This document shows, in pieces, positions 1-32,000 of a stretch of 32,000 bases of DNA. Below the pieces are notes generated by a model. That model saw only the letters and a list, made by a program, of their open reading frames with translations. It did no database searches and was not told the origin of the DNA. Positions within the stretch are counted from its first letter, which is position 1. Every line of letters starts with the position of its first letter. This stretch comes from Pseudodesulfovibrio piezophilus C1TLV30 (lineage in GTDB: Bacteria > Desulfobacterota > Desulfovibrionia > Desulfovibrionales > Desulfovibrionaceae), in the NCBI RefSeq assembly GCF_000341895.1, contig NC_020409.1, positions 1,800,001 to 1,832,000 on the forward strand, read 5' to 3'. The position numbers were made by a program, and so were the translations under genes.

Positions 1-50
1 TAGCCCGCTCTTTTTCAGGTAAAAGCAAGCGTCTACGATGACTCCCCCGC

Positions 51-79
51 TTGACAGGGGAGGGATACTTATTTATCCC
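51..79 (+). promoter_or_regulatory. Candidate sigma70-type promoter of the cytochrome c3 gene with an overlapping palindrome
   Basis: TTGACA at 51-56, a 17-nt spacer, then TATCCC at 74-79. GGGATA (62-67) - N6 - TATCCC (74-79) is a perfect inverted repeat. The -10 hexamer is weak, so this call is tentative. Confidence 0.3.
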
Positions 80-132
80 GCATAAGTAGAGAGTGTGACA
101 GTTTATTTTTTGCAACAGGAGGAAAAAGGTAA

Positions 133-543
133 ATGAAAAAAGCTCTGATGATCTGCCTGATGGTTGCGGCCATGGTATGTGTCTTTGCATTGCCCGCCGT
201 TATCGCAGGTAATGCTCCCGCCGATACCATCACCATGATTGCTCCCAACGGACAGAAAATGTCCAAGACACCCGTGGAATTTCCGCATAAGATGCACGTT
301 GACAATGGTATCGACTGTCTGGTCTGCCACCACAAGGCAACCAGCAAAGATAATGTCAAGGGCTGTGCCAGCGAAGGTTGCCACACTGACGCCGGTAAGA
401 AAGCCAAGAAAGACCCCGAGGGCTACTACCAGGCTTTCCATAATAAGAAATCCGAAGCCGCTTGCTTGGGTTGTCACAAAAAGGCCAAGAAAGCTGGCAA
501 AAGTGCACCGGTATCCTGCAAGGACTGCCACCCCAAGAAGTAG
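133..543 (+). CDS. cycA: Periplasmic tetraheme cytochrome c3 (type I)
   Basis: 136-aa ORF with AGGAGG at 117-122. Cleavable signal peptide (..PAVIA/GN). Four heme-c attachment sites in the order CLVCH, CASEGCH (CxxxxCH), CLGCH, CKDCH, plus extra His ligands. Lys-rich, and of the size typical for c3. Confidence 0.95.
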   Translation: MKKALMICLMVAAMVCVFALPAVIAGNAPADTITMIAPNGQKMSKTPVEFPHKMHVDNGIDCLVCHHKATSKDNVKGCASEGCHTDAGKKAKKDPEGYYQAFHNKKSEAACLGCHKKAKKAGKSAPVSCKDCHPKK

Positions 544-562
544 CAATCTGCTAGGGTAACTC

Positions 563-594
563 AAGGGGGGCTGGGCACCAGCTCCCCTTTTTTT
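563..594 (+). terminator. Rho-independent terminator after cytochrome c3
   Basis: AAGGGGGGCTGG (563-574) pairs with CCAGCTCCCCTT (578-589), including one G-T wobble. The stem is followed by a run of 7 T (588-594). Confidence 0.85.
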
Positions 595-619
595 CAAACC
601 TTCTCCCACGGAGGTACAT

Positions 620-2482
620 ATGACCCCGGCTCCCCCGCCTCCCCCGACCGACGAAGTCAATGACATGCTCAACGACGGCGTTCCTGATAACGATGTTCTT
701 GACCCGGATACCGTTGATGCCGATTTCGAACAGGAGCTTGAAGATCTTTTTTCCGACGACCTCGAAGAGGAGGCTGCGGCCAGTGCCGCCATGGCCGAGG
801 ACAATGAACCTATTGTGCTCGATGAATACGTCACGACTGAAGACATAGACATCGCCATAGACGATCCTGCTCCAGTCGAACCGGAAGAGAATATCGAAAC
901 CGCTCAGACGGAAGAAGATGACGAAGGAGCACTCGTCCTTGACGATGTCGCTGAGGATGACAGCGAAGAGATGATGATTCTCGACGACGTGGTGGAAGAA
1001 GACGACGACGTCATGCTACTTGATGAAGTGATTGAGGAAGTCCCGGAAGTCCGGACAGACCCTGATGATATTGCCGCCCTGGTGGATGACATCGCAGAAG
1101 ACAACACCGTCACTCCCCCCTCTGCCGACGCAGAAGAAATCATCGAACTCGACGACCTACTCGAACAAGGTCGTCCCGAAGAGGTTTCAGAGGCACCCGA
1201 AGAAATTGTTGAACTCGATGATCTTCTCCAGGAAACGGAAACAGCCCCTTCTTCCGATGACGACACCATGCTCCTCGAAGAAATGGAGCCTGAAATCGAG
1301 CCTACCGCCGAAGAGGCAACCGAACCGACACTCCCTGACGACATGGCCGAAACCATGGCCGAAGCAATGGTCGGGGATGAAGCTGAAGACGTTTCCACCA
1401 TCACAGACCTTGAGCCAGAAACTGTCCAGGTTGAGCCGATGGAATCGGACAAACTGGGTGACCTGACGGAAGAAGCTCTGACCGATGCCGAAGAGATGCT
1501 CTCGGCAGAGCCTCCAGTGGAAGCCTCTGAGGCTCTCATGGCTGAAGCTCTTTCGGAGACAAAAGATCAGCCCGAGGAAGAAGGCACCCAAGAACTGAAG
1601 AGTGATGATGCCACTTCACAGAAACACGATATCGAGCCTGCAACGCCAGTATCCTCACTTGATGAGACTACGAACGCCGAAGATGTTCTTCCCACGAAAG
1701 AATCAGGAGAAGAGATTTCAACGGTCCCTGAAGATATGGTGGACCTTGCCCTGGCAGAAGAGTCTGGCCCGGAAATCCCGGTGGATGAGGCTGTGCTTGA
1801 GGAAGATATCGATCTCCTCATGGATGAGCCTGCATCAGAAGCGACTCCTGAGCCAGCCTCAGAAGAGGATATCCTCAAGACCGATGACAACGACATGAGT
1901 GAGTTGGCGGGGCTTGAGGCGCTGGAAGATGAAGGAATGGATGACATGGATAGCCTGCTCGACAATGTCGAGGTGGATGTTTCAGATGTCGAAACGTCAG
2001 TCGAAACGGATGAAGCGGATCTGGACATCCCCGAAGTGGATATCCCGGACACCGATTTTCCGACAATTCCCCCGACAGATGCGGCAGAGGCTGCTCTGAC
2101 CGATGCAGAAACCTCTGACATGGACACTGCCACTGAAAATGTCAGCGCCATGGAGACAGAAGAGGACTTGGGAGAAGACCTGCCGGACGAAATCATGGCA
2201 GGAGTCGATATGGACGAGGTACTCACCTCGGAAAATATGCCCCAGGACGCAGGGATTGATGTCTCCGATGATGTTGATGTCAACCAACTGCTGGCCGATG
2301 TGCGGAGCGAGACATCAGCCTCGGTCATTGCAGAATTGCAGGAAAAAGTCGCCATGCTCGAGACTCGCGTCGAAGACCTGGAAACCATGCTGCGAGAAGA
2401 AATAGCTCAGCTTGTCCCGGCGGAAGCTGCTCGTATCATTCGAGAAGAAATCACGGCTCTAGCCGATGAATTGGAAGAGTGA
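620..2482 (+). CDS. Hyper-acidic 620-aa protein of unknown function with a C-terminal coiled-coil segment
   Basis: ATG at 620 preceded by GGAGG (610-614). Residues 1-100 contain 36 D/E and no K/R/H. No signal peptide or TM segment. The last ~50 aa are heptad-like (LQEKVAMLETRVEDLETMLREEIAQL..). No family recognised. Confidence 0.8.
   Translation: MTPAPPPPPTDEVNDMLNDGVPDNDVLDPDTVDADFEQELEDLFSDDLEEEAAASAAMAEDNEPIVLDEYVTTEDIDIAIDDPAPVEPEENIETAQTEEDDEGALVLDDVAEDDSEEMMILDDVVEEDDDVMLLDEVIEEVPEVRTDPDDIAALVDDIAEDNTVTPPSADAEEIIELDDLLEQGRPEEVSEAPEEIVELDDLLQETETAPSSDDDTMLLEEMEPEIEPTAEEATEPTLPDDMAETMAEAMVGDEAEDVSTITDLEPETVQVEPMESDKLGDLTEEALTDAEEMLSAEPPVEASEALMAEALSETKDQPEEEGTQELKSDDATSQKHDIEPATPVSSLDETTNAEDVLPTKESGEEISTVPEDMVDLALAEESGPEIPVDEAVLEEDIDLLMDEPASEATPEPASEEDILKTDDNDMSELAGLEALEDEGMDDMDSLLDNVEVDVSDVETSVETDEADLDIPEVDIPDTDFPTIPPTDAAEAALTDAETSDMDTATENVSAMETEEDLGEDLPDEIMAGVDMDEVLTSENMPQDAGIDVSDDVDVNQLLADVRSETSASVIAELQEKVAMLETRVEDLETMLREEIAQLVPAEAARIIREEITALADELEE
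1133..1234 (+). repeat. Two in-frame copies of the peptide motif EEI[IV]ELDDLL[EQ], 22 codons apart
   Basis: GAAGAAATCATCGAACTCGACGACCTACTCGAA (1133-) versus GAAGAAATTGTTGAACTCGATGATCTTCTCCAG (1199-). The peptide is conserved while third codon positions differ. Confidence 0.8.
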
Positions 2483-2515
2483 GCGAATCAGCAGAGACTC
2501 TATTCAAGAGCCACC

Positions 2516-2552
2516 AAAAATCCCGCTTTCACATCGAAGGCGGGATTTTTTT
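2516..2552. terminator. Bidirectional hairpin terminator between convergent genes
   Basis: AAAAATCCCGCTTTC (2516-2530) / GAAGGCGGGATTTTTTT (2536-2552). GC-rich stem with a 5-nt loop, an A-run on the left and a T-run on the right. Confidence 0.8.
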
Positions 2553-2576
2553 GTGCGACTTCAAGCTCTTACCATT

Positions 2577-2786
2577 TTATTCATCACCATCAGGCTCAAT
2601 GGCACTGGATGCCGAATCCGCAGGCGGTTCCATACCGAATTGCTCGATAACACCAAGCACACTGGCTATGCCCTGCTCAAGATCAGCAGGCATACCTTCC
2701 GGGGGCAGCGCCGCTTCCAATAGAGAAACATCAATACCACTTTCTTTGGCCAACCGACACAATTTTTCATGCATTTGCTCATCCAT
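2577..2786 (-). CDS. Small acidic hypothetical protein (69 aa)
   Basis: The ATG lies 3 nt after the TGA of the upstream lipoprotein gene (TGAGCCATG), with GGAG 7 nt upstream. The gene ends about 25 nt before the bidirectional terminator. No family recognised. Confidence 0.5.
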   Translation of the reverse strand: MDEQMHEKLCRLAKESGIDVSLLEAALPPEGMPADLEQGIASVLGVIEQFGMEPPADSASSAIEPDGDE

Positions 2787-2789
2787 GGC

Positions 2790-3290
2790 TCACTCCACCA
2801 CCGGAAATCCGTCAAAGACTTCTCTGGATGCGAGCCATTTCTCCGGTACAGACGGTGTCTGCAGGTGCATTCTGGCCGCTGTCCCGACTCGCGAGGCTCT
2901 GCTCTGGGCCACAATGGACCATGCATTTCCCCCATGAGAACGCCCTGACAGATTGAGGACTTCCGCCTCTCGGGAGGGAGCGATAGCCAAAACAGTGAAT
3001 CCACGAGTTGACTGGCCATCAGCCTCGGCACTGGTAAAAACCATCATCGAATATTGATACCCCGTGGTCTTGTTCTCCCATTGGACCGGAACTCGTGGCG
3101 ACACGGTATTCAGGGCATGGCCGATCCGCCAGATATCGGCAGAGTCCAGATAACTCCCCACATATTGCTGCCCGGATGAAAAGCCCCATAAGGGCAACGT
3201 CTTTCCCTGGCAGCCGAGACAGAAAAGGAGCATGCTCGCCAGCAGAAAAATCGATACTACGCCCATAATTTTTGACCGACACTGTTTCAT
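2790..3290 (-). CDS. Probable lipoprotein, surface-antigen-like (family tentative)
   Basis: Start moved to the internal ATG giving MKQCRSKIMGVVSIFLLASMLLFCLGC, a signal peptide with a lipobox-like LGC. The pattern LDxxD..W-N-x2-TG..Y resembles RT0821/Lpp0805-type surface proteins; this is from memory and not verified. Confidence 0.65.
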   Translation of the reverse strand: MKQCRSKIMGVVSIFLLASMLLFCLGCQGKTLPLWGFSSGQQYVGSYLDSADIWRIGHALNTVSPRVPVQWENKTTGYQYSMMVFTSAEADGQSTRGFTVLAIAPSREAEVLNLSGRSHGGNAWSIVAQSRASRVGTAARMHLQTPSVPEKWLASREVFDGFPVVE

Positions 3291-3339
3291 GGCAGAACCA
3301 TAGAGAACAATCGAATCCGGCGCAACGAAAGAGAGACTA

Positions 3340-3381
3340 CCAACAAAGAAGAAAGCCCCGCTCCCTTGAAAGGAACGGGGC
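3340..3381 (-). terminator. Terminator after the malic enzyme gene
   Basis: On the minus strand GCCCCGTTCC - TTTCAA - GGGAGCGGGGC (10 bp with one wobble), followed by the T-rich CTTTCTTCTTTG. Confidence 0.6.
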
Positions 3382-3403
3382 CGCAAAAGGTGTGATTAAC
3401 CGG

Positions 3404-4723
3404 TTAGAAATCATAACCAAAGGTATCGACAACCCCTTTGGTACGAAGCTTGGAGGCTGTCATCATCACTTCCAGATCCTTAGCATACTGCTCCAGATCA
3501 AGGTGCACACGAGCCACCCCCGTCTCCATGGCAGCTTTGGCAACAGCCGGGGCCAACCGTGTCAGGACACGTGGATCAAGAGGTTTGGGGATGATATAAT
3601 CAATGCCGTATTCAAGCGCATCCACCCCATACGCATCGCAGACTTCCTGGGACACAGGCTCTTTGGCCAAATCGGCCAGAGCCTTGGAGCAAGCGATTTT
3701 CATTTCCTCATTGATCGCGGAAGCCCTGCAATCCAGCGCCCCACGAAAGATGAAAGGAAAACCAAGGACATTATTGACCTGATTGGGATAATCGGAACGC
3801 CCGGTTCCCATGACAATATCGGGCCGCACTGCCTTAACGTCTTCATATGCAATTTCAGGATCAGGATTGGCGCAGGCAAAGATAATGGCGTTTTCGGCCA
3901 TGGTCTTGACCATCTCCTGATTGATGGCATCCTTGACCGAAAGCCCAAGAAACATGTCCGTCCCGACCATGACATCAGCCAGCGAGCCGTAATCCTTGTC
4001 CTGGGCAAAAGCCTTCTTGAATTCATTCAGCCCTTCCCGTCCGACATGAATCAGCCCACGGGAATCGAACATGAAGATGTTCTGCCGCTTGACTCCCATG
4101 GAGACATAAAATTCGGAACAGGCAATGGCAGAAGCTCCGGCTCCGGAAACAACAACCTTGATATCCGTGATATCCTTGCCCGCAATTTCCAACGCATTGA
4201 GGATACCGGCCCCGGAAATGATGGCTGTACCGTGTTGGTCATCATGAAAAACCGGAATATTCATTTCCTCTATGAGACGCTGTTCGATCTCAAAGCACTC
4301 CGGGGATTTGATATCTTCAAGGTTGATGCCACCGAAGGTCGGTTCAAGCATCTTGCAAAAAGAAACAATCTCATCCGGGGTCGTGGCATTGATGTTCAGA
4401 TCGTAGACATCAATATCGGAAAAGATCTTGAAGAGAACACCCTTGCCTTCCATGACGGGTTTTCCGCCCTCCGGCCCGATATTCCCCAAACCCAGCACAG
4501 CGGTGCCATTGGAAACCACGGCAACCAGGTTTCCTTTATTCGTGTATTCGTACACCTTGTCGGTATCAGCAGCTATTTCTCGGCAGGCTTCGGCAACGCC
4601 GGGGCTGTAGGCCATGGACAGATGCTTCTGGTTATCGCACGGCTTGACGGAGATGACCTCCAACTTTCCCTTGCGCTTGTCGGAATGGTATCGCAATGCC
4701 TCTTCTTTGGTGAACAGTGCCAT
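3404..4723 (-). CDS. NAD(P)-dependent malic enzyme (short form, no PTA domain)
   Basis: 439 aa with AGGAGG upstream of the start. Motifs [24 protein letters not shown] and [11 protein letters not shown] are typical of bacterial malic enzymes. Confidence 0.95.
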
Positions 4724-4954
4724 ATGTCAGGCCTCCTTGAAATTCTGTTCTAAAAATGGACCGCAACAGTCTGAATCACTTTGGTAAGGGGGAATTTCAA
4801 GTGGCGTCAAGCACATTTTCTCCTTGAACACCAAGCATTTCCATTACTCAAGAATCGACAATGGCATCATGCTGGTTGAGCGTCCAATCAAATCAGTATG
4901 TTGGGGAACTCTTCGCCAAAAACATCTGAATATCAGGGAGGATACCCTCCTCAC

Positions 4955-5980
4955 TCATTTGGGAAGAGGAATAATATTTGACGGGACGTGAATCCCCTTG
5001 TCACGCCAAAAACGATATGCTCCTCGATGCAATGGAATGGCAACCCCATTCAAGCCATTTGCGAGGCCCATGTCCCGTGCCGCACGGTGCGTTCCCGCGA
5101 GTTTCCCAAGCCCTTCGGCAGAATAGATGGCGCTGAGGCTGTCATAGACAGTCTGCTCCGAAAGAGCACTGCTCGCACACCACAGAGCTGCATCCTGAAA
5201 TGTTGCTACGGGGTGTGTCTGACCCTCATATGTTCCTGCCGGAATGACAGTTTTGGTATAAAACGGATAGGTATCGTAAAACTCAGAAACCACAGCAGCG
5301 TCATCAAGGTTCAAGAGAGCGATATGAAGTGATGAAGCAGCCTGCATGACAGAAGCATTCGGAGGCCCCACCAACACCCAGAAAGCATCAATACGCCCCG
5401 CTATGAACTCCTCTGCCGCCTTGGAATAGCCAAGGTTCACCGGAATGATATCGTCCCACAACTGGAGGTGCCTGAAGAATCGTTCGGCGGAAAAAGCCGC
5501 ACCGGAACCGGGATTGCCAATAGCAACTTTCCTGCCCACCAGTTCCTGAGGTGAATGGATACCGCTTTCCCGACGAACGACAAGCTGTGCCGGTGCGTTG
5601 TAGAGGTAGGAAAGGCTCCGCACAGTATCATAATAAATTGGATCCCCCGGCAGCTTGCCATTCCTCCCGAGAAAGGCATCCCCGGCATAGACGATCGCCA
5701 TATCCGCCCCATGCTTGTGCAGCGTACGCACGTTTTCTCCAGACCCTCCGGACCCTTTGGCGACAAGATCAAATCCGTTTTGGCCCTGAGCCACAATACG
5801 AGCAATCTTGTTCGCAAAAAAATTGAACGTCCCCCCTGTTGGCCCGCCGCAAAATATGACCATGGACTGATGCCCACCGCCCGAACCGGATCTTGATTGC
5901 TGATCAGGCTCTGAGGTGCATCCACAGAGGAATGCGACCATCGCCCCAATGACCAAAACAGAATTGAATCGCTTCATCAT
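4955..5980 (-). CDS. TAXI-family TRAP-type periplasmic solute-binding protein (probable lipoprotein)
   Basis: Start taken at MMKRFNS (the longer ORF begins with GTG). Signal peptide ends in LCGC. Contains GGPTGGTFNFFANKIA and the C-terminal IPLHRGAYRFWRDKG motif of TAXI receptors. Confidence 0.85.
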   Translation of the reverse strand: MMKRFNSVLVIGAMVAFLCGCTSEPDQQSRSGSGGGHQSMVIFCGGPTGGTFNFFANKIARIVAQGQNGFDLVAKGSGGSGENVRTLHKHGADMAIVYAGDAFLGRNGKLPGDPIYYDTVRSLSYLYNAPAQLVVRRESGIHSPQELVGRKVAIGNPGSGAAFSAERFFRHLQLWDDIIPVNLGYSKAAEEFIAGRIDAFWVLVGPPNASVMQAASSLHIALLNLDDAAVVSEFYDTYPFYTKTVIPAGTYEGQTHPVATFQDAALWCASSALSEQTVYDSLSAIYSAEGLGKLAGTHRAARDMGLANGLNGVAIPLHRGAYRFWRDKGIHVPSNIIPLPK

Positions 5981-6164
5981 CTCTCCAGAACAAAAGACCA
6001 CAGATTTTCTTCATCCTGCACGACGCATACTGAGATTCCCATGATAATATGTCTCACTATCCACCGATAACCGCAGAAGTCCCCATGATCAGAATTACCC
6101 TTTGCGGTTCTTGTCAATATACGTATTATTCTTCATGGACAGATGAAAATTCGGGGGGATTCTC

Positions 6165-6941
6165 ATGACAAAACAGTTCGCATTCATTCTTGTGCTGTGG
6201 GCGCTTCTCTGTGGCGCTCCCAGTGCTTGGGCGGGCGAAACCATTACACTCACGACAGGAGAGTGGCCCCCTTATTTTTCCAAGGAATTTCTCCACGGCG
6301 GATTCGTGACGCGGGTTGTAACGGAATCCTTTGCCTTGGCCAATATGGAAGCCCGATACGAATATCTGCCCTGGAAGCGTGGTTTTGAAGCAGCCAGACT
6401 GGGACAGTATGCCGGGGCCATGGGATGGATCAAGACGCCGGACCGGGAAAGGGACTTCCTCTTCAGTGACCCAATACTGACTTATAAGGCGGTCTTCTTT
6501 CACAGAATGGGCAAACAGTTTCACTGGGAAGGACTCGGGGATGTCGGCCACATGACCGTCGGGGTCACTTTGGGGTATACCTATGCAAACATGCTCAAAG
6601 CCACTCTCGAAGCCAGGGGAGGCTCCCTCGCCACCGCCCCCACCGACCTGATCAATTTCCAGAAACTGGCCGCAGGCAGAATAGACGTTTTCCCCTGTGC
6701 CCTCGCCGTCGGCAATTATCTCCTCAAGACTCGCTTTCCGCCGGAGACAAGAGCGACCATCCACTCCCATCCACGCCCTCTGCACGAAGGGAAACTCTAT
6801 CTGCTGATCTCAAAAAAATATCCCGATGGCAAGGCGATCATCGCTCGTTTCAACACAGGGCTTAGACGACTCCGTGCCAGCGGCCTCTATCGCCAGTACG
6901 AGAATGAATCCTCTGCCGGAGAATACATCCCCAAACAATGA
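6165..6941 (+). CDS. Periplasmic family-3-like substrate-binding protein
   Basis: 258 aa. Signal peptide ..PSAWA/GE. Overall bilobed solute-binding-protein pattern (TGEWPPY.., RIDVF..). No permease or ATPase gene is adjacent. Confidence 0.8.
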   Translation: MTKQFAFILVLWALLCGAPSAWAGETITLTTGEWPPYFSKEFLHGGFVTRVVTESFALANMEARYEYLPWKRGFEAARLGQYAGAMGWIKTPDRERDFLFSDPILTYKAVFFHRMGKQFHWEGLGDVGHMTVGVTLGYTYANMLKATLEARGGSLATAPTDLINFQKLAAGRIDVFPCALAVGNYLLKTRFPPETRATIHSHPRPLHEGKLYLLISKKYPDGKAIIARFNTGLRRLRASGLYRQYENESSAGEYIPKQ

Positions 6942-7049
6942 ACCACCGCAAAACAACAACTTCTGGCATGCCGATTTTTGACATCATTGGGTGAAGTGCG
7001 TAGATGCCGTGCGTCCGGTCTAGACCGATTTTCACCAGAAGGAGAACCG

Positions 7050-7799
7050 ATGCTCGACGATCTTACCGTGGTCCTTTTCCGACCCAAATTTCCTGAGAAC
7101 ATAGGAAGCACGGCCCGCGCCTGCCTCAATATGGGAGTCACCAAAATGATTATTGTTGACCCCTATAACTTCAACATGGACAAAGCCTTGCCCCTGGCCA
7201 CGGCCCACGCCAAGCATGTGCTGGAAAACGCACGAATCTGCGAAACGCTCCCCGAAGCGCTGGAAGGGTTTACCGCGGTCTACGGCACCACAGCCAGAAC
7301 CGGAGGCTGGCGCAAGGGGATCATGTCTCCTTCCACCCTGGCAAAAGTCGTGGATGAACGCCTGCATACAGGGGGTAAAGTCGCACTCGTCTTCGGCCCC
7401 GAGGACAAAGGACTGACCAATGAGGAGACAAGCCTCTGCTCCGGCCTGATGACCATCCCGACCAGCCGGGAGGGAACCTCCCTCAATCTGGCTCAGGCCG
7501 TGGTCATTGTCTTGTATGAATGTTTCAAACAGGCTCTCAGCAAACCATTTGTCCCAGATGGTCCGCCGGAAGAACGCCCCACGACCATTCAAGAACAGGA
7601 GACCCTGTTCGCCAACCTTCAGGAAAGCCTGCTCGCGATTAATTTTCTCAAGGAGGACAATCCGGATTACTGGATGCTCCCAGTCCGCCGTTTCTTCTCC
7701 AAGATCAATCTCAAACGCAATGAATTCAATTTACTGATGGGGGTTTCCAGACAGGTTCAATGGTTTGTACGGGCCTATGGTCCGAAAAAAGACACATAG
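7050..7799 (+). CDS. trmJ: SpoU/TrmH-family tRNA 2'-O-methyltransferase (TrmJ-like)
   Basis: Start at the ATG at 7050 with GGAGAA at 7041-7046. N-terminal VVLFRPKFPENIGSTARACLNMGV and later LVFGPEDKGL.. and SLNLAQAV motifs. Confidence 0.85.
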   Translation: MLDDLTVVLFRPKFPENIGSTARACLNMGVTKMIIVDPYNFNMDKALPLATAHAKHVLENARICETLPEALEGFTAVYGTTARTGGWRKGIMSPSTLAKVVDERLHTGGKVALVFGPEDKGLTNEETSLCSGLMTIPTSREGTSLNLAQAVVIVLYECFKQALSKPFVPDGPPEERPTTIQEQETLFANLQESLLAINFLKEDNPDYWMLPVRRFFSKINLKRNEFNLLMGVSRQVQWFVRAYGPKKDT

Positions 7800-7838
7800 C
7801 CGAGCAGAGACATGCTTTCCCGCCCGGCCACTCAGTCC

Positions 7839-8324
7839 TTAACGAGTCGCTCTCAACAGGCCGTTGATGGCTGCCATGACCGTCTGTTCCTTGATGTGTG
7901 CCCTGTCACCCGAAAAATTACAGAGCTTCGCCCTGGCCCCACCGGGCCATGCCCAGGCTATCCAAACCGTGCCCACGGGTTTCTCCGGCGACCCTCCCGT
8001 GGGACCGGCGACGCCTGAAACGGCAACTGAAACATCTGCTCCCACAGTCTTCAGCACACCCTCGGCCATGGCAAGCACCACAGCTTCCGAGACTGCACCA
8101 TGTTCATCAAGCACTGCCTGCTTCACGCCGAGCAATGTTTTTTTGACCTCATTTGAGTAAGCCACCACGCTCCCCGCAAACCACTGGGAACTCCCGGAAA
8201 CATCCGTCAGCGTGCTGGCGATGAGACCTCCGGTGCAGGATTCGGCCGTGGCCAACATGTTTTTTTCAACCCGCAACGATTCTCCCAATTCAGAGACCGC
8301 CCGAGCAATAAGATACGTATCCAT
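7839..8324 (-). CDS. pncC: Nicotinamide-nucleotide amidohydrolase (CinA C-terminal domain protein)
   Basis: 161 aa with a GGAGG ribosome-binding site. Contains the ESCTGGLIA motif and the AYSNEVK..LGV pattern of PncC/CinA-C. Confidence 0.9.
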   Translation of the reverse strand: MDTYLIARAVSELGESLRVEKNMLATAESCTGGLIASTLTDVSGSSQWFAGSVVAYSNEVKKTLLGVKQAVLDEHGAVSEAVVLAMAEGVLKTVGADVSVAVSGVAGPTGGSPEKPVGTVWIAWAWPGGARAKLCNFSGDRAHIKEQTVMAAINGLLRATR

Positions 8325-8395
8325 AAATGTCCTCCGCCTTTGATTCTACAAAATACCTTAAGCAGTTGCAATCCCGGTATCCTCACGGCTAGACT

Positions 8396-8824
8396 ATGAC
8401 AATGACAGTCACTCCCTCGCATCTCCTCACCCTGGCCCTGACCAGACATCGACGCCCATGGAACTGGACTCTCCACTTCATGGGGCTAGTCGGGTTCGCC
8501 CTCACCATGGCAGCACACAGCTCTCTGCTCTTTGCCGCCAGTCTCGTTCTGTTTGGAGCAGGGTTCTTTGACCTCAATCTGCCAGAAATCCCAGAAAATA
8601 GATGGATACGTTTTGTCTCGTCAGCTGTGGAGTGGGAAAAGAACTGGGTGGCTGCCCCCTGGAACTGGTATAAGATCCGCCGATTCATAATCTGCCTGTT
8701 TATCACAGGAATCACTCTCTGGGCGCTCTGGACGCGGGACCTCGCCGTCCTCGCCCTGATTGTTGCTTTCGGGTACCTCCTACATGTCAGGCGGGAAAAC
8801 ATTGACGGCGGCATCGATCCATAG
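8396..8824 (+). CDS. Hypothetical integral membrane protein (about 4 TM segments)
   Basis: 142-aa ORF with several hydrophobic stretches (LHFMGLVGFALTMAA, LLFAASLVLFGAGFF, FIICLFITGITLWALW, LAVLALIVAFGYLL). No family recognised. Confidence 0.6.
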   Translation: MTMTVTPSHLLTLALTRHRRPWNWTLHFMGLVGFALTMAAHSSLLFAASLVLFGAGFFDLNLPEIPENRWIRFVSSAVEWEKNWVAAPWNWYKIRRFIICLFITGITLWALWTRDLAVLALIVAFGYLLHVRRENIDGGIDP

Positions 8825-8899
8825 GGGACCCATGGACGCGGCATCGACCGGATGCTATAGAATTCTGTAAGAACAGGACAACTTTTCGGAGGAACCAAT

Positions 8900-9250
8900 A
8901 TGAGTGATGAAAACACCTGCAAGCAATGGCTGAACGAAGTCAACTGGGACATGATCCACGAAGACGCCGTGACCCTCTATCTGGAATGGGGAAACAACAA
9001 TTACCGCGATGCCATGCGCTCGCCTGTCACCACCAGCGGTGAGTACTCCATATATTTTGCGATCGATACATGGGAGGCTCCCAAGGTCGTACTGATGAAG
9101 ATGGACAATTACGGCTCCACCATTCTCTGTACCAAGAGCATCCCCGCCCCACTTGCCAAGGAACTCCTCGACGACATCAAGGGAATCAAGGGAATTCTCG
9201 AACTGACACCTCCGATCAAGGAGTGGTTGATGCAGGAATTGGAAGCGTAA
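8900..9250 (+). CDS. Hypothetical cytoplasmic protein (116 aa)
   Basis: ATG at 8900 with GGAGG at 8888-8892. No signal peptide. No family recognised. Confidence 0.65.
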   Translation: MSDENTCKQWLNEVNWDMIHEDAVTLYLEWGNNNYRDAMRSPVTTSGEYSIYFAIDTWEAPKVVLMKMDNYGSTILCTKSIPAPLAKELLDDIKGIKGILELTPPIKEWLMQELEA

Positions 9251-9312
9251 TCAGACGGGCAAGGGCTGGACTCTCTCCCTTTCGGGCTTCTCAAAAAGCC
9301 GATGACACAACT

Positions 9313-9345
9313 TTCCCCCTTGAAAATAGAATTTTCAAGGGGGAA
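9313..9345. terminator. Perfect 15-bp hairpin between convergent genes (terminator or REP-like element)
   Basis: TTCCCCCTTGAAAAT - AGA - ATTTTCAAGGGGGAA. There is no clean U-tract on either side. Confidence 0.5.
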
Positions 9346-9407
9346 ACCTTTGTATTCACTCGCAGGACAAAGCCGCAGCGTCTCCACAGGATGCCTTCTT
9401 TCGGCCT

Positions 9408-9887
9408 CTACTCGACTTCTTCTATGGCGACCCCGGTGCAGACAAAAGAAATGCCCTGGGTGGACGCCGTGCCGATCATGACGGCCTGGATGATGGGAAC
9501 AGAAACTTTCCCGCTTCCTGTCCAGTTGACCGTAAAGTTGGCCCCGGAACCGCCGCTGCTGTCCCGTTCGGAAATAAAAGCCTCTCTGGTTGCCAAAGGT
9601 GGAATGACAATGGGGTCTTCAAAAAAATTTCTCACCAGTCGTCCGTCGTCATCATAATACCTGACATAGGTTATGGTGATGGCATTTTTGGCATCGACAT
9701 TACGGATAGAGAGCAGAGCCGAGAGCCTATAGGGCCGATTTTTCGGTCCCTGATATATATGGGAATACACCGGCACATACACTTTCTGTCCCTTTGAAAG
9801 TTGCATTTTTCTCCCGGCAAAAGCCGTTGCCGACAGGAGAAGCAGAATCGTAACAGCCAGAAGAAATTTTGGAAAAGGCATGCGCAT
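9408..9887 (-). CDS. Secreted DUF3124-like protein
   Basis: Start at MRMPFPKF.. with AAGGAG 7 nt upstream. Signal peptide ..ATAFA/GR. GQKVYVPVYSHIY.., LSIRNVD and GGSGANFTVNW match my memory of DUF3124. Confidence 0.75.
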   Translation of the reverse strand: MRMPFPKFLLAVTILLLLSATAFAGRKMQLSKGQKVYVPVYSHIYQGPKNRPYRLSALLSIRNVDAKNAITITYVRYYDDDGRLVRNFFEDPIVIPPLATREAFISERDSSGGSGANFTVNWTGSGKVSVPIIQAVMIGTASTQGISFVCTGVAIEEVE

Positions 9888-9976
9888 GGGGTCACTCCTT
9901 ATGCGGTCGGGATTTCCCACGAATATGCCCGTTCGCCTGCCGGATTGCAAGACAAACAGACCGGAATCAAAACGAA

Positions 9977-10714
9977 TTATAGAGGCAAGGACCGCACCAC
10001 CAAGCCAGCACCCAGCAGCATGATAAGCCCAAGAACGACCGTGCGAAAAACAGCCTCCGGCAAAAGGCGACGCACCTTGCCCCCAACCCAGATACCACCC
10101 CAGACGGGAACAACACCCGCAATAGAGATAAAGAGAATATCCCTTGAAAGCAGACCAATCTTGCCCAAACCAAGCAGCATGACCACACTGGCGATGGTAA
10201 AAGAAGTATTGATGGCCTGAACCAGCTCGTCCTTGGTAATATCAAGTGACATGAGATATGGTAGGATCGGCATGATCTGGGAGCCGGTCAAGCCATTGAC
10301 CAGCCCGGTTGTCAGCCCGACGATCAGCGATGAAAACGGAGTATGTTTCAGGGAAAGAGAGCCTCCCCAAAGTCCCCAAAGCCCATACAGAAACATGGAA
10401 ACTCCGAGCACGGCGCGTGGCACAGGGGTTTCCCCACCTCCAAGAACCCAGAGCCCGAAAACAAGCCCCGGCATGGCTGAAGCATACATGAACCAGAAAC
10501 GTTTGAAGATGCGAAGAAAACCTCCGGCATCAATCATCACCATGGCATTGGAAAGGAGCGACGGCACGATAACCAGGGGAATGGCAATGCGCATATCCAG
10601 AAAGCTGGCCATGATGCCGAGGCAGGTCGTGGCAAACCCGAGCCCCGCAGTCCCTTTAAGAAAAGCTGCGAACGAAAAGGTGGCGAAAACGAGGATCATA
10701 ACATGCAGTTCCAT
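9977..10714 (-). CDS. TauE/SafE-family anion (sulfite) exporter-like membrane protein
   Basis: 245 aa, about 7-8 TM segments, with glycine-rich TM motifs typical of DUF81/TauE. Confidence 0.8.
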   Translation of the reverse strand: MELHVMILVFATFSFAAFLKGTAGLGFATTCLGIMASFLDMRIAIPLVIVPSLLSNAMVMIDAGGFLRIFKRFWFMYASAMPGLVFGLWVLGGGETPVPRAVLGVSMFLYGLWGLWGGSLSLKHTPFSSLIVGLTTGLVNGLTGSQIMPILPYLMSLDITKDELVQAINTSFTIASVVMLLGLGKIGLLSRDILFISIAGVVPVWGGIWVGGKVRRLLPEAVFRTVVLGLIMLLGAGLVVRSLPL

Positions 10715-10866
10715 GGGTATTCCCTGTTACGCTCTCCCCTGGGGCAACGCAACAGGTTCCTCTTTTCTCTTTTGCCACTCTACGGTAAAGCAATGATCTT
10801 GCAGGGAGGAAGAGAAGACACTCTCTTCACCATGCCATGACATAGAGACGAAATTCGGAGACAACG

Positions 10867-12048
10867 ATGCACATACCCAAGGGTTTCAGATTCGCCGCCA
10901 CACAAGCGGGCTTCAAGCATGCAGGCAAGCTCGATCTCGGCGCCGTCGTCAGCGACAATCCGGCCATTGCCGCCGGGGTTTTCACGACCAACAAATTTCA
11001 GGCAGCCCCGGTACTCCAGTGCCGTGAGATGCTCGACTCGGGACGAAAGATGTCCGGTTTTCTGGTGAACTCAGGTCAGGCGAACGCCTGCACCGGGGAC
11101 CAGGGGCGGGCCAACTGCCGAGAGACTCTCAATCTCGCAGCTATGGCACTTGATATCCCGGCAGATGAATTGCTCCCGGCCTCAACAGGAGTCATTGGCG
11201 CCCAATTCGACATGAACAAATGGGAAGCGGCCATGCCCGCACTGGCCAAGAGCCTTGGCACGGTCTCCCCGGAAGAGACCGCCAAGGCGATCATGACCAC
11301 GGACACGGTGCACAAGCTTGCCGAAGCATCCTTTGAACTCAAAGGCGGCACGGTCCGCCTGCTCGGTATGTGCAAAGGAGCGGGGATGATCAGCCCGAAT
11401 ATGGCAACCATGCTTTCCTTTATCGCCTGTGATGCCGATATCTCCACCGAGGCCTGGCAGACCATGTTGACAGATTGCGTCAATCTTTCCATCAACCGGG
11501 TGACCGTGGATGGCGATATGTCCACAAACGACTGTGTCATGGCCTTGGCCAACGGCGCATCCGGCATCGCCATCGAGAGCGAAGAGGAATATATTCTCTT
11601 GCGCAAACACCTCTTGGAAGTGCTCGAGGAGTTGGCATACAAGATAGTCATGGATGCCGAGGGCGGCACAAAAGTCGCCTTTATCCAGGTTTCAGGAGCA
11701 AAGAACGATGCCGATGCCGAACGAGTCGCTCGTGCCGTGGGCAATTCGCCTCTGGTCAAGACTGCGTTGTTCGGAAGCGACCCGAACTGGGGACGTATCA
11801 TCTGTGCAGCCGGATATTCCGGAGCCGATTTCAATCCCGAAGAACTCGTCCTCAAAATCGGCGGCGTCCTTGTTTTTCGCAACGGCACCCCGGAACCGGG
11901 TAATATGGACGACCTGCTCAACCCGATCATGGCCGAGCGGGACATTGTCATCCACTTGGACATAGGGGAAGGGCCTGGCAGCTCAATGCTCCTGGCCTCG
12001 GACCTGAGCCGAGAATATGTCAGTATCAACGCGGATTACCGCTCTTAG
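10867..12048 (+). CDS. argJ: Bifunctional glutamate N-acetyltransferase / amino-acid acetyltransferase
   Basis: 393 aa. Contains the KGAGMISPNMATMLSF self-cleavage motif and the C-terminal YVSINADYRS. Confidence 0.95.
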   Translation: MHIPKGFRFAATQAGFKHAGKLDLGAVVSDNPAIAAGVFTTNKFQAAPVLQCREMLDSGRKMSGFLVNSGQANACTGDQGRANCRETLNLAAMALDIPADELLPASTGVIGAQFDMNKWEAAMPALAKSLGTVSPEETAKAIMTTDTVHKLAEASFELKGGTVRLLGMCKGAGMISPNMATMLSFIACDADISTEAWQTMLTDCVNLSINRVTVDGDMSTNDCVMALANGASGIAIESEEEYILLRKHLLEVLEELAYKIVMDAEGGTKVAFIQVSGAKNDADAERVARAVGNSPLVKTALFGSDPNWGRIICAAGYSGADFNPEELVLKIGGVLVFRNGTPEPGNMDDLLNPIMAERDIVIHLDIGEGPGSSMLLASDLSREYVSINADYRS

Positions 12049-12056
12049 GAGGCCCC

Positions 12057-12266
12057 GTGCCCATCTTCAGAATTGAGACATGGTCAGGATTGTCATCGGA
12101 GAAAAAAAAGGACCTTGTGGAGTCCATGACTCGCGAGGCCATACGAATTCTTGGCTGCCCGGCCGAAGCCGTGACTGTCCTCATCGATGAAAGAGACAAG
12201 GAAAACTGGGGCGCGGCAGGACAACTTTGTAGCGAACGATTCCCGGACAAACCTGATTCAGAGTAA
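12057..12266 (+). CDS. 4-oxalocrotonate tautomerase-family protein
   Basis: GTG start followed by CCC, giving Pro1 after Met removal. AGGAGG (12047-12052) overlaps the argJ stop. PIFRIETWSGLS..KKDLVESMT.. matches the beta-alpha-beta 4-OT pattern. Confidence 0.8.
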   Translation: MPIFRIETWSGLSSEKKKDLVESMTREAIRILGCPAEAVTVLIDERDKENWGAAGQLCSERFPDKPDSE

Positions 12267-12309
12267 TCGACTCGAAAAACATCGAGCCGAACAAAGACAA
12301 CACACAATA

Positions 12310-12362
12310 CAGGGGGACCGTTCAGAAACGAAACTGGCGGTATTCCCCTGTCTTTCTTGTTC
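12310..12362 (+). terminator. Possible imperfect hairpin terminator after the tautomerase gene
   Basis: CAGGGG (12310-12315) pairs with CCCCTG (12345-12350), with inner CCG/CGG pairing. Followed by the T-rich TCTTTCTTGTTCTC. Confidence 0.35.
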
Positions 12363-12445
12363 TCAAAATTGATGGAAAGAACTTCCAAGAGACCACAGGG
12401 ACCTGGACAGCTCTCTCCTCGCCCCTTTTGCCGCGGGAGGCACGT

Positions 12446-13060
12446 ATGGCACCTATGAAAAGACGCGACAAGCAGACCAGAATCGTTGATTTTTTAAATG
12501 AATGTGGCATGTTGAGAAAGACACCACGAACAGGATACCAATTTCTGGGGTCAGGCAGCGAAAGTGTAGCCGAGCATTCATTCCGCACAGCAGTCATCGG
12601 GCATGTTCTGGCCTTGATGGCTGGTGCTGATGTGGCCCGTACCACTTCCATGTGCCTTTTCCATGATCTTCATGAGGCTCGGACAGGAGACTTCAATTAT
12701 GTCAACCAGATTTACAACAAATCAGAGCGCACCACAGCCTTAAAGCATTCGGTGGGAGGAACCGGGCTGGAAGAAGCGATACTCGGATACTGGGAAGAAC
12801 TGGAAGAAACAGCCACCCTGGAAGCGAAGCTGGCTCAGGATGCCGACCAGCTCGATTTTATCCTTATCCTCAAGGAAGAACTCGACATGGGGAACAAATA
12901 TGCGGGAGAATGGCTTGAAGTTGCCGTTCAACGCGTCCGAACCGAATGGGGCAAGGAGTTGGCCGAGACCATCACCAAAACAGACCACAAGGATTGGTGG
13001 TTTCTGGGGCCAGACCCTGAATGGTGGATCAAGAAAAACGGGACTGATACCGAATTGTAA
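12446..13060 (+). CDS. HD-domain phosphohydrolase (YfbR-like 5'-nucleotidase family)
   Basis: Start at the ATG at 12446 with GGGAGG at 12435-12440 (the longer ORF starts with TTG). Contains H..HD..E..D metal motifs (EHSFRTA.., LFHDLHEARTGD, AQDADQLD). Confidence 0.85.
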   Translation: MAPMKRRDKQTRIVDFLNECGMLRKTPRTGYQFLGSGSESVAEHSFRTAVIGHVLALMAGADVARTTSMCLFHDLHEARTGDFNYVNQIYNKSERTTALKHSVGGTGLEEAILGYWEELEETATLEAKLAQDADQLDFILILKEELDMGNKYAGEWLEVAVQRVRTEWGKELAETITKTDHKDWWFLGPDPEWWIKKNGTDTEL

Positions 13061-13111
13061 AAAATTGTAACAGGACTGGGAAAAACTCCTGAATACGTTA
13101 TAGGAAAGATC

Positions 13112-13134
13112 AAACAGCCTTGCTGTTTTGTTTC
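13112..13134 (+). terminator. Small hairpin terminator after the HD gene
   Basis: AAACAGC - CTT - GCTGTTT followed by TGTTTC. The stem is short and AT-rich. Confidence 0.4.
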
Positions 13135-13279
13135 AATTTGGGTACACACTCAAAGCAAAGGTTGGAAGTCTCTGGAACTGTGAGGGATTTCAGAGACAAG
13201 GGGACAGATCAACCTTTTGAATTTTAAAGTCAATTCTATTCAGACAAGCAAATACCCCTGCTTGAGGACGGTTTTTTTC

Positions 13280-14086
13280 ATGGCCGAAAAGGCTCAAGAA
13301 TCTGGTACACCCACAATTCCCATTAGCCGCGGAATACTGAATATACTCGATGAACTGGGAGAGATGGCTCTGTTCCTGTTCGAGGCATTCATCCTCATAT
13401 TTGCGGGCTGGGGGCAATTGCCCAAAACCATACGCCAGATATATTTCATTGGGGTTCAGTCGATAGCGGTCATCGGACTTATCGGTCTTTTCACCGGCAT
13501 GGTCATGGGGATGCAGCTCTATTACGCCCTGTCCGTGTTCGGCGCGGATGGCTTCCTTGGCACCGGACTGGCTTTATCCATGGTCCGGGAATTAGCCCCT
13601 GTACTGACTGCCATCATGCTCACCGGACGTGCCGGATCAGCCATGACTGCTGAAATTGGCGTCATGCGCATTTCCGAACAGATCGACGCTCTGAGCATCA
13701 TGGATATCAACCCTATGCGCTATCTGGTTGCCCCCAAACTGGGAGCCTGCCTGCTGAGCTTTCCGATCCTGACTGCGCTCTTCAATCTGATAGCTCTGTG
13801 GGGCGGCTGGCTGACCGGTGTAAAATTGCTGGGAGCCAATGAGGGCGTATACTGGGCGCGGGTTAATTCTGCGCTGGACTGGGCAGATATCCAGGGTGGT
13901 TTCATCAAGGCCATGGTCTTTGGTGTCCTTGTATGCGTTATCTGCTGCTTCGAAGGATACTGGACACACACGCGATCCGGACACGCCGGACCCGAAGGTG
14001 TCAGTCAATCCACCACCAACGCGGTGGTCAAATCCTGTGTCATAACTCTTGCGGCGGATTACATATTGACGTCGCTGCTCTGGTAG
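13280..14086 (+). CDS. mlaE: Mla/Ttg2 ABC transporter permease
   Basis: Start at MAEKAQ.. Contains RELAPVLTAIMLTGRAGSAMTAEIGVMRISEQIDAL, typical of MlaE. Confidence 0.9.
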   Translation: MAEKAQESGTPTIPISRGILNILDELGEMALFLFEAFILIFAGWGQLPKTIRQIYFIGVQSIAVIGLIGLFTGMVMGMQLYYALSVFGADGFLGTGLALSMVRELAPVLTAIMLTGRAGSAMTAEIGVMRISEQIDALSIMDINPMRYLVAPKLGACLLSFPILTALFNLIALWGGWLTGVKLLGANEGVYWARVNSALDWADIQGGFIKAMVFGVLVCVICCFEGYWTHTRSGHAGPEGVSQSTTNAVVKSCVITLAADYILTSLLW

Positions 14087-14093
14087 GCCGCCC

Positions 14094-14960
14094 ATGAACA
14101 CAAGCACTGCACCCAATATTCGCCTGGAAAACCTGGTCATAGGGTATGGCAAAAAGACCATAGCCAAAGATTTGAATATCGAATTTCCCGGCGGGAAACT
14201 TTCCATGGTCGTCGGCGGTTCAGGAACCGGAAAATCCACCCTGATCAAGCATATTCTGCAATTACTCCCGCCCAAGGCCGGCAGAATCTTCATCGGGGAA
14301 AATGACATGAGCACCCTGAGCAAGCGAGAGCAACACTGTATCAAGCAACGTACAGGTGTCCTGTTTCAGGATGGTGCCCTTCTCGGCTCGCTCCGATTGG
14401 TGGATAATATAGCCCTTCCCCTGCGGGAACATACCCGCCTGAGCGAAAAAGAGATACAGCGCATCGTGGAAGACCGTCTGAATCTGATGGGTCTTGGACA
14501 CGCCTTGGAACTCTACCCAAATGAGCTTTCGGGAGGTATGCGTAAACGGGCCGGACTGGCCCGTGCCCTGGTCATGGACCCGCAGGTCCTTTTCTGTGAC
14601 GAACCGACCAGTGGTCTGGACCCTGTTATGTCAGCAGAACTGGACCAGTTGTTACTTGAAATGATGTGCCACTTCGACATGACCATGGTTGTCGTGACTC
14701 ATGATCTGGCCAGCATGCGTGCCTTGGCAGACCACGTTGTCATTCTGGGAGAAGGCAGATGCCTCTACCAGGGCGACATCGAAGAACTGGAAAAGACTGA
14801 AGACCCCTATTTACGGCATTTCCTGGACCGTTCAACAGCAGAACGCGATGCCCCCAGACTGACCATGCCTCCCATTGATCCAGGAATGATGAAGCTCAAT
14901 TGTGATAGCATATTGGGCAAAAAAGAGACCGTTCGGAAGGATAGACAATGTTCAAATTAA
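14094..14960 (+). CDS. mlaF: Mla ABC transporter ATP-binding protein
   Basis: Walker A GGSGTGKST, signature LSGGMRKR and Walker B LFCDEPTSGLD. Located directly after mlaE. Confidence 0.9.
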   Translation: MNTSTAPNIRLENLVIGYGKKTIAKDLNIEFPGGKLSMVVGGSGTGKSTLIKHILQLLPPKAGRIFIGENDMSTLSKREQHCIKQRTGVLFQDGALLGSLRLVDNIALPLREHTRLSEKEIQRIVEDRLNLMGLGHALELYPNELSGGMRKRAGLARALVMDPQVLFCDEPTSGLDPVMSAELDQLLLEMMCHFDMTMVVVTHDLASMRALADHVVILGEGRCLYQGDIEELEKTEDPYLRHFLDRSTAERDAPRLTMPPIDPGMMKLNCDSILGKKETVRKDRQCSN

Positions 14961-15394
14961 GAAAAGAAACCGCAGTCGGCCTGTTTGTTCTCATCGGCAT
15001 CCTGGCCATCGCTTACATGAGCATCAAACTGGGAAACGTCCAAGTCTTTACAGACAAGTATTATGCGGTTCACGCCGATTTTTCGGATATCTCCGGCCTT
15101 AAGGTCAACGCACCTGTCCAAATGTACGGCGTCAAGATCGGCTTTGTCGAAACAATAGGCCTCGACCAGAAAAAAGGAGTGGCAAGCGTCACCATGCTTA
15201 TAGAAAAGGGTGTTTCCCTCAGTGACGATGCCATTGTTTCGGTCAAGACCAACGGGTTAATCGGTGACAAATACCTGAAAATAGCCCCCGGAGGATTGGG
15301 AGATCCTATCGGCCCGGACGGTTCATTGTTTGACACCAACCCTGCGGTTGATTTAGAAGACTTAATTAGCAAATTTGCATTCGGAAAAGTCTAA
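14948..15394 (+). CDS. mlaD: MCE-domain protein MlaD
   Basis: The ATG overlaps the mlaF 3' end by 13 nt. N-terminal TM anchor followed by an MCE domain (FSDISGLKVNAPVQMYGVKIGFV). Confidence 0.9.
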   Translation: MFKLRKETAVGLFVLIGILAIAYMSIKLGNVQVFTDKYYAVHADFSDISGLKVNAPVQMYGVKIGFVETIGLDQKKGVASVTMLIEKGVSLSDDAIVSVKTNGLIGDKYLKIAPGGLGDPIGPDGSLFDTNPAVDLEDLISKFAFGKV

Positions 15395-15425
15395 TTCCAG
15401 ACTTTCAGCACAGTAAGGCTCTCAT

Positions 15426-16064
15426 ATGATTTTCAAAAAAATATCATCTCCACTGCTCATTCTTTTGTTGCTCGCCACACTTTCTTCGGTGGCAGCAGCG
15501 CGCCAGACTCCTTTAGAGCGTGTTCAGGAAGCTTCAGACAAACTGATCAAAGTTCTGTCAGACCCGGCCATGCAGGAACCAGGAATGCATAAACAGGCTG
15601 TGGCCAGACTGCGTCAGACTGCTGAGGAGTATGTGGATTTCCGCCTGGTCACTATGTACGCGGTTGGAAGACAGTGGCTGGACATGTCACAACAGATGCA
15701 GGAAGACCTGACCGAAGCATTCCTTCAGTTGCTTGAGCGCTCCTACCTCAAAAGGATTCCAGCCTATGGCGGACAGAATGTCGATTACAAAAAAGAGCTT
15801 GTTTCGGGCAAAAAGGCCAAGGTCTTTACGGAAATCATTGACAAAGACAGGAAAATTGTTGTTGAATTCAGATTAAGAGACACTGGAGAGCAGTGGATGG
15901 TGTACGATGTGGTCGCTGAAGGTGTTAGCCTGGTTTCCAACTATCGGACCCAGTTTTCCCACATTCTGGACAAAGGAACACCAGAAGATCTGCTTCACAG
16001 AATCAGAGAACGCATAACCAAATTGGATCAGGGCACGGACGACGGAACCACCGACACGCTCTAA
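15426..16064 (+). CDS. mlaC: Periplasmic phospholipid-binding protein MlaC/Ttg2D
   Basis: Signal peptide present. VDFRLVTMYAVGRQW...F..LLERSY pattern of the toluene-tolerance Ttg2D family. Confidence 0.85.
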   Translation: MIFKKISSPLLILLLLATLSSVAAARQTPLERVQEASDKLIKVLSDPAMQEPGMHKQAVARLRQTAEEYVDFRLVTMYAVGRQWLDMSQQMQEDLTEAFLQLLERSYLKRIPAYGGQNVDYKKELVSGKKAKVFTEIIDKDRKIVVEFRLRDTGEQWMVYDVVAEGVSLVSNYRTQFSHILDKGTPEDLLHRIRERITKLDQGTDDGTTDTL

Positions 16065-16085
16065 GAAGAATAAAGAACAGACACC

Positions 16086-16925
16086 ATGAACACACGAGCC
16101 TTCATCCTCATCGCCCTTGCCGCCCTCCTTGTGCTCGCATCGGGAACTGCTTTTGCGGCAGAGAAGACTCTTCCGCTCAAGAATGCGACTCTGCTGGCCC
16201 AGTTCTCCGACATGAAGGGAGCGGGCGCAGCAGCCGATGCCCCTGATGCGCTCTCGGATGAAGACATCTTTGCGGAAGAGGAATATGCAGACAGTGAAGA
16301 ACTGATTGCAGACCCCCTGTACGGCTTCAACCTTGTCATGTTCCACTTCAACGATGCTTTGTATCATGGCGTTTTTCACCCTGTGGCCGAAGGGTATGCA
16401 TGGGCCATCCCTGCAAAGCCTCGCCAGTGGGTCAGAAACTTTTTTGTCAATATTCTCTTTCCTGTTCGCTTTGTGAACAATATTCTTCAGGGAAAGTTTG
16501 ACGCGGCGTACATGGAGACGTCCAAGTTCATTGCCAACACGACCTGGGGACTGCTCGGCTTTGCCGATGTAGCCTCAACCATGAAGCGCAACTGGGAGCC
16601 TGAGCGCCCCACTGCTGACGGATTCGGGCAGACTCTGGGCAAGACCGGTCTCGGGCATGGATTCTACATTGTCTGGCCGTTCCTTGGGCCAAGTTCTGTC
16701 CGTGAAACAGTGGGTTGGGTCGGAGACACCTATCTTGATCCTCTGACATATGCAGACTTCAGTTTCCTTGAATTAGCCGGAATCAGAGCATACAAGAACC
16801 TCAACTCCTTGTCCCTCGAACTGGAAGGTAATGAATACGAGACGCTGACAGAAGGCGCTGTAGACAAGTACGCCGCAGTCAGGGATGCGTATATCCGTTT
16901 CCGTGCCAAGAAGGTCAAGGAATAA
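16086..16925 (+). CDS. mlaA: MlaA/VacJ-family protein
   Basis: DPLYGFNLVMFHFND..P.A.GY..IP...R..V.NFF.N..FPVRFVNNILQGK is the VacJ signature. The signal peptide ends AFA/AE with no Cys. Confidence 0.9.
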   Translation: MNTRAFILIALAALLVLASGTAFAAEKTLPLKNATLLAQFSDMKGAGAAADAPDALSDEDIFAEEEYADSEELIADPLYGFNLVMFHFNDALYHGVFHPVAEGYAWAIPAKPRQWVRNFFVNILFPVRFVNNILQGKFDAAYMETSKFIANTTWGLLGFADVASTMKRNWEPERPTADGFGQTLGKTGLGHGFYIVWPFLGPSSVRETVGWVGDTYLDPLTYADFSFLELAGIRAYKNLNSLSLELEGNEYETLTEGAVDKYAAVRDAYIRFRAKKVKE

Positions 16926-16946
16926 GCTCCCGCAGAATCCGCTCGT

Positions 16947-17426
16947 ATGAAAATAGCGGTGATCTCCGACACGCATATGGGCACCCCGTCCGAATGGCTT
17001 GATCAGGTCTATACGACGTGGCTTGCTCCCGCAGATATTCTGGTCCATTGCGGCGACATCACATCCCCTGCCACCTGGTCCTATTTCATGCAGCACGACA
17101 ATTTCTTCTGCGTTCGCGGGAATTGCGATTGGGACCCTCAGCTGGTTGACCAGTTAAGCCCTATGATTTCCACCCAAATAGGTGACCTGACTCTCGGAGT
17201 AACCCACGGATGGGGGCCGCGTTCGCATGTCGCATACACCGTGGCCGAGGCTTTTGGTCCGGGATATGACCTCGTGTGCTATGGGCACACGCACCGAAGG
17301 GATTGGTCAAGACTCGGAGGGGTGCAACTTGTCAACCCCGGCTCTCTGGGAGAATCCCATTCCCTGGCAATCGTCACTGTTGCAGAAGACGGCGACATGG
17401 ATTGCGAATTCATTGACGCGGGATAA
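16947..17426 (+). CDS. YfcE/MJ0936-family metallophosphoesterase
   Basis: MKIAVISDTHMG, CGDI, GNCD and YGHTH motifs. Confidence 0.85.
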   Translation: MKIAVISDTHMGTPSEWLDQVYTTWLAPADILVHCGDITSPATWSYFMQHDNFFCVRGNCDWDPQLVDQLSPMISTQIGDLTLGVTHGWGPRSHVAYTVAEAFGPGYDLVCYGHTHRRDWSRLGGVQLVNPGSLGESHSLAIVTVAEDGDMDCEFIDAG

Positions 17427-17584
17427 TTCTCTCGCACGATTCTATTCGAACCACCTTTTCTCTCTGTAAAAAAACATGCTACGATACCGCTCGGGCATCA
17501 GCACACTCATTCGGAAAACCCTGCACAGATAAACGTCCTCTTCGAGTCGAAGGACCAATCAGAAAGGGAAGGGTGTGAGATCGA

Positions 17585-18142
17585 TTACTGATCAAGCAAT
17601 GGGAATTCCCGACGTTCTGAATAAATCGGACCACTCGAGGTCAGCAGGCTTTCCCACAAGACCATGCCCTCAACCATGAACGACGGCCAATCCATGGCAG
17701 TCTCAGGAGAGAGATATGCCAAATCGCGCTTCTGCCACGCCGAAAAGCGGCCAAGTGTAAAATGGCAGGTATACATCCCGACCCTGGGGGCTATCCCACA
17801 AGCAACGAGCCGAGCGTCGACTGTCCGCGCCAGGGATTCGCACTCATGAGCACCCGCACCAATCCCGAGCCAAAGAATTCGAGGATGCCTCAAATCCGGG
17901 AAACAACCAATCCCATGAGGTTGCACGACGAATTGAGGAAACCGTACCAATGCCAAAACATCGGCAATTTCCTCAATCCGGTTCAATTCAACCTCACCAA
18001 GAAAGCGCAATGTCACATGGCTGTTCTCCGGCTTGATCCACGTGACTCGCGAGACCATTTGGGCACTCAGAATCGATATAAGATTTCGAACTTTTTTGAT
18101 ATATGATGAGGGGACCGGAAGTCCGACAAAGATTCGGGGCAT
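17585..18142 (-). CDS. thpR: RNA 2',3'-cyclic phosphodiesterase (2H family)
   Basis: Start at MPRIFVGLPVP with AGGAGG 5 nt upstream (the longer ORF starts with GTG and overlaps rdgB). Two HxTx motifs: SHVTLRFLG and CHFTLGRF. Confidence 0.85.
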   Translation of the reverse strand: MPRIFVGLPVPSSYIKKVRNLISILSAQMVSRVTWIKPENSHVTLRFLGEVELNRIEEIADVLALVRFPQFVVQPHGIGCFPDLRHPRILWLGIGAGAHECESLARTVDARLVACGIAPRVGMYTCHFTLGRFSAWQKRDLAYLSPETAMDWPSFMVEGMVLWESLLTSSGPIYSERREFPLLDQ

Positions 18143-18186
18143 GCGTTCCTCCTGCATCAACTTGCATATGGAGAGAACCGGAAAGA

Positions 18187-18795
18187 TCAGCGCTGGGCCT
18201 TTTCCCAGAACTCCGGCCACAGGGTCAACAGTTTCCGCATTGCTTTGCCACGGTGTGAACGTCCATTCTTGACCTTGGGGTCCAATTCAGCAACATGCAT
18301 GCCCGATTCCGGGTCCACGACGATGACATCATAGCCGAAACCACCCTCTCCCTTATACCCGTGCGCAACCAGAATCTCATATGCGCCATCAGTGTCTATT
18401 TCCACCCCATTGGGCGCAGACGCGGCCATGACACAACGGTATCGACCTGTTCTTTCCGCTTCGGAAACACCTTTCATTGCAGCCAGCATCTTTTCGTTGT
18501 TGGCATGGTCATCGCACTGTTCACCAGCGTACCGGGCAGAATACACACCGGGCCGACCATTCAGGGCATCGACTTCGATACCAGAGTCATCCGCAACTGC
18601 CACCAACCCGGTCTTTGCAGCAACAGTTCGCGCTTTGATAAAGGCATTTTCCCGGAAGGTATCCCCTGTTTCGGGAATCTCACCAATTTCGGGAAATTCG
18701 GACAGACTTTTCACGGTCACACCAAAAGGCTCCAGCATCACTGAAAGCTCTTTGATTTTGCCTTTGTTGTTGGTCGCCAGGACAATGGTACTCAT
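18187..18795 (-). CDS. rdgB: dITP/XTP pyrophosphatase (Ham1/RdgB)
   Basis: IVLATNNKGKIKEL start, ..DDSGIEVDALNGRPGVYSARY, FGYD and SHRGKA motifs. Confidence 0.95.
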   Translation of the reverse strand: MSTIVLATNNKGKIKELSVMLEPFGVTVKSLSEFPEIGEIPETGDTFRENAFIKARTVAAKTGLVAVADDSGIEVDALNGRPGVYSARYAGEQCDDHANNEKMLAAMKGVSEAERTGRYRCVMAASAPNGVEIDTDGAYEILVAHGYKGEGGFGYDVIVVDPESGMHVAELDPKVKNGRSHRGKAMRKLLTLWPEFWEKAQR

Positions 18796-18836
18796 AGGAA
18801 ATTCCCCTTCAGAAAGTGTTGGTCAGGGGCATTTCA

Positions 18837-20369
18837 TTACTCGGACTCGTCCTCTTCCGCAACCGCAAGAAGAGGCGGAAGATAGAGAGTGACCTTGGTC
18901 CCCACTCCTTCCTTGCTCGTGAGTTCCACGTTGCCGCCAATCTCGTCGACGATCTTTCGAGTCTGGGCGAGGCCAAGCCCCGACCCTTTCCCTCTGGTAG
19001 AAAAAAACGGACTGAAAATCTTCTCCCGAATATCCAGAGGAATGCCGTGCCCTGTATCCTCGACCGTCAGCACAACATAATCCGTTGTCATAGCCGTGGT
19101 CACCAGCAATTTGCCTCCACTTCCCATGGCCTCCAAACTATTTTTAACCAGATTGATAAGGCACTGCTTGATCAGGTCCGGGTTGGCTTTGACCTTGGCT
19201 GCTGTCTCATCAAGATCGATCGTCGCAGTTACATCCTGATTCTGACACGGCAGACTCATGACATTCATGGTCGTGGTCACCAGTTCATTCAAATCGACCT
19301 CAGCGACCTGGGCTTCTGTCGGTCTGGTAAAATTCATCAGGCTTTTCAGAATCGTATCAAGCCGTTTGGATTCATCCAAAATGATAGAAAGCTTTTCCCG
19401 TGCCTTTTCATCTATACTCTCGGACCGGATCAATGAATTGGCAAAACCGCTGATGGTAAAGAGGGGATTCCTGATCTCATGCGCCATATAGGTGGAAAGT
19501 TCCCCGATGGAAGCAAGCTTCTCAGCCTGCTGAAGACGATGTTCCATGGATGTTCGTTGTGTAATGTCACGCCTGATCGCGACCACATGGTTCACTGCCC
19601 CATCCTCATCAAAGATCGGATAGGTGTAAATACGGAAATACTGCATCCGGCCGTCACTATCCACCGCATTGGTCACGGTTTCCGCCGGTTCGCCTGTTTT
19701 CAATGTTCGGGCAAAGGGGTCTTTCTCATATTCACATTCCGGGGAGTCCACCCCGGAAAAAATGGAACAATAGTTCCGGCCCATGAGCGTTTTTTTCGAG
19801 GCCTTCATACGGTCCAGAACAGTCTTGTTGGCATCATGGACCCGCCCTTCCCTATCAAGGAAGAGAATCTCCTGATCAAGCTGATCAATAATCGTTTTGA
19901 GCATATTCTGTGTATGTAGCAGGTCAACCTTGCATGCCACCCACATCTTATCCGAGGTCAAGAGCTTGATAAAAAAGCTGGCAGCATCTTTCTCCACCAG
20001 GGTGACGCTGGGAGACAGATAATTGCGTAATTCATGGACAAGGGCATTGCGCCCGGTCGCCTCGATGACCATATTGATCTCAGGGTGACTATCCAGCATG
20101 GCCCGATAGCTCGCATAAGTAGGGATGGCATCTGCGTCATCCTGCAACTCAGGAAGGACGCTCTGTCCCGGAAGCGCAGCGGCGACTACTCCTATCTCCC
20201 TGAGAGCTTCAACATTACTCTGCTCCTTGAACATCTGCCAGAATGTCAGTAGAGCCGGTATATCGCCGATGACGCCAATAATGTATCGTTTATCGCGATT
20301 CAGTTCTGAAGACAGCAATTTGACCTCCTGTCCGAACGTGGTGCACTCTTTTTTCGCCGCGCAAAACAT
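18837..20369 (-). CDS. Cytoplasmic PAS-domain sensor histidine kinase with an atypical N-terminal domain
   Basis: H-box HEIRNPL, N-box LVKNSLEAM, G1 DTGHGI and G2 GSGLGLA. A PAS-like region lies around residues 160-275. No TM segments. No response regulator gene is adjacent. Confidence 0.9.
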   Translation of the reverse strand: MFCAAKKECTTFGQEVKLLSSELNRDKRYIIGVIGDIPALLTFWQMFKEQSNVEALREIGVVAAALPGQSVLPELQDDADAIPTYASYRAMLDSHPEINMVIEATGRNALVHELRNYLSPSVTLVEKDAASFFIKLLTSDKMWVACKVDLLHTQNMLKTIIDQLDQEILFLDREGRVHDANKTVLDRMKASKKTLMGRNYCSIFSGVDSPECEYEKDPFARTLKTGEPAETVTNAVDSDGRMQYFRIYTYPIFDEDGAVNHVVAIRRDITQRTSMEHRLQQAEKLASIGELSTYMAHEIRNPLFTISGFANSLIRSESIDEKAREKLSIILDESKRLDTILKSLMNFTRPTEAQVAEVDLNELVTTTMNVMSLPCQNQDVTATIDLDETAAKVKANPDLIKQCLINLVKNSLEAMGSGGKLLVTTAMTTDYVVLTVEDTGHGIPLDIREKIFSPFFSTRGKGSGLGLAQTRKIVDEIGGNVELTSKEGVGTKVTLYLPPLLAVAEEDESE

Positions 20370-20420
20370 GGGCGAGTAACCAGTTTAATACATTGAGACG
20401 AACATTTCAAAGGAAATGAC

Positions 20421-21749
20421 ATGAATCAAATGTCCGATTTCGTGATAAAAGTACATACGGTCAGTCTTGGCTGCCCCAAAAACAGAGTCGACACCGAACG
20501 ATTGCTCGGCACCCTCGGGCAGGCCATGGTCCCGGTTGAATCCATTGCCGAGGCAGACCTCACCGTCATCAACACATGCGGCTTCATCCAACCCGCTGTG
20601 GAAGAATCCGTCAATACGATCCTTGATGCAATCCGCGAAGTTGCCGAATCCGCAGAAACATCAAATAAAACTCCTCTGATAGCGGTTGCGGGATGTCTTG
20701 TCAGCCGCTACGGACAGGATCTCAAGGATGAACTCCCTGAAGTGGACCTCTGGCTGAACACGGAGGAAATCGGCCTCTGGCCCGAGAGAGTCTCCCGTGC
20801 TTTCGATGCGCCCATGGAGACTGACACGCCCAGGAGACTTTCCACCGCACCAAGCTATGCCTACCTCAAAATCAGTGAAGGATGTTCACACAACTGTCAT
20901 TTCTGTACCATCCCGTCCATTCGCGGTCCGCACACAAGCTGGCCCGTGGACGTCCTTGTCAGGGAAGCTGCCGAACTGGCGAAAGCCGTGCCGGAGATCA
21001 TAGTGGTCGGCCAGGACTCCACCGCCTACGCATCGGACCTCGACAATGGAGACAACCTGCAACGCCTGGTTTCCGGCCTGGCAGCACTTTCTTCGCTCCA
21101 ATGGCTCCGCATCATGTACCTGTACCCTGCCGGGTTGACGGAAAAACTTTTGCAATTCCTCAAAGACATCGGCGACCCCTTTCTTCCCTACTTCGACATC
21201 CCACTCCAGCACGCCCATCCGGACGTCCTTTCTTCCATGGGACGCCCTTTTGCCCGCAATCCGGAAAAAGTCATTGATCGCGTTCGTTCCTTCTTCCCGG
21301 ATGCGGCCCTACGCACGACCTTCATCGTCGGCTACCCCGGAGAAACAGATGCCCACTTCGATCACCTCATGCGTTTTGCCGAAAAGACCCGCTTCCACCA
21401 TCTCGGCGTCTTTCCCTACTGGGCCGAAGACGGCACACCGGCAGCCGCCATGGACAATCAGGTGGATGATGCCGTCAAACACTATCGACGCGACGCCCTC
21501 ATGGAACTGCAAGGCGACATCAGCGAAGAGATTCTGGAGCAGTATGTTGGCGAGACCCTTCCCGTCCTTATCGAACGCCCTTCACCGGAATGGCCAGGTC
21601 TCTATCTCGGCCGTACATGGTTTCAGGCTCCGGAAGTCGATGGAGTCACCTATGTCAGTGCACCACCGGACAGCGAACTGACCCTTGGCTCCATCGTCAA
21701 TGTGGGAATTGAAAAAGCTGACACCTATGATCTTTCAGGGTTGGTCTAA
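20421..21749 (+). CDS. rimO: Ribosomal protein S12 methylthiotransferase
   Basis: N-terminal VSLGCPKN, radical-SAM CSHNCHFC and a C-terminal TRAM-like domain. Confidence 0.95.
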   Translation: MNQMSDFVIKVHTVSLGCPKNRVDTERLLGTLGQAMVPVESIAEADLTVINTCGFIQPAVEESVNTILDAIREVAESAETSNKTPLIAVAGCLVSRYGQDLKDELPEVDLWLNTEEIGLWPERVSRAFDAPMETDTPRRLSTAPSYAYLKISEGCSHNCHFCTIPSIRGPHTSWPVDVLVREAAELAKAVPEIIVVGQDSTAYASDLDNGDNLQRLVSGLAALSSLQWLRIMYLYPAGLTEKLLQFLKDIGDPFLPYFDIPLQHAHPDVLSSMGRPFARNPEKVIDRVRSFFPDAALRTTFIVGYPGETDAHFDHLMRFAEKTRFHHLGVFPYWAEDGTPAAAMDNQVDDAVKHYRRDALMELQGDISEEILEQYVGETLPVLIERPSPEWPGLYLGRTWFQAPEVDGVTYVSAPPDSELTLGSIVNVGIEKADTYDLSGLV

Positions 21750-21793
21750 ACCGTTTCAATGCTCCGCTCATCGCTTCACCCACAAGGAAAGTC

Positions 21794-22336
21794 ATGCCCT
21801 CAACAATAGACAATACCCGCTTTGTCGCCATTGATTTTGAAACAGCCGATTCCAAACGCGACAGTGCCTGCGCTGTCGGGCTTGTGGTCGTCGAAAATGG
21901 CGAAATAGTGGCCCGCGAATATCGCCTCATTCGACCACCCCGAAAAAAATTCAACCCCTACTGCGTCCGCGTCCATGGCATTTACTGGGAAGATGTCTGT
22001 GATCAACCGACCTTCGGCTCTCTCTGGCCTGAACTGGAACCCGTCTTTCACGGTGCGGATTTCATCGTGGCGCACAATGCCTCCTTCGATAAATCCGTCC
22101 TCCATACATGTTGCCGTGATACGGGTTGGGATGCCCCACACCAGCCTTTTCTCTGTACAGTCCAGCTTTCGCGCAAGACATGGGAACTGCCCTCCAACAA
22201 GCTCCCCAGGGTTTGTGAGCATCTCGGCATTTCCCTGGACCACCACCATGCGGCATCGGATGCAGAGGCCTGTGCCCTCATCGCCGTGAGCGGCCTGCGC
22301 GAAAACCCGGCCTTTCTAAAAAAGGTTCTCCCGTAA
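21794..22336 (+). CDS. DEDDh 3'-5' exonuclease (DnaQ/epsilon-like, stand-alone)
   Basis: FVAIDFETA (Exo I), VAHNASFD (Exo II) and HHAASDAEA (Exo III with His). Confidence 0.85.
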   Translation: MPSTIDNTRFVAIDFETADSKRDSACAVGLVVVENGEIVAREYRLIRPPRKKFNPYCVRVHGIYWEDVCDQPTFGSLWPELEPVFHGADFIVAHNASFDKSVLHTCCRDTGWDAPHQPFLCTVQLSRKTWELPSNKLPRVCEHLGISLDHHHAASDAEACALIAVSGLRENPAFLKKVLP

Positions 22337-22400
22337 GAGCCACAGGCAAAGCTGCCATGATGCCCGCAGCTTGCATCGCTTTTCACAGTACAGTGGCTTA

Positions 22401-22444
22401 CAAGAATCCCCCTGAAAACATCTCTGTTTTCAGGGGGATTCTTG
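22401..22444. terminator. Perfect 20-bp hairpin between convergent genes (terminator or REP-like element)
   Basis: CAAGAATCCCCCTGAAAACA - TCTC - TGTTTTCAGGGGGATTCTTG. Confidence 0.55.
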
Positions 22445-22573
22445 TTAAAGGCCCACTCTGTTTCAAAAATGCCGCAGGCTGACCAGGATTTCCAAAGGGG
22501 GCGTGCCCTTTGACCACCGGAGGTTAAATCATCCGACAATCCCGCAACGACGGCTCCTCCAATGAATTCCCTG

Positions 22574-25396
22574 CTACGCCTTGGGCCAACTGGCTTCATC
22601 AAGCAGGAACATAATGTTTTTATACGGTACCTTACCGTGCAGAGAGAGACCTATTTCACATGTCCGAGACGTCGAGTACCCGACGGTACATCCCTCGAGT
22701 TGCTCAGAAAGGCGATTCAGAGCCGCCTCGTTCAGTTCAGGATAGTTGAAACCACGGTCTCCCGCAAATCCACAGCAGTAGATATCGTCCGGCACCACGA
22801 CTTCGCGGGCGCAACGCCGGGCGAGATCAGCCATGGTATCTGCAAGCCCCATCTTGCGCGAGGAGCAGGTCACATGCAGGGCAACACGCTTATTCACCGG
22901 TGTCAATTCCAACTTATCGAGCAGATGAGTCAAGGCAAACTGAATCGGCTCCATCAAGGTCAATCCCTTGATGTGCTCCTGCATCCGGTACAGACAAGGG
23001 CTGGTGTCACAAAGAATGGGATACTTTCCATCCTCGCTGGCTGCACGCAAAGCAACCTCAAGTTCGGCCAATTTCTTGTCGGCCTGTTCCATGAACCCTT
23101 TGCTCTCCCACGGCTGACCGCAACAAAGCGTATTCATCTTGTCTGGATAAATGACTTCGTATCCTGCTTTGGTCAGGATGCTGAGGGTATGATCCCGCAA
23201 TTCGGTCTTATCCGGGTCATGTTTTTCCACCCCCATATGTCGGGCGACACAACTGGGGAAATAGACAACTTTGAGCGCACTCCGAGGCGTTTCAGGATGC
23301 GTGCCTTGCTGCACGACACGCGGCATGGAAGTATTCCAGCGAGGGATATGTTTGCCGGAGTAGGTATGCAAAGCTCCGGTCACTGTATCCATGACCTTGT
23401 CTCCAAGCACATCATGAGCCACACCAGCAAGCTTGAGGTCCACTTCAATGAACCGGGTCGTAGGCCCAAATCCTTTGGCCGCCAGTGAGGCAACTGCTTT
23501 TTCCCATGTACCACGAGCCCATGAACGGTACACCTTGATAAATTTACCTGTGTCGATGGAAACCGGGCACCGCAGAGCGCACAACCCATCAGCGGCGCAG
23601 GTGGCCTCTCCCTCGTAGTCGAAGCTCTTCTTGAACTGCTCAAGGGCATCCGGGAAGTCGGTCCCTTCTGCCTGGACTCGGGAAAGCTCCCGATACGTCA
23701 CGATACGTTGACGCGGAGTCAGCGTCAGCTCCCTTGACGGACATGTCGGTTCGCAGAATCCACACTCGATGCAACGGTCGATAATGTCATGGGCCACTGG
23801 CAGCGGCTTGAGATCCTTGAGGTGTGCTTCCGGGTCTTCATTGAGAATGACGCCGGGGTTGAGCAATCCCTTGGGGTCAAAAAGCTCCTTGATATCTTCC
23901 ATGAGTTTATAAGCATCGCGCCCCCATTCCAACTCCACAAAGTGAGCCATGTTGCGCCCGGTGCCGTGTTCCGCCTTGAGCGACCCTTTGTATTTGTTGG
24001 CCACCATGTCAGTGACATCATCCATGAAGGTCGCGTAACGGTCGATTTCCTTCTGAACATTGAAATCCTGAGTAAACACGAAGTGCAGGTTTCCCTCCAG
24101 GGCATGGCCGAAGATAATTGCATTATCATACCCGTTTTTCTTGAACAGAGCCTGCAGATCAAGGGTCGCTTCTGCCAGTTTTTCAGTGGGGAAAGCCACA
24201 TCTTCAATGATGACGGTCGTCCCGGCCTTGCGCACGGCTCCAACAGCAGGGAACAACCCACGCCGGACATTCCACAGCACGTTGAATTCAGCGGGTATGG
24301 CCGTAAACTCATGAGGGATTACTGCCGGGAGTTCCTTGACTGCCCCGAGAATGGCATCGATCTTCTGTTGCAATTCCGCTTCAGAGGCAGCACGGACCTC
24401 CACAAGCAGAGCACTAGCTTCGGGCGCGAGCGATGCGAGCCCCTCGGGCATGCCGTCCTTGTCCTGAACCGAGGCCAGGGATGCCCGGTCCATAAGCTCG
24501 GCAGCGGCGACTTTCTCCTTGCGGCAGATGTGGGCGGCCTGACAGGCTGACTCGATATTCGGAAAACGCATCAGGGCAGAGGCCTTGTGCGGGTGTTCAA
24601 CCACGGTGCGATAGACGACCTTGGAAATGAAAGCGAGCGTCCCTTCGGAACCGACCAGCAAATGCTGCAGGATATCGAAAGGATCTTCAAAATCCACGAT
24701 GGCGTTGAGGCTGTAGCCGGTGGTATTCTTGATCTTGAACTTCTTGCGAATGAGTGAGGCCAGAGATTCATCCTCGATCACCCGTTCCCTTAAGCAGGCC
24801 AGCCCCTCCAATAAAGCTCCATGCGTCTGGGCAAAACATTTTCGACTCTGGGGATCCCCTGTATCAAGAATGGTCCCGTCCGCCATGACAATACGCATTG
24901 AATCAAGAGTCTTGTAGGAGTTTTCCGCCACGCCGCAGCACATCCCAGAGGCATTGTTCGCCACGATACCACCAATCTTGCAGGTATCGATACTCGCAGG
25001 ATCAGGTCCGATCTTCTTGCCATGAGGAGCCAATATCCGGTTGGCATGACTCCCGATGATGCCGGGATCTAGGGCTATCTTCGTTGCATCATCCAGAATT
25101 TCGAAATTCCGCCATTCCTCACTCATGCGAATAAGGATGGAATCGCTGATGGCCTGACCGGACAAGGATGTTCCGGCCGCACGAAAAGTCACCGCCACCC
25201 CATGCCGATCGATAATTCTGAGAAGCTGGACAATCTCGTCCTCACAGTCGGTATCGACCACAATTTTCGGGATCAACCGATAAAAACTGGCATCCGTGCC
25301 ATAGGCCATGGTGCGTAGCGCATCGGTGTATATCCGCTCTTCAGGGATAATGGTCTTGAACTCCTCATAGATACTATCATATGGTGCAGATAACAT
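22574..25396 (-). CDS. FAD-binding oxidase fused to a 2x[4Fe-4S] domain and two CCG domains (YdiJ / Dld-II-like D-lactate or D-2-hydroxyacid dehydrogenase)
   Basis: 940 aa with an AAGGAG ribosome-binding site. FAD_binding_4-type AAGTSLSGQA. Ferredoxin motifs CIECGFCEPTCP and CAADGLCALRCP. CCG motifs LCCGQPW and YCCGFAGDRG. Confidence 0.9.
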   Translation of the reverse strand: MLSAPYDSIYEEFKTIIPEERIYTDALRTMAYGTDASFYRLIPKIVVDTDCEDEIVQLLRIIDRHGVAVTFRAAGTSLSGQAISDSILIRMSEEWRNFEILDDATKIALDPGIIGSHANRILAPHGKKIGPDPASIDTCKIGGIVANNASGMCCGVAENSYKTLDSMRIVMADGTILDTGDPQSRKCFAQTHGALLEGLACLRERVIEDESLASLIRKKFKIKNTTGYSLNAIVDFEDPFDILQHLLVGSEGTLAFISKVVYRTVVEHPHKASALMRFPNIESACQAAHICRKEKVAAAELMDRASLASVQDKDGMPEGLASLAPEASALLVEVRAASEAELQQKIDAILGAVKELPAVIPHEFTAIPAEFNVLWNVRRGLFPAVGAVRKAGTTVIIEDVAFPTEKLAEATLDLQALFKKNGYDNAIIFGHALEGNLHFVFTQDFNVQKEIDRYATFMDDVTDMVANKYKGSLKAEHGTGRNMAHFVELEWGRDAYKLMEDIKELFDPKGLLNPGVILNEDPEAHLKDLKPLPVAHDIIDRCIECGFCEPTCPSRELTLTPRQRIVTYRELSRVQAEGTDFPDALEQFKKSFDYEGEATCAADGLCALRCPVSIDTGKFIKVYRSWARGTWEKAVASLAAKGFGPTTRFIEVDLKLAGVAHDVLGDKVMDTVTGALHTYSGKHIPRWNTSMPRVVQQGTHPETPRSALKVVYFPSCVARHMGVEKHDPDKTELRDHTLSILTKAGYEVIYPDKMNTLCCGQPWESKGFMEQADKKLAELEVALRAASEDGKYPILCDTSPCLYRMQEHIKGLTLMEPIQFALTHLLDKLELTPVNKRVALHVTCSSRKMGLADTMADLARRCAREVVVPDDIYCCGFAGDRGFNYPELNEAALNRLSEQLEGCTVGYSTSRTCEIGLSLHGKVPYKNIMFLLDEASWPKA

Positions 25397-25606
25397 GCGA
25401 ACTCCTTTTTTGAGACTCCCCCGGTCGAGTCAACCGCCGCCGGGATTCACACCGTAGCACATGACAAACCTAGGAAACAATACTACTTTATAAAAAGACA
25501 GCAACAATTCTGCGGCTTGGCTTTCCCCTCTTCGCCGTGTATCGTTCATGACTTGATCCCCTGCTCTCTGGCAGAAAAAAACATCAGGAAAGAAAACAAC
25601 GCAACC

Positions 25607-26377
25607 ATGCACGATTCCAAAGTCTATTTCATAGGAGCCGGCCCAGGTGACCCGGAACTCATTACGGTCAAGGGGCAGCGGCTGATCGCTGAGGCCGACC
25701 TTGTTCTCTATGCGGGCTCGTTGGTCCCTCAAGCCGTGGTCGCCGGAGCCGGCAAAAACGCCCGCGTGGTTGATTCAGCTCCCCTCAACCTCGAGGAAAC
25801 CCACGCTGTGATGATGGAAACCCTGGCTTCGGGGGGGGGAGTCGCTCGCGTGCATACAGGCGATCCATCTCTCTACGGAGCCATTCGAGAACAAATGGCT
25901 CTTCTCGATCGCGATGGGATCACCTACTCGGTGATCCCCGGCGTCACAGCCGGTTTTGCAGCTGCGGCTGCGGCCTGCCGTTCATTCACCATCCCGGAAG
26001 TGACACAGACACTCATTTTCACTCGGCTGGCCGGAAGGACCCCCGTACCCGAGGCCGAGAATCTTCGTGCTTTGGCAGCACATGGGGCCGCCATGTGCAT
26101 CTATCTTTCCGCCGGAGACCCGGAGGGTCTCCAACATGAATTGGAAAAGGGAGGACTGTCACCACAGACAGCCATTGCCATGGCATACAGAGTTGGCTGG
26201 CCAGAGGAACGTCTCATCCTGACAGAACTGGGGGCATTGGCCCAAACTGCCAGAGAAAATGAATTGACCCGACAGACCGTTTTTCTGGTCCTGCCCGGAC
26301 AGGGGAAGCTGGATGCTGGAGAAGCCAGGTCGCTTCTGTACGACGCGGGATTCGAACATGGATACAGAAAACCCTGA
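25607..26377 (+). CDS. cbiF: (Cobalt-)precorrin-4 C11-methyltransferase
   Basis: Start at MHDSKVYFIGAGPGDPELIT. The LYAGSLV motif is characteristic of CbiF/CobM. Confidence 0.85.
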   Translation: MHDSKVYFIGAGPGDPELITVKGQRLIAEADLVLYAGSLVPQAVVAGAGKNARVVDSAPLNLEETHAVMMETLASGGGVARVHTGDPSLYGAIREQMALLDRDGITYSVIPGVTAGFAAAAAACRSFTIPEVTQTLIFTRLAGRTPVPEAENLRALAAHGAAMCIYLSAGDPEGLQHELEKGGLSPQTAIAMAYRVGWPEERLILTELGALAQTARENELTRQTVFLVLPGQGKLDAGEARSLLYDAGFEHGYRKP

Positions 26378-26465
26378 GCGATATTCAACAACAAGGCGAG
26401 GCCATGCCGCACAGTTGCGCTAATCGGCATATCAGTACACAACGTGACACGATAATGATGACGAT

Positions 26466-27356
26466 ATGAAACTGAAATTGATCATGCCCCGTTTTCTCTT
26501 GTTCTGTATGCTCCTCCAGTTGCTGCCAGCAATGGGAAGAGCCGCACCCACGCCTCTGGAGGAATACCGGGAGCACGGTGTTACCATTGTCAGCAGCCCC
26601 GAATTTCAACCCATTTATTTTCGAAACAATGAAGGCAAACCCGTCGGGCTTCTCGTTGACTACTGGAAAAAATGGTCTGAAAAAACAGGCATTCCTGTCC
26701 GTTTCAAGGCTGCTCCCTGGAAAGAAACAATGGAAATGGTCATCAAAGGCCAGGCCGACATCCACGCCGGACTTGTGAATATGCCTGAACGACGTGCCCT
26801 GCTCGACTTCTCCGATCCCATCATGCCGGTCACCACCATGCTGATAGTCAAAGGGGAAGATAGTCACATCAGTAAAAAGCGCATCTATGCAGGGGGAACA
26901 GTCGGCGTTATCAGCAAATCACATCCTGTCACTTTTTTTCGAAACATCTATCCTTCAGTCAAACTCCACATTTTCGACAACCACAAGCAACTCATGGATG
27001 CTCTTGCCGAGGACAGGCTTGATGCCATTGTCATGGACTACCCCTCGTTCAGATTTCAAAATGCCAAGCGGGAAACACCAATTCAAGCAGGCATCAGTGA
27101 TATCCTGACCACTGTTCTTTTGCACGCAGGGGTGGGAAAAGGAAACGAAACCCTGCTCTGGATCATCAACGACGGCTTCTCAAAAATCAAGGACAGCGAA
27201 CGGGAGCGACTCAAAAGCAGATGGTTCATCACGGAAGTTCACGGCCATGACTGGCCGACCATTCTGGCCTGGGCAAGTGCGATTGCATGCGCCATGGGGA
27301 TCGCTCTGTTTTTCCTTTTTCAAATAAAGCCAGGCCATACGCTGCAAAAGAAATAA
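26466..27356 (+). CDS. Family-3 solute-binding domain protein with a C-terminal TM anchor
   Basis: Signal peptide followed by an SBP_bac_3-like body (PIYFRNNEGKPVGLLVDYW.., DAIVMDYP). A hydrophobic WPTILAWASAIACAMGIALFFLF sits 12 aa before the stop. Confidence 0.8.
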   Translation: MKLKLIMPRFLLFCMLLQLLPAMGRAAPTPLEEYREHGVTIVSSPEFQPIYFRNNEGKPVGLLVDYWKKWSEKTGIPVRFKAAPWKETMEMVIKGQADIHAGLVNMPERRALLDFSDPIMPVTTMLIVKGEDSHISKKRIYAGGTVGVISKSHPVTFFRNIYPSVKLHIFDNHKQLMDALAEDRLDAIVMDYPSFRFQNAKRETPIQAGISDILTTVLLHAGVGKGNETLLWIINDGFSKIKDSERERLKSRWFITEVHGHDWPTILAWASAIACAMGIALFFLFQIKPGHTLQKK

Positions 27357-27385
27357 ACGACATCAACGTCCCGCAGGAGAATCCC

Positions 27386-27781
27386 ATGGAACAAATCCAT
27401 ATCACAACCCATGTCCATGAAGAAATGATTGATATCACGGGGACAGTCAGAACTCTCCTCAAGACAGAAGGGTGGAAGGACGGAGCGCTGCTCCTGTACT
27501 GCCCACACACCACCGGAGCCATCACCGTCAATGAAGGCGCAGACCCTGACGTGGTCAGGGATATCACGGTGAACTTGCGAAAACTGATACCGCACCATGG
27601 CGATTATCTTCACGCTGAAGGCAATTCCGATGCCCACATCAAGTCGAGCCTGTTTGGCTGCGATCAACTCGTCATTGTCGAGGGCGGTAAAATCAGGCTT
27701 GGGACATGGCAAAAAATTTATTTCTGTGAATTTGACGGCCCACGAACTCGCTCTCTCTGGGTCCAATTCCTGCCGTCATGA
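27386..27781 (+). CDS. yjbQ: YjbQ/UPF0047-family protein
   Basis: ATG at 27386 with AGGAGA at 27375-27380. Contains CPHTTGAITVNEGADPDV, NSDAHIKSSLFG, LGTWQKIYFCEFDGPR. Confidence 0.85.
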   Translation: MEQIHITTHVHEEMIDITGTVRTLLKTEGWKDGALLLYCPHTTGAITVNEGADPDVVRDITVNLRKLIPHHGDYLHAEGNSDAHIKSSLFGCDQLVIVEGGKIRLGTWQKIYFCEFDGPRTRSLWVQFLPS

Positions 27782-27783
27782 TC

Positions 27784-28698
27784 TCATGAAGCGGACGAAT
27801 CTGTCGGAAAGGTACGCCCTTGTCGGAAGTCCACGTATGATGTGTGTGCCGTGATACCGTTTTCCCTGAACTGCCGGATCAGATTGATAGCAATATCACT
27901 CTTGAGATTCCAGGCCTCTGCCGGGGAATCGGCCCAGGCCGCCACCCAGCAGACCACACTCTCCTTATCCATGCGCATCACCCAGAACTGAGGCGGCTCC
28001 TGCTCATTGTGATGCTCACTTTCGCGTGCAACCCGAATGGCGATCTCACTGACTTCATCCAAATCAGCTTCGTAGGACACGGAAAATTCGAGATAAGCCC
28101 ACAGCAAAGTATCGTTGAGCGTCAGATTGATGAATTCCTTGTTCAACATGCGGCTGTTCGGGATGACATACCGTTTCCAATCCCATGTCTTGATCTTGGT
28201 ATGAGTAATGGAAATATCCTCGACCGTGCCGTACTGCGAATCCATCATCAGGGTATCACCAACCCGAAGCTGTTTTGAAAAACTGATAACGATGCCGGAG
28301 ATCATGTTTTCCACCAGGGGACGGGCCGCAATACCAATGACGGCCGTGGACACTGCGATGACAATGGAGAGCAGTGTGCTGGGCAGACGCCCGATAAAAG
28401 GAAGGATCAGAGCCAGAATCCACACCACGATAATACTGATAATCAGGGTTCTTCTGATAATGGTGAAGCGGGATTTAACTCCCTTGATCATCTGGCGCTG
28501 TTCCTGGCGCTCTTCCTTGTCGCTCAACACCTCGGTCGGCATGGCAGCGGTGGTTTCCGGCTCTCTGACCAAGGCGCTGATACGGGAGACCCGGCTGTCC
28601 TTGAACGAAGTGACACGAGAATGAAGCCAAAAATAAACGATAATGGCGACAAGGGTGACACCACCAAGATACCCGATGAGATTCAAATCAGCAAACAT
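27784..28698 (-). CDS. MscS-family mechanosensitive channel
   Basis: Three TM segments. The pore-helix/beta-domain junction AARPLVENMISGIVISFSKQLRVGDTLMM..GTVEDISITHTKI is typical of MscS. Confidence 0.9.
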   Translation of the reverse strand: MFADLNLIGYLGGVTLVAIIVYFWLHSRVTSFKDSRVSRISALVREPETTAAMPTEVLSDKEERQEQRQMIKGVKSRFTIIRRTLIISIIVVWILALILPFIGRLPSTLLSIVIAVSTAVIGIAARPLVENMISGIVISFSKQLRVGDTLMMDSQYGTVEDISITHTKIKTWDWKRYVIPNSRMLNKEFINLTLNDTLLWAYLEFSVSYEADLDEVSEIAIRVARESEHHNEQEPPQFWVMRMDKESVVCWVAAWADSPAEAWNLKSDIAINLIRQFRENGITAHTSYVDFRQGRTFPTDSSAS

Positions 28699-28799
28699 GA
28701 CTGTTCCTTTTGTGCTTAGGACTGCCCCTGTCTGCCATAAATGGGATGAGAAAGAAACCGCCTGACATACCGGTCCTGAAATGAGGCAACGAGCCTCTC

Positions 28800-29699
28800 C
28801 TATTCCATCTTGACGAGGATTTCCTTTAGCAGATTCTCAAGCACCCCGGCCCGATGATAGACATCAGATGGGAATTTCCCTCGAACCCAATGAATCTTCC
28901 TCGGCGACCTCGCCCCCATGGTATGCCCATGCAGGAAGTCAAGCTCCGAAACCAATAACGACGCGATATCATACACATCACTTGGGACGATGGTATCGCT
29001 TCTTTTCGTCCAACTCCTCAATTTGAGCATGGACAGACCCCGTTTCTGGCTGATTTCGAAAATCAAAGAATAGGCCTTGATCAAGCGTTTATAGACATCA
29101 ACCGGCCTTTTCCCCAGCGGAACATCTGTTGGCGGGGGTGGTGGAGCCTTGTTCTCCAGAGTTCCCAAAATGGAATCCGCATAATCCACGGCCACGGTCA
29201 CCTGTCGGAACACGTCCGATGGTGAAAATTTCTGATCCAACATCAGGTTGACCTGTCGATTGATATGCACCACCAACTGAAAAACATCCGTTGGCGTCCG
29301 GGTGGAATCCACATCCGGGATATTGGTACTAAAGGGAAAACTCAGATGAGATTCGATACTATTGACCATTTCCCGCACATCATTGATCAGCATATAGACA
29401 TTCTCGGGCAGAATCAGTCCTTCGGGCGGCGTTGGCAGGGGCCGGCTATGCAGGGTCAATTCAAAATTGAGCCGGTTCACTTTTTCAAAAAGCGTCATGG
29501 CCTGAAAATACACCTCATGCGGCGAGACATTCTCTACCTGGGGTTCTTCCCTTTCCACCACCGGTCGCCCCATGGCCCATCGCAAGTGCTCAATTTCCTG
29601 CCCCACGGCGGAAACAAGCCGATAGACATCCGCCGAACTCTCCCCGGCCGCCAAGGCTGGAGGAGAAACCGTGCACAGACAGAGCAGAGCAAGCGTCAC
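28800..29699 (-). CDS. Secreted repeat protein of unknown function (eight PxDV[YF] units)
   Basis: 299-aa ORF with a GTG start. The hydrophobic N-terminus ends ALAA/GE. The repeat structure is described in the findings. No family recognised. Confidence 0.75.
   Translation of the reverse strand: MTLALLCLCTVSPPALAAGESSADVYRLVSAVGQEIEHLRWAMGRPVVEREEPQVENVSPHEVYFQAMTLFEKVNRLNFELTLHSRPLPTPPEGLILPENVYMLINDVREMVNSIESHLSFPFSTNIPDVDSTRTPTDVFQLVVHINRQVNLMLDQKFSPSDVFRQVTVAVDYADSILGTLENKAPPPPPTDVPLGKRPVDVYKRLIKAYSLIFEISQKRGLSMLKLRSWTKRSDTIVPSDVYDIASLLVSELDFLHGHTMGARSPRKIHWVRGKFPSDVYHRAGVLENLLKEILVKME
28803..29639 (-). repeat. Eight protein-level repeats [ST]PxDV[YF]-x(17-20) amphipathic helix plus a variable linker
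   Basis: The V-[YF] dipeptide occurs at residues 25/26, 63/64, 101/102, 139/140, 163/164, 202/203, 242/243 and 280/281, giving spacings of 38, 38, 38, 24, 39, 40 and 38 aa. Confidence 0.85.
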
Positions 29700-29893
29700 G
29701 CAAAAAAATGAATTTGAAGGAATACGTATACCCTCTCAATTTTACCACCGCTATCCAGCACATCTCCCCAGGCAGGACACCTCTCCCGAGAGGTCCATCG
29801 CCCGGAATCTTCCCGGTCTGCAACGTCTCCAAGACGTCACACAAAGCCAGCGTGAACCTACACTTTCACGATGCTGGAGACAAGACCATGTGC

Positions 29894-29925
29894 GAATTTA
29901 TAAGGGATGACAGTAGAATTTATAA
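29894..29925. repeat. 10-bp direct repeat GAATTTATAA x2, 22 bp centre to centre
   Basis: Exact copies at 29894-29903 and 29916-29925, inside an AT-rich patch about 200 bp upstream of the repeat-protein start. Confidence 0.7.
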
Positions 29926-29936
29926 AAGGTCGAGAA

Positions 29937-30119
29937 TTAGACCGGAGGGATGGGAGGAAGCTGCCACGGCGATTCCCGTTCTTTTTCCTGCTCGCGCTTT
30001 TCGCAATGAATGCAAACCCAACAATCACGAGGTGTAAAGTGGCACCGCAAGCTGTTTTGATAACGATGATATGTTTTTTCACCACAATATTTACAGTATC
30101 TATATTTGAGAATACTCAT
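29937..30119 (-). CDS. Speculative 60-aa Cys-rich zinc-ribbon-like small protein
   Basis: Internal ATG (30117-30119) of the 252-aa track ORF, lying entirely in the truA-downstream gap. Translation MSILKYRYCKYCGEKTYHRYQNSLRCHFTPRDCWVCIHCEKREQEKERESPWQLPPIPPV has CxxC - N20 - CxxCxxC. A weak AAGGG lies 6 nt upstream. Codons are AT-rich. Confidence 0.35.
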   Translation of the reverse strand: MSILKYRYCKYCGEKTYHRYQNSLRCHFTPRDCWVCIHCEKREQEKERESPWQLPPIPPV

Positions 30120-30204
30120 GCTCAACCCTTGTTTCTTCAATAGAATAGCAGTCATACCACAGTCGGGAATCCAGATGTCACCGGAATGTGACAAAACGGC
30201 AAAT

Positions 30205-30957
30205 TTATTTTTCCGAAGAATAAAGGACCGAGGCAAGTGACAACCCCTGTGGCGGTGCTGTGGCTGGAGCTGCCATGCGATTTCTTCCCTTGAGCAGCCC
30301 TCGCACTTCTTGAGGAGTAATCCTGCCCCGCCCGCATGCCACAAGACAGCCCACAATATTGCGCACCATTTGCTTGAGAAACCCGTTTGCCTCGAACCGC
30401 CAGACTGTTTCATGTTCGGACAAACCGGTACGGAAGGAAATATCGGACACGGTCCGCACTGTAGACTTGACCGGGGTTCCCACATTTTGGAATGCGGCAA
30501 AATCATGTTCACCCAGCAGAGCATCGGCTCCGGCAAGCATGAGAGAATAATCGACCGAGCCGCACGCCCAGACAAACCTGCGTCGCTGCGGAAGACAGAA
30601 CTCCCGCGTATGCCAAAGGACATATTCGTAAATTTTTCCGGTAGCCGAATAACGGGCATGAAACATCTCGGGAACCCGTGCGCTCTCAAGGACACGAATA
30701 TCCGTTGGAAGCATGGAGTTCAAAGCGCGTTGCCAGGGAATATCCGCGCGTTCTGGGGGACAGTCGAAATGGCAGACCTGCCCCATGGCATGGACACCGG
30801 AATCGGTTCGCCCCGAGCCATGGACTCGTGGGGAATGGCCCAGGATGCGGCCAAGCGCCTTCTCCAAATCGCCTTGGACAGTCCTGTCGTGCGGTTGGAG
30901 TTGCCATCCTGAAAAATCGGTGCCGTCATAGGCAAGGGTCAGTCGAATACGGGTCAA
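30205..30957 (-). CDS. truA: tRNA pseudouridine(38-40) synthase
   Basis: TTG start. N-terminus (M)TRIRLTLAYDGTDFSGWQLQ and catalytic GRTDSGVHA. Confidence 0.95.
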   Translation of the reverse strand: MTRIRLTLAYDGTDFSGWQLQPHDRTVQGDLEKALGRILGHSPRVHGSGRTDSGVHAMGQVCHFDCPPERADIPWQRALNSMLPTDIRVLESARVPEMFHARYSATGKIYEYVLWHTREFCLPQRRRFVWACGSVDYSLMLAGADALLGEHDFAAFQNVGTPVKSTVRTVSDISFRTGLSEHETVWRFEANGFLKQMVRNIVGCLVACGRGRITPQEVRGLLKGRNRMAAPATAPPQGLSLASVLYSSEK

Positions 30958-31044
30958 GGGTCTCTCTCATGAATAGAGTACTGTGAAATCGAGCGCCCTG
31001 GGTTATCTCCTGTCGCAGTCAAAGTTCGCTCCAATGCAATGGAG

Positions 31045-31767
31045 TCACTTCCGTGCCGCGCGTGCTTTCTTCACCCTCAGGTTCAAAAATTCCACAAACA
31101 GGGAAAATCCCATGGCGAAGTAGATGTAGCCGCGATCGATGTGCTTATGCAACCCTTCGGCCATGAGAAAAATCCCCACCAGCAGGAGGAAGGAAAACGC
31201 GAGCATTTGCACCGTGGGATGATCGGAAACAAATGCACTCACCGATCCGGCAAAGAGCAGCATGACCAACACAGCCACCACAATGGCTGAGACCATGACG
31301 CCAAGGTGCTGGGCCATCCCCACAGCCGTGATGACCGAATCCAGGGAGAAGACAAGATCAAGCAGCATGATCTGAGCAATGGCACTGAGAAAGGAATATT
31401 GTGACCGGACATGCCCGTCCTTGGCTCCGGACTCCTCCATTGTATCGTGAATCTCGTGGGTTGCCTTGGCAAGCAGGAACACCCCGCCAATCAACAGCAC
31501 AAGGTCCCGACCAGACACGATATGCCCGAAGACTGTGAACAACGGTGCCGTCAGCCCCATGATAGCGGAAATGGCAAGCAACAGGGCAATACGGGTCACC
31601 ATGGCCAGGCCGATTCCCAGGCGTCTTGCCATGGCTCGCGACGCTTCTGGCAGTTTGTTGGTGACCACCACGACAAAGACGATATTGTCTATGCCGAGGA
31701 CGATCTCCAGCCCGACCAGGGTGATCAGCGCGATAAGATTCTCCAGGGTCAACAGTCCTTCAAACAT
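31045..31767 (-). CDS. TerC-family integral membrane protein
   Basis: 240 aa with a GGAGAA ribosome-binding site. LEIVLGIDNIVF and LSLDSVITAVG-type repeated motifs of TerC/YjbE-like proteins. Confidence 0.85.
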   Translation of the reverse strand: MFEGLLTLENLIALITLVGLEIVLGIDNIVFVVVVTNKLPEASRAMARRLGIGLAMVTRIALLLAISAIMGLTAPLFTVFGHIVSGRDLVLLIGGVFLLAKATHEIHDTMEESGAKDGHVRSQYSFLSAIAQIMLLDLVFSLDSVITAVGMAQHLGVMVSAIVVAVLVMLLFAGSVSAFVSDHPTVQMLAFSFLLLVGIFLMAEGLHKHIDRGYIYFAMGFSLFVEFLNLRVKKARAARK

Positions 31768-31927
31768 ACTTTCTCCAAAGTAATTATGTTATGAAAGAAA
31801 GTATGGAGAAAGGAGCTTTATAAATCAATGAAAGCTTTTCCCAAACCCCTCAGGGTGTGATATTCATTCCTGACTGAAAAAATGTGATTTTTGTCTTTTC
31901 ATTCATTATAAGAACGGGGGATCGACA

Positions 31928-32000
31928 ATGCGAATCGGAATGATAGGTCTCGGACGGATGGGCATGAACATGGCTCGCAGGCTCTTGCAGCACGATATCG
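31928..32000 (+). CDS. N-terminus of an NAD(P)-binding 6-phosphogluconate dehydrogenase-like protein (partial, runs off the window)
   Basis: MRIGMIGLGRMGMNMARRLLQHDI is a Rossmann GxGxxG N-terminus resembling short-form Gnd or beta-hydroxyacid dehydrogenases. Only 24 codons are visible. Confidence 0.5.
   Translation, partial: MRIGMIGLGRMGMNMARRLLQHDI

What the first reader, a model, noticed from the sequence alone, without database searches (positions are those of the whole stretch)
620..2482. 620-aa hyper-acidic, nearly Lys/Arg-free protein with a lone C-terminal coiled coil, genetically tied to cytochrome c3
I count 36 Asp/Glu and no Lys/Arg/His in residues 1-100. The whole protein has only about 15 basic residues, many of them in the last 60 aa. 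There is no signal peptide, TM segment or domain I can recognise. The layout is an N-terminal PAPPPPP peptide, a very long and presumably disordered polyanionic body, and a ~50-aa heptad-like C-terminus (about nt 2320-2479). This is the architecture of scaffold or hub proteins (PopZ-like, HubP/FimV acidic repeats, MamJ-like adaptors), but I see no sequence similarity to any of them. Other ideas are a divalent-cation buffer, a nucleic-acid mimic, or an electrostatic escort for the very basic cytochrome c3 precursor encoded immediately upstream. All functional ideas are speculative.
Basis: partly seen in the sequence, partly recalled or inferred. Interest (0 to 1): 0.7.

Follow-up and report, generated by a model that had tools for sequence, protein, structure and literature searches.

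The report
Conserved hyper-acidic disordered protein behind cycA
A real but uncharacterised 620-residue, extremely acidic and mostly disordered protein of sulfate-reducing bacteria, encoded almost always directly behind the cytochrome c3 gene; it probably works as a self-associating scaffold, but its function is untested.

Summary
ORF 620-2482 (+) encodes 620 aa with 218 Asp/Glu and only 7 Lys, 7 Arg and 1 His. It has no TM segment, signal peptide or Pfam/NCBIfam domain. It matches a Pseudodesulfovibrio piezophilus protein at 100 %. It is a translated gene, not a low-complexity artefact: homologues of 256-825 aa occur across Desulfovibrionales. They share two N-terminal motifs, enriched short acidic-hydrophobic motifs, a coiled coil and an almost invariant C-terminal helix (VPAEAARIIREEIAAL), with synonymous changes far exceeding non-synonymous ones. 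AlphaFold2 is confident only for helix 567-619, moderately for 29-59, and scores the rest as disordered. A tetrahaem cytochrome c3 gene lies directly upstream in 41 of 42 informative loci. It is separated by about 70 nt holding an intrinsic terminator plus an RBS, with no room for a promoter. The pair sits in a wider conserved block (hemL-cbiG-cobJ-cycA-acidic-ubiE). Acidity does not track c3 charge, so the "electrostatic escort" idea gains no support. PopZ, FimV/HubP and MIDAS membership tests all fail; database names are composition artefacts. Best reading (about 0.4): a cytoplasmic, self-associating polyanionic scaffold expressed by read-through of the cycA terminator. Function is unproven and I found no literature on the family.

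The parts
133..543 (+). cycA: precursor of a tetrahaem (type I) cytochrome c3, 136 aa, with a signal peptide and four haem-binding motifs
   Evidence: PF02085 E 1.8e-20. Alignment A5 shows invariant haem Cys/His columns. Mature net charge is about +10.
563..594 (+). Intrinsic terminator after cycA: 12-bp GC-rich stem (563-574 / 578-589), 3-nt loop, T-run 588-594
   Evidence: Terminator scan and sequence. An equivalent hairpin plus T-run sits at the same place in nearly all of 36 related loci; two (L028, L033) have a hairpin but no clear T-run, L036 shows no comparable GC hairpin, and L034 has a 305-nt gap.
598..615 (+). Possible weak 6-bp hairpin pairing ACCTTC (598-603) with the RBS region GGAGGT (610-615). 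The RBS GGAGG is at 610-614, 5 nt before the ATG
   Evidence: MFE fold of the intergenic region and sequence. It recurs in several Pseudodesulfovibrio loci. Functional meaning is not tested.
620..2482 (+). Gene for the 620-aa hyper-acidic protein (stop TGA 2480-2482)
   Evidence: 100 % identical to a Pseudodesulfovibrio piezophilus protein. The N-terminus MTPAPPP is conserved in orthologues. Purifying selection in this frame.
620..679 (+). aa 1-20: Pro-rich N-terminus (MTPAPPPPP) followed by a degenerate copy (DEVNDMLNDG) of family motif 1, [DE][DE][IV][IL]EL[TS][DE][IV][VI]E
   Evidence: Alignments A1 and A6.
704..796 (+). aa 29-59: predicted helix holding family motif 2, DADFEQELEDLFSDDLEE (aa 33-50), nearly invariant across the family
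   Evidence: AF2 helix 29-59, pLDDT about 74-78. Nearly invariant columns D33, F36, E37, E39, L40, E41, L43, F44. 0 non-synonymous against 3-10 synonymous changes in 16 codons in most Pseudodesulfovibrio comparisons.
797..2236 (+). aa 60-539: polyanionic, predicted-disordered body, variable in length and sequence between species
   Evidence: pLDDT mostly below 50. Family length is 256-825 aa and the indel-rich alignments A1/A3 show the variation lies in the body.
932..1285 (+). aa 105-222: cluster of short acidic-hydrophobic motifs (LVLDDV, MILDDV, MLLDEV, IELDDL, VELDDL, MLLEEM)
   Evidence: 7 copies in the protein against 1.25 +/- 1.09 in 2000 shuffles. Family-wide count is 119 observed against 26.5 expected.
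1946..1990 (+). aa 443-457: conserved block MDSLLDNVEVDVSDV
   Evidence: Invariant or nearly invariant columns L447, D448, V452, D453 and S445, L446, V450, E451, V454. One of the two patterns used in the genome scan.
2237..2305 (+). aa 540-562: conserved block MPQDAGIDVSDDVDVNQLLADVR preceding the coiled coil
   Evidence: Alignment A1. Short helix 554-564 in the AF2 model.
2318..2413 (+). aa 567-598: coiled-coil segment (a/d positions I570, L573, V577, L580, V584, L587, L591, L598)
   Evidence: AF2 helix with pLDDT of 90 or more. Heptad register. The profile matches only generic, mostly trimeric, coiled coils in the PDB.
2414..2479 (+). aa 599-620: family signature helix VPAEAARIIREEITALADELEE
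   Evidence: Invariant P600, A603, A604, I606, I607, R608, E609, E610, I611, L614 in A1. A603-I611 is still invariant across 20 diverse members, where P600 and L614 are only nearly invariant. Retained in distant members P0066, P0076, P0101 and P0161.
2516..2552 (.). Bidirectional terminator-like hairpin after the gene (A-run 2516-2520, stem 2520-2526 / 2540-2546, T-run 2546-2552), shared with the convergent minus-strand genes
   Evidence: Read from the sequence.

Best explanation
The gene encodes a cytoplasmic, intrinsically disordered, polyanionic scaffold or adaptor specific to Desulfovibrionales. Inferred mechanism: the C-terminal coiled coil (aa 567-598) plus the invariant terminal helix (aa 599-620) make the protein self-associate and/or dock onto a conserved partner. 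The N-terminal helix (DADFEQELEDLF) and the many short acidic-hydrophobic motifs, spread along a long and highly charged spacer, bind several client proteins at once. Only the bulk properties of the spacer (length, charge) are conserved. This resembles how acidic hub proteins such as PopZ or HubP work, but there is no detectable homology to them. The gene has no promoter space of its own. It is most likely transcribed by read-through of the cycA terminator, or from a promoter inside cycA. That ties its low-level expression to the very strong cycA promoter and could by itself explain why the two genes stay adjacent. What is shown: composition, predicted disorder, conserved motifs, purifying selection, synteny, and the terminator-plus-RBS layout. 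What is inferred: self-association, client binding, read-through expression and cytoplasmic location (the last from the absence of any signal peptide or TM segment).
For: It is a real, selected protein. 27 close homologues and 37 genome loci were found. About 60 clusters at 50 % identity have a single C-terminal match (my reading of the table). In the C-terminal 50 codons pS is 0.8-0.9 against pN 0.13-0.3, and the N motif shows 0 non-synonymous changes in most Pseudodesulfovibrio comparisons. Disorder plus terminal helices: AF2 pLDDT is 90 or more only for 567-619, about 75 for 29-59, and below 50 for 411 residues; the Uversky plot agrees. Short motifs are enriched about 4.5-7-fold over shuffles across 27 members. 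Body length varies from 256 to 825 aa while the termini are kept. No signal peptide or TM segment is present. The intergenic layout of terminator, about 20 nt, RBS and ATG is seen in nearly all of 36 loci; the exceptions are L034 (305-nt gap), L036 (no clear hairpin) and L028/L033 (hairpin without a clear T-run).
Against: There is no experimental evidence of any kind: no expression, localisation, interaction or phenotype data were found. 'Scaffold' is a generic reading of an IDR plus a coiled coil. Sequence tests against PopZ are not significant (hhalign E 0.17, 0.09 and 0.028). FimV/HubP hallmarks are absent. The very persistent adjacency to cycA (41/42) could instead mean a c3-specific role. 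Oligomerisation was not modelled. Read-through is inferred from geometry only.
Confidence: 0.4

Rival explanations
1. It is a cytochrome-c3-specific cytoplasmic escort or holdase. In this reading the polyanion, with its amphipathic motifs, binds the lysine-rich unfolded c3 precursor. That would keep the precursor soluble and export-competent, or tune its translation or export, before Sec translocation and periplasmic haem attachment.
For: c3 is directly upstream on the same strand in 41 of 42 informative loci. This holds where cbiG/cobJ are missing (L040, L042, L043) and where the downstream genes have changed (Pseudodesulfovibrio). The two genes probably share a transcript. The window's c3 is strongly basic, about +10. 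Total net charge of the acidic protein correlates with c3 charge (rho -0.48, p 0.003), but this is confounded by phylogeny.
Against: The acidic fraction does not track c3 charge (rho 0.11, p 0.54). Loci with neutral or slightly acidic c3 (L007, L009, L019, L023) keep a partner that is 34-41 % acidic. One member follows hemL directly with no c3. The upstream neighbours cobJ and cbiG are conserved almost as well (34 and 33 of 38 loci), so synteny here is partly block conservation. Dependence on the cycA promoter explains the adjacency without any functional link. The invariant C-terminal helix and N-terminal motifs suggest fixed partners rather than binding of a divergent, unfolded client.
Confidence: 0.15
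2. It is a distant PopZ-type pole-organising protein, that is, true homology or close functional analogy. It would form a polar condensate or matrix through its C-terminal helices and recruit clients through N-terminal motifs.
For: The layout is co-linear with Caulobacter PopZ: an acidic, Pro-containing disordered region, a '[DE][DE][IV]LELTD' motif near the N-terminus, and a C-terminal helix ending LP......EE[IV]..[IL]. hhalign picks exactly these two segments as the best local matches (C-terminus: 37 columns, E 0.09; N-terminus: 15 columns, E 0.028). No polar hub is known to me for Desulfovibrionales, which are vibrioid and polarly flagellated (own knowledge).
Against: Neither match is significant (probabilities 0.6 % and 1.8 %). 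I chose PopZ because I remembered those motifs, so the comparison is post hoc. The Pfam DUF2497 model finds no member even at E up to 10. The PopZ N-terminal client-binding helix (EEILASIRRIISE) has no counterpart. The PopZ profile I could build was narrow, containing only Caulobacter-like sequences.
Confidence: 0.12
3. It is a bulk polyanion with no specific partners: a high-capacity, low-affinity buffer for divalent cations (Mg2+, Fe2+, Co2+, Ca2+), a nucleic-acid mimic, or an entropic solubiliser.
For: The protein is 35 % Asp/Glu with a net charge of about -204. Only the composition and length of the body are conserved. The gene lies in a block rich in tetrapyrrole, cobalamin, haem-protein and quinone genes that need Fe and Co.
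Against: The termini are strongly conserved and the short motifs are enriched. This argues for specific protein contacts. Some members are only 21-27 % acidic (L027, L028, L033) yet keep both terminal motifs. No metal-binding motif (His or Cys) is present.
Confidence: 0.1
4. It is a spurious low-complexity ORF or a mis-annotated non-coding region.
For: The sequence has GA-rich codon composition, Ser-rich antisense ORFs and no domain hits.
Against: An RBS lies 5 nt before the ATG. The start and N-terminus are conserved. Orthologues occur across an order, with saturated synonymous but few non-synonymous changes at both ends.
Confidence: 0.01

Closest known systems
PopZ (pole-organizing protein Z, Pfam DUF2497/PF10691) of Alphaproteobacteria
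   Same: Both are cytoplasmic, with an acidic Pro-containing disordered region between a short N-terminal recognition element and C-terminal helices. A '[DE][DE][IV]LELTD'-like motif and a C-terminal 'P......EE[IV]..[IL]' helix appear in the same order.
   Different: There is no significant sequence or profile similarity. The PopZ N-terminal helix is absent. This protein is 2-4 times longer and much more acidic. It has a canonical heptad coiled coil, and it sits in a different lineage and gene context. Polar localisation is untested.
HubP / FimV polar landmark proteins (Vibrio, Shewanella, Pseudomonas)
   Same: Both have a long, highly acidic region with repeated D/E-plus-Leu motifs. This is why JGI names several homologues 'pilus assembly protein FimV'.
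   Different: There is no LysM domain, no TM anchor (max KD19 0.51), and no FimV N- or C-terminal NCBIfam domain at E up to 1. The termini are unrelated.
MamJ-type acidic adaptors of magnetotactic bacteria
   Different: No magnetosome genes appear in this context.
Midasin D/E-rich region ('midas domain-containing protein', the NCBI name of this protein)
   Same: The only resemblance is the D/E-rich composition.
   Different: No vWA/MIDAS or AAA domain is found by Pfam or NCBIfam. The name is a compositional artefact.

Membership tests
PopZ / DUF2497 (PF10691) | Match to the Pfam DUF2497 model (C-terminal oligomerisation domain) | tested here: not met
   No PF10691 hit for the window protein at E up to 1. 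None among the 25 families listed for 20 diverse members at E up to 10, nor for ten isolated C-terminal peptides at E up to 10. Genuine PopZ proteins carry PF10691.
PopZ / DUF2497 (PF10691) | Profile-profile similarity to PopZ | tested here: not met
   hhalign of the family against a PopZ alignment: probability 0.3 % and E 0.17 (full length); 0.6 % and E 0.09 (C-terminus); 1.8 % and E 0.028 (N-terminus). The PopZ profile was narrow (Caulobacter-like only).
PopZ / DUF2497 (PF10691) | N-terminal client-binding helix (MEEILASIRRIISEDD) | tested here: not met
   This segment is invariant in the PopZ alignment A4. Family alignment A6 has no counterpart, and hhalign aligns only the LELTD segment.
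PopZ / DUF2497 (PF10691) | Acidic, Pro-rich intrinsically disordered linker | tested here: met
   35 % D/E and 7 % Pro. pLDDT is below 50 for 411 of 620 residues. The Uversky plot places it as unfolded.
PopZ / DUF2497 (PF10691) | Self-assembly and polar localisation | not testable with these tools
   Needs SEC-MALS or EM of the C-terminal domain and a fluorescent fusion in vivo.
FimV / HubP | N-terminal LysM peptidoglycan-binding domain and a transmembrane anchor | tested here: not met
   No LysM hit. The highest 19-residue hydropathy is 0.51.
FimV / HubP | FimV N-terminal and C-terminal signature domains. From memory these are TIGR03505 and TIGR03504; the accessions were not checked with a tool. 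| tested here: not met
   The NCBIfam scan at E up to 1 lists only a chance PspB match at E 0.14.
MIDAS / vWA domain proteins (NCBI product name) | A vWA fold with the MIDAS metal-binding motif | tested here: not met
   No vWA-type Pfam or NCBIfam hit. AF2 predicts no globular domain.
New family defined here (cycA-downstream acidic protein of Desulfovibrionales) | C-terminal signature [VI]P..AA[RK][IV]IREEI.A[LM] at the very end of the protein, preceded by a coiled coil | tested here: met
   The window protein ends ...LVPAEAARIIREEITALADELEE. The columns are invariant in A1 and A3.
New family defined here (cycA-downstream acidic protein of Desulfovibrionales) | N-terminal motif D.[DST]FE[QRK]ELE[DE]LF and, in most genera, a preceding [DE][DE][IV][IL]ELT[DE] motif | tested here: met
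   DADFEQELEDLF is present at aa 33-44. The first motif is degenerate here and in other Pseudodesulfovibrio.
New family defined here (cycA-downstream acidic protein of Desulfovibrionales) | Location directly downstream of a tetrahaem cytochrome c3 gene, separated by a terminator hairpin | tested here: met
   Window: cycA 133-543, terminator 563-594, ATG 620. 41 of 42 informative loci share the arrangement.
Class III (tetrahaem) cytochrome c3, for the upstream gene | PF02085 match, signal peptide, four haem-binding CxxCH/CxxxxCH motifs | tested here: met
   PF02085 E 1.8e-20. Invariant Cys/His columns in A5.

The most novel reading that the evidence does not exclude
The protein is a dedicated partner of cytochrome c3 biogenesis: a disordered polyanion, co-transcribed at low level through the cycA terminator. 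It would hold or condense the abundant Lys-rich c3 precursor in the cytoplasm and deliver it for export. That would be a substrate-specific, IDP-type export chaperone, a kind not described for any c-type cytochrome as far as I know. A second unexcluded reading of similar novelty is that it is the Desulfovibrionales counterpart, or a very distant relative, of PopZ. That would extend PopZ-type pole organisers beyond Alphaproteobacteria.
Probability: 0.15. Interest if true: 0.8.

Novelty: new variant of a known kind. Interest (0 to 1): 0.55.

Why it matters
Type I cytochrome c3 is the central periplasmic electron carrier of Desulfovibrio-type sulfate reducers and one of their best-studied genes. 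Even so, the gene that follows it in almost every genome examined has no Pfam or NCBIfam model, carries misleading database names ('midas domain', 'FimV'), and appears in no paper I could find.

If the protein is a hub or scaffold, it would be the first candidate cell-organising IDP for this order. If it is tied to c3 biogenesis, it would add a cytoplasmic step to a pathway thought to be understood.

The conserved layout of strong gene, terminator, RBS and dependent gene is also a clean natural case of expression set by terminator read-through. That mechanism could explain long-term gene adjacency without any functional coupling. At minimum, the family definition given here corrects the annotation.

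Tried and rejected
1. Pfam, NCBIfam and PADLOC scans were run on the window protein, on 20 diverse members and on isolated C-terminal peptides. They gave only coiled-coil noise.

2. PDB profile searches were run with the C-terminal (A2) and N-terminal (A6) alignments. They returned generic, mostly designed or trimeric, coiled coils, or nothing meaningful.

3. PopZ homology was tested by fetching real PopZ proteins and running hhalign three ways. None was significant.

4. The charge-complementarity test of the 'escort' idea showed no correlation between acidic fraction and c3 charge.

5. A reverse synteny test, starting from c3 and asking how often the acidic gene follows, was attempted with a c3 alignment on metagenome contigs. 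It was not pursued with single sequences, which would only find close relatives.

6. Foldseek was not run. The model is confident only for a single long helix, for which fold matches are meaningless.

7. Six of the ten allowed literature searches were run: DVU3172; Desulfovibrio + PopZ; Desulfovibrio + HubP; Desulfovibrio + intrinsically disordered + acidic + cytochrome c3; piezophilus + cytochrome c3; and a five-term query on cycA, terminator and the downstream hypothetical protein. The searches with hits returned only titles and abstracts on other subjects, and none was opened.

8. Rfam found no RNA family in the window.

9. The profile search of the 5.8-billion-protein set with the C-terminal alignment returned only 5 short fragments. 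The exhaustive representative search was more useful, but half of its hits are multi-stretch coiled-coil noise.
Full report
1. THE OBSERVATION

ORF 620-2482 (+) is real. It encodes 620 aa: 120 Glu, 98 Asp, 7 Lys, 7 Arg, 1 His, no Cys or Trp, computed pI about 4.05. Six of the 15 basic residues lie in the last 59 aa.

A GGAGG ribosome-binding site (610-614) lies 5 nt before the ATG. The highest 19-residue hydropathy mean is 0.51, so there is no TM segment or signal-peptide core. On the charge-hydropathy plot the protein falls well inside the natively unfolded region (H 0.440 against a boundary of 0.531). Pfam, NCBIfam and PADLOC give no family, only chance coiled-coil matches.

AlphaFold2 was run with 27 homologues. 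It gives a continuous helix at 567-619 with pLDDT of 90 or more, a helix at 29-59 with pLDDT of about 75, and pLDDT below 50 for 411 residues. The heptad register I570, L573, V577, L580, V584, L587, L591, L598 fits a coiled coil. After Pro600 the pattern continues as A604, I607, I611, L614, L618 (read from the sequence).

The upstream ORF 133-543 is a class III tetrahaem cytochrome c (PF02085, E 1.8e-20) with a mature net charge of about +10.

2. IT IS A REAL GENE AND A FAMILY

The protein is 100 % identical to a Pseudodesulfovibrio piezophilus protein on a 3.65-Mb contig. NCBI names it 'midas domain-containing protein'. Twenty-six further homologues of 355-508 aa were found, all unnamed, 'hypothetical', or 'pilus assembly protein FimV' in JGI.

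The alignment shows four kinds of conserved element:
- a conserved start, MTPAPPP;
- a nearly invariant DADFEQELEDLFSDDLEE;
- conserved blocks LVDDIAEEN, IIELDDL, DSLLDNVEVDVSDV and AEAMPPDAG.DVS;
- a C-terminal AELQ.KV..LE.RVEELE.RLR.EIAQLVPAEAARIIREEIAALA.ELDD, with P600 and AARIIREEI invariant.

A scan of one genome per GTDB species gave 37 loci. They come from Pseudodesulfovibrio, Maridesulfovibrio, Salidesulfovibrio, several 'Desulfovibrio' lineages, Desulfolutivibrio, a Desulfohalobiaceae MAG and a Thermodesulfobacteriota MAG.

An exhaustive profile search of 1.84 billion representatives with the C-terminal 58 aa gave 246 hits. Many are multi-stretch coiled-coil noise. By my reading of the table, about 60 have a single match at their very C-terminus. 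The distant ones (P0066, P0076, P0101, P0161) keep both an N-terminal [DE][DE][IV]IELT[DE][IV]VE motif and the C-terminal [VI]P..AA[KR][IV]IREEI.AL motif.

Family length runs from 256 to 825 aa. Asp+Glu is 21-43 % and Lys+Arg is 1-9 %.

Selection acts in this reading frame. In the C-terminal 50 codons synonymous sites are saturated (pS 0.8-0.9) while pN is 0.13-0.3. In the 16-codon N-terminal motif most Pseudodesulfovibrio comparisons show 3-10 synonymous and 0 non-synonymous changes. The 'spurious low-complexity ORF' reading is therefore excluded.

3. THE BODY IS NOT FEATURELESS

The motif phi-x-phi-[DE][DE]-phi (LVLDDV, MILDDV, MLLDEV, IELDDL, VELDDL, MLLEEM, VDMDEV) occurs 7 times against 1.25 +/- 1.09 in shuffles, with a maximum of 5 in 2000 shuffles. 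Over 27 family members this motif occurs 119 times against 26.5 expected. A second motif, [DE]-phi-[DE]-x-phi-phi (the 'DLDALL' type), occurs 113 times against 16.6 expected.

The body otherwise varies freely in length and sequence. That is the pattern of a disordered spacer carrying short linear motifs.

4. THE LINK TO CYTOCHROME c3

My ORF scan found a 122-157-aa ORF with three or four CxxCH-type motifs directly upstream on the same strand in 38 of 39 loci. The exception, L025, starts at a contig end. The apparent 1.1-kb gap in L037 is a frameshifted ORF call: the family N-terminus starts right after c3 there, and in L008 as well.

Three distant members fetched separately also follow a PF02085 gene (L040, L042, L043). 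One, L041, follows hemL directly, with neither c3 nor a terminator. In all, c3 is immediately upstream in 41 of 42 informative loci.

The spacer is 60-82 nt in all but one of the 36 loci tabulated (L034 has 305 nt). In nearly all of them it is a GC-rich hairpin plus T-run, then about 20 nt with an RBS, then the ATG; L036 shows no comparable GC hairpin and L028/L033 have a hairpin without a clear T-run. In the window the stem is 563-574/578-589, the T-run 588-594, the RBS 610-614 and the ATG 620. No promoter fits between terminator and start codon. I therefore infer that the gene is expressed by read-through of the cycA terminator, or from a promoter inside cycA. This is inference only; no transcript data were available.

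5. ADJACENCY IS NOT THE WHOLE STORY

Clustering all ORFs of the loci shows a larger conserved block. A TP_methylase gene (cobJ-like) lies upstream in 34 loci, cbiG in 33, and a class-III aminotransferase (hemL-like) in 20. A UbiE-type methyltransferase lies downstream in 17. A NirD/AhbAB-like gene precedes hemL.

A conserved ORF of about 60 aa (…KEIIVKFIEIGRISP.NF.QFF..IY.E…, no family hit) lies about 200-250 nt downstream in about 22 non-Pseudodesulfovibrio loci. It is absent from Pseudodesulfovibrio and from the window.

The cycA-acidic pair is the most persistent junction. It survives loss of cbiG/cobJ (L040, L042, L043) and replacement of the downstream genes (Pseudodesulfovibrio). Even so, block conservation and promoter dependence could explain the adjacency without a functional tie.

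6. TEST OF THE 'ELECTROSTATIC ESCORT' IDEA

Across 36 loci the mature c3 net charge ranges from -1 to +16. The acidic fraction of the partner does not follow it (Spearman rho 0.11, p 0.54). Loci with neutral c3 (L007, L009, L019, L023) keep partners that are 34-41 % acidic.

Total net charge does correlate (rho -0.48, p 0.003). However, this is driven by lineage: Maridesulfovibrio has both long acidic proteins and very basic c3. No phylogenetic correction was made.

The idea is not excluded, but it gains no support.

7. COMPARISON WITH KNOWN HUBS

From memory, Caulobacter PopZ has 'DDEVLELTDPI' and ends '…NLPRIVETKVEEEVQRI…'. I fetched real PopZ proteins (PF10691; best hit 97 % identical to my recalled query), aligned 22 of them and ran hhalign. 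The results were:
- full family against PopZ: probability 0.3 %, E 0.17;
- C-terminal profile: 37 columns aligned end to end, E 0.09, probability 0.6 %;
- N-terminal profile: 'deIlELtDivee' against 'eddvLELTDpi', E 0.028, probability 1.8 %.

The two best local matches are exactly the remembered motifs and they are co-linear. Neither is significant, however. The choice of PopZ was post hoc, the PopZ profile was narrow, the Pfam DUF2497 model finds nothing, and the PopZ N-terminal client-binding helix is missing. Membership in PopZ is therefore not met, and only the architecture is alike.

FimV/HubP hallmarks (LysM, TM anchor, FimV N- and C-terminal domains) are absent. No MIDAS/vWA domain exists. 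The database names are composition artefacts.

8. MOST LIKELY MECHANISM AND RIVALS

I commit, at about 0.4, to a cytoplasmic, self-associating, polyanionic disordered scaffold. The coiled coil plus invariant terminal helix would serve for assembly or docking. The N-terminal helix and the many acidic-hydrophobic motifs would serve for multivalent client binding. Expression would be at a low level tied to cycA through terminator read-through.

Rivals:
- a c3-specific cytoplasmic escort (0.15);
- a true PopZ-type polar organiser (0.12);
- a bulk polyanion acting as a cation buffer or nucleic-acid mimic (0.10);
- an artefact (0.01).

The remaining probability is 'something else'. Nothing in the rest of the window points to a pathway. 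It holds malic enzyme, a TAXI-TRAP binding protein, ArgJ, Mla-type ABC components, a PAS histidine kinase, a radical-SAM methylthiotransferase, an FAD/FeS oxidase and an MscS channel.

9. NOVELTY AND VERDICT

No Pfam or NCBIfam model covers the family, and six literature searches found no paper about it. It is an uncharacterised, order-restricted family. Its architecture is a variant of a known kind (acidic disordered hub proteins) without detectable homology to any of them.

For a specialist, three points are new and testable: the near-universal position behind the flagship gene cycA, the terminator-coupled layout, and the extreme charge. The function remains conjecture. Interest 0.55.

Noticed in passing
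window 563-619: The cycA terminator is followed within about 20 nt by the RBS and start of the next gene. This layout recurs in nearly all of 36 related loci and looks like expression set by terminator read-through. A weak 6-bp hairpin (598-603 / 610-615) could also mask the RBS.
   Followed up: partly
L018-L043 (e.g. L040:6113-6301, L043:6214-6402, L042:2240-2425): A conserved ORF of about 60 aa (…KEIIVKFIEIGRISP.NF.QFF..IY.E…) lies about 200-250 nt downstream of the acidic gene on the same strand, in about 22 non-Pseudodesulfovibrio loci. It has no Pfam or NCBIfam family. It is absent from Pseudodesulfovibrio loci and from the window. It is a possible partner of the acidic protein.
   Followed up: partly
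L041:1-1796: One distant family member (P0076) follows the end of a hemL-like gene directly. There is no cytochrome c3 gene and no terminator in the 66-nt spacer. This is the only informative locus where the cycA link is broken.
   Followed up: partly
L024:6001-8436 and other Maridesulfovibrio loci: Maridesulfovibrio members are much longer (about 700-825 aa). They carry tandem 'ELPDHDPRIAAVEAKLE' repeats and an extra conserved segment (…AFYRIK.RLTEDIEDYL.PRL.EKI…) before the shared C-terminal helix.
   Followed up: no
window 2516-2552: A bidirectional terminator-like hairpin (A-run, 7-bp stem, 13-nt loop, T-run) lies between the acidic gene and the convergent minus-strand ORFs. The scan tool missed it because of the loop length.
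   Followed up: no
window 2577-3386 (-): Two minus-strand ORFs have no family hit. One is 69 aa (2577-2786). The other is 198 aa (2790-3386); it has an internal Met followed by a lipoprotein-like signal (…LLFCLGCQGK), which suggests a shorter lipoprotein. Neither is conserved next to the acidic gene in other genera.
   Followed up: no
window 620-2482 (database records): The public names for this family ('midas domain-containing protein' at NCBI, 'pilus assembly protein FimV' at JGI) are not backed by any domain match. They appear to be driven by composition.
   Followed up: yes
L001, L040, L043 upstream regions: The chromosomal block around cycA groups genes for tetrapyrrole and respiratory cofactors: an AhbA/B-like NirD-type gene, hemL, cbiG, cobJ, cycA, then ubiE, polyprenyl synthase and a PNP_UDP_1-family phosphorylase (a possible menaquinone-pathway nucleosidase). 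The block is conserved across much of Desulfovibrionales.
   Followed up: partly

Follow-up and report, generated by a model that had tools for sequence, protein, structure and literature searches.

The protein encoded at 28800..29699 of the window (the whole stretch of DNA analysed, 32,000 nucleotides from Pseudodesulfovibrio piezophilus C1TLV30) belongs to a large, unnamed family of probably exported proteins made of eight motif-led helices, and the genes of this family are mostly paired with those of membrane sensors resembling TorS and the HBM chemoreceptors. We hold this pairing, at the level of the family, with high confidence. The predicted structure, two modules of four helices each, appears to be a new fold, with no analogue among solved structures. 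As to role, a reading on which we are evenly divided is that the family acts, in most lineages, as the extracytoplasmic partner of dedicated TorS/HBM-like membrane transducers, and that the P. piezophilus copy either acts on a sensor encoded elsewhere or keeps the sensor-independent part of the function.

The product of the open reading frame is identical (100%) to the P. piezophilus hypothetical protein CCH48986.1 (WP_015415030.1; UniProt M1WK50). The family HMM built from alignment A1 matches the frame with an E value of 9.9e-121; the match covers the full-length profile, and the eight motifs of the window protein align with those of the family consensus in the same order. The features are as follows (all on the minus strand; residue numbers are those of the protein).

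28800..29699, minus strand: coding sequence of the eight-unit protein, 299 aa, GTG start, TAG stop
29649..29699, minus strand: signal-peptide-like leader, aa 1-17 (MTLALLCLCTVSPPALA), read from the sequence, with a detected hydrophobic segment
29226..29642, minus strand: module 1, units (helices) 1-4, aa 20-158, from hhalign of half 1 against half 2
28803..29225, minus strand: module 2, units (helices) 5-8, aa 159-299, from the same hhalign comparison
29574..29636, minus strand: helix 1, aa 22-42, begins S-A-D-V-Y (motif and AlphaFold2)
29454..29522, minus strand: helix 2, aa 60-82, begins P-H-E-V-Y (motif and AlphaFold2)
29346..29408, minus strand: helix 3, aa 98-118, begins P-E-N-V-Y (motif and AlphaFold2)
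29241..29294, minus strand: helix 4, aa 136-153, begins P-T-D-V-F, with a conserved N-R-Q-x-N at aa 147-151
29166..29222, minus strand: helix 5, aa 160-178, begins P-S-D-V-F, six residues past helix 4
29043..29105, minus strand: helix 6, aa 199-219, begins P-V-D-V-Y, with A209 where 74% of the family have Cys
28926..28985, minus strand: helix 7, aa 239-258, begins P-S-D-V-Y, the unit with the highest conservation (PSDVYDIASLLVSEL)
28806..28871, minus strand: helix 8, aa 277-298, begins P-S-D-V-Y (motif and AlphaFold2)

The leader MTLALLCLCTVSPPALA has an n-region without charge and an A-x-A site at its end; cleavage is predicted after A-L-A, with an alanine as the next residue. An N-terminal hydrophobic stretch is present in 213 of 243 homologues, and a lipobox-like pattern in only 6 of the 243. 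From these features the eight-helix protein would be exported by Sec and reside in the periplasm. An earlier note on this DNA had described a secreted protein with a hydrophobic leader, and both the leader sequence and the topology of natural fusions (see below) support export.

The same note had read the protein as a series of eight helix units, each led by the motif, with a spacing of 38-38-38-24-39-40-38, and this spacing is found exactly. The first motif is S-A-D-V-Y at aa 22, and the other seven are of the form P-x-[DEN]-V-[YF] (aa 60, 98, 136, 160, 199, 239, and 277). When the mature sequence was shuffled 100,000 times and searched with the expression [PA]-x-[DEN]-V-[YF], no shuffled version gave more than two matches. 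In addition, all eight helices of the AlphaFold2 model begin exactly at the motifs. Compared as profiles with hhalign, the units align with one another in register, most pairs at 85-96% probability, with unit 2 the most divergent. The two halves of the protein (aa 20-158 and aa 158-299) align over 134 columns with a probability of 97.2% and an E value of 2.8e-11; the duplication of a four-unit module, suggested from the spacing, is therefore real. The DNA copies are divergent, as had been stated: the only matches between them are 24-29 nt long, at 72-75% identity, and lie over the motif codons. Two other descriptions hold in part. The linkers, said to be Pro-rich, are so in some cases (four Pro in 15 residues, six Pro in 20) but not between residues 220 and 238 (none in 19). 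The helical stretches, said to be amphipathic, are moderately so (hydrophobic moment 0.25-0.47), and they exceed shuffled sequences (p<0.025) in only three of the eight helices.

The family is large and without a name. At E<=1e-3, 131 homologues were retrieved, none of them named; among the 120 homologues listed, a single one carries a precomputed Pfam domain, and it is a fusion to a receiver domain. When the family profile was searched against 1.84 billion representative proteins, clustered at 50% identity, 1449 clusters were matched at E<=1e-3 and 560 at E<=1e-30, with a length of 300-350 aa in nearly all of the 150 clusters listed. With so many clusters, and about 40% identity between phyla, the view that the repeat is old and maintained is borne out. 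A scan of genomes gave 143 loci carrying an eight-helix gene, with several paralogues in some genomes. They occur in Planctomycetota, Verrucomicrobiota, Latescibacterota, Gammaproteobacteria, Nitrospinota, Nitrospirota, Myxococcota, SAR324, Acidobacteriota, Campylobacteraceae, and others, so that the profile search advised in the note defines a large unnamed family spread over at least ten phyla.

Database searches agree with the statement that the repeat is not TPR, Sel1, HEAT, or any named family, at the level of Pfam, NCBIfam, and PDB sequence and fold searches. Scans of the window protein against Pfam (2025 copy) and NCBIfam (June 2026) give no family match, and the same scans of five homologues that are paired with a sensor are likewise without match. 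With hmmscan at E<=1, the sole Pfam match is RH1, which stays below threshold (17.8 bits against a cutoff of 24). Sequence searches of the PDB, either with the single sequence or with the family profile, return nothing below an E value of 0.26. No description of the family was found in the literature on the accession or on CHASE3 and four-helix-bundle accessory proteins, and CCH48986.1 goes unmentioned in the main text of the paper on the D. piezophilus genome and proteome.

Several polar residues are conserved throughout the family: Q66, K73, E80, N147-N151, D244, Q282, and Q290. In helix 2, residues Q66, A67, K73, and E80 are each at least 91% conserved, and a single Cys is present at position 209 in 74% of the members. 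The conserved polar residues and Cys209 may form part of a binding site or of an interface. A C-terminal P-x-W-L tail, absent in the window protein, was considered as a tracker of sensor pairing and rejected, several tail-less members being paired.

An AlphaFold2 run on the window protein with a 48-sequence alignment gives a confident model (pLDDT 92.7, pTM 0.87) with eight helices, all-helical except for two strands of three to four residues. Foldseek searches of the model against the PDB and BFVD give no structural neighbor (best E values of 0.5-0.9, TM below 0.2). The arrangement of the helices was addressed by mean-field DCA on 327 non-identical family sequences (Neff 267). Between H1 and H3, 15 coupled pairs follow a line of positive slope (r=+0.90), and their mean offset of 76.5 compares with an offset of 76 between the helix starts. 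Other couplings within a half behave in the same way (H2-H3, r=+0.89; H3-H4, +0.94; H6-H7, +0.93; H5-H7, +0.78). Couplings between halves have the opposite sign, with r=-0.91 and i+j = 314.7 ± 1.7 for H2-H7, and r=-0.99 for H4-H7. In-register coupling with a positive slope suggests parallel helices within each half; we thus infer, from coevolution, that the helices are parallel within a module and that the two modules pack antiparallel. A repeat artefact is argued against by the cross-half unit pairs 3 vs. 6, 4 vs. 8, and 6 vs. 8, which are as similar to each other (hhalign, 95-96%) as units within a half and yet display almost no in-register coupling. The conserved residues K73 and D244 are coupled in the same analysis, and this pair probably spans the interface between the modules.

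The sequence [S/T]-P-x-[D/E] is a helix capping box, with the proline at position N1. Each unit would thus comprise a [S/T] N-cap, P-x-[D/E], a V-[Y/F] packing into the core, and one helix of about 20 residues, and with the capping box at the helix start and V-[Y/F] in the core, the motif would be mainly structural. After most units the linkers count 15-20 residues, which is long enough to return along a helix of 30 Å; if the helices are parallel in a module, the long linkers would act as return straps. The six-residue loop between H4 and H5 would turn the direction of the chain between the halves.

The pairing with a sensor was observed in the gene neighborhoods. In two distant homologues the next gene encodes a HAMP-containing transducer and overlaps the eight-helix gene by 4 nt, and an overlap of 4 nt is found in many such gene pairs. 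Taking as downstream gene a same-strand ORF of at least 180 aa that starts between -35 and +150 nt from the stop codon, 61 of 80 genome loci have one. Among the 61 downstream proteins, Pfam identifies HAMP (39), HATPase_c (30), HisKA (24), PAS (about 21), and Response_reg (15), with GGDEF (6), EAL (4), MCPsignal (2), and Guanylate_cyc (2) as rarer outputs; a SpoIIE (PP2C) output also occurs among the transducers. The N-terminal part is common to all of them: a first transmembrane segment, a helical periplasmic domain of about 280 aa, a second transmembrane segment, and HAMP at about residue 345 (HAMP is usual but not invariable in the paired transducers). The periplasmic domain has conserved motifs of its own (SLAxLRGWxxLGD, QWWIEDVAxTPGNxPA, and WNVAQ).

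With an HMM of this periplasmic domain, 75 loci could be classified. The sensor gene is directly downstream in 53 of them and directly upstream in one, it is fused to the eight-helix protein in one ORF in three, and it was not found in the remaining 18. A sensor that is adjacent or fused, in 57 of the 75 testable loci, is therefore frequent in the family without being universal. In the reciprocal direction, metagenome loci were collected with the sensor motif QWW[IT]E[DE][VI]A, taken from eight closer sequences, as the sole seed; an eight-helix gene lies alongside in all 24 loci, upstream in 23 and downstream in one. Cultured organisms with such pairs include Roseiconus nitratireducens, Kolteria novifilia, and Cognaticolwellia sediminilitoris. 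In the orphan copies of Nitrospirota, the neighbor in place of the sensor is a different conserved secreted protein.

Natural fusions are consistent with the pairing. Six fusion clusters (P0126, P0127, P0138, and P0262-P0264) present, in order, a Ser/Thr kinase, a transmembrane segment, the sensor domain, a transmembrane segment, a signal-like transmembrane segment, and the eight-helix domain, an order that places the sensor and eight-helix domains both outside the membrane. In one further protein, a receiver domain is followed by a transmembrane segment and the eight-helix domain. A partner-then-sensor fusion from a dinoflagellate assembly (P0035) was excluded as probably a frameshift or a contaminant; its topology would put the sensor domain in the cytoplasm. 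In the AlphaFold model of a natural sensor-partner fusion, the domains reach a pLDDT of 90.2 for an overall pTM of 0.54, a value at which the relative placement of the two domains is not confident. Foldseek with this model retrieves the TorS sensor domain (3i9y, and 3o1i from the TorS-TorT complex), the HBM domain of McpS (2yfb), and PilJ, with a probability of 1.00 and a target-normalised TM of 0.4-0.62. Weak sequence matches of the sensor domain to TorS and to four-helix-bundle MCP domains agree with Foldseek. The modeled sensor part has its closest structural counterparts in the TorS sensor domain and the HBM domain.

Stimulation by a periplasmic protein is known for chemoreceptors, sensor kinases, GGDEF/EAL proteins, and Ser/Thr kinases; one such case is TorT with TorS, a two-module four-helix-bundle sensor (PMC8050422). 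In the present family, one input combined with many outputs, the translational coupling, the reciprocal co-occurrence, and the consistent fusions constitute the signature of two parts of one sensor. By analogy with those cases, we consider with moderate confidence that the eight-helix protein docks physically on the sensor and has a signaling role. The partner, with or without a ligand, would dock on the two-module four-helix-bundle periplasmic domain of the transducer, and docking would set the output located behind HAMP, be it a histidine kinase, GGDEF/EAL, a PP2C phosphatase, an adenylate cyclase, or an MCP; where the fusion is reversed, the Ser/Thr kinase would be the output. Tentatively, we go further and regard the protein as defining both a new fold (two all-parallel four-helix modules with S/T-P-x-D capping boxes and extended return straps) and a new class of periplasmic co-receptors for TorS/HBM-like sensor domains, with at least six kinds of output, present in ten phyla or more, and standing alone in Desulfovibrionaceae and Nitrospirota.

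In P. piezophilus, no sensor gene lies next to the eight-helix gene. The sensor HMM has no match among the ORFs of the 32-kb window, and the sensor was not found within 6 kb in six other Desulfovibrionaceae loci. In this clade the gene occupies a recurrent frame: truA, the eight-helix gene, a variable insert, and then, where the downstream side is readable, YjbQ and SBP_bac_3. The insert is a MscS-family channel in the window and in locus L085, flagellins in L086, a multihaem cytochrome with a cytochrome b in L003/L004 and L087, and a dCache MCP in L088. At four positions that are 74-94% conserved in the family (C209, G273, Q282, and Q290), the window protein has A209, R273, H282, and L290; in helix 8, H282 and L290 replace Gln residues conserved at 94% and 86%. 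The changes C209 to A/T/V and G273 to R/H are found in the Desulfovibrionaceae clade alone, and some of its members, including the window protein, have in addition Q282 changed to H/N and Q290 to L. In the Nitrospirota orphans, all four residues are kept. The rest of the conserved core (Q66, K73, E80, N147-N151, and D244) is maintained in the window protein. With four conserved residues changed, the window copy may no longer act as the paired members do, and its function may have diverged.

In the reading that we favor, the clade of P. piezophilus would have lost the adjacent sensor gene, and its protein would act on a sensor encoded elsewhere or retain a job that does not depend on the sensor, such as the binding of a periplasmic ligand or partner. 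Confidence in any role for this Desulfovibrionaceae orphan is low. It is possible, and we judge it clearly the less probable view, that the Desulfovibrionaceae protein is free-standing and signals no longer, serving as a ligand-binding, scaffold, or chaperone-like factor which kept the fold and shed the sensor. Along this line, no adjacent sensor is present in the window or in L003/L004, L005, and L085-L088, the changes at C209, G273, Q282, and Q290 are specific to the clade, and the downstream gene varies from MscS to flagellins, multihaem cytochromes, and a dCache MCP. In all five Desulfovibrionaceae loci with a readable upstream side, the gene has stayed in its position after truA, and it is therefore still under selection. 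Against a complete loss of signaling, most of the polar residues of the family are retained (Q66, K73, E80, N147-N151, and D244), and a sensor may be encoded elsewhere in the P. piezophilus genome.

An unlikely variant is a stress-responsive inhibitor in the manner of CpxP or ExoR, which would hold the sensor off until it is titrated away or degraded under envelope stress, instead of bringing a small ligand to it. The pairing evidence would serve this variant as well as it serves the partner proposed above, and the eight-helix protein is all-helical, as are CpxP and ExoR. A binding pocket was not identified in the eight-helix protein, and the one Cys that is conserved (74%) might serve as a redox or covalent switch, both of which would suit an inhibitor; the protein has, on the other hand, no Pfam match to LTXXQ (CpxP/Spy) or Sel1. 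Such an inhibitor and the partner proposed above differ only in what is sensed.

The earlier note had also pointed to the MscS-family gene as a neighbor to follow, and a periplasmic accessory of that channel (27784..28698, minus strand, 101 nt downstream) must be weighed; we find it very improbable. The two genes share a strand and are separated by a short gap in which no convincing terminator is seen, and the arrangement is the same in the closest relative, L085. But MscS follows the gene in these two genomes only: flagellins are next in L086, cytochromes in L003/L004 and L087, and an MCP in L088, and an insert that varies between genomes makes the link to MscS incidental. In other phyla, Pfam MscS domains do not figure among the 25 families found most often in the 61 downstream proteins. 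The E. coli MscS exposes very little to the periplasm, and by analogy a channel with three transmembrane segments should offer hardly any surface to a periplasmic accessory. That the frame is no genuine gene, or that the repeat arose by chance or from composition, is scarcely credible: the GTG start lacks a Shine-Dalgarno sequence and expression data were not found in the literature, but the 1449 homologous clusters in many phyla with conserved length and motifs, the shuffles that never exceed two motifs, and the confident structure prediction (pLDDT 92.7) all speak for a gene.

The stimuli detected by membrane sensors are a long-standing gap in bacterial signal transduction. The pairing described here identifies a widespread two-gene input module, a TorS/HBM-like periplasmic sensor domain with a dedicated eight-helix periplasmic protein, that is unannotated in Pfam (2025 copy), in NCBIfam (June 2026), and among solved structures. 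It makes a concrete hypothesis testable, namely that the helical protein docks on the sensor and carries the signal. A helical repeat that is possibly all-parallel, without analogue among solved structures, would be of interest to structural biologists and protein designers. For P. piezophilus itself the gain is more modest: a hypothetical protein can be assigned to a family and a location and given a probable ancestry, and the link to MscS falls away.

In tandem helical repeats such as TPR, Sel1, HEAT, and Armadillo, as in the eight-helix protein, units of about 24-40 residues follow one another, and the copies are divergent, old, and maintained. In those repeats, however, the unit is an antiparallel pair of helices joined by short turns, whereas here it is one helix followed by a long strap, with a parallel in-register packing suggested by coevolution. 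None of the TPR, Sel1, HEAT, or Armadillo clans gives a Pfam match at E<=1, and none is among the top Foldseek matches (TM below 0.2). CpxP/Spy and ExoR, the latter built from repeats, are helical periplasmic proteins whose target is the periplasmic part of a sensor kinase. They contain LTXXQ motifs or Sel1 repeats, and the eight-helix protein has neither (by Pfam, and with LTXXQ absent in the sequence); it differs from them also in size, in the type of repeat, and in its predicted parallel topology as against their hairpin. The cognate sensors of the family are TorS/HBM-like and not CpxA- or ExoS-like.

The closest likeness is with TorT-TorS, MBP-Tar, LuxP-LuxQ, and GlnH-GlnX-PknG, where, as here, the genes for a membrane sensor and for a separately exported periplasmic protein are neighbors, and where the range of outputs is the same (histidine kinase, chemoreceptor, GGDEF/EAL, and Ser/Thr kinase) (PMC8050422). 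The window protein gives no Pfam or NCBIfam match to an SBP or Peripla_BP family and no structural match to one. TorT, LuxP, MBP, and GlnH are two-lobed alpha/beta solute-binding proteins, whereas the eight-helix protein, known here from sequence and models, is all-helical. At the level of the system, a periplasmic partner with its sensor is thus already a known type, and the protein that takes the place of the partner appears to be built on a new fold.

Several copies of the eight-helix gene occur in single genomes, both paired with a gene for the TorS/HBM-like sensor and as orphans, that is, with no adjoining sensor gene. One Nitrospinales MAG carries four eight-helix genes (loci L020, L026, L027, and L032), two of them sensor-paired and two orphans, and Kolteria novifilia carries two (L024 and L058), both sensor-paired. 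The eight-helix/sensor module is therefore duplicated and rewired inside single genomes. In one homolog, P0052 (518 aa), a cytoplasmic response-regulator receiver domain is followed by one TM segment and then by the eight-helix domain; a phosphorylation site and a periplasmic domain would thus be coupled in a single protein.

The Nitrospirota arrangement is a second type of context, besides the pairing with the sensor. In the Nitrospirota loci, no sensor gene was found beside the eight-helix gene. The gene in front of it instead codes for a secreted protein that is conserved, ∼200 aa long, and unmatched in Pfam. In L075, L080, L082, and L083, a second eight-helix paralog, in convergent orientation, comes after the eight-helix gene. 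The gene for the ∼200-aa secreted neighbor is located as follows.

L040, 1673-2275
L053, 5117-5731
L064, 5274-5840
L075, 5154-5783
L081, 5125-5763
L083, 3444-4073

In Desulfovibrionaceae, a variable insert next to the eight-helix gene is framed by conserved YjbQ and SBP_bac_3 genes on one side and by truA on the other. The neighboring features in the window are these.

26466-27356, plus strand, SBP_bac_3
27287-27781, plus strand, UPF0047/YjbQ
29937-30119, minus strand, Cys-rich ORF of 60 aa (MSILKYRYCKYCGEKTYHRYQNSLRCHFTPRDCWVCIHCEKREQ...) with a zinc-ribbon-like CxxC pattern
30205-30957, minus strand, truA
31045-31767, minus strand, TerC

The Cys-rich ORF falls within the 505 nt that separate truA from the eight-helix gene. 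Counterparts that are 65% identical occur at the same position in other Desulfovibrionaceae (L085, 4660-4830; L003/L004, 5691-5852), none of them called as a gene, and the ORF is probably an overlooked small gene.

On the minus strand of the window, no Shine–Dalgarno sequence is seen upstream of the annotated GTG start of the eight-helix gene (29699). A GAGAGGG is present at 29737-29731, 7 nt ahead of an in-frame ATT (29723-29721) that is eight codons upstream of that GTG. This rare ATT codon may be the real start of the gene, or initiation may instead proceed without a Shine–Dalgarno sequence.

Within the protein, position 209 (numbering of the window copy; nt 29073-29075), on helix 6, is Ala in the window copy and A, T, or V across all Desulfovibrionaceae. 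In the family alignment, the equivalent position is a single Cys in 74% of the members, and a second Cys is present at position 78 in 24% of them, mostly together with the Cys at 209. A conserved single Cys is unusual in a periplasmic protein.
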